In this document: positions 1-64,000 of the stretch, one piece after another
Layout: every line of letters begins with the position of its first letter
How positions within the stretch are numbered: the stretch's first letter is position 1
Position numbers and translations under genes: made by a program
Assembly (NCBI GenBank): GCA_040217195.1
Contig: JAVJNR010000005.1
Location: 288,001-352,000 of the forward strand
Source of the DNA: Leptospiraceae bacterium
Lineage (GTDB): Bacteria; Spirochaetota; Leptospiria; Leptospirales; Leptonemataceae
Direction: 5' to 3'
DNA length: 64,000 nucleotides
The notes under the pieces: generated by a model
Seen by the model: the letters and a program-made list of their open reading frames with translations, nothing else
The model's database searches: none
Told to the model about the DNA's origin: nothing

Positions 1-1
1 C

Positions 2-1090
2 GAAAGCCCGGCCGCAACCCTGCTAGAGCGAAATCTACCGAACGGCATTATTCTGGCACACTCCGTCAGGCAGGGCAATTCGATGCTGGTCGATGCAGCA
101 CTCGATCTACCCATTAGCGATACAACACATATGTTGAATATGTCCCCCGGATTTCAGCTAAACAACCTGGTGCAGGCCGTTCACTATGCCCATTCCCAGC
201 ACAGGCCTCTAGTGCTTTCACCGGATATTGTATGGATCGCTATTCTACAGGGCTTCGCCTTGCACCAGAAAATCCATGAAAAGGTACCTGAAAAAAAGAA
301 ACTGGAAGCTATCGTTTTTCACGATTTCGACCCGGAGAATCCTCAATCGGATTGGACTCCCATTATTGAAGAGCTTTCCGCCCTTCTCTTTGAAGCAGAA
401 GGTGAATCGCTAAGAAAACTTCTTCCTGAGTTTTCCACTACTACAGCCACAGAGAAAATGGTTATGCGAGCCACTCTTCTGACAGCCTATCAGAATAAAT
501 ATGAATACTCGGTTGGAGCTATTTGCGGTATTCCTCACATTACTCTGCTAGGTACGGTAGAGGACTGGGTAGTATTGAGACAGCGGGCGGAGTTACTGAA
601 GGATTACGATCTTCAATGGTGGCTAAAGCCCCTGCTACCGGTGCTGGATCAATTTGTGGCAGCACGGTCCGGCACTATCGATGAAAACTTCTGGAAAAGT
701 ATCTATAAAAAAGAGGGAGAGTACGTAAGTCAGGGACTGAACGGATGGATTCTACGTTTCTATCCCTATACAAGAAATCCGGCGAAGATCACATCCTACG
801 ATCCCATGAAGTCCGGAGAGTCAGTAGAGATACCCACAGAACGTTTTGAGCGAAATGTCTTTGTCATCAATCCAGAAAATCCATGCGGAGAAAGCAGAAA
901 CGATGCTCCCCCCTGCTTTATTCCCCTGGAAAGCATCCCTGCAGATACGGGAAGCTTTCCTTTGACCCTGGAGCGCCGCAGCACCGGTCAGATCTACAAT
1001 CTGGAATTTTACTCCGGAATAATTGGAATCAAGCAAAAGAGTGATCTGTCCCTGATGCCTCTAACTGGATGGTATACCAGAAAGCGATAG
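2..1090 (+). CDS. DUF4419-family protein (frame open from the window start; true start may lie upstream)
   Basis: Motifs PLVLSPDIVWIAILQGFALH and ICGIPHITLLGTVEDW resemble DUF4419; no stop codon in frame from base 2 to the ATG at 83. Confidence 0.7.
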   Translation, partial: ESPAATLLERNLPNGIILAHSVRQGNSMLVDAALDLPISDTTHMLNMSPGFQLNNLVQAVHYAHSQHRPLVLSPDIVWIAILQGFALHQKIHEKVPEKKKLEAIVFHDFDPENPQSDWTPIIEELSALLFEAEGESLRKLLPEFSTTTATEKMVMRATLLTAYQNKYEYSVGAICGIPHITLLGTVEDWVVLRQRAELLKDYDLQWWLKPLLPVLDQFVAARSGTIDENFWKSIYKKEGEYVSQGLNGWILRFYPYTRNPAKITSYDPMKSGESVEIPTERFERNVFVINPENPCGESRNDAPPCFIPLESIPADTGSFPLTLERRSTGQIYNLEFYSGIIGIKQKSDLSLMPLTGWYTRKR

Positions 1091-1301
1091 GCCTTTGTAT
1101 GCTACCAGTATGGCTGGCCTGGGCCCTCCGAACCTCCGATTGCAGGGCCTGATCAGCCAGAGGATGCTATCAAAAAGAAGGGCATGCAGATATGCGGCTA
1201 TCAGGCCGGTTGTCATATTTTGCTTAATCGATGGTAATGGACCGGGCGCAGACTTTCTGCGATCTGGTTTTTTTCCTGGATCGAGTCGGGGTCGGCAGGA
1301 A

Positions 1302-2210
1302 TTAATCAAGCTCAGCGATCTGACGTTTAACGTCCTGAACCTTTTCGTCCTGGCCTTTACCTTCGTAGTAATCCAGTAAATCGTTCAAGGCCTGGCGTTT
1401 TTCATCGTCCGAATTGGCTTTCTTTACGGCCCTTTTGAGCTGCATCTCTTTGTTGTAGGCCGCAGCATACCGCTCATTCATGAAACCACGACGAACCTCT
1501 TCTGAGAGCTCTTCGGTGCCCTCTACTGGAGGTGTTGTTTCTGCTTCTGGCATGTTGGATGCAATTTCCTGATTGCCAGCGTCTCCGCGAGTGGGCTCGG
1601 ACTGCTCTTCACTGCCTTCAGATTGTACATCCGAAGGATCTTCGGTTTGAGTCTGATAATTTCTTTGTCGCGCTTGAGGAGTTGCCACAGCCACTTCTTC
1701 ACGCTGGGTACCCGGATCTTCACCTGCATTATTAGATGCTTCCGGTTGCTCTGCATTTTCGGCCATCATGCGCGGACCGTCAGCCGCTTCTTCAGAAGTG
1801 GCATCCTCTTTTGAAGCCGTTTGAGAGATTTCAGAGGAAGGATTGTAAAATAGAACTACAAGCAGTATGGCCGCCGCAGCCGCCAGACCGCCGCCAGCAT
1901 ACATGGTCATGGCAGGAGAGAATACAGACTTCAGACTTTCAAGAAAGCCAAAAGCAGCAGGATCCTTGCTATCGCCGGGCAGACCTTCGGCCTCCAGACG
2001 ATTCAGCAACATTTTGGAAAACTCATCTTCCGAATATAGAGGGGCTGGAGTCTTCTCTGAAAGGGATTGAAATGTGTTGCGCAAGGATTGGTCCATACTC
2101 TTTTCCATAGCCAGGGCCTTGCGATCCGCATCAGAAAGACCGGCATCATCCGCAGGCAATTCCCGCTCCGGTTCCTGCAGATACTCATCTATTTTATTGC
2201 GCTTGTTCAA
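1302..2210 (-). CDS. Single-pass membrane protein, putative anti-sigma factor
   Basis: Overlaps the 3' end of the ECF sigma gene; one hydrophobic helix (GLAAAAAILLVVLFY), acidic linker, helical C-terminus. Confidence 0.55.
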   Translation of the reverse strand: MNKRNKIDEYLQEPERELPADDAGLSDADRKALAMEKSMDQSLRNTFQSLSEKTPAPLYSEDEFSKMLLNRLEAEGLPGDSKDPAAFGFLESLKSVFSPAMTMYAGGGLAAAAAILLVVLFYNPSSEISQTASKEDATSEEAADGPRMMAENAEQPEASNNAGEDPGTQREEVAVATPQARQRNYQTQTEDPSDVQSEGSEEQSEPTRGDAGNQEIASNMPEAETTPPVEGTEELSEEVRRGFMNERYAAAYNKEMQLKRAVKKANSDDEKRQALNDLLDYYEGKGQDEKVQDVKRQIAELD

Positions 2211-2775
2211 AAAACTCCGTCCCTTTGCCGTCCTGCAAAATTGCCCGCTTTAAAAGCTCCCTTGCTTTGAACAGTCGGCTTTTTACCGTTCCTACCTGAA
2301 TCTTCAGTACCGAAGCTATCTCCTGGTAGGAAAGGTCATCAAAGTATCTCATCACCAGGATCTCACGGTATCGCTTGTCCAGAGTGTTGATTTGTTCGAT
2401 TAGATAAGAGGACTCCGTGGAAAGTTCGAGATTTTTTTCCAGATCGATCCTATCGTCATGAATCATGAATGCAACTGAGTCCAGGGAGTCCGAAGGAGCA
2501 TTCTTTTTACTCCTATGGAAGTCCCTGCACTTGTTTACTACGATTCTATACAGCCAAGTGTATATGCCACTTTCTCCACGAAAGGATTTTAAGGCACGAT
2601 AGGCAGTAACCAGGGCTTCCTGGAGGATATCCTCTGCATCCTGTGGATTACCCAGCATGGATACAGCTTTCCGGATAAGTCTGGTTCTGTACGGCGATAC
2701 CAGCTCCATAAAGGATCGCTGATCGCCCTTCAGGGTTTTCTCAATCAGGCCCTTCTCGGAAGCCCGCTCGGACAT
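2194..2775 (-). CDS. ECF RNA polymerase sigma-70 factor (RpoE/SigW-like)
   Basis: Region 2 DAEDILQE and YTWLYRIVVNKCRD; region 4 LSYQEIASVLKIQVGTVKSRLFKAR; ATG at 2775 abuts the lspA stop. Confidence 0.9.
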   Translation of the reverse strand: MSERASEKGLIEKTLKGDQRSFMELVSPYRTRLIRKAVSMLGNPQDAEDILQEALVTAYRALKSFRGESGIYTWLYRIVVNKCRDFHRSKKNAPSDSLDSVAFMIHDDRIDLEKNLELSTESSYLIEQINTLDKRYREILVMRYFDDLSYQEIASVLKIQVGTVKSRLFKARELLKRAILQDGKGTEFFEQAQ

Positions 2776-2776
2776 G

Positions 2777-3484
2777 CTATTTCTCCGCTCCCTGGCTTTC
2801 GGATGTCTCATCGGATTGGGGTGCAAATCCGATGGTTACTACCAGAATCAGAATACCTACTACGATCAGACTATCCGCCAGGTTAAAAATGGGCCAGGAT
2901 TCCCAGGCCAGCCACTTGAGCAGGAAGACATCCTGAAATTGATCCAGGCCAAACCAGATACACTCAACAAAATCTACTACTCCACTTACATGACCTTTTT
3001 GAGGCCCAAAGCTAAGTATCCACTCCCTGGTTTCCAGGCTCTTCACAAAGAGCTTATCAATGAGATTCCCTGTAGCACCTGAGAATACAAATAGCCAGGC
3101 CAGAGGATGGCCTGCTCCGTATGTCATCCATCGATAAAAGAATAGAAAAATGATAGCACCAGCTGTAAGAAAGATTCCAAGCACCGGAGCCGATGGACCG
3201 CTACCGAAAAGAAATCTATCGTTAAATACCAGACGGAGACGAATATACTCTCCCTGATCGCCCCAGATAGGAACGAAATTGGTTTCATCCATTTCAGCGG
3301 GCATTCCGCGATTGGTAAAAACTCCGGCTTCCATTCTCTGAGTTGCAGACAGCCCAAAATTCAAAGAATCTGTTACGATTTTCTTTGTGGTTAAATCTGC
3401 AGCCACCAGAGCTACAAAAAAGCCGATCCATACAACAGGATATGCTTTTAAAAAGGGGACGGGGAAAGTCAGAATCTTTTTCAT
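2777..3484 (-). CDS. lspA: Lipoprotein signal peptidase II
   Basis: GATGNLIDK, GVVDF and WPIFNLADS motifs; four hydrophobic segments. Confidence 0.9.
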   Translation of the reverse strand: MKKILTFPVPFLKAYPVVWIGFFVALVAADLTTKKIVTDSLNFGLSATQRMEAGVFTNRGMPAEMDETNFVPIWGDQGEYIRLRLVFNDRFLFGSGPSAPVLGIFLTAGAIIFLFFYRWMTYGAGHPLAWLFVFSGATGNLIDKLFVKSLETREWILSFGPQKGHVSGVVDFVECIWFGLDQFQDVFLLKWLAWESWPIFNLADSLIVVGILILVVTIGFAPQSDETSESQGAEK

Positions 3485-3753
3485 GAAATCAGCGCCCATT
3501 GATACAGGCAATAACCACACCGTCAAGCCCGTAGCGGTGCTTTCGGTGCAAAGGAATGCACTTTGACTCATAATTCATCCGAGCCTCCCACCGAAGTGTT
3601 TTCCTCTTGCCCGGCCGGCCGGAGTGGCAATTCTGGTGGGCATAACCTGGAGGCTTACCCGGGTTCACCGCAAGCACGGTTCTTTAAGCCCCGACCACAT
3701 TGGACCTGCACTCAGCATTATCGTAGAATGCCAGAACAGGAATAGTTCACCCT

Positions 3754-5079
3754 ATGGAAGCAACAGAAAAGCATCAATCCTACACCCAGGATCCTATGAC
3801 CACCCTTTCCAGTCTGGAAGGGTTTGAGAAACAGTACACTGAAATACCAGTAGAAGCGATTATCAAACAGGATGTTCTTCGCCTGGGAGTTCATTTTGAT
3901 GAGAAATCCCTGGAGAAGGGAGATTACAAGACCAAGGATTATTTCATTTTTACATTCGATCATATTCCACTTCAGGAACAAAGCGAAACCGTACGATTTC
4001 GAGCACCAGAAGAGATTCGAGTTTCTGGTGGTCATTTCAATCTAAAGCCTACAATTATCAGCGTTCGACTGGATCATAGATCACCCTATCAGGTAAGATT
4101 CACAGAAGAAGGTCCTGCCCTTTATTTGAATGATACGAACCTGGGTACCGTGGAATTTCCACCTATTCCGGACTGGTACAGGCATCGAACGGAAAGTGGT
4201 AAAAGTCCAGGTGAAATTGCTCCTGTTATTGAATGGGGTTATTTGCTGTACCTTACCGTATTTAGAAACTGTCAGTACTTCGGAAAAGATGAAGAATGCG
4301 CCTTCTGCGATATCAATCATAACTGGCGTCAGCAGAAGATGGCCGGAAGACCTTACACCGGAATCAAATCGGTGGAAGAGCTCCTGGAAGTGCTTTCCTG
4401 GGTGGACCAGGAGGACCAGATTGCCCGAGTTTACACCATCACCGGTGGATCGGTACTTACCAATCTCAAGAAGAAAAACGAAACGGACTTCTATTACGAG
4501 TACGCAGAAGCAATCGAAAACAAGTTTCCTGGTCGATGGATGGGTAAGATGGTAACCCAGGCCTGGGAGAAAGAAGATCTATGGCGCTTCAAGGATGTTG
4601 GGATTCAGGTGTATCATCCTAACTATGAGATCTGGGATAAAAAGATGTTCCCTCATATCTGTCCTGGAAAGGAGCGCTTCATCGGCCGCGAAAACTGGAT
4701 TCGTCGAATCATCGAATCTGTGGAAGTGTTTGGCCCATCGCATGTTATTCCTAATTTCGTGGGCGGTGTTGAGCTGGCCAAACCCTACGGATACGACACC
4801 GTTGAAGATGCAGTGGCTTCCACCGCAGAAGGACTGGATTACTTCATGAGTCATGGAGTGGTACCCAGGTTTACCACCTGGTGTCCCGAGCCCTATACTA
4901 CCCTGGGCAGTCAGCCGGGCCCTCCCCTGAAATATTTTCTGGAACTGCTCACCGTCTGGAAACAGACTTTTGAAAAATACAATCTCCCAGTTCCTCCAGG
5001 ATATGGTGATCCGGGTCCAGGAAAGGCAGTCTTTTCAGTGAGCGCTTTTATGGATGTAATCGGTTACGAAGGTCGTTAA
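3754..5079 (+). CDS. Radical SAM protein with a non-canonical CX8CX2C motif
   Basis: CQYFGKDEECAFC cysteine cluster followed by ITGGS and NYEIWD. Confidence 0.75.
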   Translation: MEATEKHQSYTQDPMTTLSSLEGFEKQYTEIPVEAIIKQDVLRLGVHFDEKSLEKGDYKTKDYFIFTFDHIPLQEQSETVRFRAPEEIRVSGGHFNLKPTIISVRLDHRSPYQVRFTEEGPALYLNDTNLGTVEFPPIPDWYRHRTESGKSPGEIAPVIEWGYLLYLTVFRNCQYFGKDEECAFCDINHNWRQQKMAGRPYTGIKSVEELLEVLSWVDQEDQIARVYTITGGSVLTNLKKKNETDFYYEYAEAIENKFPGRWMGKMVTQAWEKEDLWRFKDVGIQVYHPNYEIWDKKMFPHICPGKERFIGRENWIRRIIESVEVFGPSHVIPNFVGGVELAKPYGYDTVEDAVASTAEGLDYFMSHGVVPRFTTWCPEPYTTLGSQPGPPLKYFLELLTVWKQTFEKYNLPVPPGYGDPGPGKAVFSVSAFMDVIGYEGR

Positions 5080-5306
5080 TCTCTTGCATCGGCATTCATC
5101 GCTGCAGCCAGGTTGCTTCTAAAAGTAACGATTGGATGGTCACGGGTCATTCCATGGCATCTGGCTATATCTGTCTTAGATACAAGTCAGAGCCTGGCAT
5201 AGAATAAAGAAAGACATACGTTGCTAAGCCCATTTGACGGAACGTCACTTCAAAGCTAAAAATTGAAACCAGGTTCAATCTAAATGCTTTCGATTTCCGC
5301 TACTCA

Positions 5307-5393
5307 GCCGGGCGATTCGCTCCGCTTTCGGCTAACCGGCCGGGCGATTCAGCTTGCTTTCAGCTAACCGGCCAGGCGATCCAGCCTGCTTTC
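5307..5393. repeat. 32-bp tandem repeat, about 3 copies
   Basis: GCCRGGCGATYC units start at 5307, 5339 and 5371. Confidence 0.8.
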
Positions 5394-5909
5394 ATCCACA
5401 GGAGCCTGCAATGTTGCCACAGAACTGGCAGGATCAGGGCCGCTCACAGGTTCGAATCCGTAGATACGGGCAAGCAAGGTCCGATCTGAACAGGCCGATA
5501 CAGCAGGACAAACCGGGCTACTTTGATAGCTGGGAAACAATCTTTTCATGTAAAGATTTAGATGTCTGAGTCTGGAAGCTGGAATATACTCCCTGGCATA
5601 AAGAATCAAAGCGATGGGACGACCCAGTTCTTCCTTCAGTACATTGTAATCGATCCTGAGTCTGTTTGCACTGCGAGCTCCGGGCATTGAAGCCTCTGCA
5701 ACCCTGAGTGGTATCTGATCGAGAGTTAATTGCTCTTCGATACTTTTCGCATCATCGGTAGATTTCAAGCTGCACATCCATCGGCAGCTTAAAGCCAGGA
5801 TTTCAGGATAGGAGTTCAACGCCCGCCGCAGGGCCGCCAGAGTATCGCTTTCAGGGCGAAATCCCTGACTGTTTGTAAGTCTGGTTCGAATAGAATGAAC
5901 GGGTATCAT
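5364..5909 (-). CDS. Hypothetical protein
   Basis: 181-aa ORF filling the gap between two + strand genes; no motif recognised. Confidence 0.45.
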   Translation of the reverse strand: MIPVHSIRTRLTNSQGFRPESDTLAALRRALNSYPEILALSCRWMCSLKSTDDAKSIEEQLTLDQIPLRVAEASMPGARSANRLRIDYNVLKEELGRPIALILYAREYIPASRLRHLNLYMKRLFPSYQSSPVCPAVSACSDRTLLARIYGFEPVSGPDPASSVATLQAPVDESRLDRLAG

Positions 5910-6013
5910 ACCCGGTACTGTTTATTAGGCCCGGATCGTTCGAATAAATCAAGTGGGGTCCGCGCAGACTCGAAAAAAAGTTGCCCCGCAAATAGAAGCA
6001 GAGAATCGAAGGC

Positions 6014-7192
6014 ATGCGTCCTGTGGTCTTCTTGCTTATTCTGTCACTATTTTCCTGCAGTCCTGATAAACCTGTGGCAACTACTATCAATACATCACTG
6101 GATCCTATGCCAGCATTCCAGCGACAGTACTGGCCCACAGATGGATGGAGAGAAAAGCTGCTGCCGGCCGATCGATGGCACGCACTGGAGGATTATGCAT
6201 TTTCCCGCACCGGAGATGAAGAGGATCGGGCTGGTATACGCACAGATGGGGTTGTAATTATCAGGAATGGATATCTAATCTATGAGCGATATGCGGCGGG
6301 TTACGATCAGAACATGCCTCATCTCACCTGGTCTGTAAGTAAGAGCGTAATTCAGGCATTGATTGGGATTGCCCAAAAGGAAGGATTACTTTCGATTGAA
6401 GATCCGATAGAAAAGTATATAGCTGAAGCCGGGCGAGATAGACCAATCAGAATCAAACATTTACTTCAGATGAGCTCCGGTTTGGATGCGAATGAAGGAT
6501 ATGAAAGCGGGCCGTTAAAATCGTCGGTCATTGCCATGCTATATACTAGAGGTAGAAATGATATGGCTCGCTTCTGTGCATCCTTACCTTCCAGGGCCGA
6601 GCCAGGCACATACGTTTATTACTCCAGCTGCGATACAAATATTCTTTCCGGTGCTTTGAAGAATGCACTGATTCAAGCCCATGGAGAACAGGAAGGTAGG
6701 AAACAGTACAGCCAATACCCCTGGGAGAAGCTTTTTGGGCCCCTGGGCATGAAAACGGCCGTATGGGAAAGGGATGCATCCGGCACCTTTGTCGGGTCTT
6801 CTTATCTGTACGCAAGCCCCAGGGACATGGCCAAATTTGCATTTCTTTATCTTAATAATGGCCAATGGGAAGGCAATCAACTGCTACCGGAAAACTGGCT
6901 GGATCTGACTCGCACCGTGGCTCCAGCCTATGAAAGTACCCCGGCCTATCCTGGATGGGAATATCTATACACGGCTCATTGGTATGCGAATACTGGAATT
7001 CCAGAACTGGGGCTGAAGCCTCAATGGCCTTCCGCTCCAGAGGACACCTTCGCGGCCACCGGACACTGGGGGCAGATGATATTCATTATTCCCGGCATGG
7101 ATATGATCATCGTTCGGATGGGTGATGACAGAGACGGCTCATTCGACAAGGATCGGTTCTTGAAATTGATCCTGGAGGCAGTAGAAAAATGA
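6014..7192 (+). CDS. Serine hydrolase (beta-lactamase class C family) lipoprotein
   Basis: Lipobox-like LFSC; SxxK (WSVSKS), YSS and GHWGQ motifs. Confidence 0.85.
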   Translation: MRPVVFLLILSLFSCSPDKPVATTINTSLDPMPAFQRQYWPTDGWREKLLPADRWHALEDYAFSRTGDEEDRAGIRTDGVVIIRNGYLIYERYAAGYDQNMPHLTWSVSKSVIQALIGIAQKEGLLSIEDPIEKYIAEAGRDRPIRIKHLLQMSSGLDANEGYESGPLKSSVIAMLYTRGRNDMARFCASLPSRAEPGTYVYYSSCDTNILSGALKNALIQAHGEQEGRKQYSQYPWEKLFGPLGMKTAVWERDASGTFVGSSYLYASPRDMAKFAFLYLNNGQWEGNQLLPENWLDLTRTVAPAYESTPAYPGWEYLYTAHWYANTGIPELGLKPQWPSAPEDTFAATGHWGQMIFIIPGMDMIIVRMGDDRDGSFDKDRFLKLILEAVEK

Positions 7193-7515
7193 AGAAATTC
7201 ATTCGGATTCTTATCATAGCCACTGCAATACTCATAGTTGCAGGCACCGCATTTGCCATCGCCAACTGGAAGCATATATCTTCTTTTCCGCATATTATCT
7301 CCAGCTTCTATTCCAAGGAATTCTGCAGCTGCTATTTTGTGGTCGGTAGGTCCGAAGCTTTCTGTCATAACTACGCCAGACAGTACGTGCCCATTAGCGA
7401 ATTCTCGCTGGACGAATCCAGTCAATCGGTGACGGTTACAGGTCTGGGAATTACTACCACCAGCGCATTTGTAAGTGAGAAGTACGGTTGTGTAATTCAA
7501 GGGGCCGTAGATTGA
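7189..7515 (+). CDS. Small exported/membrane protein coupled to the serine hydrolase
   Basis: ATGA overlap with the upstream gene; N-terminal hydrophobic helix; KEFCSCYFVVGR and YGC. Confidence 0.65.
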   Translation: MKKFIRILIIATAILIVAGTAFAIANWKHISSFPHIISSFYSKEFCSCYFVVGRSEAFCHNYARQYVPISEFSLDESSQSVTVTGLGITTTSAFVSEKYGCVIQGAVD

Positions 7516-7628
7516 GAATTCCCGCTGAAGAGAGTTTCTAAGATAAACTGTACAATTAATTGCTGCGATAACTTCTCAAACCGGATAGAGAAAGAGTAGG
7601 ACTTGATGATTCAGAAAAGCGCTTTGAC

Positions 7629-8771
7629 TCAAGTTTGCGGCGCTGTATTCGCGGAATCCATTTCCGTAACCTCCGCGAAAACCTCTGCAAGGTAGCGGCC
7701 CAGAAGAATTCGATTCTCCAGTCCTGCATACCATTTGCCACTGAGGCTCTGCCGAATCCTGCGAGCACCTGGTATGCCATGAAACAGTCCAAGCATATGA
7801 CGAACGATGCGAGCGGGGGGCACTCCTTCGTCAAAACGATCCAGGATATATCCATGCATTTTTTCCAGAACCTGACTCAACAGTACCCGCTGGGACTCCC
7901 GCACACGGGAAGTAGTCATGGCTTCAGAGACACCCTGGAATTCGCCGGATTGAAAACTTGAAGAATTCGTTTCACGCGCAAAATCAGTTGCCTGGAGCCC
8001 GGCATGGCCGTTGTCAAGAAGTGAATCCACAGATCCCAGGATCCTGGGGGTTTCATAAGCAGATCGACCTACCATGATACCATCCAGAGAGCCCTGTAGA
8101 TGCTTTCGCATTTCATCCAGGGTGCGAAGCCCTCCATTTAGTTCAATGGGCAGATCCGGAAATTCTTCCTTGAGCCGGTAAACATCGTCATAGCGTAGTG
8201 GAGGCACAGTTCGATTCTCAGCAGGATTCAATCCGCCCAGTACGGCGATTCTGGCATGCACAATTAAGCGATCGCATCCGGCCTCTACTATGGTTCTGGT
8301 GAAATGCTGCAGGTGATCATAGTCCGATAGAGGGGACATCCCTTTACTTTCAATGCCAATTCTGGACTTCACCGTTACCGGAATGGATACAGCTTCTTTC
8401 ATCGACTCAACAAGACGAGCCACATGAGAAGGGTCCGCCATCAAGCAGGCGCCAAAAGAACCGGAGGCTACTTTGTCACTGGGGCAGCCACAATTCAGAT
8501 TGATTTCGCTGTACCCCCATCGCTCGGCCCATCGTGCCGCTTGCGCCAGATACTCGGGCTCATTGCCGCCCAGCTGAAGCACCAGAGGTTGCTCCTCGGG
8601 ATGAAAGTCCAGAAATCTGGAACGGTCTCCATGGACGATGGCCCGGGCATGGATCATCTCGGTATACAGCACTGCCTTCTGACTCAGCTGCCGAGCCATG
8701 AAGCGATAGTGACGGTCTGTCCAATCCATCATGGGAGCTACGCTGAATCGTGTTTCTGAATATGATTTCAT
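7629..8771 (-). CDS. dusA: tRNA-dihydrouridine(20/20a) synthase
   Basis: FSVAPMMDWTDRHYR, EINLNCGCPS, FGACLM, IVHARIA, NRTVPPLRY. Confidence 0.93.
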   Translation of the reverse strand: MKSYSETRFSVAPMMDWTDRHYRFMARQLSQKAVLYTEMIHARAIVHGDRSRFLDFHPEEQPLVLQLGGNEPEYLAQAARWAERWGYSEINLNCGCPSDKVASGSFGACLMADPSHVARLVESMKEAVSIPVTVKSRIGIESKGMSPLSDYDHLQHFTRTIVEAGCDRLIVHARIAVLGGLNPAENRTVPPLRYDDVYRLKEEFPDLPIELNGGLRTLDEMRKHLQGSLDGIMVGRSAYETPRILGSVDSLLDNGHAGLQATDFARETNSSSFQSGEFQGVSEAMTTSRVRESQRVLLSQVLEKMHGYILDRFDEGVPPARIVRHMLGLFHGIPGARRIRQSLSGKWYAGLENRILLGRYLAEVFAEVTEMDSANTAPQT

Positions 8772-9084
8772 ATGAGGATTTGAATGAGTCTTTTCTACAG
8801 ATGCACCGGGCTGCCACGACCTAAAGCATTATTACCGCTGCAACTTCGTCCGGCTCCTGACCTACAGCGGTTCATTGCCCGGGTTCGGATAATGTTGCCG
8901 GAGCGGCCAAATACGAACTTGCATGGCCACCGCCGGTCGGGGTACCATGAAAAAAGCAGAGGCCTGCAATCCCAATCTTACAGGACCAAATTCTGGAAGG
9001 AGCTAGGAGGGACCAGAGGGATTTACCAGTGCCTTGCTGGAGAAAACGGGTATAAGTCATGGGCCGCATGAATAGAGTGTCGAG

Positions 9085-10266
9085 CTACTCTGCAACTTGA
9101 TCTTTCTGTCGCTTTTGTTCACGCAATTTTTCCCAGGCCGAACCCGGAAGAGCATTGTTTCGAACTACAGTATTGACCAGTTGCGCACTCTCATGACTGA
9201 ATAGTCGATGATACTGGTTGTTCTCGATGCTTGAATTTCGAATCAGAACCCGACTATTCTGCCAGCCCATAATGGCCTTTTCAATATCTACCGGATAAGG
9301 GGGCCATGTATCAACTCCGCTGTTATCTCGGATGACTACATTTTCCATGACAACGTTAGAGTTGTAAGACCACATCAGGTCAAACACCGTTGTGTTCTTT
9401 TCGATTATTGAGTTTCGGACGATGACCTCTTTCGATTCTTCAAAGATCAATGCAGATAGATTGTTATCGGTGATTGTCACCCTCTCTAGAACCGCTCCGT
9501 CTACCGAATCCAGGTGAATACCGGTAACTCCTGAACCTCTAAATTCCGAATCAAGGATAATGACATTCTTGGAGGCAACAACATTCAATACCCCACCCCT
9601 GCATGGATAAGGCTGACTATGGTAGAGTGTCACATTCTTCAATTTTAGATTGTCGGCCCGCGTAAAGTATAGCACCTCGGAGTCGCCTACGTGATGTACA
9701 ATTTCAGTTCTACCTTCTCGCCCTACTATTTCTAGATTCGGAACGTTAGAGAGAATAACCGATCCATGATGTGGCTCGATATGGAAGAAAGGCGTATCCG
9801 CGGGATAGGTGAGGAACTTCTGGTAAGCCCCTCGATGAAAGTCTTTTACAAGATCAAGCCGATCTGCATCCAGGATAATCTTGCGGTTGGGTCGGATTTT
9901 GTGCAAGAAATCCGTTGTTGTTCTGACCTTGACTGTCTCCACCGGAAAGGTTAGTCCCAGTTTCGCATAATAAAGCTGGGATTCCAGAACAGATCTGCAA
10001 TAATTCGTGTAAGCACAGCCTTTACGGACATAGTCAAGATCCAGATCTGAGAATTCAGTATGGTCCTGTGAAACCTGCAATTTTTGCCCATCCACCCTCC
10101 AGGCTAATTTCGGAAAGTGGCTTCGGGCTCTTTTTAGCACCTGAGAATCCGTGAGCTTTTCTGGTCTCGTCCAGGGGCTGAGACCTGTTTCCCCTTCAGC
10201 CGAGCCCATGCAACCAAAGGGCAGCAGAGCTATACAAAGGGAAATGAGGTACCTTGCGAATTTCAT
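9085..10266 (-). CDS. Right-handed parallel beta-helix lipoprotein
   Basis: Signal peptide ending PFGC; repeated beta-helix turns (VTITDN, NSIIEKN, VVIRDN, SSIENN). Confidence 0.7.
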   Translation of the reverse strand: MKFARYLISLCIALLPFGCMGSAEGETGLSPWTRPEKLTDSQVLKRARSHFPKLAWRVDGQKLQVSQDHTEFSDLDLDYVRKGCAYTNYCRSVLESQLYYAKLGLTFPVETVKVRTTTDFLHKIRPNRKIILDADRLDLVKDFHRGAYQKFLTYPADTPFFHIEPHHGSVILSNVPNLEIVGREGRTEIVHHVGDSEVLYFTRADNLKLKNVTLYHSQPYPCRGGVLNVVASKNVIILDSEFRGSGVTGIHLDSVDGAVLERVTITDNNLSALIFEESKEVIVRNSIIEKNTTVFDLMWSYNSNVVMENVVIRDNSGVDTWPPYPVDIEKAIMGWQNSRVLIRNSSIENNQYHRLFSHESAQLVNTVVRNNALPGSAWEKLREQKRQKDQVAE

Positions 10267-10614
10267 TCGGACTCCTGTATAAACAGATGAAGCAACGCTG
10301 AACCCGGACAATTCTTCTCAATAATAATCTCTGCCAGCGAAGCGGCCTTTCGCTGGACTGCTAATCCCTGCGCCTCGATATATAGTTTATTCCGGAGCAT
10401 GCTTCATTGGATACAGAAACGATGGGATCCCGTCAAGGTAATGGGAGTCCAACGCCGGGATCGAAGGGCCCGAATTATACTCTGACACTCCCTTCGGAAT
10501 TCAGAAATCAAGCTTCCTTCGCATCAAAACTCCTTTCTATCCTTTCAAAGGCTCTGATGCTGGTACAAGACCTCCTTTTCCAGGAACCACTTGCTTTTTC
10601 GAGCACCCAGGCCC

Positions 10615-12465
10615 CTACTCCACCTGCTCGATATCTCTCACTGCACCGGTATGAGCAGAAGTGGTCAAAGCGGCATAGGCTCGCAATGCGGCGGAAACCT
10701 TACGGTCTCGATCCACCGGCTTCCAGGCAGATTTTCCTTTTGCATCCATCGCCTCTCTGCGTTTCGTCAGCTCATCTTCTGATACCTTCAGAACAATGCT
10801 TCGATTGGGAATATCGATTTCGATTGTATCGCCTTCTTCTACAAGACCAATGGCTCCGCCTGCCGCGGCTTCTGGAGAGACATGTCCGATGGAAAGACCG
10901 GATGTTCCGCCGGAGAATCGGCCGTCTGTAATCAATGCACAGTCTTTGCCCAGACCTTTGGACTTCAGATAAGACGTGGGATATAGCATTTCTTGCATAC
11001 CTGGCCCACCTTTAGGGCCTTCGTAGCGAATCACAACTACATCGCCGGCCACAATATGATTATTCAGGATCTTTATGACTGCATCTTCCTGACTTTCCAT
11101 GACTCTCGCTTTACCCGTGAATTTCAGGATCGACTCATCCACACCCGCTGTCTTTACAATGCAGCCTTCCGGAGCGATGTTTCCATACAGAACAGCCAGG
11201 CCTCCATCTTTTGAATAGGCGCTTTCCAGGTTGCGAATACAACCTTCTTTTCGATCAAGATCTAGATCCGGCCATTCTTTGTTTTGCGAAAAGGCTTCTG
11301 TAGTTGGCACGCCACCCGGACCGGCTTTATACATTTTCCGCGCAACCGAATCATCGCTCTGTCGAACAATATCCCAGCTTTCCAGAGCGTTTCCCATAGA
11401 AGGACTATGCACAGTGGGAACATCTCTTTGAATCAATCCGGCCCTATCCAGTTCGCCCAGGATCCCCATCACTCCACCGGCTCTATGTACATCCTCCATA
11501 TGATATTTCTGAGTGGACGGAGCTACTTTGCAAAGGCAGGGCACCTTACGAGAAATGGCATCTATATCGGCCATTGTGAAGTCCACGCCCGCCTCTCGCG
11601 CTGCAGCAAGGATATGAAGTACAGTATTCGTAGATCCTCCCATGGCCACATCCAGACTCATGGCATTTTGAAAGGCCTCAAACGTTGCGATGTTACGAGG
11701 CAATACAGATATATCATCCTTTTCATAGTAGCGTTTCGCAAGCTCTACCACGATGTCCCCGGCCTTTAAAAATAGATCCTTTCGCGCTGCATGGGTGGCC
11801 AGCAATGATCCGTTCCCTGGAAGCGAAAGCCCCAGTGCTTCTGTGAGACAGTTCATGGAATTCGCAGTAAACATTCCAGAACAGGAACCGCAGGTAGGAC
11901 AGGCAGATCGTTCCAGGATGGCTACTTGCTCATCGGAAATAGCCGGGTTGCCCGCCTCAACCATGGCATCAATCAAATCCAGTTTTCGCTCCTGACCTTC
12001 CCATTGAACCTTACCGGCTTCCATGGGGCCGCCTGAAACAAAAACTGTGGGAACATTCAGTCGCATGGCGGCCATCAACATGCCTGGAGTAATCTTATCG
12101 CAGTTCGAAATACATATTAGAGCATCCGCAGTATGCGCATTCACCATATACTCTACAGAGTCTGCGATCAAATCCCGGCTGGGCAGAGAATAAAGCATGC
12201 CAGAATGGCCCATGGCAATTCCATCATCCACGGCAATGGTATTGAATTCTTTGGCTACACCACCGGCCGATTCGATCTGGCGTGCAACCATCTGACCCAG
12301 GTCTTTTAGATGCACATGCCCTGGCACAAACTGAGTAAAGGAATTTGCGATCGCAACGATGGGCTTATCGAAATCGGCATCGGTCATGCCCGTGGCTCTC
12401 CATAGAGCGCGGGCCCCGGCCATGTTTCGGCCTGCCGTGGAGGTTTTTGATCTGTACTGAGGCAT
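10615..12465 (-). CDS. ilvD: Dihydroxy-acid dehydratase
   Basis: [10 protein letters not shown] start, [44 protein letters not shown]. Confidence 0.97.
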
Positions 12466-12831
12466 ATCAATCCAGTCCCGGTTCTGGGTTTTGCGGTCGA
12501 CTAAAAAAGCCCCATTGGACGGCCATTCAGGCCCTGAAGAAATAACTGAAATCCGTATACCATCCACGGCAGATAGGTGCCCAATCCTACTACCGCCTCC
12601 CCCATTCAATTCGATTGCAGCGGATTCCGTGGAGAGGTGGTAGACGAATGGACAGCAATCAATCGGGATTTCCTGAATCGTTTGTCCGGTGTATGCACGA
12701 AAAGAGTTGTGCCTTTATTGTAGAATCTGCATCAAAAGTCAGGGATACTAACTGGCAGAGGGAACCTGTAGACAATCCTCTGGTAATTGAACCTCATCAG
12801 TACAACAATTTGTGTGCTACCATCAATCCAT

Positions 12832-13614
12832 ATGCAACATCAAAAGAGACAGGCACCCGAAGTAATATTTATTTCGATTCTACTCTGTGGCTTGCTCTCA
12901 CATCCGGTGCAATCCGAAAACCGGGATCTTCCTTTCCTGACTGAAGTTGATCCGGCTGAGAATCCGGTATCTGACACAGAGGAGCCAGAAATTCGCACCA
13001 TCGTTCTAAAACAATCATCCCCGGCCGGAACCTATGACATCGAGCTATCGGTTCCGGAAAATCGGACAGCCAGGGACCATCCAAACACTTCCCATCTCTG
13101 TAGAAACGGATATCAAAACTTTGACTGCCGTCTGGATGTAAAACGAGGCTCAGAATCTATTTATTTTGGCCAATCTTCCTGGCCTTTTCGCTGGCTCAGC
13201 GATTCAGTTCTACTTCTGGAGCAGGCCATGGGAGAATGCGGCTGGTCCGAACGTCAGGTTACAGAATTAGATCTTGCCACAGAGAATCCGAAACCCAGAA
13301 AGCTCTGGTCTGTGGAAACCAGCTCTCCATGCGAAGCTTATCGGGAGGAAGGTCAAAAACTGGATCCGCGAACTATTGTGACCATCTGTCATCGCGAAGA
13401 TTGCTATAGTTTTGTCACAGATCCAGAGAATAAAACCATTGATTTGTATTTAGCCCCGGAGTATGGCAGGCAAGGTAAGAGGATCCAGGGTCTGGAATAC
13501 GGAAGCAAGATTGAACCAGAGTTTCACTCAGAGTATGCAATAGTAATTGTGAACGCGAAAAGATTCCGAGTCACCCAGGATGGACTGGTAGAATTTAGAG
13601 CAGAAAACCCATAA
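12832..13614 (+). CDS. Hypothetical exported protein
   Basis: Long ORF with a hydrophobic N-terminal signal-like segment and several Cys. Confidence 0.55.
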   Translation: MQHQKRQAPEVIFISILLCGLLSHPVQSENRDLPFLTEVDPAENPVSDTEEPEIRTIVLKQSSPAGTYDIELSVPENRTARDHPNTSHLCRNGYQNFDCRLDVKRGSESIYFGQSSWPFRWLSDSVLLLEQAMGECGWSERQVTELDLATENPKPRKLWSVETSSPCEAYREEGQKLDPRTIVTICHREDCYSFVTDPENKTIDLYLAPEYGRQGKRIQGLEYGSKIEPEFHSEYAIVIVNAKRFRVTQDGLVEFRAENP

Positions 13615-13661
13615 TAAAGACTAATTGCGAAAGCTGGTAGGGACGGCAGATAGTCTGACGT

Positions 13662-14087
13662 TCAAGAATTGGCTCTGAGATCTTTACTGTAGCTGGCTCT
13701 TGCTATAAATTCGTTTCCCGAGAATCCAGGCAGCCACAGCGGTGCCCGGGAATCTCCCTGGCTTGATTTTCTTATTCGATAATCATTTCGGGATTCAGGA
13801 CCTTCAGTTTCATGATATCCGTATCCGGTAGATTGTTTCCTTTGATTCGAATGCTTTCCAGCTTCCGCAACTTGAACACATCCGGCGGTAGTTCTGAAAG
13901 CTGGTTCCATGAATAGTTCCTCCAGTGTTTCGAGCTCGATGAATTCTCGACGGAGACTCAGTAATTTCCTATCTGTGAGGTCCAGATTCTTGATTCCGCC
14001 ACCTTCCAGGTCGCCGTCAAATAGTATAGAGGCATCAAAGCCAATGAGTCCCAGCGGATCATATTGCTTTAGATTAAATTGTTCCAT
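13662..14087 (-). CDS. Hypothetical protein
   Basis: ORF starts 12 bp after the ycaQ stop on the same strand; no motif recognised. Confidence 0.35.
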   Translation of the reverse strand: MEQFNLKQYDPLGLIGFDASILFDGDLEGGGIKNLDLTDRKLLSLRREFIELETLEELFMEPAFRTTAGCVQVAEAGKHSNQRKQSTGYGYHETEGPESRNDYRIRKSSQGDSRAPLWLPGFSGNEFIARASYSKDLRANS

Positions 14088-14099
14088 ACAGCACCGGTA

Positions 14100-15290
14100 T
14101 CAAGATTCGCCTAACCTGGATAACTCGCGAATCATCATTTTCTGCAGACTTACCGGTTGGGCCCCGGAAATTATTATTCGATCACATTCATTGAACTCTG
14201 CAAAGCACTTGAGCTCCGTAACGAATTCAGTGGTAAACTCCTGCCGATTAACATTACTGGTTTCCAGGTAAAGATTGATTAATTCGAACACCCTGTTTCT
14301 TCGGTGCGCTTTACAGTCGGCCCTTCCAACAATTTCACCCCGGTGGAGAATGGGTAAACAGAAATAACCGTACCGCCGTTTCTCTTTGGGGACATAGCAT
14401 TCAATTCGGTAGTCGAATCCAAAAATCTGCGATAACCTTTCGCGGTGGATTACCAGATTGTCAAATGGAGATAGAATTCGAACTCCCTCTTGCCTGGCCA
14501 TCTTTCTGGAATGAAGAGATTTGGTAAGTGCAAACACCGCAGGAATACCATTTTCTTCTACTTTGATGACGGAGCCTTCTTCTATTCTTTGTTCCAGGAT
14601 TTTTGATAGATTCGATCGGATCTCCTTTCCTTTTCGCAGATGAGTCAATTGAGCCATTGTAGTGAAACCATGCGCCTTCAGGGTAGAATCTACCAGAAAT
14701 TCACAGAACTCGTCGGCGGTAGGAGGTTTCGTTTTTATTTCCGAAGGAAGTACTCTTTCAGTCAGATCGTAAACCTTTTGCATATTGTTCCTTGCGGAGA
14801 TCATTAAATCACCTTGAAAGAATAGCTTTTCCAGGGCCTGGCTACTGTGTTTCTTATTTCCCCAGGCGGAGGAAATTCTGGCCGAATCAAAATCCCTGGA
14901 TTGTAGTGGTCCTTCCGCTCGAATTCTTTCCAGGACATGCTTTTCAAGTTTTTTACTAACCGCCGAAAAGTGTTTCATTGCACCTGGCCATACGCTGAGC
15001 AATAGAGGAATGCGAAATCGGTAATCTTCTATGGGTAAATACGATGCTGCATGATACCAGAACTCAAAAATGCGGCGCTCTTTAAGAGCCTTGTCCAGGT
15101 ACTCTGTTCGATACTCTGGAATTCGATTCCATAAAGTATGGTGGTGAGCCCGACTCACAACAGAAATTGTATCGATTTGAAGGTACCCGAGGCTCTTTAC
15201 AACTTGTGCAACATTGGGCTTTCGTCCAGTGGACGCGGCGTCCGTCAGGCCCTGGTGGTGCAATGCGATCTGTTTGAGTTTCTCCTTCAC
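14100..15290 (-). CDS. ycaQ: YcaQ/AlkZ-family winged-helix DNA glycosylase (interstrand crosslink repair)
   Basis: LQIDTISVVSRAH (QxD motif), ILSPFDNLV, FDYRIECYVPKEKRRYGYF. Confidence 0.85.
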   Translation of the reverse strand: MKEKLKQIALHHQGLTDAASTGRKPNVAQVVKSLGYLQIDTISVVSRAHHHTLWNRIPEYRTEYLDKALKERRIFEFWYHAASYLPIEDYRFRIPLLLSVWPGAMKHFSAVSKKLEKHVLERIRAEGPLQSRDFDSARISSAWGNKKHSSQALEKLFFQGDLMISARNNMQKVYDLTERVLPSEIKTKPPTADEFCEFLVDSTLKAHGFTTMAQLTHLRKGKEIRSNLSKILEQRIEEGSVIKVEENGIPAVFALTKSLHSRKMARQEGVRILSPFDNLVIHRERLSQIFGFDYRIECYVPKEKRRYGYFCLPILHRGEIVGRADCKAHRRNRVFELINLYLETSNVNRQEFTTEFVTELKCFAEFNECDRIIISGAQPVSLQKMMIRELSRLGES

Positions 15291-15806
15291 AAATTACATA
15301 CCAGATTCAAGGCTTCAGCAAGACCGCCAATAAAAAATGCGGATCCCAGCATGCCTTCCCATTGCCGGCCAAGGACATCTATGCAAACAACCTTAAAATA
15401 GGGAGTGGGAATGATCTAGAATTTCGTCCGGAGTTTCTTATTGTAGACGAGAATTAGAAAAGATTCCGGCGGGTCGAGCATAGATTGCTACGTATAAAAG
15501 ATGCGCAACCATTGAATTATCTGGACTCGGAAGCAAATTCAGGACTGGCAATAAACCAGCAAAGTCAGGAAATTCACAGTCCATGGGGGCCGGTTCGAAG
15601 ACTCACGTTGCGGGTGCTTACTTTATCGGAAAACCGAATATCGCCTAATCTTCTGAATAATTTCCCCCAATCTATCTCGATGGCAGAATAATGTTGTATT
15701 CAGGAAATAGCTCCTCGCGTCGCCGGATCATGCGCGAATACAAATTCTCAGCTCCAAACTGAGCTATTCCTTGTTGAAAATATCCGATAAAACGGTGCTA
15801 GTGACT

Positions 15807-16025
15807 CTAACGTGGCACGCCAAACGTCTTGGCCACGAAACCACAGCTCTTGCACATGATCAAAAGCAAATTCCCGGAAGGAGAATAGGATGTCATTCCC
15901 AGGGTTGTGCCTTTCTTTTTCACGATCCCCTCCTTCTCATACATATACGCAATCCCCATTTCCTTATTGCCGCATTCTGAGCATTCGGTCCTATTTTTTA
16001 CATCTTCATAAAACGATTCTTCCAT
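15807..16025 (-). CDS. Small putative zinc-ribbon protein
   Basis: Two CxxCG pairs (CSECG, CKSCG); ATG start. Confidence 0.55.
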   Translation of the reverse strand: MEESFYEDVKNRTECSECGNKEMGIAYMYEKEGIVKKKGTTLGMTSYSPSGNLLLIMCKSCGFVAKTFGVPR

Positions 16026-16212
16026 AGTCCGCCATTGTATCCAGATCGATCAATAGGCAAGAAGTAAATCCATGGCATCGCTGAATCCAATGAATATAAC
16101 GTTCATTAATGGATTTCAGGATTCATTCGCAGAATTCTGGGCCAGGCCTCAAGCCTGCATTCAGATATTCTGCAATTCTGGCGAGCCAGTAAAGTATGAC
16201 TGCCGGCCCACA

Positions 16213-16827
16213 CTACTGACTCATGGTTTCGGATTCCGCCCCGATGTGCACTCCTTCTGCAGAAACTTTGATCTGAACGCTTTTAACTGTTAGACCACGT
16301 TTCACTAACGTTGTGAGCCTACCCGAAAGGAAACGATAGATAAGCCAGGCGATCCTTGAGTTTGCCTGCCCAATCGCTGAAGAAGGAGACTCGAGCTGCC
16401 ATCTGGTAATTTTTCCCCATTGAGTATCATAGATTCTGCGGTTGGCATTCTTGCAGAAAATCTCCAGTTCATTGCGAAGCAAGGTCCTGTCTTGAACTGA
16501 ACCAGGGCCCAAAACCTCAATACTACAGGCATGCCACACCTCGGATCCAATACCTTTTCGTTCAAAGACAGCAAGATCGCCATTCACCGTAAACGGTAGA
16601 TTCCCTGGCCACCGATTAAAGCTAGTGAATGCAGTAGCCGCGTAGATCAAGAAAATAGGTCCATAGAGGATCAATGGTAGAAAGACAAGCGCCCAGAACG
16701 GATGGACTTCAACACAAACTAACAATGCCAGGGCCAGACCAAGGGAGGTTGTCAGTACGAAAACCGAAACCAATCCGCCGGTGGACAGCCCTGTCATTAA
16801 ACGAAGCATTATGAAAAATCGATTCAT
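16213..16827 (-). CDS. Hypothetical membrane protein
   Basis: Two N-terminal hydrophobic helices followed by a soluble domain. Confidence 0.55.
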   Translation of the reverse strand: MNRFFIMLRLMTGLSTGGLVSVFVLTTSLGLALALLVCVEVHPFWALVFLPLILYGPIFLIYAATAFTSFNRWPGNLPFTVNGDLAVFERKGIGSEVWHACSIEVLGPGSVQDRTLLRNELEIFCKNANRRIYDTQWGKITRWQLESPSSAIGQANSRIAWLIYRFLSGRLTTLVKRGLTVKSVQIKVSAEGVHIGAESETMSQ

Positions 16828-17132
16828 AGATATATTCCGGGTACCGGGAACTACCCAAATTGACGCACTCTTATAATGCAAACGGTACAAATAACAAAAT
16901 CAAATTCTATCTTACCGACATTTCTCAGCTACCCGACAAATAGCGGAATGTGATCAAAAAACCGAAGTAGTTTCGAATCCCTCGGGTTCTCAGAAGAATT
17001 CAGGTTTCATTCTTTCGAAGTCGACCTGCAGACTATACGCTTTCAGGATACACTTTATGTAACGTTCTATACTGGCGCGGACCAAACAAAAATGGAGCTA
17101 GATTTGTTCACGATTTGTAGTCTAAGATTACT

Positions 17133-17384
17133 ATGATCGCAGTACCTGATCCCAAATATGGCCTAATCGTTTTCGATAACAACGTCCTGGAAGTCTTCGA
17201 AAGCAACGGTAGCAGCAAGAGATTCCACCGGGTCTTGATAAACAGCATTGAGCTAAACGAGAAAAAACACTTCATAGAGATCAAATATTCGGATGTAAAC
17301 CTATCCCAGCGGATTCCTTTCAAACCGGATGCCATTGACCAGGCTCAAGCACTGGTCAATACCGTAGAATCTTCCGGTCAGTAG
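17133..17384 (+). CDS. Small hypothetical protein
   Basis: 83-aa ORF with globular-looking composition; no motif recognised. Confidence 0.45.
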   Translation: MIAVPDPKYGLIVFDNNVLEVFESNGSSKRFHRVLINSIELNEKKHFIEIKYSDVNLSQRIPFKPDAIDQAQALVNTVESSGQ

Positions 17385-17401
17385 CAGCAAGGACACTGCG
17401 C

Positions 17402-17728
17402 TCAGCCGCTGGATCTCTTTCGAATTGCCACAATGGCCCAGACTATCACAAAAATGATTAGTCCGTAAAAAGTGCCTGCCACCAGTGCAATCCAGAATTT
17501 GTTGATGGGTCGTGGCTGCCCCGAAGGATCCACGCATAAGTAGGTAGCCTGGATGTAGGTTCTACCAGGAAGCGGATTTGTAACGCTTTGAGACCAGGAC
17601 ATTTCTCCATCAGGGCAAACCAGAGGCCCTGCTACAAAGTTGATGGGTGGATAGGCTGCACCCAACCCCAGTGATATTGCAGTGACACCCAAAAAGATAC
17701 TGAACACCAGTCCGATTCGTATAATCAT
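17402..17728 (-). CDS. Small two-TM membrane protein with a Cys pair in the loop
   Basis: Hydrophobic N and C termini, PLVCPDG and YLCVD; GAGG RBS before ATG 17728. Confidence 0.6.
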   Translation of the reverse strand: MIIRIGLVFSIFLGVTAISLGLGAAYPPINFVAGPLVCPDGEMSWSQSVTNPLPGRTYIQATYLCVDPSGQPRPINKFWIALVAGTFYGLIIFVIVWAIVAIRKRSSG

Positions 17729-17939
17729 ATGCAACCTCGTTGGCCGGCTCCAAAGCCAACCCTGAAATTCAATGCACTTAAGAAAGCTCCAGGCGGGTAG
17801 CGAAGCATACTTTTTTTTACCCGGTGCACTTGATAATGTCGAAAATCGGTCATCGACTCCGACCCTCTATTATCGGGCACATTTCTTGAGGGAGGATGTA
17901 TGAAATTGAGATTCCATTTCCAGGTAAGGAGGCCAAGCC

Positions 17940-18374
17940 ATGAATTTAGAGCGTATGGATAACGTAGGAATCGTAGTAAGGGACCTTTCCCGGGCGGTAG
18001 AATTCTTTGTTGCGCTGGGTATGGAGCTACAGGGACAGATGCCTGTGATGGGTCAATGGGTTGACCAGGTCATTGGACTGAAAGACTCGGAGATTCAAAT
18101 TGCGATGCTAAGAGTGCCGGGTGAGACAACCGGTATTGAGCTAATGAAATTCCAGAATCCGCCGGCGAAGTCCACGGATTCAGATGCTCCACCAAACACC
18201 GCTGGAATACGACGCATAATGTTTGCCGTGGAAGACATTGAAGCCACAATTGAAAGCCTGGAGCAGCTGGGCGGTCGGCTCATAGGTGAACTGGTTCAAT
18301 ATGAAAATAGTTATAAACTCTGCTACATTCGAGGTCCGGAAGGTATGATGATCGCGCTTGCAGAGGAACTATGA
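17940..18374 (+). CDS. VOC family (glyoxalase/bleomycin resistance) protein
   Basis: RMDNVGIVV, IELMKF, RIMFAVEDI, LCYIRGPEG; AAGGAGG RBS. Confidence 0.9.
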   Translation: MNLERMDNVGIVVRDLSRAVEFFVALGMELQGQMPVMGQWVDQVIGLKDSEIQIAMLRVPGETTGIELMKFQNPPAKSTDSDAPPNTAGIRRIMFAVEDIEATIESLEQLGGRLIGELVQYENSYKLCYIRGPEGMMIALAEEL

Positions 18375-18498
18375 AGGTCATTTCGCATTACAGGTGTATA
18401 AGAAGAAATCCGTGCTCAAAGGGCCTGGAGAGTAAAGACTGGCCTAATCCAGTGTAGATATAGGCCAAAATAATTCTATTAAATGCGAGGAACAGATT

Positions 18499-18894
18499 AT
18501 GAAATACTTATTAATGATGCAATTTCCCTGGGGCGAATGGCAGACCAACTTTATCGGAAACTGGCCTTCCCAGGATGTAAATGCGCATATGGATTTTCTC
18601 AGAGAATTCAATAGAAAGTTAGAAGAGAACGGTGAACTGGTAGATATTCAGGCCCTGGTGGGTCCGGAAGATGCGAAGATTGTCCATGCTCAACCGGACG
18701 GCAAACCCACAATAACGGATGGTCCATTCCCGGAGGCCAAAGAATTCCTGGCCGGCTTCTGGGTCATCGATGTGGAGTCAGAAGAAAGGGCACTGGAATT
18801 GGCAGGGCTTGCCTCCGCTGCTCCAGGCCCCGGTGGCAAGCCGCTCAATATGCCCATCCAGGTAAGACAGGTAATGCGGGGTCCGGAGCCCTGA
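18499..18894 (+). CDS. YciI/DGPF family protein
   Basis: MKYLLM start; TDGPFPEAKEFLAGFWVIDV signature. Confidence 0.9.
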   Translation: MKYLLMMQFPWGEWQTNFIGNWPSQDVNAHMDFLREFNRKLEENGELVDIQALVGPEDAKIVHAQPDGKPTITDGPFPEAKEFLAGFWVIDVESEERALELAGLASAAPGPGGKPLNMPIQVRQVMRGPEP

Positions 18895-20120
18895 GCAACC
18901 AGAGCATAGACTTCCAATCTGTATTTAAGGAATTGGCTCCCCGGGTAATGGGAGTACTGGTACGAAAATACGGTGACTTCGCCGATGCAGAGGATTCGGT
19001 GCAGGATGCACTTATTGCAGCATCATATCAATGGATCCGAGATGGCTGGCCGGAAAACCCGTACGGATGGTTGCTTACAGTAGCTTCCCGAAAAATGATT
19101 GATCGGGTGCGAAGCGATGTTGCACGCAAGCGTCGAGAGATTTCGGCAGTAGTAGAACTCGAAGAGCCGGAGTCGAAGGATTCACTGGACCTGCTATTAA
19201 TGTGCTGCCATCCGGCGATTAGCCAATCTTCGGCGATTGCATTAACGCTTCGTGCAGTTGCTGGATTGAGTACAGAACAAATTGCACGGGCATTTCTGGT
19301 GCCCGGCAAGACCATGTCACAAAGAATTAGCCGGGCAAAACGAACCATCAAGGAATCAGGATTGGAACTTCAGGTGCCGCAGAAGGCCCAAAGAAAAGAA
19401 AGGCTGGCCGCTGCCATGCATGTTCTCTATTTAATGTTCAACGAGGGCTATCTTAGCAGTAATGGGGCCTCCTTACAGCGACCGGATCTGGCCGACGAGG
19501 CGATCAGCATCATGCGAAAACTGCATGAACTGGAACCGGGCCATCCGGAGGTAAAAGGGCTGCTGGCGCTTATGTTGCTTTCCCATTCAAGAAGGTTTGC
19601 TCGCGCCGGCGGGAGAGGAGAACTGATACCCCTAAATGAACAAAATAGAGCCCTCTGGGATCAAGAAAACATCCTGGAGGGTGCAACATTGCTCAAGGAA
19701 GCGCTCATTAAGGGCTACGTCGGTTCCTACCAGATTCAGGCTGCCATCCATGCTTTGCATAGTGAAGCAAAAGACACCGACACAACAGACTGGACTCAGA
19801 TCCTGGGATTGTATAGAATGCTAATGAAAATGGAGAATAATCCAATGGTTTCTCTGAATGCGGCCATCGCTCAGGCTATGGTAGAGGGGCCCAGTTCTGG
19901 TCTTGCAACTCTGCGCGAAATTGGCAATCATCCCTCCATGAAAAGCCATTACAGGTTTTTCGCGGTTCGCGGTCATCTGCACGAAATGACCGGTGAATAC
20001 CAGAAGGCAATACACGACTTTCTGGCAGCGGCTCGAAGGACTGATTCCCTTCCTGAGAGGAACTATCTAAATCGTAAGTCAGCCAGATTAAATGAGCAAA
20101 GCCGACCGGGAACCACTTAG
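18891..20120 (+). CDS. ECF42-type sigma factor with C-terminal TPR-like (DUF6596) extension
   Basis: DAEDSVQDA, LLMCCHPA, IARAFLV, VLYLMFNEGY, YQIQAAI; follows the DGPF gene; start uncertain (CTG 18891 or TTG 18933). Confidence 0.85.
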   Translation: MSNQSIDFQSVFKELAPRVMGVLVRKYGDFADAEDSVQDALIAASYQWIRDGWPENPYGWLLTVASRKMIDRVRSDVARKRREISAVVELEEPESKDSLDLLLMCCHPAISQSSAIALTLRAVAGLSTEQIARAFLVPGKTMSQRISRAKRTIKESGLELQVPQKAQRKERLAAAMHVLYLMFNEGYLSSNGASLQRPDLADEAISIMRKLHELEPGHPEVKGLLALMLLSHSRRFARAGGRGELIPLNEQNRALWDQENILEGATLLKEALIKGYVGSYQIQAAIHALHSEAKDTDTTDWTQILGLYRMLMKMENNPMVSLNAAIAQAMVEGPSSGLATLREIGNHPSMKSHYRFFAVRGHLHEMTGEYQKAIHDFLAAARRTDSLPERNYLNRKSARLNEQSRPGTT

Positions 20121-20295
20121 CCCATCTACACAGGGGGATGGGTCCGCCCGGAGTAGATGCCAATCGAATGAGTCTATTCCGATGCTTGATTGAGCACTCA
20201 GGCAAGCTTATCTTTTTTCTGCGCTCTAGCAAGTCAGTGAGTTAACGGTTCTCTTACTTCGCCTTGTCTTCCTTCGGTGCCTATGGAAGCTTTTC

Positions 20296-20937
20296 TCACT
20301 GGCAAATCAATTCCAGGAGCTTCTCTCCATTGAGCAATCCAACTAGCCGATCGCCGGAATATACCGGCCCCACTCCTGCAGGCGTACCGGTAAAGATCAG
20401 ATCCCCTGTTCGCAGGGAAAAGTATCGCAGAGTATGATGCAATATAGAAGAGAAATCAAAGAGCATGTCCCGGCAATGTCCTTGTTGCCGCACCTGATCA
20501 TTGATTTTCAATACCATCGAAAGATCAGTCAGATCCGAGGGAACAGGCTTCCATTGACCTATTACAGCCGAGTTATCAAAGGCCTTTGCTTTTTCCCAGG
20601 GAAGTCCCTTAGATTTCAATTCCTTTTGCAAATCTCTGGCAGTAAGATCAATCCCCACAGTTATCGCATCAATACGATAAAGAAGCTTCGTTTCATTTGC
20701 CGGATCGTACTCATCTGCACTAGAAGTGCCGGCTATCATCTTTATATCTGAAGCCACTCGCAACACAATTTCAATCTCATGATGAATCTCAGCGCTGAAG
20801 TCTGGTAAAGGCAGCGAATTTCCCGGCAGAAGAAGAGCTGTCTCTGGCTTCATGAAAATTACAGGCTCCTCTGGTATCGCATTGTTCAGCTCCAGAGCAT
20901 GATCACGATAATTTCTGCCTATGCAGATGATTTTCAT
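20296..20937 (-). CDS. Fumarylacetoacetate hydrolase family protein
   Basis: KIICIGRNY, HHEIE, GIDLTARD, WEKAKAFD, GDLIFTGTPAGVG. Confidence 0.92.
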   Translation of the reverse strand: MKIICIGRNYRDHALELNNAIPEEPVIFMKPETALLLPGNSLPLPDFSAEIHHEIEIVLRVASDIKMIAGTSSADEYDPANETKLLYRIDAITVGIDLTARDLQKELKSKGLPWEKAKAFDNSAVIGQWKPVPSDLTDLSMVLKINDQVRQQGHCRDMLFDFSSILHHTLRYFSLRTGDLIFTGTPAGVGPVYSGDRLVGLLNGEKLLELICQ

Positions 20938-21164
20938 AAAGCAAGCTCCGTTTTCTGGTTCTTCGCCTGCGAATCGGAATGGGACCCAGGCCGCAGAGTG
21001 AATATAGCGAATAGTACCATGATGGGAAATCCAGGGCAGCCTGTTTCGGCCAGGTCTAAGTCTAGCTGCATGTCATACCCGCCTGGGATCTGGTATCTTT
21101 GTATCTATTTAGCCGTTTGGAATCCCTCATCGCTGCAATCAAAGTCCTAGAGAACTTAATCTGC

Positions 21165-22532
21165 TCAATCCCAGAAGCGATTCTTGTGAGTTTGCGGCAA
21201 GTAGATCAGTCCAATTACAAAGCATATCGCTGCAACCGACACAGGATAGACCAGGCCTGCATAAATGTTACCTGTGGCGGCCACCAGAGCGGTAGCCGTA
21301 AAAGGGACCAGGCCTCCAAAGACTCCGTTTCCAATATGATAGGGCAAAGACATGGAAGTGTAGCGTATCCTGGTGGGGAAAAGCTCAACTAGAAACGCTG
21401 CGATGGGGCCATAAACCATGGTTACGTATAGGACCTGCACCAGAACAATACCAACCAGTAGAGCTCCTTGAATCAAAGAAACGCCATCACCCATGGTGGG
21501 ATTTTTTACCTGATACATGGCCATGTAGAGAGGAAAATATGTCAAAGCTCCCAGGAGACAGCCAGTCAGTATTATGGGCTTACGACCAATACGATCGGAC
21601 AATCGACCAAATACAATGAAAAATGGAGTACCCAGAATTAGGGCGATCGCGATAATAACATTTGAATCCACAAGGCTGACACCGAGCTGAGTCTGTAGAA
21701 AATAAAGTGCATAGAACTGACCGGTATACCAGACCACTCCCTGCCCCGCTGTTGCACCGAACAGTGCCAGAAGCACTAGCTTTAGATTGGCCGGATTAGT
21801 GAAGCTTTCACGAATTGGATTGGTGGAAGTCTTTCCTTCGGACCTGGCTTTCGCAAACAAGGGAGATTCGTTCATCCTTACGCGTATATAATAGGAAATC
21901 AGAAACAAGACCATGGAAAGCAGAAATGGAATCCGCCAGCCCCACTGTCCAAAATCCTGCTCACCCAGACCAAAGCGAACTGCTAGAATTACACCCAGCG
22001 ACACGAAGAGACCCAGGGTTGCCGTAGTCTGAATAAAACTTGTATAGTAACCTCTCTTTCCGTCCGGAGAGTGCTCGGCAATGTAGGTAGCTGCTCCTCC
22101 ATATTCGCCGCCCAGGGCCAATCCCTGGAGCAGTCGAAGGGCCACAAGTAATATAGGAGCAAAGATCCCGATGGTCTGATAGGATGGTAAAAGGCCGATG
22201 AAGAAGGTGGCTCCACCCATAATGGCAAGAGTGAGCATGAAAGTGTATTTTCGCCCCACCAGGTCCCCAATGCGCCCGAAAAACAGGGCTCCAAATGGGC
22301 GGACTATGAATCCGGTGGCAAAAATTGCCAGCGTAGAAAGCAGCGCAGCCATATCGTTTCCGGCGGGAAAGAAATGCTTTGAAATGATTGTGGCCAGACT
22401 TCCAAAAATGTAAAAATCGTACCATTCGATCAATGTGCCTGCAGACGATGCAGCAACCACTCGTGTAAGACTGAACTTCTGAGAGGCCTGGGAATAGTTA
22501 GATTGAGAGGATTCGGCTGACCCTGAATTCAT
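21165..22532 (-). CDS. MFS transporter, metabolite:H+ symporter (MHS) family
   Basis: GTLIEWYDFYIF, GRIGDLVGRK, LQGLALGGEYGGA, ELFPTRIRY. Confidence 0.92.
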   Translation of the reverse strand: MNSGSAESSQSNYSQASQKFSLTRVVAASSAGTLIEWYDFYIFGSLATIISKHFFPAGNDMAALLSTLAIFATGFIVRPFGALFFGRIGDLVGRKYTFMLTLAIMGGATFFIGLLPSYQTIGIFAPILLVALRLLQGLALGGEYGGAATYIAEHSPDGKRGYYTSFIQTTATLGLFVSLGVILAVRFGLGEQDFGQWGWRIPFLLSMVLFLISYYIRVRMNESPLFAKARSEGKTSTNPIRESFTNPANLKLVLLALFGATAGQGVVWYTGQFYALYFLQTQLGVSLVDSNVIIAIALILGTPFFIVFGRLSDRIGRKPIILTGCLLGALTYFPLYMAMYQVKNPTMGDGVSLIQGALLVGIVLVQVLYVTMVYGPIAAFLVELFPTRIRYTSMSLPYHIGNGVFGGLVPFTATALVAATGNIYAGLVYPVSVAAICFVIGLIYLPQTHKNRFWD

Positions 22533-22728
22533 GCAGCCGACAATATTATCTAGATTACCGGAGCACAAGCTTTTCTCCGGATCGGCCCCCGGGCTTTTTT
22601 TTGCTGAGGTTTCCTCCAGTTTAATTCCAATAGTATAAACGCCTATGATGTCGGTAGCCAGAAACCTGCTTCGCAGGTAAAGGCGCAACGGGAGCCTGGA
22701 CCGGTTGTTATCTAGAACGAGGGGCTCA

Positions 22729-23022
22729 ATGACCAGACTTATTGCCATCTTGATCGCCGCTTCCCTGTCTGGATGTGTCTTTCATCCGCTGTATACCATT
22801 AACTCCGATGGCACTCTATCGAACAACTCCCCGTCTTCCGTTACCACAGGCGGATCTAGTCCTATCGATATGACCTTCGAACCCAAAGGTCGCTATATCT
22901 ACGCAGGCAACTCGGCCACGGATGCAATTAATATGTACAGCATTGGCAATGAAGGTTTGCTAGCATCCAATGGCTTGCAGAGCACAGGTAATAGCCCAAG
23001 AGGCATGGCCTTTGTCACGTAA
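22729..23022 (+). CDS. Short lipoprotein with about two lactonase-like beta-propeller blades (possibly a deletion remnant)
   Basis: Lipobox LSGC; YTINSDGTL, PIDMTFEPKGRYIYAGN, YSIGNEGLL, PRGMAF. Confidence 0.5.
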   Translation: MTRLIAILIAASLSGCVFHPLYTINSDGTLSNNSPSSVTTGGSSPIDMTFEPKGRYIYAGNSATDAINMYSIGNEGLLASNGLQSTGNSPRGMAFVT

Positions 23023-23300
23023 TGAGTTCTAATTTCCATCGACTGAAATAGTGGGACCATGATCCGTCTCGCAGGACTGGAGAGTTCCCTCCGAAAAATA
23101 CTTTTTCCTATGAGAGTTCGCAGGTAAGAAATGACCGGGCCTATGTTATTTCCAGAAATCGTTTACCTCATCTAACTTGAATCGAATTTGAATCCGCCCG
23201 GAGGGCATGCGTTGAGATTTCCTGCGAAGCCAGACCAAGTATTCGTTTTTCTATGTGCATCTTTCGATTTTCTGCTTTGTTGAATCCAGGGAGCATCATA

Positions 23301-23948
23301 TTGGAACCGCAGTACTGGCATGAAAAGTGGGAGAGCAGACAGATTGGTTTTCACAGAGATCAGCCTCATCCCTTTCTACAAAAACACATAGATACGATTT
23401 CTCTTGGTCCCGGTAAAAGGATACTCATACCCCTGTGCGGCAAAACAGTGGATATCCCCTATTTGCTATCCCGCGGCTTTGAAGTTCTCGGGGTCGAACT
23501 GGTGGAAACGGCAGTGCAAGAGCTATTCTCCGAGATGACTGTGCAGCCGGAGATTGAAAGCTTAATGAATGGAAAGCTGAAAAGTTACAGTGCAGAGGGA
23601 ATCCAGGTATTCGCAGGCGATTTATTCGATATAAGCCCGGAGCTTCTGGATTCGGTGGATGCAATCTATGATCGAGCTGCGATAGTAGCACTGCCAGAGG
23701 GAATGAGAGAAAGATACTCAGAGCGCCTCTTACGACTCTGTCCGGAGGCTCCCCAGCTTATAATCACTTTTGAGTATGATCAATCCAGAATGGATGGCCC
23801 TCCCTTTTCAGTCACAGAAAGAAATATTCGGGAATACTATGGAAAGACGCATCAACTCACGTTACTTGAAAAGATCCAACTCCAAGATGGTCTAAAGCAT
23901 CTGGAATCGGTCAGGGAATGTGCCTGGATGCTGGAACCAATCCATTAG
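23301..23948 (+). CDS. Thiopurine S-methyltransferase
   Basis: WHEKWESRQIGFH, LIPLCGKTVD, GVEL, YDRAAIVAL, GPPFSV; TTG start after GGGAG. Confidence 0.9.
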   Translation: MEPQYWHEKWESRQIGFHRDQPHPFLQKHIDTISLGPGKRILIPLCGKTVDIPYLLSRGFEVLGVELVETAVQELFSEMTVQPEIESLMNGKLKSYSAEGIQVFAGDLFDISPELLDSVDAIYDRAAIVALPEGMRERYSERLLRLCPEAPQLIITFEYDQSRMDGPPFSVTERNIREYYGKTHQLTLLEKIQLQDGLKHLESVRECAWMLEPIH

Positions 23949-23990
23949 GCCTGGATGCGGAAATTCGCCGAGGAAACAGTAGATCTGATT

Positions 23991-24240
23991 CCTGCCCGCG
24001 CCAGCCTGAACCACGCTCCTGGACGGAGGTTCGCATAATCAACACTCCAGCGCGCAAACCCGAACCTGGCCTCCTGCAAGGGTTCGCATAAACAACGCTC
24101 CGGCGCGCAAACCCGAACCTGGCCTCCTGCAAAGGTTCGCATAAACAACACTGCGGCGGGCAAACCTGAACTCGCGCGCCTGGACGGAGGTTCGCATAAA
24201 CAACGCTCCGCCGCGCAAACCCGAACCTGCGTTCCTGGTG
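23991..24240. repeat. 53-55-bp palindromic tandem repeat, about 4.5 copies
   Basis: GGTTCGCATAA starts at 24028, 24081, 24134 and 24189; each unit contains CGAACC/GGTTCG inverted arms. Confidence 0.9.
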
Positions 24241-24386
24241 AAAAGGGGTTTTCTCCCATCACCTCATTGTCTGAACCGACAGGACCTTCCTTCGAACATG
24301 ATTAGTCGTAACCCCGCCGGTATTTCATCTCTGTAAATCTCCGGTGATATGCTTGCTCTGGGAAAAAGGGAGACCCGAAATGCCAA

Positions 24387-25295
24387 ATGGAATCCGAGAC
24401 AAAGGCTTATACAATCGACGAAGTTACTGACCGCTACAGCGACGACCTGATGGTAGCCTTACGTCCTGAGGATCAGCCTACAACGTACGAAGATTACGAT
24501 GATTTCCAGGTGTTTATCTTTCGCCGTCTGCGAATGGAAGACGAAGCGCTGGGCACTACCTGCGAGGCTTTTTTGCTCAGACAGAATGAGGTTTGCTTCT
24601 ATGATCGTGACTCCCGGCTGTTCCGGCAGCTCCCCGGCGCCTACGAAGCCCTGGCAGATTCCATCGAAGCCTACCATACCCAGAATCAGCGCATTCTCAC
24701 AGCCTATTCTGCAGAGATAGAAAGACTCGAGGAGGCGTTGTTCACTCGTAAGATTCCTGCGTATTTTATGGACTTATGGTTCGACATTAAGAAGGACGTT
24801 GCGAGAATTGAAAATTACTACTACCGAAACTCTCTGGTCTTCAAGGAATTTGCGCGCAGGCAGCGTTCGCGATTCGGTGAATACGCAGATTGGTTTAAAG
24901 ATCTGGAAGACGACATTGTTTTTCAACAGGGCAGCCTGGCCAACCTGAAATCCAAGCTGGACAGTCTACATCACTATCATGATTCCATTAAAAGTGAGCG
25001 GCTCAACCGGACCATGTTCACTCTAACACTTATGTCCGGGGTATTCCTGCCTCTCAACCTGATCGTCGGTTTTTTTGGAATGAACACCCGGGGCCTATTC
25101 TTCTCGGACGATCCGGCAGGAACGCATCTGGTTACGATTCTTCTAGCTTCCACCCTCTTTATCAGTCTTTTCGGTTTGCCCATTATCAAACTCATCGATC
25201 GATGGGTCCTGCGCCTGTTACTCGGGCGGTACAATGTGTATAAGAGTATCATGAAGCGAGTGAAAAAAGTGGATTCTCGTTTTCGGGACGAATGA
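24387..25295 (+). CDS. CorA family divalent cation transporter
   Basis: FLPLNLIVGFFGMN (GMN motif) and two C-terminal TM helices. Confidence 0.88.
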   Translation: MESETKAYTIDEVTDRYSDDLMVALRPEDQPTTYEDYDDFQVFIFRRLRMEDEALGTTCEAFLLRQNEVCFYDRDSRLFRQLPGAYEALADSIEAYHTQNQRILTAYSAEIERLEEALFTRKIPAYFMDLWFDIKKDVARIENYYYRNSLVFKEFARRQRSRFGEYADWFKDLEDDIVFQQGSLANLKSKLDSLHHYHDSIKSERLNRTMFTLTLMSGVFLPLNLIVGFFGMNTRGLFFSDDPAGTHLVTILLASTLFISLFGLPIIKLIDRWVLRLLLGRYNVYKSIMKRVKKVDSRFRDE

Positions 25296-25535
25296 GTAAT
25301 GCCGGCCTCACTTCTGGCATGATTGGCCGCGCCTCTGACATGGGCAGCCCTATTGCTACCTGGCTTTTGTAAATAAAACAGTCAGAAAAGAGAACCGTCG
25401 TTTTTTTTGAAATAGGCTGGTGGGTGATCCATCATTGAAACACCAGTAAGCACCAAATCCTCTGGTCCTGACCCGACAATAAGTCCGAACACAATTCCGT
25501 ATCTACCCCTCCCTTTGTCTGGCGCGGAAAAACGC

Positions 25536-26984
25536 TCAGAGGCCCAATCGTCGGGCGGCGCTCAGCCCTGCGTAATAACCGCACATACCGTGCACACCAC
25601 CGCCCGGTGGCGTTGCCGAAGAACATAGAAAAATACCTGGATTGGGCGTGGTGTAAGGATTCCAGCGAGCCACCGGTCGCAGGAAGGCCTGCGGTAGATC
25701 AGCTATGCCGCCAGTGATCGCACCGCCGATGTAATTTGCGTTGTGGGCTTCCAGGTCGGACGGAAACATCTTATGACGTGCCAGAATGCGCTGGCGAAAT
25801 CCAGGCGCGAACCGTTCAATCTGCCTTTCTATCGCATCGCTCATGTCCACCGGGGAGCCGGCTGGCACATGGCAGTATGCGTAGCCAGTGTGTTTGCCGG
25901 GTGGTGCCCGGTTCGGATCCAGCTCGCTTTGTTGAACGACCATCACAAAAGGGCGTTCGGGATGTTTGCCCGCCCACATTTCCGCTTCGGCTGCAGAAAT
26001 TTCGTCCAGGGTGCCGCCTACATGCACGGTGGAGGCGCGGTTGGTCTCCGGATCTCGCCAGGGAATCGGGCCATCCAGGGCAAGATCCAACTTGAATGTG
26101 CCCGGTCCATAACGATAGCGTGACAGACGTTTCTTGTAATACGAGGGCAACTGTGCGCCGGCGATCTGCACCAATTGGGCCGGACTGGTATCGAATAGAA
26201 TCGTGCGGGCTGGCGGTATATCTGCCAGATCAGAGACAGGAAAATTCAATCGAATCTCCCCGCCCAGGCTTTCGATGTAGGCGATCAGTGCATCGGCAAT
26301 GGACTGTGAGCCGCCGCGGGCCACCGGCCAGTTGGCCATGTGCCCTGTAATCAAAAACATTAGTCCCAGCGCGCTTGTGAGGCGAAACGATAACGGCAGG
26401 ATAGAATGGGCTGCGCATCCGGCGAGCAGTGCCCGGGCGCGTTCACCTCGAAAACGAGCGTTTCCCAGGCCGCTTGCCGATCGAATCGCCAATAAACCAA
26501 AACGGGCCATGAGGAAGGGGTGTTTCGGAATCCGGGTCAATGGCCCCAGAGCATCGGCCAGCAGGCCCGCCGGCTCTCCCAGGAATGGATCCAACAGCCT
26601 GGTATAGGCGCGCGCATCAATGCCCAGTCCAGCCGCCGTTTTCTCCATAGATTTCTGAAGCAAAACGGAAGGTTCACCGTCCAGCGGATGCGCGGCAGAG
26701 TATGCCCCGGTGCACCACTGAAGTCCAAAATCCTGCAGAGGCAATGTTGCAAGAAAGGGCGAAAGCATACCCATGGGATGCGCCGCCGAGCAAACATCGT
26801 GCGCGAAGCCGGGAAGCGTCAATTCCTGTGTGCGCATACCGCCACCGGCGGTTCCACGAGCTTCCAGAACCAGCACCCGTGCTCCTTTTCCAGCCAGCAA
26901 TGCCGCGGCCGCCAGCCCATTGGGACCGGAGCCCACAATGCATGCATCATAAGTGACGGATTTGCTGGATCCAGAAGGGATCAT
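25536..26984 (-). CDS. Phytoene-dehydrogenase-like NAD(P)/FAD oxidoreductase
   Basis: IVGSGPNGLAAA, GFAHDVCSAAHP, LCSSATPPGGGVHGMCG. Confidence 0.88.
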   Translation of the reverse strand: MIPSGSSKSVTYDACIVGSGPNGLAAAALLAGKGARVLVLEARGTAGGGMRTQELTLPGFAHDVCSAAHPMGMLSPFLATLPLQDFGLQWCTGAYSAAHPLDGEPSVLLQKSMEKTAAGLGIDARAYTRLLDPFLGEPAGLLADALGPLTRIPKHPFLMARFGLLAIRSASGLGNARFRGERARALLAGCAAHSILPLSFRLTSALGLMFLITGHMANWPVARGGSQSIADALIAYIESLGGEIRLNFPVSDLADIPPARTILFDTSPAQLVQIAGAQLPSYYKKRLSRYRYGPGTFKLDLALDGPIPWRDPETNRASTVHVGGTLDEISAAEAEMWAGKHPERPFVMVVQQSELDPNRAPPGKHTGYAYCHVPAGSPVDMSDAIERQIERFAPGFRQRILARHKMFPSDLEAHNANYIGGAITGGIADLPQAFLRPVARWNPYTTPNPGIFLCSSATPPGGGVHGMCGYYAGLSAARRLGL

Positions 26985-28639
26985 GCAGCAGGCCAGGGTT
27001 GCAGTTTGCGCAGATCATTGATTTTGACCTGTCCGCCTTTCATAAGACCCTGATTTGCATCGTAGACATTGTAGTCAAGAGTCGTCCGTCCGATGGGCTG
27101 CGCTTCCAGGCATATGCAGCGCAATTCCCCTGGCTCGAAACCGCACTGTTCCTGCACGGAGCGCAATAGTTGCGCACCATGCAGATGTCCTTCGCCAAAA
27201 TTGTAGCCCAGCACCATGCCCGCCATCAATTCCCCATCCATCCAGGTATATTCCGGATAATCTTGCATGCGAATCGCCTCCGGCAGAATCTTTTGATAGG
27301 CTCGTCCGTGCATGTGCATGAGCCGGAAGGCCTGAACCTTACCTGAAATTGCTGCAGCCACAGTTTCGTTATACAGGAGAGTCAATTGATTGGGTACCCA
27401 GGGTGAGACCTTGCGTAATCGCTCCAGTTTCTTATAGCTTTCGCCGCGAAACAACCAGACGCTATTGGCCCAGTTTCCTGCGTAGTAGCGCATGGCGAGC
27501 AGAAAGGAAATCTTGTGCGGCCATCGGTTACCGGCGAAGGGTACAATGATCGAAGTCAGGATCAAGAAGATGCCCATGGGCCAGCTCACATCAAATGGAC
27601 TTACGCTGGTGCCGTTCGCATAAAACAGGAAGAAGGCGCCGTATACCACCAGAACATTCCATTCCAGAGGCACGCCCATGGGTACGTTGCTGGTAATGTA
27701 AGAATGCAAGAGCACCATCAAAATCAGACCAACTGTTAAGATCGTTGGCGAAGCCAGAACGGCGCCGGCAAATAGCACCGCCGGTACACTGAGTTCGAGA
27801 GCTGTGCCCATCCAGGATTTTACGACTGCCGTCTGCGAAGGCCGCAGATCATCCGGATAGTTGCGGTACATGCTTTTGCGAAACCACTTGAACGGAATAA
27901 ACGGTCCATTGCTGGCCATTACGCAGACCACCGTGGCAAAATGATGGTTGAGCTTTGAGAATCCTGCGAAAAACCACAGAGCCAGTTGTACAATCATCGC
28001 GCCGGCAATCCAGTTGGGTTCCAGAGCAAAGACCACTACAGTGACCCAGTAATGCTCTCCCCGGGCGGCCAGAAAGATCGTTTTGTCCAGGACTCCGGCA
28101 AAAACAGTGAGAATTACAATGGGCAGAAATTGCTCGAAACCGGGGGCAGGATGCACCAGCGCTACAAAAAGCGATGCAACCATTGCCGCATACACCAGTA
28201 CATCGAGAATCGAACGAGTCCCACCACCAATAATCGGCGCGCCTTCGAAGAGGGGTAGTTTCGTCGCTTTTGGCAAAAGGAAATACAGGAAACCGCCAAA
28301 CGGTGGCAGGTACCTGGCCGTCAGCGGCCCACTGCCGCAACCAAATCCGAGCACTTCGAATAACATGCTCCAGAGAATCGCTTTCTGAAACGCCACCGGC
28401 GTAAACATCCAGGTACCAATGGAGGACAGTTCGCCCATTCCTGCACTGAATGAACAGAAGCCTATCCAGCCCCATACATACAGGCCAATCTTCAGCAGAT
28501 AAAACAAATACGCTGTAAGAGGCGAACCGTAGCCTTCGAGGGCCCAGGCCTTGCAGACCAGGCGTGCCTGCTCCGCAAACGGTAACTTTCGCGCTTCCAG
28601 GGGATCGTATTCGGGAATCAACGGGGAAAACAGATTCAT
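26981..28639 (-). CDS. DUF3556 family membrane protein
   Basis: FQKAILWSMLFEVLGFGCGSGPLT, DKTIFLAARGEHY, PMGVPLEWN, MRYYAGNW; ATGA overlap with the oxidoreductase gene. Confidence 0.8.
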   Translation of the reverse strand: MNLFSPLIPEYDPLEARKLPFAEQARLVCKAWALEGYGSPLTAYLFYLLKIGLYVWGWIGFCSFSAGMGELSSIGTWMFTPVAFQKAILWSMLFEVLGFGCGSGPLTARYLPPFGGFLYFLLPKATKLPLFEGAPIIGGGTRSILDVLVYAAMVASLFVALVHPAPGFEQFLPIVILTVFAGVLDKTIFLAARGEHYWVTVVVFALEPNWIAGAMIVQLALWFFAGFSKLNHHFATVVCVMASNGPFIPFKWFRKSMYRNYPDDLRPSQTAVVKSWMGTALELSVPAVLFAGAVLASPTILTVGLILMVLLHSYITSNVPMGVPLEWNVLVVYGAFFLFYANGTSVSPFDVSWPMGIFLILTSIIVPFAGNRWPHKISFLLAMRYYAGNWANSVWLFRGESYKKLERLRKVSPWVPNQLTLLYNETVAAAISGKVQAFRLMHMHGRAYQKILPEAIRMQDYPEYTWMDGELMAGMVLGYNFGEGHLHGAQLLRSVQEQCGFEPGELRCICLEAQPIGRTTLDYNVYDANQGLMKGGQVKINDLRKLQPWPAA

Positions 28640-28948
28640 TGTCGTGGCCGGCCTTTATAACATTTTGTATATCTGCGATAATTGCAATATTAATGGAGGA
28701 ATTCGCGTCCTCAGTTCAATGCTGCTTGCGCGTTCATGATTTGCAGACCCTGGACAGAAGCCGTCAAACAAAAAGGAGGCTCTGCGCTTAAAAACAAGAC
28801 CGATTCCGAGGAGGCGAAGCCCCCACAGGAGGAGGAGTGATGCCATTTGAGAGACGTATCACTATACATATGCAGGGGGCAGCGATGTCTTCTGGCATCA
28901 AACGAGGCTAACTTGACTGATGGCCTGCTGGAACAAAAAGGTAATTCC

Positions 28949-29419
28949 ATGACTCGCATATTCATTCATGGCCTGGAAGGAAGTAGCAAAGGATACAAAG
29001 CTACCCTGCTTACGCGACTCTTTCCAGATCTAATTTGCCCGCAGTTTACCGGCTCTCCAGAGCAACGAATGGAGCAACTGGATGAAATCCTCACAGGCAA
29101 ACAGGACATCAGCATTGTCGGTTCTTCCCTGGGCGGGTTGATGGCTACCCTGTACGCTTTCCAGAATCCGGATTCCATCAATCGCCTGCTATTGCTTGCG
29201 CCCGCTTTACCTGTGTATGATTGGTCGCCTTACTCGGGACAGCCCCTGAAGGCACCGGTGGTAATCTATCACGGCAAACACGACGACGTGGTTCCTCTGC
29301 CGGAAACGCAAGCACTGGCCCAGGAGTTATTCTCAAACCTGCAATTCAATTCTGTAGATGACGACCACCGGCTCAAGAAGACTGTTCGGGAACTTGATTT
29401 CAAAATGCTACTTGCATAA
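28949..29419 (+). CDS. Alpha/beta hydrolase (YqiA-like esterase)
   Basis: FIHGLEGS, GSSLGG nucleophile elbow, HGKHDDVVP, DDHRL. Confidence 0.85.
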   Translation: MTRIFIHGLEGSSKGYKATLLTRLFPDLICPQFTGSPEQRMEQLDEILTGKQDISIVGSSLGGLMATLYAFQNPDSINRLLLLAPALPVYDWSPYSGQPLKAPVVIYHGKHDDVVPLPETQALAQELFSNLQFNSVDDDHRLKKTVRELDFKMLLA

Positions 29420-29668
29420 GACTTCAATAGTCTACCAGGAAGCCCTCGGTAACGGCCTTGCAAGCACCTAATTGCAGCCAGTTTCCGGCACCCGGTGCCT
29501 GGCGCCCCGGTCCACTCGGCGGAGGGCCCATTAAAAGATTGGATTCAACAGGCCGGCTACCTACAGACAAAGAGCGATGAAAGGTTTGATATTTCAATTG
29601 CGCCGACAGCAATCACGTGACTCTGTTGTCCTGTAACTACGTTGAAGCATAAGACCGGGAGCAAATGA

Positions 29669-31441
29669 ATGATATCAAGTAACTACTTCTCAGATGACGA
29701 AGACCTGAAGCTCTTGTTCGAGCGTTTAGTTGATTGGCCAGAAATCGTTAAAGAGGTAGAAGGCGAAAACTTTGCGGATCACCAGCACTACCAGAAAACA
29801 GGCGACGAGCTTTATGGGCTGGCCCCTTCAAGTGTAGAGGATGCGGTGGAGTTTTACCGATCCAGCCTTGAAGCTCTGGGTGATTTCTGCGGCAAAGAGA
29901 TTGCACAGGCTTCCGCCAGCCTGGACCGGGCCGGTCTCAGTTATGAAGACGGAGTAGTTCGCTTCCCGGAGGAGGCTGTAAAATTATATGAGAAATTTCG
30001 CGACACCGGTCTATTACCATACGCCATTCCCAGAGAAGCTGGCGGCCTGAGAATGCCTGCCGTGATGTGGGCCTTTGTTAATTTTCTCTTCACTCGATCG
30101 GATGTGTCTTTTTCCATGCTCACCGGCCTTGCCAACCTGGCCCAGATTGTCACTCGATATGGAACGCAAGACCAGATAGAGCGCTTCGCAAAGCCCATGG
30201 CCACCGGCCATCATCTCTTTGCCATGGCATTAACCGAACCGGACTATGGCTCGGATCTCGGAAACTGCCGAACAGTAGCAACAAAGCAGCCGGACGGCTC
30301 TTACAAGCTCAATGGCACAAAACGATTTATTTCTCAGGGTTGTGGCATCGGTCCTTATCCCTCCATTATGATAACGCTGGCACGTACGGGCCAGTCTGGA
30401 GCGCGAGGACTATCGGCCTTTCTTGTGCGTAGCTCGGATGCAGAAGTAGGCGGTATAGAAAAGAAGATTGGCATCCATGCATCACCCACCTGTGAGATAG
30501 TTCTAGAGGATACGCCCGGCGAGCTCCTCGCAGAAGAGGGCCACGGCCTGACCAAATGCACAATTGGAATGACAAGTTTCATGCGCCTCATCAGCGCCTC
30601 AGGTGGGCCCGGCGCTGCATGCGCTGCCTATGCGGAAAGCAAGAAGTACGCAGGCGAGCGCATTCAATTCGGTAAGACTATCGATCAAATACCGGCAGTG
30701 GCCGACATGCTCGAAATGATACGTCGGGAGACAACTGCAATGCGCCTGATGTGTCTGGAAACCGGCGTTGCCATAGACAAATATCAGCACCGACAGATCC
30801 GTCTGGAAAAGCAGGGCCTAAAGGACCGGGAAATCCGAAAAGACGAAACGATTCAAAACTGGAGTCGTCTTGCTGCCTTCTTTACTTCTCTGGCCAAATA
30901 CTATTGCTCAGAAAAAGGGATGGAGTGTACTTCCGTAGCTCTACAGATACACGGAGGGGCCGGCTATACAAATGACTACGATGTATCTCGTATGTTTCGA
31001 GATGCGCGAGTGAACACGATCTACGAGGGTACAAGCCAGTTACATGTTGGCATTAGCGTTGCAATGGTGGTTGCTGGCATGGCCGGCGACGGGTACCTCC
31101 GTCGTTACTTCGATGGACTGCTCTCAGATATTCCGGAGCCCAGTTCCTTCCTGACAGAAATCCGTGAGATAATGGAGACTGCCATACCATTGTATCGCGC
31201 CCTTTCCGACGGAGTCAGGGAACGCTTCGCCGAGCAACTGGTGCTCACAGCGGCACGCTACATGTGTAGTCTTGTATTTGAACGCGCCGCGACCAGATTG
31301 GGGCAAGATACACCCGCCCACTGGTTCACAGACAAGGAGGCTTTTCACCTGGACAGCCTCGCAGTCGCACAGGCTGCGCTGGCAAGAATCAAAAATGCCC
31401 AGAGAGTTTACAATTCCCCGAGAGAGACTACAAGCGTTTAG
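29669..31441 (+). CDS. Acyl-CoA dehydrogenase family protein
   Basis: MALTEPDYGSD, LNGTKRFIS, EKKIGIHASPTC, ERIQFGK, LQIHGGAGY, IYEGT. Confidence 0.93.
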   Translation: MISSNYFSDDEDLKLLFERLVDWPEIVKEVEGENFADHQHYQKTGDELYGLAPSSVEDAVEFYRSSLEALGDFCGKEIAQASASLDRAGLSYEDGVVRFPEEAVKLYEKFRDTGLLPYAIPREAGGLRMPAVMWAFVNFLFTRSDVSFSMLTGLANLAQIVTRYGTQDQIERFAKPMATGHHLFAMALTEPDYGSDLGNCRTVATKQPDGSYKLNGTKRFISQGCGIGPYPSIMITLARTGQSGARGLSAFLVRSSDAEVGGIEKKIGIHASPTCEIVLEDTPGELLAEEGHGLTKCTIGMTSFMRLISASGGPGAACAAYAESKKYAGERIQFGKTIDQIPAVADMLEMIRRETTAMRLMCLETGVAIDKYQHRQIRLEKQGLKDREIRKDETIQNWSRLAAFFTSLAKYYCSEKGMECTSVALQIHGGAGYTNDYDVSRMFRDARVNTIYEGTSQLHVGISVAMVVAGMAGDGYLRRYFDGLLSDIPEPSSFLTEIREIMETAIPLYRALSDGVRERFAEQLVLTAARYMCSLVFERAATRLGQDTPAHWFTDKEAFHLDSLAVAQAALARIKNAQRVYNSPRETTSV

Positions 31442-31965
31442 TTGTGTAAAGTGCCGCACCATGAAACGAGTTTCGCACACGGGTTTGCAGGTCCGGGGCT
31501 GGCTGTCGGTCAAACGATTTCATTTACGGATCAGCTCGCTGGATGCACCCCGGCGGGCCTGGCCCGATTGAAAGTTAAAGATTCTCGCCAGAGTCAGAAC
31601 CTTATATTGTCCAACGCTTTGATCTAAAACGACCCAGCACATTTTCCAATCACGGCGAATTTGTTTCGGATCCCGGAGTATAGCTGGGTCATGCAGGCTT
31701 TGTAATCTACCTGTTTGTCGAATCATGGTCCTGGATTGTGGTGTCGGCTCATTTCATTAGCTACCTGATGGCATGATCCATCGCAATTCGTTACCGCTGC
31801 GCCGAATCGGTTTTCCGGTCACCACAGACTATCTCGAAGCAAATGGAACCGGCCCTACCGAAGATCCGGGGTAGGATCGCTATCCGTTTCTCCGTAAAGC
31901 GCATGCAGAGTGGGCTTCTCCTACACTACCTCTGCAGGGCGCAGATGATAGTGCATCCGACTTCA

Positions 31966-32298
31966 TTACTTAACCGGTATACCACTGATTCTTACACAGG
32001 CATAGGCGAATGACGGAATGCCCGCCACGTATTCTAACGAAAGATTTCTAAACCCTGTAGTTCCAGGAGGCGCCTTGGCAACCAGCTGCTCCAGTACGAT
32101 ACGTCCGTCAGGCTGTTCTGCGAACAAAGGAAACCAACGACAATCTTCGCCAGACAGTCTTGGACCTAAGTCCTGCTTTCCTTCTACTTTCTCAAGGGTA
32201 ATTGTTCGATAGTTCCCAAAGTGCATCTCAGCGAACAATGAGCTGGAGCAGAGCAAGAGCCCTACAAAAATCATTAATGTAGCTTTCAAACCTTTCAT
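31966..32298 (-). CDS. Small exported protein
   Basis: Signal peptide MKGLKATLMIFVGLLLCSSSLFA; GGAG RBS. Confidence 0.55.
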   Translation of the reverse strand: MKGLKATLMIFVGLLLCSSSLFAEMHFGNYRTITLEKVEGKQDLGPRLSGEDCRWFPLFAEQPDGRIVLEQLVAKAPPGTTGFRNLSLEYVAGIPSFAYACVRISGIPVK

Positions 32299-32324
32299 TT
32301 GATCTCTCCATGCGGCGTTGCCGC

Positions 32325-32645
32325 TTATTCTACAGGTGTTCCCTGAAATTTCATGCAGGCAGGCAAACCGGTTGCATCCCATACAATTCTGGCATTCTTC
32401 CAGGTCGTAGTGCCCTGTTCCTTGCCCGATTTCCTCATTGCATCTACGATGAAGTTACTGAGCCCCGCAGCGCAATGTTTTGTCATCGGTGCAGATTCAT
32501 CCGGCGTCATATTCCGAGGCGCGACCTCTACATAGGCTATATTACCCCAATTATACGTTATGCAGCTAATTCCGGACATCGCGATTACGAGAGAAATCAG
32601 GATAAGCCGACAAAAACTTCGTCCATACAGCACTGACGTTATCAT
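32325..32645 (-). CDS. Small putative lipoprotein
   Basis: Hydrophobic stretch ending GISC; Cys pair; in tandem with the next small exported gene. Confidence 0.55.
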   Translation of the reverse strand: MITSVLYGRSFCRLILISLVIAMSGISCITYNWGNIAYVEVAPRNMTPDESAPMTKHCAAGLSNFIVDAMRKSGKEQGTTTWKNARIVWDATGLPACMKFQGTPVE

Positions 32646-33177
32646 CCCTTAATTTGTATTAGTGCGATATAACTGACAAGAAAGTTTCCCGGTACGCAGG
32701 AATTATTTCGCGATAATCCCAGGGCGCCTGGAAGAAATACCGAAGATTGGTCGGTGGCGGCGGCTTACATCGATTCCCGCAGGGATTGGGTCCCCTGGAA
32801 TGTCACTTCTGAAATTGAACGAGCATATTTCGCCATTGGGATTCTATCTTGATGGTGAGAAATCCTTCTGAAGACCTAGCGTTAGATACGGTCCCGATCT
32901 CCATCGGGCAATCGCATATAAGGAAACTCTGGCACGCGCCCGAGGACATTCTCTGGAGGGAAGTCAACTTCGGCAATGGCTGGCTGGTCGCGCAATAATG
33001 AGAGCCCGGAAATCGGGCGCTCAGGTTGGAAATCCAAAATCCCGGTTCATTCCCGTTGCTTCCTGCAGGAAAGAGTCCCTGACATCCACACCATTTTCAA
33101 ATAAAGAGGTTGCAGTATGGAAGCCGATGGCCCAATGCTAGCCACTATTATTCACAGAGGATAGACATGAGGTACCA

Positions 33178-34287
33178 ATGATAAAAGCAGCTCTGCGGTC
33201 TACAGGCAGACGATTCATCCATTTCGTGGATATGTTTGCCTATCCCTTGCGTCTATCTCATTATCTCGAATTGATCAATCCATTGTGGACCAGGCATTCC
33301 CTGCAGGCCCGAGTTGTAAAGGTCTGGGATGAAACAAAAGATTCCCGGACTCTTACTTTACGTCCGGGACGGGGTTGGCGTACTCATCGACCGGGACAGC
33401 ATATCCGCGTTGGTGTCCCCATTGGTGGAATGCGTCATACCCGGACCTATTCCATTTCATCGGCTCCCGGAACCCTGGACGGATGTATTAACATAACAGT
33501 CAAAGCCATCACAGACGGCCGTGTTTCTGGCCATCTGGTACGGTATCTGAAGCCCGGCACTTATTTGCCCATTGGCGAACCCCAGGGTGAGTTTGTTCTA
33601 CCCTTCGCTATTCCAGTCCATCCGTTATTTATCACAGCCGGCAGTGGCATCACTCCCATAATGAGCATGCTTCGCAACTATATCAAGGAATACCGGGCAT
33701 TGCCAGACATTAGGCACATCCATTACGCGCCTCATTCCTACGACGTGATTTTCGGAAAGGAATTACAGCGACTGGTTGAGTCGCAAAAGCATTATAAGTT
33801 GCATCGAATATACACCCGCGAATTGGGAGAAACCGTTTCGCAAAAATTACACTTTAGTCCGGCGCAGCTGGAGCAACACTGCCCGGATTGGCGGCAGCGT
33901 GATGTCTGGGCCTGCGGGCCGGCGGCTCTTTTGGATGCTGTGGAAGAGCACTGGGCTCAGGCCGGACTTTCCGATCGGCTCAATGTAGAGCGCTTTCGCG
34001 CGAAACTAGCAGATACCCCGGCCGACGCAAAAGGCGGCACAATAAAATTTGCAACCAGTGGATTGGAATATCTGTCTGATGGAGAAACGAATATACTCCG
34101 GTTAGCCGAAGACGCCGGGCTCAATCCCGGGCACGGTTGCCGTATGGGTATATGTCATTCCTGTGATTGCGCTCTGGTAGCAGGATCCGTGCGAGACTTG
34201 AGAACAGGAGCAATAACCTCTGAGGCTGGCCAGACAGTACAGGTATGTGTGTCCGTTGCGGTCGGAGATGTAGAGGTGGAATTATGA
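33178..34287 (+). CDS. Ferredoxin reductase, electron-transfer partner of the acyl-CoA desaturase (Rv3230c-like)
   Basis: RTYSISS (FAD), AGSGITP (NAD), ACGP, C-terminal 2Fe-2S motif GCRMGICHSC...C. Confidence 0.9.
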   Translation: MIKAALRSTGRRFIHFVDMFAYPLRLSHYLELINPLWTRHSLQARVVKVWDETKDSRTLTLRPGRGWRTHRPGQHIRVGVPIGGMRHTRTYSISSAPGTLDGCINITVKAITDGRVSGHLVRYLKPGTYLPIGEPQGEFVLPFAIPVHPLFITAGSGITPIMSMLRNYIKEYRALPDIRHIHYAPHSYDVIFGKELQRLVESQKHYKLHRIYTRELGETVSQKLHFSPAQLEQHCPDWRQRDVWACGPAALLDAVEEHWAQAGLSDRLNVERFRAKLADTPADAKGGTIKFATSGLEYLSDGETNILRLAEDAGLNPGHGCRMGICHSCDCALVAGSVRDLRTGAITSEAGQTVQVCVSVAVGDVEVEL

Positions 34288-35453
34288 GTAGAGCAACCAG
34301 TACACAAAAAGACAGAGCAACAGCCTTACCGATCAAACTTAACGATGCAGAGATTGAAGAGTTTGGCCGCGAAGTAGAACTGATTCGCAAAGATGTAATG
34401 GACAGTCGTGGCGACCGCGATGCTCGTTACATCTACAGGTTAATCAAAGTGCAGCGCTCATTTGCTCTCATTGGCCGATTAATCATTTTCGCAAGCCTGG
34501 GCTTCTTACCGGAATGGGGGCATAAATTTGCACAATGGATCTATTTCTGGCCAGTGATGTCTTTAGGCGTCCTGTTACTTGCAAGCGCGAAGATCCTGGA
34601 GAATATGGAAATCGGACACAATGTTTCCCATGCACAATGGGACTGGATGCGGGATCCAAATATACAATCAGGAAGCTGGGAATGGGACCATGTATGCCCA
34701 TCGGATCAATGGAAGCATTCGCATAATGTAAGGCATCATACCTGGACCAATGTATTTGGTAAAGATGCCGATGTGGGCGGCTACGGGCTTCTACGGATGT
34801 TTCCCGAGCAGCGCTGGTCAAAATTCAATCTGGGCAATCCGATCTACGCTTTTCTACTTGCAGTATTCTTCGAATGGGGCATTGCCATTCAGGAACTGGA
34901 GCTTGGTCTTGTACTTACAGGAAAACGTAAACTTTCGAGAATGAAACCAATGCTGAAACGAACCGGAGCGAAGATGCTGCGTCAGGTCTTAAAAGACTAT
35001 GTTCTATTCCCTGCCCTTGCCGGTCCGTTTTTTCTGTATGTAATGGCTGCCAACGCCACTGCCTGCATAATTCGGAACCTCTGGACCTACATGATTATCT
35101 TTTGCGGCCATTTTTCCAAAGACGTGCATGTATTTACAATCCGACAAGTTCAAAACGAAACCAGGGGACACTGGTATGTACGGCAAATCCTCGGATCCTG
35201 CAACATTGGCGGCGGTAAACTATTTCATATCATGAGCGGAAACCTCAGCCATCAAATCGAGCACCATATGTTTCCGGACATGCCCAGTAATCGATACCCG
35301 GAAATCGCGCCCCGCGTACGCGCTCTCTGCGATCGCTATCGGCTGCCATATAACACACGATCCCTCACACTTCAGTTCGGTTCCGCTGTGGGTCGGATTT
35401 TCCGGATGACCTTTCCAGGCTATACGCGGGCTCCAGCCGCATCCGTGCCCTGA
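34284..35453 (+). CDS. Membrane acyl-CoA desaturase (DesA3/DesB-like)
   Basis: His boxes ENMEIGHNVSH, HNVRHH, QIEHH; ATGA overlap with the reductase gene. Confidence 0.9.
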   Translation: MSRATSTQKDRATALPIKLNDAEIEEFGREVELIRKDVMDSRGDRDARYIYRLIKVQRSFALIGRLIIFASLGFLPEWGHKFAQWIYFWPVMSLGVLLLASAKILENMEIGHNVSHAQWDWMRDPNIQSGSWEWDHVCPSDQWKHSHNVRHHTWTNVFGKDADVGGYGLLRMFPEQRWSKFNLGNPIYAFLLAVFFEWGIAIQELELGLVLTGKRKLSRMKPMLKRTGAKMLRQVLKDYVLFPALAGPFFLYVMAANATACIIRNLWTYMIIFCGHFSKDVHVFTIRQVQNETRGHWYVRQILGSCNIGGGKLFHIMSGNLSHQIEHHMFPDMPSNRYPEIAPRVRALCDRYRLPYNTRSLTLQFGSAVGRIFRMTFPGYTRAPAASVP

Positions 35454-35458
35454 GCATT

Positions 35459-35482
35459 GCCGGATCCCAACCGGCTTTTTTT
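35459..35482 (+). terminator. Putative intrinsic terminator
   Basis: GCCGG-loop-CCGGC followed by a T7 run just after the desaturase stop. Confidence 0.6.
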
Positions 35483-35526
35483 GTAGGTCGGGGTCCACGG
35501 TTGTGAGTACCATAGGCATAGTATCC

Positions 35527-36963
35527 ATGATTGCCTTCGACAATACCTATACCAGTCTTCCGGGGAAGTTCTATACAAATGGAAAGCCAGAGGTAGTTTC
35601 GCAACCTCAACTCTTTGCCTTCAATCATGAACTGGCCCGGGAACTGGGTCTTGATCTCTCGTCTGTTTCGGAGGGGGAGCGTGCCGCGCTGTTTACTGGC
35701 CAGTCATTACCCGAGCAGGCAAGCCCCATATCCTTTGCCTATGCCGGCCATCAGTTTGGACAGTTCAATCCACAACTTGGGGATGGACGGGCGCTGCTGT
35801 TGGGCGAGGTACTGGCGCCCAACGGTAATCGTTACGATATCCAGCTCAAGGGTTCCGGCGTCACACCCTGGTCCAGGGGCGGCGACGGAAAGTCCTGGGT
35901 CGGCCCGGTAATCCGGGAATACATACTCAGCGAAGCCATGCACAATCTGGGCGTACCCACCACACGGGCTCTGGCTGCAGCCACTACCGGCGATCCGGTT
36001 TATCGTGAATCCCCATTACCGGGGGGGATATTCACCCGGGTTGCTTCCAGCCATATCCGTATTGGCACCTTTGAATACTTTGCCGCCCGCCGGGACATAG
36101 AGAGCCTGAAACTTTTGGCGGACTATTCCATAGATCGCCACTACCCGCAATGCAATCAGGGCGAGAACCCGTATCTCGCTTTTCTAGAAGCAGTGGGCCG
36201 AAAGCATGCCGCACTTATCGCAAAGTGGATGTCTCTGGGCTTCATCCACGGTGTTATGAACACGGACAACATGGCCATCTCCGGGGAGACCATCGACTAC
36301 GGCCCGTGTGCATTCATGGATACCTTCTCGCAAAATAAAGTATTCAGCTCCATTGACCAGGGCGGGCGCTATGCCTACGGAAACCAAATAAGGATCGCCC
36401 AATGGAATCTGGTGCAGCTGGCCAATTGTCTGGTGCCTCTGGTGGATTCGGACAGCGACCGGTCCGTTAAGAAGCTCGAGGAGTGTCTCGGTCAATTGAT
36501 GGGGGTCTACGATGAAGAATGGCTAAAGGAAATGGCTTCCAAGTTTGGTATTTTCGAAGCGCGTCAGGAAGACATAAAGATCATTCAGGATTTCTTGAGC
36601 CATCTCGAAGAAGAACAGCTGGATTTCACCGTTGAGTTTCGCAGGATTACGGATAGCATGGATGCAGAGTGGGCCGCGGACAGCCAGGAGGAATTTCGCA
36701 GGACATGGCGCATACGCCTTGAGGATCAACCGCAGAGCTTTGGGAAGGCCGCCGAATTAATGAGTCAGAGCAACCCGGTGTATATCCCCCGTAATCACCA
36801 GGTAGAGCGCGCTATCCAGGCCGGAGCAGCGGGAGACTATTCACTTTTTGAACGCATGAACGAATGCCTGAAGACGCCTTTCGAAAAGCGCGAAGAGTTT
36901 GCCGAATTTGAGCTGCCGCCGGAGCCCCGGGAAGTTGTTACTGCAACTTTTTGCGGCACGTAG
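35527..36963 (+). CDS. selO: Protein adenylyltransferase SelO (YdiU family)
   Basis: YAGHQFG, QLGDGR, QLKGSG, GFIHGVMNTDN, IDYGP, C-terminal FCGT. Confidence 0.93.
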   Translation: MIAFDNTYTSLPGKFYTNGKPEVVSQPQLFAFNHELARELGLDLSSVSEGERAALFTGQSLPEQASPISFAYAGHQFGQFNPQLGDGRALLLGEVLAPNGNRYDIQLKGSGVTPWSRGGDGKSWVGPVIREYILSEAMHNLGVPTTRALAAATTGDPVYRESPLPGGIFTRVASSHIRIGTFEYFAARRDIESLKLLADYSIDRHYPQCNQGENPYLAFLEAVGRKHAALIAKWMSLGFIHGVMNTDNMAISGETIDYGPCAFMDTFSQNKVFSSIDQGGRYAYGNQIRIAQWNLVQLANCLVPLVDSDSDRSVKKLEECLGQLMGVYDEEWLKEMASKFGIFEARQEDIKIIQDFLSHLEEEQLDFTVEFRRITDSMDAEWAADSQEEFRRTWRIRLEDQPQSFGKAAELMSQSNPVYIPRNHQVERAIQAGAAGDYSLFERMNECLKTPFEKREEFAEFELPPEPREVVTATFCGT

Positions 36964-37157
36964 CGCGTTTGGAATCTGCGATGATTGGCCCGATCGAATT
37001 GCCAGAGTCAAGGTAATCGCATCAGCGAAGTATCCAAAGAAATCAAATTGGAACGTCGCAGCAAGATGCATGAGCAACCCAGTATGGAAATCGAACTTAG
37101 CATATAACCACATGGATACTCGGTCAGTGCGATGCTTGTTGTCTTCACCGGAGCTAT

Positions 37158-37499
37158 CCGCGCAGTTCTGAACCCGGAGTTTGCCTTAAAAGCACCGTCC
37201 GCACATTTCCGAACCCGGAGTTCGCTTTAAAAGCACCATCCGCGCATTTCTGAATCCGGAGTTCGCCTAAAAACCACCATCCGCGCATTTCTGAAACCGG
37301 AGTTCGCCTAAAAACCTCCATCCGCGCATTTCCGAACCCGGAGTTCGCCCTAAATCCGCCATCCGCACATTTCCGAACCCGGAGTTCACCTGATAAGCAC
37401 CGTCCGCGCATTTCTGAACCCGGAGTTCACCTGAGAAGCACCGTCCGCGCATTTCCGAAACCGGAGTTCGCCTTAAAAGCACCGTCCGCACATTTCTGC
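37158..37499. repeat. 41-bp tandem repeat (VNTR-like), 8 full copies plus a partial copy
   Basis: Unit approximately CCGCRCATTTCYGAACCCGGAGTTCRCCT...AAGCACCRT; copies start every 41 bp from 37158 to 37486. Confidence 0.95.
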
Positions 37500-37837
37500 T
37501 GAGCCTCCTTTCTCTGCCCCTATCCACAGAGCCGGGCCGCGGAAGCTAGAAACTGGTCTGCGGCGGAAGGGTCGACCCCGAGTTCAGGAAGGACGAGTGC
37601 AGCAAATCTGTCTACGGACAGACAGCTTGCTCCGAGAGCTGGCCCCCGCAGACCCTCGATATGCACGCGACCCAAACTGTGGAGAGTTATCCCCAATTTC
37701 TTGGAAAAAATGAATAGGCCGGGTCCCAGGGGTTTGAGCTCCCTTGTAAAAAATGTAAACCTCGATACTTTCTCTGCCCCCAATATCTGGTTGGCCGAAT
37801 AAGCCACCTGATCTCGGTTGTCGAGAAAGGAGAAAAA

Positions 37838-38602
37838 ATGAAACGAACTGTTGCTATAATCACTCTGGTAGCTCTGAGCGGAACCTTTGCCGCAAGATGC
37901 GCCACCCTGGACAAATTGGGATGGAACACGATCATCGGAACTGGTATTGGCTGTGGAGCCGGTCTGGCTCTGGGTGCCATCTACGATGAAGTCCAGCGCA
38001 AAAAAGAGAATAAGGACCGCAAGAAGCTGGAAAATGCCGTCTACGGTATCTTTAAAGAACGCAAGAAGCATAACCAGGGTAAGATCATTGGTCTGGCCAC
38101 TGGATGTCTGGCTGGCCTGGGAATCGGTGCCTATCTGGATATCATGAAAGAAGACATGGAAGATACCATGGGCGATAAAGGAATCTCCCTGGAATCTGTG
38201 AAAGGTCCGGATGGTGAAACCGATGAGCTCCTGGTTAAGATGGACGGAGATATTAGCTTTGATACCGGAAGCGCGGGCCTGAAGGGTGTTGCCAAAGACA
38301 ACGTAGACAAACTCTCCGAAGCTCTTGAAGCCTATCCAGAAACCAAAATCAAGATCTGGGGTCATACGGATTACACCGGTTCTCGTCCCGTTAATGATAG
38401 ACTGAGCCTATTAAGAGCTCAAAGTGTAGAGTCCGACCTCGGAATGCCTTCTTCTAGAATTGCAGAAGTTCGAGGATTTGCCTGGGATCGTCCTGTAAGT
38501 GGCGGAGCGCCTTCTCCAGGTGCCAATCGGGCCAATCGACGGGTTGAAGTGCGCATCGTTGCCGATAAGAGCGCTCTAAGCCCTGCAAGTCTCATACAAT
38601 AA
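37838..38602 (+). CDS. OmpA family lipoprotein with glycine-zipper segments
   Basis: Signal peptide with Cys; GTGIGCGAG and GLATGCLAG; ISFDTGS, GHTDYTG, LSLLRA, NRRVEV. Confidence 0.88.
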   Translation: MKRTVAIITLVALSGTFAARCATLDKLGWNTIIGTGIGCGAGLALGAIYDEVQRKKENKDRKKLENAVYGIFKERKKHNQGKIIGLATGCLAGLGIGAYLDIMKEDMEDTMGDKGISLESVKGPDGETDELLVKMDGDISFDTGSAGLKGVAKDNVDKLSEALEAYPETKIKIWGHTDYTGSRPVNDRLSLLRAQSVESDLGMPSSRIAEVRGFAWDRPVSGGAPSPGANRANRRVEVRIVADKSALSPASLIQ

Positions 38603-38617
38603 TCGCGCTGCCTCAAT

Positions 38618-38652
38618 CCGGGGGGGATTCGTCTCCCCCGGGTCCTTTTTTT
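38618..38652 (+). terminator. Putative intrinsic terminator
   Basis: CCGGGGG...CCCCCGG stem followed by a T run after the OmpA gene. Confidence 0.7.
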
Positions 38653-38690
38653 ATTCGGTTGACCTCAGCCACCTTCCTCACAAGCCTGCA

Positions 38691-38717
38691 TTAGCAGACG
38701 GGAGCATTGATTGCTAA
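38691..38717 (+). promoter_or_regulatory. CIRCE-like operator (HrcA site) upstream of groES
   Basis: TTAGCAGAC-N9-GATTGCTAA versus consensus TTAGCACTC-N9-GAGTGCTAA; TTGACC -35-like hexamer at 38659. Confidence 0.75.
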
Positions 38718-38808
38718 TCCCGGATACTTCTCCACCCGAGAAGAGCCCTCTGGGCAATAATTCAGACCGTTGAATTGTCTTTGGACAGTTCCAAATCAGG
38801 AGGAAGGA

Positions 38809-39093
38809 ATGGCAGTGAAGCCTTTAAGCGACCGAATCGTAATCGTTCCAAGAGAAGAAGCAGAGGAGAAAGTGGGATCCATTTATATCCCGGACTCTGC
38901 CCAGGAAAAGCCCCTGGAAGGCACCGTAGAAGCAGTAGGCCCCGGCCGAGTGGAAAACGGTGAACGTGTAACTCCAACTGTTAAGAAAGGGGATCGCGTA
39001 CTCTACGGAAAATACTCAGGTACAGAGATTAAAACCGATGGGAAGGAAATGCTGATCGTTCGCGAAGCAGACATCCTGGCCATCCTCGACTGA
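38809..39093 (+). CDS. groES: Co-chaperonin GroES
   Basis: VKPLSDRIV, IYIPDSAQEKP, VGPG, VLYGKYSGTE; AGGAGG RBS. Confidence 0.97.
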   Translation: MAVKPLSDRIVIVPREEAEEKVGSIYIPDSAQEKPLEGTVEAVGPGRVENGERVTPTVKKGDRVLYGKYSGTEIKTDGKEMLIVREADILAILD

Positions 39094-39106
39094 GCAATTT
39101 AATTAG

Positions 39107-40774
<1,668 letters not shown>

Positions 40775-40822
40775 GCCCTGCTACCGGAGCATTCGCTCTA
40801 CCTTTGCGATACATTTCGCAAG

Positions 40823-40852
40823 AAAGCCCGGCCATCTGGTCGGGCTTTTTTT
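40823..40852 (+). terminator. Intrinsic terminator of groESL
   Basis: AAAGCCCGGCCA-TC-TGGTCGGGCTTTTTTT. Confidence 0.85.
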
Positions 40853-41057
40853 ATACGGTAGCTGATTTCCAGAATTCTCGGATAAGCAATAAAGGGGCAA
40901 GACAATACAATGCGTCAGAAGTATATGGATAATCTCTGAGCAACCAACTCCCGGATAGCGAATTGCTCGGTCAGTCCGGGGAGATTCGTAATCCCCGCCG
41001 CAGACGACATTCCTGGTCTGCCCTTTCCTGCTATCTGCAATCTAACGATCGAAAGAA

Positions 41058-41477
41058 TCAATTAGGACAGGCACCATCCGTAAAGCCCATCACTCGGGTA
41101 TCCACACATGCAAAACAGCTATTGGCGTAGGATTGACGACACTGAGGACTAAAGCATCTTGAGGGCTTCTCGGACCAACCGCAGACTGGTTTGTAAATCT
41201 GAATGCAATTATCCGCTTCCTTCTGCCGTGGTCCGCAGCTCTGGTAAGAAGTAATGGGTCGTTCCTTAACTCGCTCGCAACCGCAGCCACAATCATCGAA
41301 GAAGGGCCTGGAATAGGAATCGCATTTGAATTTGATTCGCTCGCAATTCTGGGGATCCTGATTTACATATTCCTTTCCGTCGGTATCGCATCCATCTCCC
41401 CCGGGTGTGCCGGTACCGCATCCGATGAAAAGACCAATAAGGATTATCGAAGCTGGCAACAGGCCCAGTCGATTCAT
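41058..41477 (-). CDS. Cys-rich lipoprotein with a Kazal-like module
   Basis: Lipobox FIGC; CIQIYKPVCG...YANSCFAC...GAC; GGAG RBS. Confidence 0.65.
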   Translation of the reverse strand: MNRLGLLPASIILIGLFIGCGTGTPGGDGCDTDGKEYVNQDPQNCERIKFKCDSYSRPFFDDCGCGCERVKERPITSYQSCGPRQKEADNCIQIYKPVCGWSEKPSRCFSPQCRQSYANSCFACVDTRVMGFTDGACPN

Positions 41478-41495
41478 TGATTCACTCCTTTCCCA

Positions 41496-42569
41496 TTAAT
41501 TATTATGAGTAGAACAGAGCCGGTCCATATTTCGTAGATTCTCCATCAGGAGCTCCACAATCAAGGGGTCCAGGCTTATGAACGCATCTCTATAGGAAGG
41601 GGACGAATCATTCCAGCTTCTGCAGCCTCTTTTTTTCCCCTCCTGGTGAAATAAATGAAGAGAACGCAGAAGCTCATAGCGCTTCTGTCGCATGCTTGCA
41701 TTGTCTCCGGTTTTCCCCAGAAAGACCAGTTTTTCCAGTCCTGCGCGAATACTATCCGTATTGTTTGCACCCTCTTCTCCCGGTGGATGGATAGAGACTA
41801 TGACAGCCACCCGGTCCAGGGCAGCACGCCCCGGGGCAGGTAACAGGTAGGAAGAGAAGACCCGGAAAGGATTATTTCTCAGGCTGTGCGGATCGTCTGG
41901 AAGTATCCTGGTATCCACAAGAATTACATCATAGTGGATCTGAGAATAAGCATAGGACTGCCAGAATGTCAAAAAGCGATATTCTTCTATTTCCGGATCT
42001 CGGCTATCCAGCCCCGAGGAGCTCAGCCATTCCGATCGTAAAGCTTCAGCACCGGGCACAGCTGAAATTGGCTTTGCGGAGATCAGGGGCAGCGATCCAG
42101 AAGCCACACTGGCCGGAAACTCGGCTCCAATCAAAAGCACCGGCTCCAATTGAATCTGACGTAGATAGGATTCCTTGTCCTCTATAGAGAGACGCAAGGG
42201 ATAAGGACTTTCAATAGGCAATCTATTGCGTCTGACAGCTCGAGCCGTAATGAACTCAGTGTCCTGCGGCTGGTCGACGATGAAATGAAACCTGAGCTCG
42301 GGATAATCAGCATGTATCTCCTGACCAGCCCTCTCCAGCCATTGATCCAATTGTTCCCTTGCATAGAGCTTCTCTGATCGGCTGGTTAGTAAACCTACAT
42401 TCAAATACAGGTCCAGAGTTTCCCCGGGGCCCTTTTCAACTCCCTCGCCAAACATGGTACGCGGCCGAACATCTTCCAGAAGGTCGCAATTTGGCGAGCC
42501 AAGGAGCAGCAGGGCTGCAAGAATTAATGCAGGTCTAGCGTTCGCCGAATATCTCCTTTCGCTGCTCAT
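41496..42569 (-). CDS. Hypothetical exported/lipoprotein
   Basis: Long ORF with a hydrophobic N-terminal signal ending near a Cys. Confidence 0.6.
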   Translation of the reverse strand: MSSERRYSANARPALILAALLLLGSPNCDLLEDVRPRTMFGEGVEKGPGETLDLYLNVGLLTSRSEKLYAREQLDQWLERAGQEIHADYPELRFHFIVDQPQDTEFITARAVRRNRLPIESPYPLRLSIEDKESYLRQIQLEPVLLIGAEFPASVASGSLPLISAKPISAVPGAEALRSEWLSSSGLDSRDPEIEEYRFLTFWQSYAYSQIHYDVILVDTRILPDDPHSLRNNPFRVFSSYLLPAPGRAALDRVAVIVSIHPPGEEGANNTDSIRAGLEKLVFLGKTGDNASMRQKRYELLRSLHLFHQEGKKRGCRSWNDSSPSYRDAFISLDPLIVELLMENLRNMDRLCSTHNN

Positions 42570-42804
42570 CAATAAAATCCTGAATACCCCTCATTTTCTT
42601 GGCGAGGCAGGCGCGACACATACTATACTGGAATGTCTTTACACCTTTTTGACCACAACTTGCACACCCTTCGGGCTCCTCCTGTTCATCCATAGCAACC
42701 ACCATTCGATTCCCTTTCTGATGCATAGTAATTCGTTCCACCGTTCCCTGGTTTCCTTTATTTTTTTTACTTTCGACAGTATCAGACTGTCCACCGTCTT
42801 CCAT
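42535..42804 (-). CDS. Small hypothetical protein with two CxxC motifs
   Basis: CASCG...CRAC; overlaps the start of the downstream gene; start uncertain. Confidence 0.5.
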   Translation of the reverse strand: MEDGGQSDTVESKKNKGNQGTVERITMHQKGNRMVVAMDEQEEPEGCASCGQKGVKTFQYSMCRACLAKKMRGIQDFIDEQRKEIFGER

Positions 42805-43035
42805 TGAGTGAGCTACTCGCTCATCATTGCGGCCCGAGTCGACCTGAAAAGGCTTTCCAGAATGCAAGGCCCCAATGCGCAGCATCCCGGACCCGGCGCG
42901 CGCTTCTCCGGACTCGGCACAGCCCCCGTTTTCGACAAGGCCGGCCCAATTCGCTAATTTTTCTTTATTTTTCAGAATCAACATATATAATTTCCACTCT
43001 TCGCATCTCACCGACAGACTTCGCTGGTGTTCCAG

Positions 43036-43059
43036 GTTTATCCACGGCCGTGGATAAAC
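43036..43059. promoter_or_regulatory. Perfect 24-bp palindrome made of two inverted DnaA-box-like nonamers
   Basis: GTTTATCCACGG-CCGTGGATAAAC; each arm holds TTATCCACG (8/9 match to TTATCCACA). Confidence 0.55.
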
Positions 43060-43268
43060 TCCCACATTGTTTTGAACCTGCTCGGCCGCTTCGCCCGGCA
43101 GGCAAGCTCCGGAGCAGGCTATATATCCTGTCCGGGCTTCGCGGTCAAAGCAAAAAAGCGAAACATCAAGGGAGGGCCGGATATTTTTATTACACTTGTA
43201 TATACATTCGCATCCAGGTGCTCAGGCTTTTTTTATTGCATCTACAGATGGAACAAAAACCCTGCATT

Positions 43269-44384
43269 ATGCCCTTAAAACAGACCCCCCTTCATTCCTG
43301 GCACAGGGAACATAATGGCCGAATGGTCCCTTTTGCGGGATGGGAGATGCCTGTGCAATATTCATCGATCATTGAGGAACATAAAACAGTTAGAGAATTT
43401 TGTGGATTATTCGATGTATCGCATATGGGTGAGCTTCGCATAAAGGGACCGGATGCAGCCAAATTGCTTGAGACAATGTGCTGTAACCACGTAGAAACCC
43501 TGAAAACAGGCAAAATCCGCTATAATGCGGTCCTAAACGAACAGGGAGGTCTACGGGATGATGTGACCATTTTTCGCATCGATGACCTGGAATACTTTAT
43601 TATTGTTAACGCTTCGAATTCGGATAAGGTTTTCGAAGCCATGGATAGCTATGCGAAAGGCCAAAACCTGGATGTGCAGGTAGTAAACGAAAGTGAAAAG
43701 TGGCACCTCATCGCCATACAGGGGCCAGAAGCAGAGACTATATTATCTCAAGAACTGGGCCAGGACCTCTCGGACATAGGTTATTTCGCATTCAAGGATC
43801 TTGAGTATTCCGGCAGTCCGGTAGTAGTCAGCCGCACCGGGTACACAGGCGAAGATGGTTTTGAAATACTAAGTGACTCTAAAGTAGGTGTTAAACTATG
43901 GGACAAGCTTCTCTCTATTGAGTTGCAGGGACGCAAAGCTCTTCCCATCGGCCTGGGAGCCCGGGACAGTCTGCGACTGGAGGCTCGATATCCATTGTAT
44001 GGTCATGAGCTTTCAGAAGATCTCACTCCGGTGGAAAGCGGTATCGGCTGGATCGTGAAGGAAAAGGACATCCCCTGCTTCGCAATGGAAAAACTACTGA
44101 AGCAGAAGACGGAAGGCACATCCAGAAGTGTTATTGGATTTGTATTAAAGGGCCCTGGAATCCCCCGGGAAGACTACAACGTCTATTCTAACGGAGAAAT
44201 CATCGGTAAGGTTGTGAGCGGCTCCCATTCACCGGTTCGCAAAGAAGGTATTGGAACTGCATTACTGGAAAGCCCGGCCTCGCAAGAGTTAACAGTGGAG
44301 ATCAGGCAGAAACAAGTCCCCATAGAAATCGTTGAAGGTCCCTTCGTTCAGGGGACTGCAGGCAAAAAAAGGAAAGACCGGTAA
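43269..44384 (+). CDS. gcvT: Glycine cleavage system aminomethyltransferase T
   Basis: LKQTPLH, FAGWEMPVQY, GLFDVSHMGE, SRTGYTGEDGFE, GLGARDSLRLEA. Confidence 0.96.
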   Translation: MPLKQTPLHSWHREHNGRMVPFAGWEMPVQYSSIIEEHKTVREFCGLFDVSHMGELRIKGPDAAKLLETMCCNHVETLKTGKIRYNAVLNEQGGLRDDVTIFRIDDLEYFIIVNASNSDKVFEAMDSYAKGQNLDVQVVNESEKWHLIAIQGPEAETILSQELGQDLSDIGYFAFKDLEYSGSPVVVSRTGYTGEDGFEILSDSKVGVKLWDKLLSIELQGRKALPIGLGARDSLRLEARYPLYGHELSEDLTPVESGIGWIVKEKDIPCFAMEKLLKQKTEGTSRSVIGFVLKGPGIPREDYNVYSNGEIIGKVVSGSHSPVRKEGIGTALLESPASQELTVEIRQKQVPIEIVEGPFVQGTAGKKRKDR

Positions 44385-44445
44385 CTGTATTTACAATAGA
44401 GACCTTCCTCTTAATCTGGATAAAAAGCACCAATCGGAGCGAAAT

Positions 44446-44835
44446 ATGTCTAATATTCCTGATAATCTTAAATATACAAAAGACCATGAATGGGCTCTCC
44501 AGGAAGGAGATTCAGTCAAGGTCGGAATTACGGACTATGCTCAGAACTCTCTCGGCGATATAGTCTATGTTGAGGTTCGAGAGCAAGGAAACGAGGTAAA
44601 TCAGGGCGATAGTTTTGGAACCATTGAGTCGGTGAAGGCCGCAGAGGATCTGTACGCTCCCATCAAAGGAAACGTGGCTGAAGTGAACGATGACGTACTA
44701 AATGGCCCGGAAAAAGTAAACTCGGACCCCTACGGATCGTGGCTAATCAAGATGACTGGAGTCGACCAGGGAGAATTGGATGCCCTGATGGATCCGGCCG
44801 CCTATAAAGAATTCGTAGCTTCTCTCGAAGAATAA
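44446..44835 (+). CDS. gcvH: Glycine cleavage system protein H
   Basis: YTKDHEW, VGITDYAQ, lipoyl motif IESVKA, NSDPYG. Confidence 0.96.
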   Translation: MSNIPDNLKYTKDHEWALQEGDSVKVGITDYAQNSLGDIVYVEVREQGNEVNQGDSFGTIESVKAAEDLYAPIKGNVAEVNDDVLNGPEKVNSDPYGSWLIKMTGVDQGELDALMDPAAYKEFVASLEE

Positions 44836-45159
44836 TCGCCGCCGGCAAAGTTGCGAGGCCAAAGGATCTGTATTGTGTCTAACATTGCATGGCCACTGAA
44901 AGCTGGCCAGACACTAGTCCCTGAACCCGCATCCGCTCTAAATGGCATCCGAACCGCAACGGCCCGCATACCTTCTCGGACGACAGGAGCAAACCACCCT
45001 CGGGACGCAACTGAATGTGCCTAATCGCGGTGCTGAACCAGTGGCCGCTACTTAACCCTGGCGAATCCGGTGCTCACAACTGGCATGTTTTGTCATTACT
45101 ACTGCGACTCCCCCACTTCAGGATAGACAGAGGGGCCTGGCCTCAGCTCGTGCGGGCAG

Positions 45160-45657
45160 ATTATGTCTCTTCCTCCAGAGAATGGCCTGCCCCATTGTTC
45201 GGTCCAGGCTAGTTTGCCCCCAATTATTATGTCACATCGTGCAACGGAGTGGCTCCTGAGCCGGCATCCGGGGCCCATCAAAGAGATGAAGCCCCGATTA
45301 TGTCACATCCCAACTCCAGCTTCTGGACCAGAAGCCAGTTTCGAGCCGAAGCGTAGCCGGGATTATGTCGCATTAGGCAGTGATATACTCCCGCATTCCC
45401 GGCGGATGTTGGGATGTTGATTCAGGACGGTTTGGCCGGATGATTGCCTGATCTGCGATAGATTGCATCGACACGCAGTCTCCAGTAAGCCCTGTGGGAC
45501 GGGATTATTTCGCATTACCGAATTAATTCCACTGGACTGCCCTCCAGGTGCAAAGCGGAGTCTTCAGCGCAAATTATGTCACATTGCAGAAAAAGGGTTC
45601 TCTCTTAAAAATTCGATCAGCTCAATTCGGCAGCGATCGACCCAGATTCTGTCACAT
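45160..45657 (+). repeat. Regularly interspaced 12-bp direct repeat ATTATGTCACAT with unique intervening sequence
   Basis: Copies at 45160, 45226, 45297, 45362, 45504, 45573 and 45646 (0-2 mismatches each); inverted copy at 45897. Confidence 0.8.
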
Positions 45658-46003
45658 TAGTCAGAAATGCAACTCCCTGAAAGCGTAATCGAATAGTGCA
45701 ACCGGCGAACCGAATCAGGGGCCACTCTTACAGCGTATAGAGAGAGTGGGCGATTTTCCGAATCGATGGGCTCTCCCTACCCCCGGCGGCTCCGAACACT
45801 GGCATCCAGGGTCATCCGGGCGGATCCAGAGTCTCGGGAAGGGCGCCCCCCGGGCCTGAGTGTCTGATAAGCCCCCTCCTGTGCAGCATTCCAAGCATGT
45901 GACTTAAAATTTGCTGGCCAAGGTACGCCGTCCTGCAAAAATGCTTTTCATATCGAGACTTTTTGATATGTTGATATGACAGCCCCTTATCAGGAGAGCA
46001 AAA

Positions 46004-47329
46004 GTGAAATATTTTCCCATTTCCCCGGAACAGATGGAGGATCGGCTCCAATCCATAGGATTTTCGAGTACATCTGACCTATTTCGATCCATTCCCGAAG
46101 CGCTTCGAGTCCGTACTGATGCCAGGTTGCCAGCTCCGGCCTCTGAAATCGAAATCCGCCGGGAATACCAGCCTAAAGAAAGCGCCGCCATAGATCACAA
46201 CTTCATGGGAGGTAATGGTCATTACCATTATGTGCCTTCCATCATCGATCCTCTTATTTCCAGGGGAGAATTCCTCACAGCCTATACCCCGTATCAACCG
46301 GAGGTGAGCCAGGGCAGCCTCCAGGCAATGTTCGAGTTTCAGTCCATGATGGCAGACCTGATGGGCGTAGAGGTCTCCAATGCATCCCTCTATGACGGCT
46401 CCACAGCCATGATTGAAGCGGCCATGATGGCGGTCCGTGTTCGAAGGAAGAATCGAGTGGTATTCGCAGATTCCATCCATCCGGAGTATCTGGAGACAAT
46501 GCAGACCTACGCCAACAGCGGCGTGTTCGAAACTGCAATGATTAAAACCTCTCAGGATGGCCGGCTGGATATTGCTTCTCTAAAAGAGAATCTGAACGAT
46601 GACACAGCCGCTCTGGTAATCCAGTCCCCGAACTACTATGGAATCATCGAAGACGTTGCTGCTGTAAAAAAAGAACTGGAACAGCACAACATCCTGCTCA
46701 TCGTCACGGTAACCGAAGCACTGTCCATGGCTCTGGTCAAGTCCCCTGGAAGTCAGGGTGCTGACATCGTATGTGGTGAAGCTCAGTCTTTTGGAGTTCC
46801 ACTTTCCTATGGTGGACCCTGGCTTGGGTTTATTGGAACATCTCAGAAACATATGCGAAGCCTTCCCGGTCGATTGATTGGGGAAGCGAAAGATATGGAT
46901 GGTCGAAGAGCTTTTGTTGTGACTCTTGCAGCAAGAGAACAGCATATTCGCCGACAAAAGGCCACTTCCAATATCTGCACAAACCAGGGACTGATGGCCC
47001 TTCGTTGCACCATTTATCTGGAGTTGATGGGTAAGAAAGGACTTCGAAGGGCGGCCGAGCGTAGCGCCCGATTTGCCGCCCTGGGACGACAACTCTTACG
47101 GGAACAAACAGATCTCAAGCTAAAGTATCCGGATTCCCCCATATTTAACGAATTCATGATTGAAACTCCGGTGCCTGCAGAAACGGTCTTTGATCGATGC
47201 ATTAAAGGTTCGAAAATTGCCTGCGGTACGGTAGCCGGTCCAAATCAGTTGCTCATAGCATTTAATGAAACAATGAGCCCCGAGGCAGTGAAGCAATGGG
47301 TGCTATCTGTAAAGGCTGCCTCCAAATAG
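46004..47329 (+). CDS. gcvPA: Glycine dehydrogenase (decarboxylating) subunit 1
   Basis: EFLTAYTPYQPEVSQG, NASLYDG, REQHIRRQKATSNICTNQ; GTG start after AGGAG. Confidence 0.96.
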   Translation: MKYFPISPEQMEDRLQSIGFSSTSDLFRSIPEALRVRTDARLPAPASEIEIRREYQPKESAAIDHNFMGGNGHYHYVPSIIDPLISRGEFLTAYTPYQPEVSQGSLQAMFEFQSMMADLMGVEVSNASLYDGSTAMIEAAMMAVRVRRKNRVVFADSIHPEYLETMQTYANSGVFETAMIKTSQDGRLDIASLKENLNDDTAALVIQSPNYYGIIEDVAAVKKELEQHNILLIVTVTEALSMALVKSPGSQGADIVCGEAQSFGVPLSYGGPWLGFIGTSQKHMRSLPGRLIGEAKDMDGRRAFVVTLAAREQHIRRQKATSNICTNQGLMALRCTIYLELMGKKGLRRAAERSARFAALGRQLLREQTDLKLKYPDSPIFNEFMIETPVPAETVFDRCIKGSKIACGTVAGPNQLLIAFNETMSPEAVKQWVLSVKAASK

Positions 47330-47366
47330 GAACAATCTAAAGCAACAGACTGAAAGAGAGAGTATT

Positions 47367-48893
47367 ATGCTAACAGAAGAAAGAACTACTTCGCTAAATG
47401 CAAATTCAAACGGAAAAGATCAGATGCAACTTTCCGTAACCAGAAATGGCCAGATTTATGAGGAACCCTTGATCTTTGAAAGATCCATGGCAGGTCGAGT
47501 GGGATTTAGCTTTCCCGATGATGATGAAGGTCTGGAACATGAAGTGGCAGGCTTTTCGCGCGAAGAGGACTCACTGCATTTACCCGAGGTAAGCGAACCT
47601 GAAGTGGTAAGGCATTTCACCCGGCTATCAACCTGGAATTATGGCATTGATCTAAACCTTTATCCTCTGGGCTCTTGCAGCATGAAGTATAATCCTCGAA
47701 TTAATGAAGAGATTGCTGCTTTGCCCCACTTCAAAGATGCTCATCCTTCATTGCCAGTGGCCTACAGTCAGGATGTATTCAAAGTTGTGTACGAACTCCA
47801 GGATATGCTCTGCCAGCTCACAGATATGCCAGGGATTACTCTGCAGCCGGCGGCCGGGGCTCATGGCGAGTTAACAGGATTGTTTTTGATTCAAGCCTAT
47901 CACAGAAAGAAAGGCGAAGAAAGAAAAGTGATCCTGGTACCGGACAGTGCCCATGGTACCAATCCGGCAAGTTGCACTCTTGCCGGGTATGATGTGAAGG
48001 AACTGAAGTCCACCAAACAGGGATTGCTGGATCTGGAAGATCTAAAAGCCAACCTGACGGCCGAAGTTGCAGGCTTGATGATTACCAATCCAAACACAGT
48101 TGGTGTCTTCGAAACGAACATTCGGGCCATCGCGGACCTGCTGCATGAAAATGACTCCCTACTCTATATGGATGGCGCAAACTATAATGCCATTATTGGC
48201 CAGGCATCCCTGGGGGAAATGGGAGTGGATGTTAGTCACTTAAATTTGCACAAAACATTCTCCACACCCCATGGCGGTGGTGGTCCAGGCGGAGCCGCGG
48301 TTGTAGTTTCCGATCGACTGAAAGACTTTTTACCCGGGCCTCAAGTTGTGAAAACCGGCGAGGATAGCTATGACCTGGAATCGGCCAAATTCAGCATTGG
48401 TCGGATGAAGTCTGGGATTGGTCATTTTGGTGTCCTGCTCAGGGCCTGCATTTTTATTCGAAGTCATGGAAATCAAATGGGCGCCATTGCAGAGCACTCT
48501 GTATTGAATGCTAACATCGTTAGAAAGAACCTGGAAGAGCACTTTCAGTTAGCATCGGACAATGACTCCATGCATGAAGTGGTCTTCAGCGATGCACGGC
48601 AGAAAAAGACCGGGTTTTCGACCATGGATCTGGCCAAAGCTCTTATCGATTATGGCTATCATCCGCCCACCGTATACTTTCCTCTAAGTGTTCATGGAGC
48701 CATAATGATTGAGCCCACGGAATCGGAAAGTCCGGAGACTCTGGATCATTTTTCCGAAGTGATGAAAGACATTGCCAGCCGAATGCAGGCTGGAGATTCC
48801 GATCTGTCTGCAGCTCCGCATCGGGCCTATGTGACCCGAATCGATGAGGCATCTGCAGCAAGGAACCCGGTTCTAAATTACTTTACAAAATAA
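47367..48893 (+). CDS. gcvPB: Glycine dehydrogenase (decarboxylating) subunit 2
   Basis: YPLGSCSMKYNP, QPAAGAHGE, PDSAHGTNPAS, HLNLHKTFSTPHGGGGPG. Confidence 0.96.
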   Translation: MLTEERTTSLNANSNGKDQMQLSVTRNGQIYEEPLIFERSMAGRVGFSFPDDDEGLEHEVAGFSREEDSLHLPEVSEPEVVRHFTRLSTWNYGIDLNLYPLGSCSMKYNPRINEEIAALPHFKDAHPSLPVAYSQDVFKVVYELQDMLCQLTDMPGITLQPAAGAHGELTGLFLIQAYHRKKGEERKVILVPDSAHGTNPASCTLAGYDVKELKSTKQGLLDLEDLKANLTAEVAGLMITNPNTVGVFETNIRAIADLLHENDSLLYMDGANYNAIIGQASLGEMGVDVSHLNLHKTFSTPHGGGGPGGAAVVVSDRLKDFLPGPQVVKTGEDSYDLESAKFSIGRMKSGIGHFGVLLRACIFIRSHGNQMGAIAEHSVLNANIVRKNLEEHFQLASDNDSMHEVVFSDARQKKTGFSTMDLAKALIDYGYHPPTVYFPLSVHGAIMIEPTESESPETLDHFSEVMKDIASRMQAGDSDLSAAPHRAYVTRIDEASAARNPVLNYFTK

Positions 48894-48919
48894 CAGCGCA
48901 AGGACCAGTGTGAACGGGT

Positions 48920-49201
48920 ATGGAATGGGAAAAGGTTCTACGGGACTCTGTAAAGAATGGTACAATACGAGAGCTCCATCTAAGGCATGTGCCGGTGCTA
49001 AAAACCTGCGAAAACTGGAATGCCGTAGAAGAAGTAGGACTGATTGACCATCAGACCCGTTTTGCTCATTACAAAGGCATAATCGTAAAATACGGGGAAC
49101 GTATTTTTTACGTTCCGGAAAAGCGCATGGAAGCCCTGGCGCCCTACAGGCCCTGGAAAACCAAGGTGCGATTAAAAGTTACCGATCTAGAAAAGAAATA
49201 A
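48920..49201 (+). CDS. Small hypothetical protein
   Basis: 93-aa ORF tightly packed between gcvPB and the Nudix gene. Confidence 0.65.
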   Translation: MEWEKVLRDSVKNGTIRELHLRHVPVLKTCENWNAVEEVGLIDHQTRFAHYKGIIVKYGERIFYVPEKRMEALAPYRPWKTKVRLKVTDLEKK

Positions 49202-49203
49202 GC

Positions 49204-49632
49204 ATGGAATACCGGAACCCGGTACCCACTGTGGATCTGATCATCCGTCTGCCAGACGGAGTTGTAATCATTGAAAGAAAAAATGAGCCTCTGGGATATG
49301 CACTTCCCGGTGGCTTTGTGGATGAATGGGAGCCTGTGGAAAAAGCGGCCGTTCGGGAAGCGCAGGAAGAAACCGGACTAACCGTTACACTGGATGAACT
49401 GTTCTACGTTTACTCCAATCCGGAAAGAGATCCCAGAAGACATACAATATCCGTTGTATTTCTGGCCCATGCAGATGCAAATCCAGTGGCCGGTGATGAT
49501 GCATCAGCGGTACACGTTGTGCCCGAAGCTGAACTCAGAAATTATGAAATGGCCTTCGACCATGGGACCATTGTCAGCGAATACCTGGAATTCAGACGAA
49601 GCGGCCAACGACCATTACACTCACCGACTTAA
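49204..49632 (+). CDS. NUDIX hydrolase
   Basis: Nudix box GGFVDEWEPVEKAAVREAQEETGL; DPRRH, AGDDA, FDH. Confidence 0.92.
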   Translation: MEYRNPVPTVDLIIRLPDGVVIIERKNEPLGYALPGGFVDEWEPVEKAAVREAQEETGLTVTLDELFYVYSNPERDPRRHTISVVFLAHADANPVAGDDASAVHVVPEAELRNYEMAFDHGTIVSEYLEFRRSGQRPLHSPT

Positions 49633-49825
49633 TTTCGACTGAAAACCACGGGCACTAATAAGTAAAGCTCCGCAACGGCCGCAGCCAGCACTATATCCCG
49701 AAAACAGCCCGTTGCCCCTGATCCTTTGCCTGGATTCAAAGCCAGGCCAGAACTGACCGCAAATGATTCGAGCAAGTAGGACTCAGTCGGCAAAACTCGG
49801 ACTCTGGGATCCAGTTTATCTGGCA

Positions 49826-50848
49826 CTAACCTCCGGCGCCGTTTTGGGAAGCCTCCAGTTGCCTTAAGAAAAATGCCATGCTGGACACAACCTGATGCAC
49901 CCGAAGAGGAAGATCCAGTCCATACTGAACCGTTCCATGGGAAATCAACGGAGTAAGGCAAACCCTTGCTGGAACATGATCCCTTAGATGATCATAGAGC
50001 AGCCGGGACTCCCCCGGAGGAATAACATTGTCCCGGTCCCCATGGATCAAAGTAACCGATGCCTGAATATCTGGACAATGTTGAATAACATCAATTCTTG
50101 CTGCAATCTTGCGAATCTCTGGATGATTCAGGATTCTATCCTTGATGCTTCGCCTGTAAGATGCATCGTGCAATATACGATAGAACTCCTTGCGAACGGC
50201 AGGACTCACATTGGCCAGAACAACAGGCAGTTGACGCGGATTTCTGTTCAGGCCATTGTCCAGAGCAGCCTGTTCAAAGCAATGCCTGAGACTCTGCACC
50301 TTCTTGCTTTTACCCGGTAGAAAGTTTTTTAGTACAACAAAAAAGCCATAGGGATCCCTGTCTTCAGCATCGAAGAGATGTTCCACAACAGACATTACGT
50401 GTCCAAAGGGCCCCACAAAGAGCATTGCCTTCACACTTCCAGCTGCCTTTCCGGAAGCAGCCACCATAGCCAGTGATCCAGAAAAAGAAGCAGAAAAGAC
50501 TCCTACCGGCCCCCGATTGTCCAGTTTTGAAAGTGCCATTAGATCATCTTCCATATGATGGATGCTTTCCGGATTCACGGTAAGGTTGCGAATTTCACTG
50601 TAATCAGGTAGAATCACTTCATAGCCGTTCGCAGCAAAGGCGCTGGCCAGAACATGAATTCTGGGATCCTCATTTCCCCTGGCAGTCATTCCATGTACGG
50701 CCAGAAGGGTTCCTCTAAAAGAACCATCCTCCGGTAGCACCCGAATCGCCTGCCTGCCATTCAAAGTGATGCGGGAATGCTTGCCATAGGAACGGAGACC
50801 TCTGAACATGCGGAAAACAATGCTGAGGCCTCGGCTGTAGTATCCCAT
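49826..50848 (-). CDS. Alpha/beta hydrolase fold protein
   Basis: AVHGM, SASFSG elbow, LIHGDRDNVIP, ISHG. Confidence 0.75.
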   Translation of the reverse strand: MGYYSRGLSIVFRMFRGLRSYGKHSRITLNGRQAIRVLPEDGSFRGTLLAVHGMTARGNEDPRIHVLASAFAANGYEVILPDYSEIRNLTVNPESIHHMEDDLMALSKLDNRGPVGVFSASFSGSLAMVAASGKAAGSVKAMLFVGPFGHVMSVVEHLFDAEDRDPYGFFVVLKNFLPGKSKKVQSLRHCFEQAALDNGLNRNPRQLPVVLANVSPAVRKEFYRILHDASYRRSIKDRILNHPEIRKIAARIDVIQHCPDIQASVTLIHGDRDNVIPPGESRLLYDHLRDHVPARVCLTPLISHGTVQYGLDLPLRVHQVVSSMAFFLRQLEASQNGAGG

Positions 50849-50896
50849 GGCCCCATCAGCTTATACCAAACTCAGGAAGCAATACAGATTTCAATT

Positions 50897-51907
50897 ATGG
50901 ACTTGCAGGAAACAGAACGAATGCCCAAATCCGAACGTCTGGGCTGTCTGTATTTGACCTTTCTGCAAAGGCCCGGCGGCTTGAGCTTTGAGGAGATCCG
51001 TACCCTTATGCCGCTAGCCTATACTGGCGAACCGGAATCTGCACGTCGGAAATTTGAAAGAGATAAAGAGGATCTTAAAAAACTTGGACTCACCCTGAAG
51101 CATTACTCACCAGGTGAAGCTCTTCCGGATCGAATTGGAATGGCAGACAGTCATCTGTATATTCCTGAAGATGTACCGGAGCAACTGGATAGCATTTCTC
51201 TATCATCGCGAGAAAGGGAATCACTGGCCTCCCTCCTGCTAAGATCCATTGAGTCCGAAAAAGACAATCAGAGAAAAGAGAATCTAACGTCCATCTACAT
51301 CAAACTATTCTATAACAATTTACCCGGAGAGCTACCCGGACGTAGTCCACTACTGCGGAGCGAAAGCCAATCTCATCTGTCCCCTCATTTAAATGTGGTG
51401 CAGGAATCCCTGATGAAATCCAGGGTGCTGGATGCCCGGTATGAACCCGCGGCTGGAGGTCTGGAAAAAAGGACCCTGGAAGGCCGGGGATTGATCTACT
51501 ACAGAGGTCGATGGTGTCTGGTGGCCCGATCCAGAGAAAGTGGTCAAATTCGTTTTTATTACCTGGAACGATTCAAGAGCCTGAAGCTGGGAGCGGGCAC
51601 TTTTAAGCCGGACCCTGGATTTAACCTGAAGTCCATGTCCTTGCATCCGCTGGGCATTGAAATCCATGAAGAACGAACCATCACCGTAGAAATTACCAGA
51701 GCCTTTGGTCCCATGTTCTCGAATTTCCTTTCCGGCAATGAAGAAAAGATCAGTCGGAATAAGGATGAATACAAAATCCAGACAACCAATGAGCGAGCCC
51801 TTTTCCGATGGATTCTTCAACGTCCAGAATCGTTGATTCGGATGGATTCGGAAGCGGCCAGCAGAATGGATGCTTTCCTGGCAGAAATTGAGGAGCTGTA
51901 TAAGTAA
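50897..51907 (+). CDS. HTH-WYL transcriptional regulator, PafB-like
   Basis: KSERL...SFEEIR...ARRKFERDKEDLKKLG N-terminal HTH; GRWCLVA and IRFYYLERF in the WYL domain. Confidence 0.8.
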   Translation: MDLQETERMPKSERLGCLYLTFLQRPGGLSFEEIRTLMPLAYTGEPESARRKFERDKEDLKKLGLTLKHYSPGEALPDRIGMADSHLYIPEDVPEQLDSISLSSRERESLASLLLRSIESEKDNQRKENLTSIYIKLFYNNLPGELPGRSPLLRSESQSHLSPHLNVVQESLMKSRVLDARYEPAAGGLEKRTLEGRGLIYYRGRWCLVARSRESGQIRFYYLERFKSLKLGAGTFKPDPGFNLKSMSLHPLGIEIHEERTITVEITRAFGPMFSNFLSGNEEKISRNKDEYKIQTTNERALFRWILQRPESLIRMDSEAASRMDAFLAEIEELYK

Positions 51908-51908
51908 G

Positions 51909-52865
51909 ATGCCAACTCCGGACAAATTGAAGAGATTGCTGTCTCTCATTCCTGTCATGCATGCCAATCCAGGAATCAAGATTGAAAAGCTCATGTCCCT
52001 GAGCGGGTACTCGGATCGAAAGAAGTTTACCGAGGACCTGGATAACCTCATTATGCTGGGTGTTCCCCCTTTCTCGCCCGGCGACTATGTAGACATTGCC
52101 ATCGAAGGAGATTCGGTGACTCTGGAGTTTCCCCAGGGGCTGGAAAGGCCGCTGGCCCTTTCTGCTCTGGAATGGTCCGAGCTCATAGATGCAATTCAAA
52201 AGGATATGTCTTTTCGCACAGATCAGGGATTGAATCAGGAAGAGCTCTCAGGACTGCTGGAAAGAGTGGGCAAAACTCCGGTACTATTTGAGAAGCCTCC
52301 TACGGCGGACCAGAGTCGAAGAACCATCGAACAAGCATTGAGTGAAAAACAGGCTGTGATTTTTTTATATCCGGATCGAAAGCAGCAGTCCATGGAAGAA
52401 CGTTTTGTGGATCCCTGGGCCGTAGTTACTCACCTGGGCTTAATCTATCTCGTAGGATGGGATCGAAACAAAGAGGCTCCCAGACATTTTCGTATGGACC
52501 GGGCCGGAGAGATCCGCATCAGCCCGGAAACTAGACTGGAGCCCCCTCCTGCTGACCTGGCTTCCATGATCGAGAACTCCTACATTAAGAATCCTCTGGA
52601 AACATCCGGAGATGCTAGCATTGCGTTTCGGGCATCGGTACAGAAGAACCTGCAGCGAATTCTATCTCTGTCATCTGTGAAGGACTATTCGGATCGGCCT
52701 GGCTGGAAGAAGGCTCGGTGCTCCATTAGAGATACTGCCTGGTTTAGAGAGGTGATTCGCTCCTTTGGAGAAACCATTGAGATTCTGTCCCCTGAGGAAT
52801 TGCGCCAGGAAATCCAGGAAGATGTTCATAACCTGAGGCAAAAACTTCAGGCCTACCAGAATTGA
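51909..52865 (+). CDS. HTH-WYL-WCX transcriptional regulator, PafC-like
   Basis: RLLSLIPVMHANPG, DLDNLIMLGVPPFSPGDYVD, ERPLALS, IYLVGW...RHFRMDR, ILSPEELRQ. Confidence 0.82.
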   Translation: MPTPDKLKRLLSLIPVMHANPGIKIEKLMSLSGYSDRKKFTEDLDNLIMLGVPPFSPGDYVDIAIEGDSVTLEFPQGLERPLALSALEWSELIDAIQKDMSFRTDQGLNQEELSGLLERVGKTPVLFEKPPTADQSRRTIEQALSEKQAVIFLYPDRKQQSMEERFVDPWAVVTHLGLIYLVGWDRNKEAPRHFRMDRAGEIRISPETRLEPPPADLASMIENSYIKNPLETSGDASIAFRASVQKNLQRILSLSSVKDYSDRPGWKKARCSIRDTAWFREVIRSFGETIEILSPEELRQEIQEDVHNLRQKLQAYQN

Positions 52866-52892
52866 ACTAAAATTCTATAAAGCCAGCCCGAA

Positions 52893-53975
52893 ATGGAGCC
52901 CAGCACCCCGGTCGGCTTTTTCGGGAATTTACATCCAGTCCTCCAGGGTACTAACGTACCTGCCGAAAATGTTACTGTGGCTGTTGCGGAAGAGTACCAG
53001 AGTTATTTACAAAGCTTTAGAACCAACCTTGAGGTAGAAAGAGATCTTTCTCCACACAGTGTCAGAGCCTATCTTTCGGACCTGGAAGAGTTTCTGCTAT
53101 TTCTGCAATCCGAAGATTTGCAACCCGAGCAATGTGATGCCAGGATACTTCGCTCCTTTTTTACAGCTCGCACCGGAGTTGATTTCTCTCGAAATCCTCT
53201 AAAGTCCGATCCACGGGCGGTAACCGGAAAAACAGGTCACAGAAAACTATCGGCCAGAAGTCAGGCCAGAAAACTATCCACACTACGATTGTTCTTTCGT
53301 CAGTTAATGAAGCAGGGTAAGATCAAATCCAATCCAGCCAGAGATTTGCCCTCTCCCAGATTTTATCGCGCTCTTCCTGGAGTACTGCGTCCTGGAGAAC
53401 TGGAAAATGTTCTGGAGGCACCCACATCCACTGAATCCATCGAGCCCAATCGAAGACTGCGCAAAGACGTAGGCGAAGCGGTTAAGTCCAGAGACAGGGC
53501 TATTTTTGAAACACTGTATTCCACAGGTATGCGAATCTCCGAATTATTGTCCCTCAATCTGGACGATGTAGAAAACCTTCCCGATCGAATCAAGATCACA
53601 GGTAAAGGAAGCAAGCAGCGAATTGTATTTGTGGGCGAAGAAGCCAGGCTTGCTCTTGCCCGATACATGAAATTAAGGCCTCAACTACGTCCGGAGAATG
53701 GTGCCCTATTTTGCAACGCCAGGGGCGGTCCACTTACTGATCGTGGAGTGCGCGACCGAATGCAGAAGTATGCCCGCCAGCTCGGTTTGAGCAAATTGCA
53801 TCCACATAAGCTTCGACATTCCTTTGCCACAGATCTATTGAATGAAGGCGCAGACATTCGAGCAGTGCAGGAGATGCTGGGACATAGCAGCCTTTCCACA
53901 ACGCAGATCTATACATCGGTCAGCAAGGACCGTCTCAGGGATATTTATCGCAACTGCCACCCCAGAGGGCATTGA
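52893..53975 (+). CDS. xerC: Tyrosine recombinase, XerC/XerD family (start may be the downstream GTG at 52977)
   Basis: LSPHSVRAYLSDL; catalytic residues in TGMRISE, GKGSK, HKLRHSFAT and LGHSSLSTTQIY. Confidence 0.85.
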   Translation: MEPSTPVGFFGNLHPVLQGTNVPAENVTVAVAEEYQSYLQSFRTNLEVERDLSPHSVRAYLSDLEEFLLFLQSEDLQPEQCDARILRSFFTARTGVDFSRNPLKSDPRAVTGKTGHRKLSARSQARKLSTLRLFFRQLMKQGKIKSNPARDLPSPRFYRALPGVLRPGELENVLEAPTSTESIEPNRRLRKDVGEAVKSRDRAIFETLYSTGMRISELLSLNLDDVENLPDRIKITGKGSKQRIVFVGEEARLALARYMKLRPQLRPENGALFCNARGGPLTDRGVRDRMQKYARQLGLSKLHPHKLRHSFATDLLNEGADIRAVQEMLGHSSLSTTQIYTSVSKDRLRDIYRNCHPRGH

Positions 53976-54235
53976 ATCCTTGCGCGAATAGCTACTCCTG
54001 GCCTGGCTGTCATGGCTTAGGAGGATCACAACCCTTGCTTTGCCCGGCCCGCTGCCAGATACAATCCCGGGCCATAAATAGACCGACCGGACAGAGTGCT
54101 GGGGCCATTAGCTAAGAGATTCCGGTATGAGCCCCGATACACCTGGAGTTACCAGGGCCAGGAGCACAGGACAAAGCCTTATTCTGCTTGTTTTCCTGTA
54201 GACTGTGGAAACTCTGACCTTTTGGAGGGTCCGGA

Positions 54236-54397
54236 ATGTCGGAAGCGGAAGAACAGAAGAAGAATAAGAAAGTCAATCGAATGACTTTGCAAGAGATCAA
54301 TGATGCTCTCAAGAAGACTGAAGAGCATATGAAGGGCAATACAAGTCAGTACGCCCAGGCTCTTCTGGCACGAAAAACAGAGCTAGAAGCGAAATAA
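54236..54397 (+). CDS. 53-aa small protein not in the ORF track (MSEAEEQKKNKKVNRMTLQEINDALKKTEEHMKGNTSQYAQALLARKTELEAK)
   Basis: GGAGG RBS at 54224, ATG at 54236, TAA at 54395, hairpin immediately downstream. Confidence 0.7.
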   Translation: MSEAEEQKKNKKVNRMTLQEINDALKKTEEHMKGNTSQYAQALLARKTELEAK

Positions 54398-54398
54398 T

Positions 54399-54421
54399 GC
54401 CAGTGCCCTGAAGGCACTGGC
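54399..54421. terminator. Hairpin between convergent genes, possible terminator
   Basis: GCCAGTGCC-CTGAA-GGCACTGGC perfect 9-bp stem; weak T tract. Confidence 0.5.
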
Positions 54422-54519
54422 CGTTCATTTCTCCGGGGAACCATTTCCGGTCCCATTTTTCATAATATCGGAATGCTGTAGCGTATCTTATTCGAGAGCG
54501 CCCCGGGCTATTTCCCGAA

Positions 54520-54855
54520 CTATCCTAATACATCGAAAAGCTGGCCCGGTTCAGCCATTGTGTTTTCTGTCCTGGGTAGAGGTGCAGTCAAATACAGAAG
54601 CATCTTTATGTCCTGCTCGCTAAGAACCTGTTTCATCCGCTCTTCCAGGGTCGCTCTGGTATGATGCAGTAGAAATTCCGAATCCTTCTTAACCTTCTTG
54701 CTGCTTTCTTCGGCAGCCTCAGGACGTAGAGTCTCTTCTCCGGGACGCCGCATGGGCATTAAATCCGGCTGCTTATGGCTGGAAATCTCCGGACGAATAC
54801 GCTCGGAATTCTGTATATTTGCTGGATTCTGTGATGTTCCTACTGAGCCAACCAT
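54520..54855 (-). CDS. Hypothetical protein
   Basis: 111-aa ORF with GGAGG RBS. Confidence 0.6.
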   Translation of the reverse strand: MVGSVGTSQNPANIQNSERIRPEISSHKQPDLMPMRRPGEETLRPEAAEESSKKVKKDSEFLLHHTRATLEERMKQVLSEQDIKMLLYLTAPLPRTENTMAEPGQLFDVLG

Positions 54856-55007
54856 ATCAGGCCTCCACTAAATCCTTCGGAAATGGGAGAAAAAACTTAA
54901 CTCGGGGCAAACTGGAATTCCGGCATTTTTGGCCTCTAGAAGCCGGGGTCAGGTATGCTACCTGGTTACTATAGAACACTGAAATTTAAGTTATGTCAAG
55001 TCCGGGA

Positions 55008-56252
55008 TTAGTGTCCGGGACGAAAATCCAGCATCTGAAACATCATATTGGCGCCCTGATCATCCGAGGAGAGTACCCGACCAAATACGGTAATATCCTG
55101 ACCTGCTTCCAGCTCCTTCAATCCATCCATGGTTCCGGTATCTGCTCCGCTGTAGCGCATCAAAACCGATTCATCTCGGTCCCGTAACCTGATCCGCAGA
55201 TCTGCTCCGGTGGATGATGGCCGGGAAGTCTCCACGGATCCCTGCCATAGAAATACAGCATCCCGGTAGCTATAGGGATCATTTTCGATTTCTGCAAGTG
55301 TAACGGAGTCGCTAAACCCATCCATTCTGGGAAGAGGAATGGACTGTCGCAATGTCTTGGCCCTTTCCTTGAATACAAAATCGATGTTCGACCGCTCCAG
55401 CCTTCCCAGGATTTTTCGAGCCTGGTTTACTCTACCATCCTCTATGGCCATCCTGGCTTTTTCGTAATCTTCTACGGCATTATCTTTGGATTCATAGAAA
55501 TACTGAAATTCGCCGGCAGCCTCCGGCAATACCGTGCTGTGACCCGGTGGCCTGGGCAGATCCGAATCCATAAGTGGATCCTCCGAACTACCCAGCATTT
55601 TCCATATCCCCAGAGACAGAAGTACCAGTGCAATAAGTATGGCTCCTCCCAGGGCCAGCCGGGGACCAACTTTACTGGTTGGCGTCGGGTATGGATCCTC
55701 CCCTTCTTTTCGCGCCGGCTTGCCAATTGGCTTCAGTCCTCCTTTACCAGAGGAACCCTGGCTTGCGGTAAGCTGATGATCATCGGACCAATCCGAGCCA
55801 TGACCCTTACGGTTTTCAGGAGCTATGCCTGGAAAGAAATCCAGGATGCCAGCTCTTTTGCGACTGTATTCTGCCAGAGAGTCCGGGGCTTCCTTTATTT
55901 GTTCTATTAATCCGTCGCATCGAGTATCGGATGGATCCAGCTCGAGAATGGAGGTAAGAGTTACCAGTGCTTCTTCCGGCTTTCTGGATTGGAGCTCCAG
56001 ATAGGCCTGGATATAGCGGCTACTCACTGAATCGCCACCCACATCCATCAGCTCCTGGTAGTATCTTCGAGCCTGTTGAATGTGTCCCAGACCAAAAAGA
56101 GAAATGCATGCGAAGTACAGGGACCATGCCCGCTTCTGTGGTATTGAGCTTTCGCTTTTCTGGCTTTCCAGTTCGCTTCTAATTTCGCGAAAGGCCTGAC
56201 TGTATTCGGCCTCTCGGATCAAATTGCGAACCCGCTCTCTATAGGATTCCAT
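55008..56252 (-). CDS. TPR-containing single-pass membrane protein
   Basis: N-terminal TPR-like helices, central TM (LALGGAILIALVLLSLGIW), beta-rich C-terminus. Confidence 0.65.
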   Translation of the reverse strand: MESYRERVRNLIREAEYSQAFREIRSELESQKSESSIPQKRAWSLYFACISLFGLGHIQQARRYYQELMDVGGDSVSSRYIQAYLELQSRKPEEALVTLTSILELDPSDTRCDGLIEQIKEAPDSLAEYSRKRAGILDFFPGIAPENRKGHGSDWSDDHQLTASQGSSGKGGLKPIGKPARKEGEDPYPTPTSKVGPRLALGGAILIALVLLSLGIWKMLGSSEDPLMDSDLPRPPGHSTVLPEAAGEFQYFYESKDNAVEDYEKARMAIEDGRVNQARKILGRLERSNIDFVFKERAKTLRQSIPLPRMDGFSDSVTLAEIENDPYSYRDAVFLWQGSVETSRPSSTGADLRIRLRDRDESVLMRYSGADTGTMDGLKELEAGQDITVFGRVLSSDDQGANMMFQMLDFRPGH

Positions 56253-56273
56253 TCTAATGATTCCTGCTTTTGA

Positions 56274-56783
56274 TCAGGCCAGAGGATCCTTCACCGAAAG
56301 TATGCCTGCACGAACCAGCTGAGATACAAGGGCATCCATGGCCAGTCGATATCCTCCGGTGCCCAGCCCAACGATTATTCCAGAGGCAATATCGCTTAAA
56401 TAGGACTGATGTCTGAAGGATTCCCTGGCATATACATTCGATACATGGACTTCGATAAAAGGTAAGTTAACGGCCAGCAATGCATCTCGAATGGCCACTG
56501 AAGTATGAGTAAAGCCCGCTGCATTGATGAGAAAACCGGCCACCGGTTCCAGTCGGGCCTGCTGGATTCTATCCACAATTCTACCTTCATGGTTGGACTG
56601 AAAATAATCCAGCCTCACTCCCAGGGACCGTCCATGATCTTCCAGCTTCAGGTGAAGTGAGTCCAGAGTATCCGTGCCGTAAATTTCTGTCTCGCGCTCA
56701 CCCAGAAGATTCAGATTCGGGCCCTGCAATACAAGCAGCGTATTCTTTCCCTCTTCTGAATTTCTTGCAGTGAGCTTTTCCAT
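56274..56783 (-). CDS. aroQ: Type II 3-dehydroquinate dehydratase
   Basis: [35 protein letters not shown]. Confidence 0.95.
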
Positions 56784-56856
56784 ACCTACAGAGATGTGGC
56801 AAAAGGTCTAAAGATCAAGCGAGAATATGATGCCCGGCTCAGTTGCCTACCCGGGT

Positions 56857-57993
56857 TTAGTTCCATTTATCCTTCTGATCATTCCAGGCGGCCGCAAAAT
56901 CTTCGTAGGATACCGGAACCGAAAGATCCAGACCATCCTTTCCGAACAGAACAAATCGAATCTGACCCTCTACGTTCTTTTTATCATATTTCATATGCTG
57001 CCATAGATCCGATGCTTCCAGACCTGCCGTATCCATGGGAAGGTTCAGACTTTCCATCATTTCCAGGTTCTCCTGGACTAGCTTCGCATCGTAACCCCGG
57101 TTGCCGGACAGAAGAAGAGCCGTAACCAGGCCCCGGCTCACTGCCTGACCATGGGAAAACCGGCCATAATCGGTTAAAGATTCAATTCCATGAGCCGTGG
57201 TATGTCCCAGGTTCAAACAGGCTCTTAGTCCGGCTTCCTTCTCATCTCTGGCAACTACAAAGGCCTTCACTGCCATGGATTCAATGATTCTAGGAGCCAG
57301 AGTCTCTGGATCGCGCACATTACCGGCAGAATGGATCAATGCTTTCCTGAGCTTTCCGGAGGTCTCCAGAGCTGCATGTTTGGCCATCTCCGCCAGACCG
57401 CAGGACCATTCTGTATCGGGTAGAGTTTGAAGAGTATTCAGGTTACACCAGACCAGTCCCGGATGATAGAATGCACCCACCATATTTTTCCCCAGACCGG
57501 TATTTACGGCAACCTTGCCGCCCACGGAAGAATCCACCATGGCAAGCAATGTGGTGGGAATCTGAATAAAGGGAATTCCTCTGAGAATGGTTGCCGCTAC
57601 AAATCCTGCAAAGTCGCCCACAACTCCTCCTCCAAGAGCCAGAATGATACTTCTTCGATCCACACCTCTTTCTATGAGGGAATTATACACCGGACCCAGA
57701 TGATCCAGATGTTTGGACGATTCTCCACCGGGAAAAGATATGGTATGGCAGGGTACGGAAACCTCCAGTGCGGATTCCAGATTCCCGGCTATGTTCAAAA
57801 GCTTCTTTTCTGTCAGGATAAATACCCGGGACGGATTCATTGCCTGCAGCCGCTCTTTCAGAGTTGGCCCTCCCTGCAAAGGATTACAGAAGTCATGGGA
57901 TAGAATGATAGAGTATTCGCTGGAAACGGTTTCTTCGCTTCCGGGCTTTAGATGTAGACGATCCGACTCAAATGGTTCGGTGGAGATTTCCAT
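56857..57993 (-). CDS. aroB: 3-dehydroquinate synthase
   Basis: ALGGGVVGDFAGF, PTTLLAMVDSSVGGK, GKNMVGAF, LNLGHTTAH, DKKN. Confidence 0.95.
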   Translation of the reverse strand: MEISTEPFESDRLHLKPGSEETVSSEYSIILSHDFCNPLQGGPTLKERLQAMNPSRVFILTEKKLLNIAGNLESALEVSVPCHTISFPGGESSKHLDHLGPVYNSLIERGVDRRSIILALGGGVVGDFAGFVAATILRGIPFIQIPTTLLAMVDSSVGGKVAVNTGLGKNMVGAFYHPGLVWCNLNTLQTLPDTEWSCGLAEMAKHAALETSGKLRKALIHSAGNVRDPETLAPRIIESMAVKAFVVARDEKEAGLRACLNLGHTTAHGIESLTDYGRFSHGQAVSRGLVTALLLSGNRGYDAKLVQENLEMMESLNLPMDTAGLEASDLWQHMKYDKKNVEGQIRFVLFGKDGLDLSVPVSYEDFAAAWNDQKDKWN

Positions 57994-58155
57994 GATTCCA
58001 TTTCGCAACCAGGGCCGGGCACTACAACAAAAACCTGTCCGAACATTGTCTGCCACCAAACTCTCTGACTTTGATAATCCAATCGATGGTCCACAGGTCT
58101 GACCTTTAACAAGCAGAAAGCGGCGGATATTCCAGCATCAGATCCCCTGAGCGGA

Positions 58156-58881
58156 TCAGGGATCGCGTAATTTTTCCAGCGCTCTCTGGGCCGCTTGCTG
58201 TTCCGCCCTTTTACGAGAGCTACCCTGCCCTCGAGCAATCTCCAGCCCCTGCACCATGACTCTGCAGGTGAATTCCCGTTTATGGTCCGGTCCACCCTGT
58301 CCTACAAGTTCGTAGACCGGTATGGTATGGCTTCGTTTTTGAATCATTTCCTGCAATGCAGACTTTGGATCCAGAGCTTTTCCAGGTTTGCTCAAGGACT
58401 CAATCTTTTTCTGTAACAGGTTCAGTACAAACTTTCGCGTGGTAGAAATCCCGCGATCCAGATAGATACCTGCGATTAATGCTTCAAATCCGTCTGCCAG
58501 ATTGGACGGTCTACGGGCCCCACCGCTGTTTCGCTCACCGCGACTCATTCTCAGAACGGATCCAAGACGAATAGCACGGGCCGCTCCGGAAAGAGTCTTT
58601 TCTGATACAGCTGCAGACTTGATTCTGGCCAGCATTCCTTCCTGATAATCCGGATATTTTCTATAAAGGAATTCGTTTACAATGAAACCAAGAACAGAGT
58701 CACCCAGGTACTCCAGTCTTTGATTATCTTTCTGGGATCGGCCTGGTTCTTTCGCAAATGAGCTGTGAGTGAGGGATTGGTTTAGTAGCTTGAGATCCTT
58801 AAATCTAATGCCGTTTCGCTCGCAGAACTCCTGCAATTCTTTGATTCTGGCGGGCTCGAGCGGCCCTTCAGAACGACTCAT
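58156..58881 (-). CDS. rnc: Ribonuclease III
   Basis: THSS, NQRLEYLGDSVL, LADGFEALIAGIYLD; dsRBD DPKSALQE, GPDH, AEQQAA. Confidence 0.97.
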   Translation of the reverse strand: MSRSEGPLEPARIKELQEFCERNGIRFKDLKLLNQSLTHSSFAKEPGRSQKDNQRLEYLGDSVLGFIVNEFLYRKYPDYQEGMLARIKSAAVSEKTLSGAARAIRLGSVLRMSRGERNSGGARRPSNLADGFEALIAGIYLDRGISTTRKFVLNLLQKKIESLSKPGKALDPKSALQEMIQKRSHTIPVYELVGQGGPDHKREFTCRVMVQGLEIARGQGSSRKRAEQQAAQRALEKLRDP

Positions 58882-58971
58882 TACGGGGCTCCAGTTAGAT
58901 TGATAGGCGGGATATCAAACACTTTGTCAGTGAATTACAGAGCATTGCGCCTGCAAAGAGAGAAAAATAGT

Positions 58972-59051
58972 GAAGAAGGCCGGTTATCTTCTCAATTGTT
59001 CAATGGCCCGGAGGCTTAACTGAGAATTGAGGCGGATAAACGGCCTCCTTC
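58972..59051 (-). promoter_or_regulatory. Long imperfect hairpin in the acpP-rnc intergenic region
   Basis: GAAGAAGGCCGGTTATCTTCTCAATT pairs with AATTGAGGCGGATAAACGGCCTCCTTC (about 26 bp with a few mismatches). Confidence 0.6.
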
Positions 59052-59074
59052 CAAATGTTTTCCAGTTACCTGGA

Positions 59075-59311
59075 TTAGCTTTGATGTTCTTCGATGTATT
59101 TGATTACATCACCAACAGTCTGGATCTTTTCAGCGTCTTCGTCAGAGATTTCAACACCGAATTCTTCTTCTAGAGCCATTACCAGCTCTACAGTGTCCAG
59201 AGAGTCAGCACCAAGGTCATCGATGAAGTGAGCCTCGGGAGTAACTTCGCTTTCGTCAACTCCGAGCTGTTCTACGATGATACCTTTTACTTTTTCCAGC
59301 AAATCAGCCAT
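59075..59311 (-). CDS. acpP: Acyl carrier protein
   Basis: [21 protein letters not shown] phosphopantetheine motif. Confidence 0.98.
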
Positions 59312-59433
59312 GATTTTGCTCCATTCTTTAAGATTCTTTAGATTCGCTATGCGAATCGGCACTCGCAACCTTCACTGAGGCCATCTTCGACGCAAGTGGA
59401 AAAATGAAAAAATTTCCGAACCGGTGGTTTTTT

Positions 59434-60186
59434 TTACTCCGGACGGAAACCCCCTCCATTTATGTCGAGTACATGAGCCGTAATGAAAGATGCCATGTCC
59501 GAGCATAGAAAGGCTACACCGTTTGCTATGTCCAGAGGTTCTCCAGCGCGACCGAGAGGAATTTTCTTCACCATCTCATCACGGATTTTATCCGGAATGG
59601 CATCCGTCATATCGGTCTTTACAAATCCGGGGGCGATCGCATTGCATCGAATTCCCCGAGAAGAGCCTTCCAGGGCCACAGTCTTGGTAAAACCGATCAC
59701 ACCGGCCTTGGAGGCAGAATAATTGGCCTGCCCCGGATTTCCATTCTCACCAGCGATGGAGCTGATGTTAACAATGCTACCGGAACGAGCTTTCATCATT
59801 TGCTTGAAAGCTGCCTGGGTGCAGAGGTAGGTACCGGTCAGGTTTACGGCAATGACTGCATCCCATTGCTCCTTTTTCATTCTCATCAGCAGGGTATCTT
59901 TGGTGATTCCTGCATTGTTCACTAGAATATCGATCTTTCCCAGAGTGGAAATGCAAGTTTCGATAAGCTGCTCAGCAGGCTCTTGCTGTGAAATATCCCC
60001 GGCAAAATGCCCGGTTTTGACTCCGCGGGAAGATGCAATCTCTTCTGCTGCCTTTTTGGCTGCATCGTCATTGATATCGTTAATGATTATGTCGGCTCCA
60101 AGTTCAGCCAGTCGGTCTGCAATGGCATACCCAATTCCACGAGCAGATCCGGTTACCACAGCGGCTTTTCCTTTCAGATCAACCAT
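59434..60186 (-). CDS. fabG: 3-oxoacyl-ACP reductase
   Basis: TGSARGIG, NNAGITKD, YSASKAG; adjacent to acpP. Confidence 0.95.
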   Translation of the reverse strand: MVDLKGKAAVVTGSARGIGYAIADRLAELGADIIINDINDDAAKKAAEEIASSRGVKTGHFAGDISQQEPAEQLIETCISTLGKIDILVNNAGITKDTLLMRMKKEQWDAVIAVNLTGTYLCTQAAFKQMMKARSGSIVNISSIAGENGNPGQANYSASKAGVIGFTKTVALEGSSRGIRCNAIAPGFVKTDMTDAIPDKIRDEMVKKIPLGRAGEPLDIANGVAFLCSDMASFITAHVLDINGGGFRPE

Positions 60187-60486
60187 GATATTCTCCTATT
60201 TTTTGATTGGTCAGGGTTACCAGAGCGATTATTGGGTCAAGCAAGCAAAGAGTCGCATAATTGTAATTTCCCTCCATAGAATTGGAACCCTGCTCGTCCG
60301 ATAATAAATCTATCTGCCAGTGGGTCCTGGGTGTATCTTTCGCTACAGATACAAAAATCTGGGCAAAAGGACCGCCAGTCGAGAAAATGGTCATGCGCAC
60401 AGGCGGATTGCATTACCCGAGAAATATACAGGGGATGATCCGGAAGATCGTCAAATTTCTTCCGGTTAGAGCGAAAAGGTAGAAAA

Positions 60487-63096
60487 ATGAAAGTCATTGA
60501 GACCAGCGCTGGCGCCGTCTATATACAGTATAACCTCAGATTTCTTGCCCGGGACCCGGATTTCGCACTTCTACAGGAAATGCGTCGATGGAAGATGAAC
60601 GGTATTAAGAACGTCCTGATTCCTGAGTTCGAGCATTCTTCTCTGCCCGACCGATTGCAGATCATTCTAAAAGCTGAAGGCTTCCTGATTCGAGTTATTC
60701 CAGACAGCGAAAGATTCGAAACCATGGATCTATCCGTTCTGGATTCGGTGGATCATCGTCCTGCAATCTTCCTCTGTAACCCCGAAAGTTCTGAGCTTAT
60801 TGAACCGGCCGTGGCTGAACTTTTGCGCAGGCGCCAGGGAATCACAGTTCGGCAGGCTCTGGAATGGATGCATCCTGAATCGGAGCAGGAGGGGCATCGA
60901 GAAGAGGCGTCTGATTTTGACGGGACCGGCCAGCCAGCCCACCACACAAACGGCGTAGCTTCCGATACAATGGTCTCTAAAGAAGAAACTTCGAAAGAGC
61001 GACCTGTAAAACCTGTTTCAGTGGAACCTTCTGCCAGAACGAAAGAGCCGCCCGTTTCTGCTCCCGCAGAAGAGAAATCCGTAAAACCGGAGATTACCGG
61101 TAAGGCTACACCGGCTGCCATTCCGGAAAAAAAGACGGAAATTGCTGCCGCTCCAGAAATCACACCTCCACCGGCGGTAAATGAATCCAGAATCGGTATT
61201 CGAGTTAAGCTCATAGGAATCATAAGTGGATTGCTCATTGCCTCACTCACAGGTATGATTTTCCTGGCCACCTACTTCTTTCGCACAGATACAGAACGCA
61301 GAATTCAGGAGACTAACCTGAGTATTACTTCTGTAATCGGTCAGAAAATCGTTTCAGAAATCGATAACTTCAAGTATAGAGCTGTTCTGGCAGTTACCGG
61401 TGGGCAGACAGATGATACTGAGAATTCAGTGCAACTGGGTCCTATATCCAGTATTCGAGACGAAAGGCCCACTCAAGTTAGAAGCATTCCTCAAGACAGA
61501 AAGAATATTTTCCTGAGAAATAACGATTCGGTGCTATACCTGGCAGTCGTAAGCAGGGATAATCTCTCCCTAAAATACGAAGACGAAATCTTTAATGAAG
61601 TGGCCCTTCAAAACCGGGGGCTGGATAAGCAACAGATTCAATCTCAATTGCCCGTATATGCAGAAGAGTTCCTTCCGTCCACAGCCGGTGCTACACTTGT
61701 TAAGAATATTAGCCCGGCCCTGAGAACTCCTGTGGTGGCCCTCAGTTTCCCCCTGGAAGGGCATCAAGGACAGGCCGTAATTCTATTCATTGATTCTCGT
61801 AAGTTTACTGAAAGCTTCGAAGGCACTCAGAGCGAAGAAACTGAAATCTACATGGTGGATGGCGATGGTAAGATCATAGCCCATGGAGAAACGGATCTAA
61901 TTCTTTCCGCTCAGTCCATGCGCGACATCCCTATCGTGCAATATATGCTTGAAAGCAAGGTAAATAGTCAGGTTTCGCGCTACGAGTTCCAGAAAGAAAC
62001 CTACCTGGGCTCATTTCAGAAGCTGGCCGTGGGGAATCTGGGTATTATTTCCGTAGTTAAAGAAGAAGTGGCCATGGCCCAGGTAAACCAGACCCAGAGA
62101 AGAAACTTCATCATTATGGGAATCGTTCTGGTTCTTTCAGTTCTGGTAGTTTATTTCTATGCTCGTAGTCTTTCGATCCCCCTTCGTCAACTTGTAGGTG
62201 CAACTCAGCAAATTGAAGAGGGACAGTATGAATTCGCCCTGAAACCAAAAACTCGAGATGAGGTGGGCGTTCTAACCGCTTCCTTCCTGAAGATGGCCAG
62301 CGGTCTTCAAGAAAGGGAACGGATGAAAGATGCATTCGGTAAATTCGTAAACAAAGAGATCGCAGAGAAAGCACTGAAAGGTGAAATCAAGCTCGGTGGT
62401 GAAAAGAAGCATTCGGCTGTATTCTTCTCCGATCTCCGGGGCTTCACTGCTATGTCTGAAAGCATGGAGCCAGAAGAGGTGGTGGAATATCTTAACGATT
62501 ATTTCTCTGCCATGGTTGCCTGCGTGGATGAAACCAAAGGCGTGGTGGATAAATTCATCGGAGATGCCATTATGGCTACCTGGGGCGCGGTGGTTTCCCA
62601 TGGAAATGATACAGAGAATGCTGTAAACGGAGCTCTGCGAATGAGAGCGGCTCTAATCGAGCTCAATGTACGTAATCGGGAACGGGGCAAGCCCATCGCA
62701 CGATTTGGATGTGGTATCAATTCAGGACCTGTGATTTCGGGGCAGATCGGTTCCGAACAAAAGCTGGAGTTCACGGTTATCGGAGATACAGTGAATCTGG
62801 CCAGCCGAATCGAAGCATTGAACAAACCATTTGGCACGGATATTTTGATTTCTACAGATAGCTATGAAGAAGTGAAAGATGTCTTCAACGTGGAGAAGAT
62901 GCCGGCCATTAAAGTAAAAGGTAAGGAAAAGGCGCAAACAATCTACTTTGTTCTGGGGCGCAAGGATGATCCAAATTGCCCCACCTCTCTGGACGAAGTT
63001 CGCAAGATGGCTGATATTGAAGTAAAAGGAGTCGGCCCCACAGGCGACGTGGTGGCAACCGAAGGCGAAGAGAAGTATGAAATTCTCGAAGGGTGA
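60487..63096 (+). CDS. Membrane class III adenylate/guanylate cyclase (N-terminal extra domain, PEAK-rich linker, TM-Cache-TM-HAMP-cyclase)
   Basis: FSDLRGFT, DKFIGDAIM, FTVIGDTVNLASRIE, VKGK; HAMP motif TRDEVGVL. Confidence 0.92.
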   Translation: MKVIETSAGAVYIQYNLRFLARDPDFALLQEMRRWKMNGIKNVLIPEFEHSSLPDRLQIILKAEGFLIRVIPDSERFETMDLSVLDSVDHRPAIFLCNPESSELIEPAVAELLRRRQGITVRQALEWMHPESEQEGHREEASDFDGTGQPAHHTNGVASDTMVSKEETSKERPVKPVSVEPSARTKEPPVSAPAEEKSVKPEITGKATPAAIPEKKTEIAAAPEITPPPAVNESRIGIRVKLIGIISGLLIASLTGMIFLATYFFRTDTERRIQETNLSITSVIGQKIVSEIDNFKYRAVLAVTGGQTDDTENSVQLGPISSIRDERPTQVRSIPQDRKNIFLRNNDSVLYLAVVSRDNLSLKYEDEIFNEVALQNRGLDKQQIQSQLPVYAEEFLPSTAGATLVKNISPALRTPVVALSFPLEGHQGQAVILFIDSRKFTESFEGTQSEETEIYMVDGDGKIIAHGETDLILSAQSMRDIPIVQYMLESKVNSQVSRYEFQKETYLGSFQKLAVGNLGIISVVKEEVAMAQVNQTQRRNFIIMGIVLVLSVLVVYFYARSLSIPLRQLVGATQQIEEGQYEFALKPKTRDEVGVLTASFLKMASGLQERERMKDAFGKFVNKEIAEKALKGEIKLGGEKKHSAVFFSDLRGFTAMSESMEPEEVVEYLNDYFSAMVACVDETKGVVDKFIGDAIMATWGAVVSHGNDTENAVNGALRMRAALIELNVRNRERGKPIARFGCGINSGPVISGQIGSEQKLEFTVIGDTVNLASRIEALNKPFGTDILISTDSYEEVKDVFNVEKMPAIKVKGKEKAQTIYFVLGRKDDPNCPTSLDEVRKMADIEVKGVGPTGDVVATEGEEKYEILEG

Positions 63097-64000
63097 TTGG
63101 ACATTCACCATCATTGCCATATTACTGCTTTTTCTACTGTCCGGAATTCTGTATCTGGACTTTACGGCCGGTTTGCAGGCTGGCGATCGCCAGCAGGTAG
63201 GTGTTCTGACGTTTAAGCGCCGGACCGCAGAGCGAAAGTACTCGGGCTCCACCTTATGGCAGGGTATGGAGCCCAGCGTAGCAGTCTATAATATGGAAAT
63301 ATGGACGCCATTCGAACTGCCGGTGATTCAGAAGCCACAATTACACTAAACGACGGCACCAGGATATCTCTGGAAGACAATACAATGATTGTCTTGAATT
63401 TTACAGAAGATCAACCGGCCATCGACTTCGGTTACGGTTCCATGCAGGCCGAAGCAACAGGCGATAGTGACCTTGAAATCAACTCCGGCGATAGCACCAT
63501 CAATCTATCGGATTCTGAAGCCCGCATCAGTGGTAGCGAAGGAGACCTGGAGCTTCAGGTGCAAAAAGGGGAAGCCAGGCTCAAGAAAGGAGATGAGGAA
63601 AAGACTGTAGGCGAAAATGAAATTGCTGGCATGGATGCCAACCAGGTCCGGGTAGAAAAGAATCCTTTATCTTTGATTTCGCCAGCAGACCAGAGTCGAT
63701 TCTACACTCGACAGAGTCGTGAAGCGGTGAACTTCCAGTGGAAGTCCGACGGCCCGGTTACTCTGCAGGTGGCCAGCGATCGAGGTTTTTCCAGCATCGT
63801 TGCCCAGGCCCCCCGGGGAGATGGAAATGCAAGTGCAGCAATAGGACCGGGAATCTATTACTGGCGTGTCCTGAAGAATGGTCAGGCTTCGCCTATTAGA
63901 CGTTTCGCAGTGTATCAGGAGCAGTCACCGGTATTGCAGATGCCTCTGGGCGGAAGTGAATTTACCTACCGCGACAGCCCTCCCCCGGTTCAGTTTCTAT
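63077..64000 (+). pseudogene. FecR-domain membrane protein, frameshifted by an 8-bp duplication; runs off the window end
   Basis: N-terminal TM; AATATGGA tandemly duplicated at 63290-63305; the second frame reads DAIRTAGDSEATITLNDGTRISLEDNT (FecR-like) and stays open to 64000. Confidence 0.75.

What the first reader, a model, noticed from the sequence alone, without database searches (positions are those of the whole stretch)
45014..45908. Regularly interspaced array of a 12-bp motif (ATTATGTCACAT) inside a 1.17-kb gap in the gcv operon
Seen: gcvH and gcvPA, usually adjacent, are separated by about 1.17 kb with no convincing gene. Seven same-orientation copies of the motif occur at 45160, 45226, 45297, 45362, 45504, 45573 and 45646 (gaps 66, 71, 65, 142, 69, 73). 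Degenerate matches sit in register at about 45014, 45087 and 45430, and an inverted copy at 45897. The ~55-60 bp spacers are unrelated to each other and the motif falls in different reading frames, so the constraint is at DNA or RNA level. The period is CRISPR-like but the repeat is far too short and no cas genes are present. Established: the E. coli dif XerD arm with its preceding base is ATTATGTTAAAT (10/12 match), but no XerC arm lies 6 bp upstream, so these would be half-sites; a Xer-family recombinase gene is about 7 kb downstream. Inferred alternatives: (a) a phased loading array for a DNA-binding or chromosome-organising protein, (b) scars of repeated recombinase-mediated capture of short DNA pieces, (c) a transcribed array processed into small RNAs, (d) a lineage-specific short intergenic repeat.
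Basis: partly seen in the sequence, partly recalled or inferred. Interest (0 to 1): 0.75.

Follow-up and report, generated by a model that had tools for sequence, protein, structure and literature searches.

The report
Natural array of XerD docking sites
The repeated 12-base word is the half of this bacterial lineage's chromosome-separation site (dif) that the recombinase XerD binds, and it also occurs alone at dozens of promoters for flagella, division and replication genes and in tandem arrays like this one, which suggests XerD has a second, chromosome-wide job in Leptospira and its relatives.

Summary
The seven copies are real; the three 'in-register' degenerate copies are background. The motif ATTATGTCNCAT is the XerD arm of this lineage's dif site (ACTTCCGATAA-N6-TTATGTCNCAT, one per replicon, at the skew/KOPS switches; matches published Leptospira dif). 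Without its XerC arm it occurs 44 times in the genome (about 1 expected), 41 of 44 intergenic. It is enriched across most Leptospiria genomes searched. Lone sites recur at orthologous promoters of flagellar, division and replication genes across five families. Arrays arise by tandem duplication at a fixed set of gaps: the same gcv gap holds 34- and 37-bp arrays in sister species, so 70 bp is not special. Best reading: a natural XerD-only docking array, like B. subtilis XDS (SMC unloading sites), but spread along the chromosome arms. Boldest reading: XerD doubles as a cell-cycle transcription regulator. No binding was shown. CRISPR-like, capture-scar and sRNA readings are unsupported. The scan earlier noted one lone XerD arm in another genome (e1-1884150).

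The parts
44446..44835 (+). gcvH, left flank
   Evidence: PF01597
44836..46003 (.). 1168-bp gcvH-gcvPA gap; 288-953 bp in five sister species, 8-91 bp in seven other genera of the family
45160..45171 (+). XerD half-site 1 (one constrained position off; three other strains carry the consensus)
45226..45237 (+). XerD half-site 2 (exact)
45297..45308 (+). XerD half-site 3 (exact)
45362..45373 (+). XerD half-site 4 (exact; G at the free position)
45504..45515 (+). XerD half-site 5 (one mismatch to ATTATGTCNCAT)
45573..45584 (+). XerD half-site 6 (exact)
45646..45657 (+). XerD half-site 7 (one mismatch; free position differs between strains)
45897..45908 (-). Inverted variant half-site at the start of the conserved gcvPA upstream block; kept in G002, G004 and G005, with the free base varying
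45896..46003 (+). 108-bp block 85-93% identical across four genomes of the genus; probable gcvPA promoter/leader (inference)
46004..47329 (+). gcvPA, right flank
   Evidence: PF02347
52893..53975 (+). XerC-like recombinase. Not the inferred reader (XerD is at G000:C10:700545-701432), so its closeness is probably incidental
   Evidence: TIGR02224 296.9 bits, below cut-off 335; the C10 gene scores TIGR02225 373.5 bits, above cut-off 329.6

Best explanation
The array is a seven-site docking pad for XerD acting without XerC. SHOWN by sequence: each copy is the XerD arm of the lineage's dif site with no XerC arm beside it. Such lone arms are over-represented, intergenic and conserved, and arrays grow from single sites by tandem duplication while the spacers drift. 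INFERRED: XerD binds them in the cell. With no XerC arm the sites should not recombine. The clustered copies hold enough XerD to act like an XDS array, a roadblock or unloading point for Smc-ScpAB on the chromosome arm, and they also act as a sink that sets how much XerD is free for single sites.
For: (1) Three full dif sites in G000, one per replicon: C5:423391, C8:51859, C9:32124. Each arm is within 1 mismatch; three further hits of the loose scan had 3 mismatches in the XerC arm and 2 in the XerD arm. GC skew and KOPS polarity flip near the C5 site, and the C8 skew peaks 4 kb from its site. (2) Published dif predictions for Leptospira have this form (PMC3025954 supplement; PMC13342612 supplement). 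In the Kono table TTATGTCACA/TTATGTCGCA occur only in Leptospira rows. (3) The XerD arm is exactly TTATGTCNCAT, free base included, in 21 of 30 fetched dif loci of the class and within 2 mismatches in the other 9; 22 of 26 in a second class. (4) 44 exact copies against 1.04 expected; 41 of 44 intergenic against 15.6% background. The exact XerC arm occurs once. (5) Cross-over control: genus g57, whose dif arm is TTATGTTAACT (9 of 13), has 397 copies of its own arm against 82 control in 13 genomes, and 30 against 34 of this arm in 29 genomes. G000 has 2 against 1 of the other arm type. (6) Selection: spacers are fully diverged yet seven motifs are kept. Among strains, 2 of 7 free positions differ but only 1 of 77 constrained ones, and there the other strains carry the consensus (Fisher p=0.017). 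(7) Arrays sit in the same few gaps across the genus, with different unit lengths. (8) smc and scpA are present. A secondary source says an artificial XDS array blocks Smc-ScpAB and forms a boundary (PMC11840125 passage).
Against: No binding, Hi-C or expression data. Sites are not terminus-restricted as XDS are reported to be: 27 loci on the G005 chromosome are uniform (KS p=0.81; 7 of 27 in the terminal third), and arrays lie at 0.27-0.72 of the origin-to-dif path. Unloading SMC there could cut arm alignment short. The array is dispensable: G004 has none in this gap, G001 and G003 have one site. Genera g2 and g24 are at background for lone sites although g2 has the same dif arm, and both carry FliF. 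Spacer against constrained-site variation among strains is not significant (19 of 414 against 1 of 77, p=0.34; 6 differences were not displayed).
Confidence: 0.6

Rival explanations
1. XerD moonlights as a transcription regulator. Single half-sites in promoters control flagellar, division and replication genes. Arrays such as this one titrate XerD or strengthen local control (here of gcvPA, or of antisense transcription into gcvH). Compatible with the best explanation.
For: 15 orthologue groups carry an exact site within about 300 bp of the start in 2 or more of five families, and 5 groups in 3 or more (random-placement null: mean 0.07-0.28, maximum 3-4 in 5000 draws). They are fliO, fliG, fliF, flhF, ftsQ, rsmH/mraW, smc, gyrA, a UvrD/PcrA helicase, a SNF2 helicase, the chromosome-II rep gene, SpiroCoCo, a DegT aminotransferase, an MptE-like gene and an M23 peptidase. 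Others appear in fewer genomes: flgC, fliE, fliP, fliI, fliJ, fliL, fliY, ftsZ, mraZ, dnaA, a DnaA paralogue, dnaE, lexA, nrdJ. In L. interrogans TSS windows the site overlaps the -10 region of one gene and abuts a TTGACA of another (PMC5243855 supplement). XerD is 51-64% identical across the class against about 31-40% for the second Xer hits.
Against: In g57, 0 of 23 scanned neighbours of lone arms were flagellar, division or replication genes. At the 2-family level the count of 15 is inside the null if only 500 heads are shared (maximum 18). The gcv array points away from gcvPA and lies 350-850 bp from its start. There is no clear conserved exact site upstream of xerD in 30 loci.
Confidence: 0.3
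2. Arrays are by-products: minisatellites or dispersed repeats seeded at XerD half-sites (for example by XerD nicking and repair), tolerated but without a job.
For: 73 loci in the species-representative collection hold three or more exact copies; most are young tandem repeats of 29-53 bp, and in some genomes they form dispersed families sharing a unit. In G040 many sites lie in a repeated DUF1564 element. Array presence is patchy between sister species.
Against: Old arrays, including this one, keep their motifs after the spacers have lost all similarity. The same gaps are used across the genus.
Confidence: 0.15
3. An unrelated transcription factor or sigma factor reads the word, and the identity with the dif arm is coincidence or co-option.
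For: Promoter location; the ATGNGACATAAT strand faces a gene start in 52 of 69 intergenic sites in G000; it ends in a -10-like CATAAT.
Against: The enriched word switches with the dif arm between lineages. The TATAAT variant is absent among 52 one-mismatch sites. Position and strand relative to the TSS vary. The DnaA paralogue was found almost only in family f1, and the chromosome-II Rep was not found in G044, G186 or G282, which have the motif.
Confidence: 0.1
4. CRISPR-like memory, scars of recombinase-mediated capture, or a processed small-RNA array.
For: Unique spacers; the array folds better than shuffles (z -3.6 on +, -2.3 on -).
Against: No spacer match in the genome, phages or plasmids. 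No Rfam hit. Sister arrays are tandem duplications. No unit gain or loss in four runs. Six other arrays do not fold better than shuffles (z 0.2 to 2.9), and 2 of 14 random intergenic 520-mers reach -3.0.
Confidence: 0.03

Closest known systems
XDS, the XerD-specific sites of Bacillus subtilis (Karaboja et al. 2021; not held, known from passages in PMC11840125, PMC11894783, PMC12322038, PMC13342612 and from recall)
   Same: dif-like sites away from dif; host has XerD and Smc-ScpA; an array of them is reported to block SMC.
   Different: XDS are reported in the terminus region and the array was artificial. Here there are tens of sites spread along both arms, at conserved promoters and replication origins, with natural tandem arrays.
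dif / XerCD (Leptospira dif predicted in PMC3025954 and PMC13342612)
   Same: The 11-bp arm is identical, including the free base.
   Different: No XerC arm, no 6-bp core, many copies, mid-arm position.
MatP/matS of E. coli (passage in PMC11894783)
   Same: Many short sites that would control where an SMC complex acts.
   Different: Dedicated protein, terminus-restricted; palindromic site (recalled).
CtrA regulon of Caulobacter, and DnaA-box clusters such as datA (recalled, not looked up)
   Same: Target set of early flagellar, division and replication genes plus origins; clusters that could titrate the protein.
   Different: Different protein and motif. Here the inferred reader is a tyrosine recombinase, and regulation is untested.
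CRISPR arrays
   Same: Short repeat with unique spacers at a roughly regular period.
   Different: 12-bp repeat shared with dif, tandem-duplication origin, no spacer targets.

Membership tests
dif site | 11-bp XerC arm, 6-bp core, 11-bp XerD arm | tested here: not met
   The upstream 11-mers of the seven copies have 8-9 mismatches to the XerC arm.
dif site | One per replicon near the terminus | tested here: not met
   C4 skew is negative throughout; the true site is at C5:423391.
XDS-like XerD-only site | Sequence equals the host's XerD arm, XerC arm absent | tested here: met
XDS-like XerD-only site | Host encodes XerD and Smc-ScpAB | tested here: met
   XerD, SMC, ScpA; ScpB not scanned.
XDS-like XerD-only site | Confined to the terminus region | tested here: not met
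   Uniform along the G005 chromosome, KS p=0.81.
XDS-like XerD-only site | Bound by XerD in vivo without XerC; unloads SMC | not testable with these tools
   Needs ChIP-seq and Hi-C.
Transcription-factor operator | Conserved at orthologous promoters | tested here: met
   5 groups shared by 3 or more of five families against 0.07-0.28 expected. For the gcv gap itself, only within the genus.
Transcription-factor operator | Changes transcription when bound | not testable with these tools
   No usable RNA data; two RNA runs held under 10% of the words.
Sigma-70 -10 element | Fixed distance and strand to the TSS; tolerates TATAAT | tested here: not met
CRISPR array | 23-55-bp repeat, foreign spacers, polarised gain | tested here: not met
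   12-bp repeat; no spacer hits; no unit gain or loss. cas genes were not searched.
Tandem repeat (minisatellite) | Units align over their whole length | tested here: inconclusive
   Not met in this array (232 of 500 shuffles); met in the same gap of G005 (0 of 500) and visibly in G002.

The most novel reading that the evidence does not exclude
In Leptospira and its relatives the chromosome-dimer resolvase XerD has been co-opted as a master regulator. Bound alone at half-sites, it controls the promoters of early flagellar, division and replication genes and sits in the origins of all replicons, while natural tandem arrays such as this one titrate it and fence SMC loop extrusion. This would couple late chromosome segregation to the next round of motility and division gene expression.
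Probability: 0.3. Interest if true: 0.92.

Novelty: new variant of a known kind. Interest (0 to 1): 0.74.

Why it matters
Few regulatory motifs are known in Leptospira: a genome-wide TSS study reported only sigma-54 sites and two repeat-derived motifs (PMC5243855 passages). This work gives a conserved motif, a named candidate reader and a target list, all testable in a harmless cultured species. XerD-only sites are described as terminus SMC-unloading sites in B. subtilis. Chromosome-wide sites, natural arrays and promoter placement would extend that to a second job for a universal recombinase, and would bear on how spirochaetes time flagellar assembly, division and the replication of several replicons.

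Tried and rejected
Sigma -10 element: rejected. DnaA box: oriC at C2:75-76.6 kb has near-canonical boxes and only one weak motif copy. DnaA paralogue or chromosome-II Rep as reader: wrong distribution. HemR, LexA, CtrA and MtrA motifs: recalled resemblances only, not tested. KOPS-like polarity: 14 loci on the leading strand against 23 on the lagging strand. A 2 x 35-bp origin of the 70-bp period: no remnant at half-period. Loss of flagella as the reason some genera lack lone sites: FliF is present in 5 of 5 tested. xerD autoregulation: only 2-mismatch hits in 30 loci. Structured RNA: not general. No sigma-70 promoter match in the gap. Literature searches that found no description of the lone motif: (open-access library only; bioRxiv supplements unseen; file 5 of PMC5243855 was not searched and file 7 is stored cut). 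The primary XDS paper could not be read, so XDS number, consensus and position are second-hand.

Full report
Observation. All eight window matches to the 12-mer with up to two mismatches lie in the gcvH-gcvPA gap: seven on + at the stated coordinates and one inverted at 45897. A matrix built from other sites in the genome separates the seven (15-26 bits) from shuffles (best hit 3.4 on average). It puts the proposed copies at 45014, 45087 and 45430 at background. The spacers are unrelated to each other and match nothing in the genome, in phages or in plasmids. Rfam gives nothing. Contigs of four other marine metagenomes cover the gap in whole or part, with a few percent of substitutions and no gain or loss of units.

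The motif is genome-wide. Its consensus is ATTATGTCNCAT: 44 exact copies against 1.04 expected under an order-5 Markov model, 41 of them intergenic against 15.6% background. Four other arrays have periods of about 40, 36, 33 and 29-33 bp, and a pair on C9 is 28 bp apart. Among 151 genomes of the class, most hold from six to several hundred copies against 0-3 for the reversed control. Genera g2 and g24 and part of f4 are at background. A second class of the phylum is also enriched, and most other families are not. Titles of related records place the lineage in the Leptospirales.

What the motif is. Some copies have ACTTCCGATAA six bases upstream. G000 has three such sites, on C5, C8 and C9, each arm within one mismatch; three looser hits had five mismatches in all. 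GC skew and KOPS polarity reverse near the C5 site, and the C8 skew peaks 4 kb from its site. This is dif: the same form is listed for Leptospira in two published tables (supplements of PMC3025954 and PMC13342612). The exact XerC arm plus TTATG occurs one to three times in 60 of 151 genomes; variants of the XerC arm were seen in some of the others. The XerD arm is TTATGTCNCAT in 21 of 30 fetched sites and within two mismatches in the rest. The lone motif is therefore the XerD arm plus the adjoining A. None of the seven array copies has an XerC arm. XerD is at C10:700545-701432, and the window's recombinase is XerC-like. Against E. coli XerD, the segment RQTFW reads RKSVW here; that this segment sets arm specificity is recalled, not tested.

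Cross-over control. Genus g57 has a different dif arm, TTATGTTAACT in 9 of 13 sites; some of its dif sites are identical to the published Brachyspira one. It holds 397 copies of its own arm type against 82 control in 13 genomes, but 30 against 34 of the Leptospira-type arm in 29 genomes. G000 holds 2 against 1 of the other type, and one E. coli chromosome 2 against 1. The enriched word follows each lineage's dif arm. This is the strongest argument that XerD itself reads it. Binding was not shown.

How the array arose. The same gap holds six copies at 34 bp in G002, two units being identical. It holds five at 37 bp with related spacers in G005, one site in G001 and in G003, and none in G004; in seven other genera the gap is 8-91 bp. 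Apart from the motif and the last 108 bp, these gaps do not align. Arrays recur across the genus in the same few gaps: rpsD-serB, upstream of lexA, upstream of groES, beside an ampH-like gene near dnaX, and gcv. In the species-representative collection, 73 loci hold three or more exact copies 26-56 bp apart. Most are young tandem repeats, mainly from Leptospiria-type records and one heavily represented MAG with another label, with single loci labelled Tannerella, Aminicenantes and Hydrogenedentota. I infer tandem duplication of a unit around one site, then drift of the spacer. That this array keeps seven motifs after complete spacer divergence suggests selection. Strain data agree weakly: 2 of 7 free positions differ, 1 of 77 constrained (towards consensus in the other strains), and 19 of 414 spacer positions; p=0.017 and p=0.34; six differences were not displayed.

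Where lone sites sit. I mapped gene starts near exact sites in 14 genomes of five families, using all sites except 30 of 69 in G040, 30 of 46 in G005 and 30 of 49 in G044. Fifteen orthologue groups are shared by two or more families and five by three or more. The null gives 0.07-0.28 for three (maximum 3-4 in 5000) and 4-8 for two (maximum 13-18). They are mostly flagellar (fliO, fliG, fliF, flhF), division (ftsQ, rsmH/mraW, an M23 peptidase) and chromosome genes (smc, gyrA, helicases, chromosome-II rep). Sites also flank dnaA in several genomes and the par/rep loci of secondary replicons; four loci, three at secondary replicons and one upstream of a dnaA-like gene, hold two inverted XerD arms six bases apart. 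The listed L. biflexa oriC holds three GACATAA cores. In L. interrogans TSS windows the site lies at different positions and on either strand, as an operator would and a sigma element would not. Against a universal regulon: in g57, 22 of 30 sites were intergenic, but none of 23 neighbours scanned was a flagellar, division or replication gene.

Mechanism. Secondary sources state that B. subtilis XerD unloads Smc-ScpAB at dif-like XDS sites in the terminus, and that an artificial XDS array blocks SMC and forms a boundary (passages; the primary paper was not held). This genome has SMC and ScpA. The simplest job for a seven-site pad is therefore the same roadblock, combined with titration of XerD. 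The main difficulty is position: sites are uniform along the G005 chromosome (p=0.81), and the gcv array lies 624 kb from dif. Sister species also manage without it. The promoter placement makes transcriptional control by XerD a serious second reading (0.3), and by-product amplification (0.15) cannot be excluded for any single array. The array's folding z-score of -3.6 is not shared by six other arrays and is unexplained.

Novelty. Ten searches of the open-access library found no description of the lone motif or of natural XerD-arm arrays; subscription papers were not searchable. Papers seen: passages and supplement rows of PMC5243855, PMC3025954 and PMC13342612; passages of PMC11840125, PMC11894783, PMC12322038, PMC8242196, PMC2229662 and PMC4338851; reference lines only of PMC12479847. 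Verdict: a new variant of a known kind (XDS-like sites), interest 0.74.

Noticed in passing
G000:C5:323647-324966 (L179): A second, full-length DnaA-like protein with its own C-terminal DNA-binding domain, found almost only in family f1. A XerD half-site lies upstream of the best DnaA-family match in most family genomes fetched.
   Followed up: partly
L083/L084, L108, L113, L185: Two inverted XerD arms six bases apart (a dif-shaped site with no XerC arm) at chromosome-II and plasmid loci and upstream of a dnaA-like gene; possible XerD homodimer sites.
   Followed up: partly
genus g57, L448-L477: Lone copies of the classic XerD arm are enriched about fivefold in this Brachyspira-like genus, next to metabolic and transport genes.
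   Followed up: partly
L344, L350, L369, L388 and similar: Long young tandem arrays (up to 26 units of 43-53 bp) whose units carry a second conserved word such as GGTAGATAAC or GGTAGGTAC of unknown reader.
   Followed up: no
L363:243-418: Five-copy array directly upstream of a xerC-like gene and a uvrC-like gene (name recalled) in a record labelled Hydrogenedentota; it may be mislabelled.
   Followed up: partly
G040 loci L117-L146; L096, L103, L108, L113: Many sites ride in a repeated element with DUF1564 genes, or sit just upstream of LBL_2463-family genes; in two the CATAAT ends 6 nt before an ATG.
   Followed up: no
several genomes (L092, L109, L233, L256): The motif overlaps a possible start codon, giving predicted proteins that begin MRHN (ftsQ, rsmH, DegT family).
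   Followed up: no
window 45896-46003: Conserved gcvPA upstream block with repeated GATAT words; perhaps a separate operator.
   Followed up: no
window 50777-53975: PafB/PafC-like WYL gene pair directly upstream of the xerC-like gene.
   Followed up: no
window 44600-45082 against 45083-46300: Run X1 is identical to the window left of 45082 but has 37 differences to the right, which suggests a recombination patch between strains.
   Followed up: no
G000:C9: 82-kb contig with par/rep genes, phage-like genes, its own dif and a motif pair shared exactly with G002, G004 and G006.
   Followed up: no
window 37154-37527: Short ORFs with internally repeated peptide patterns suggest a tandem repeat in this intergenic stretch.
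   Followed up: no
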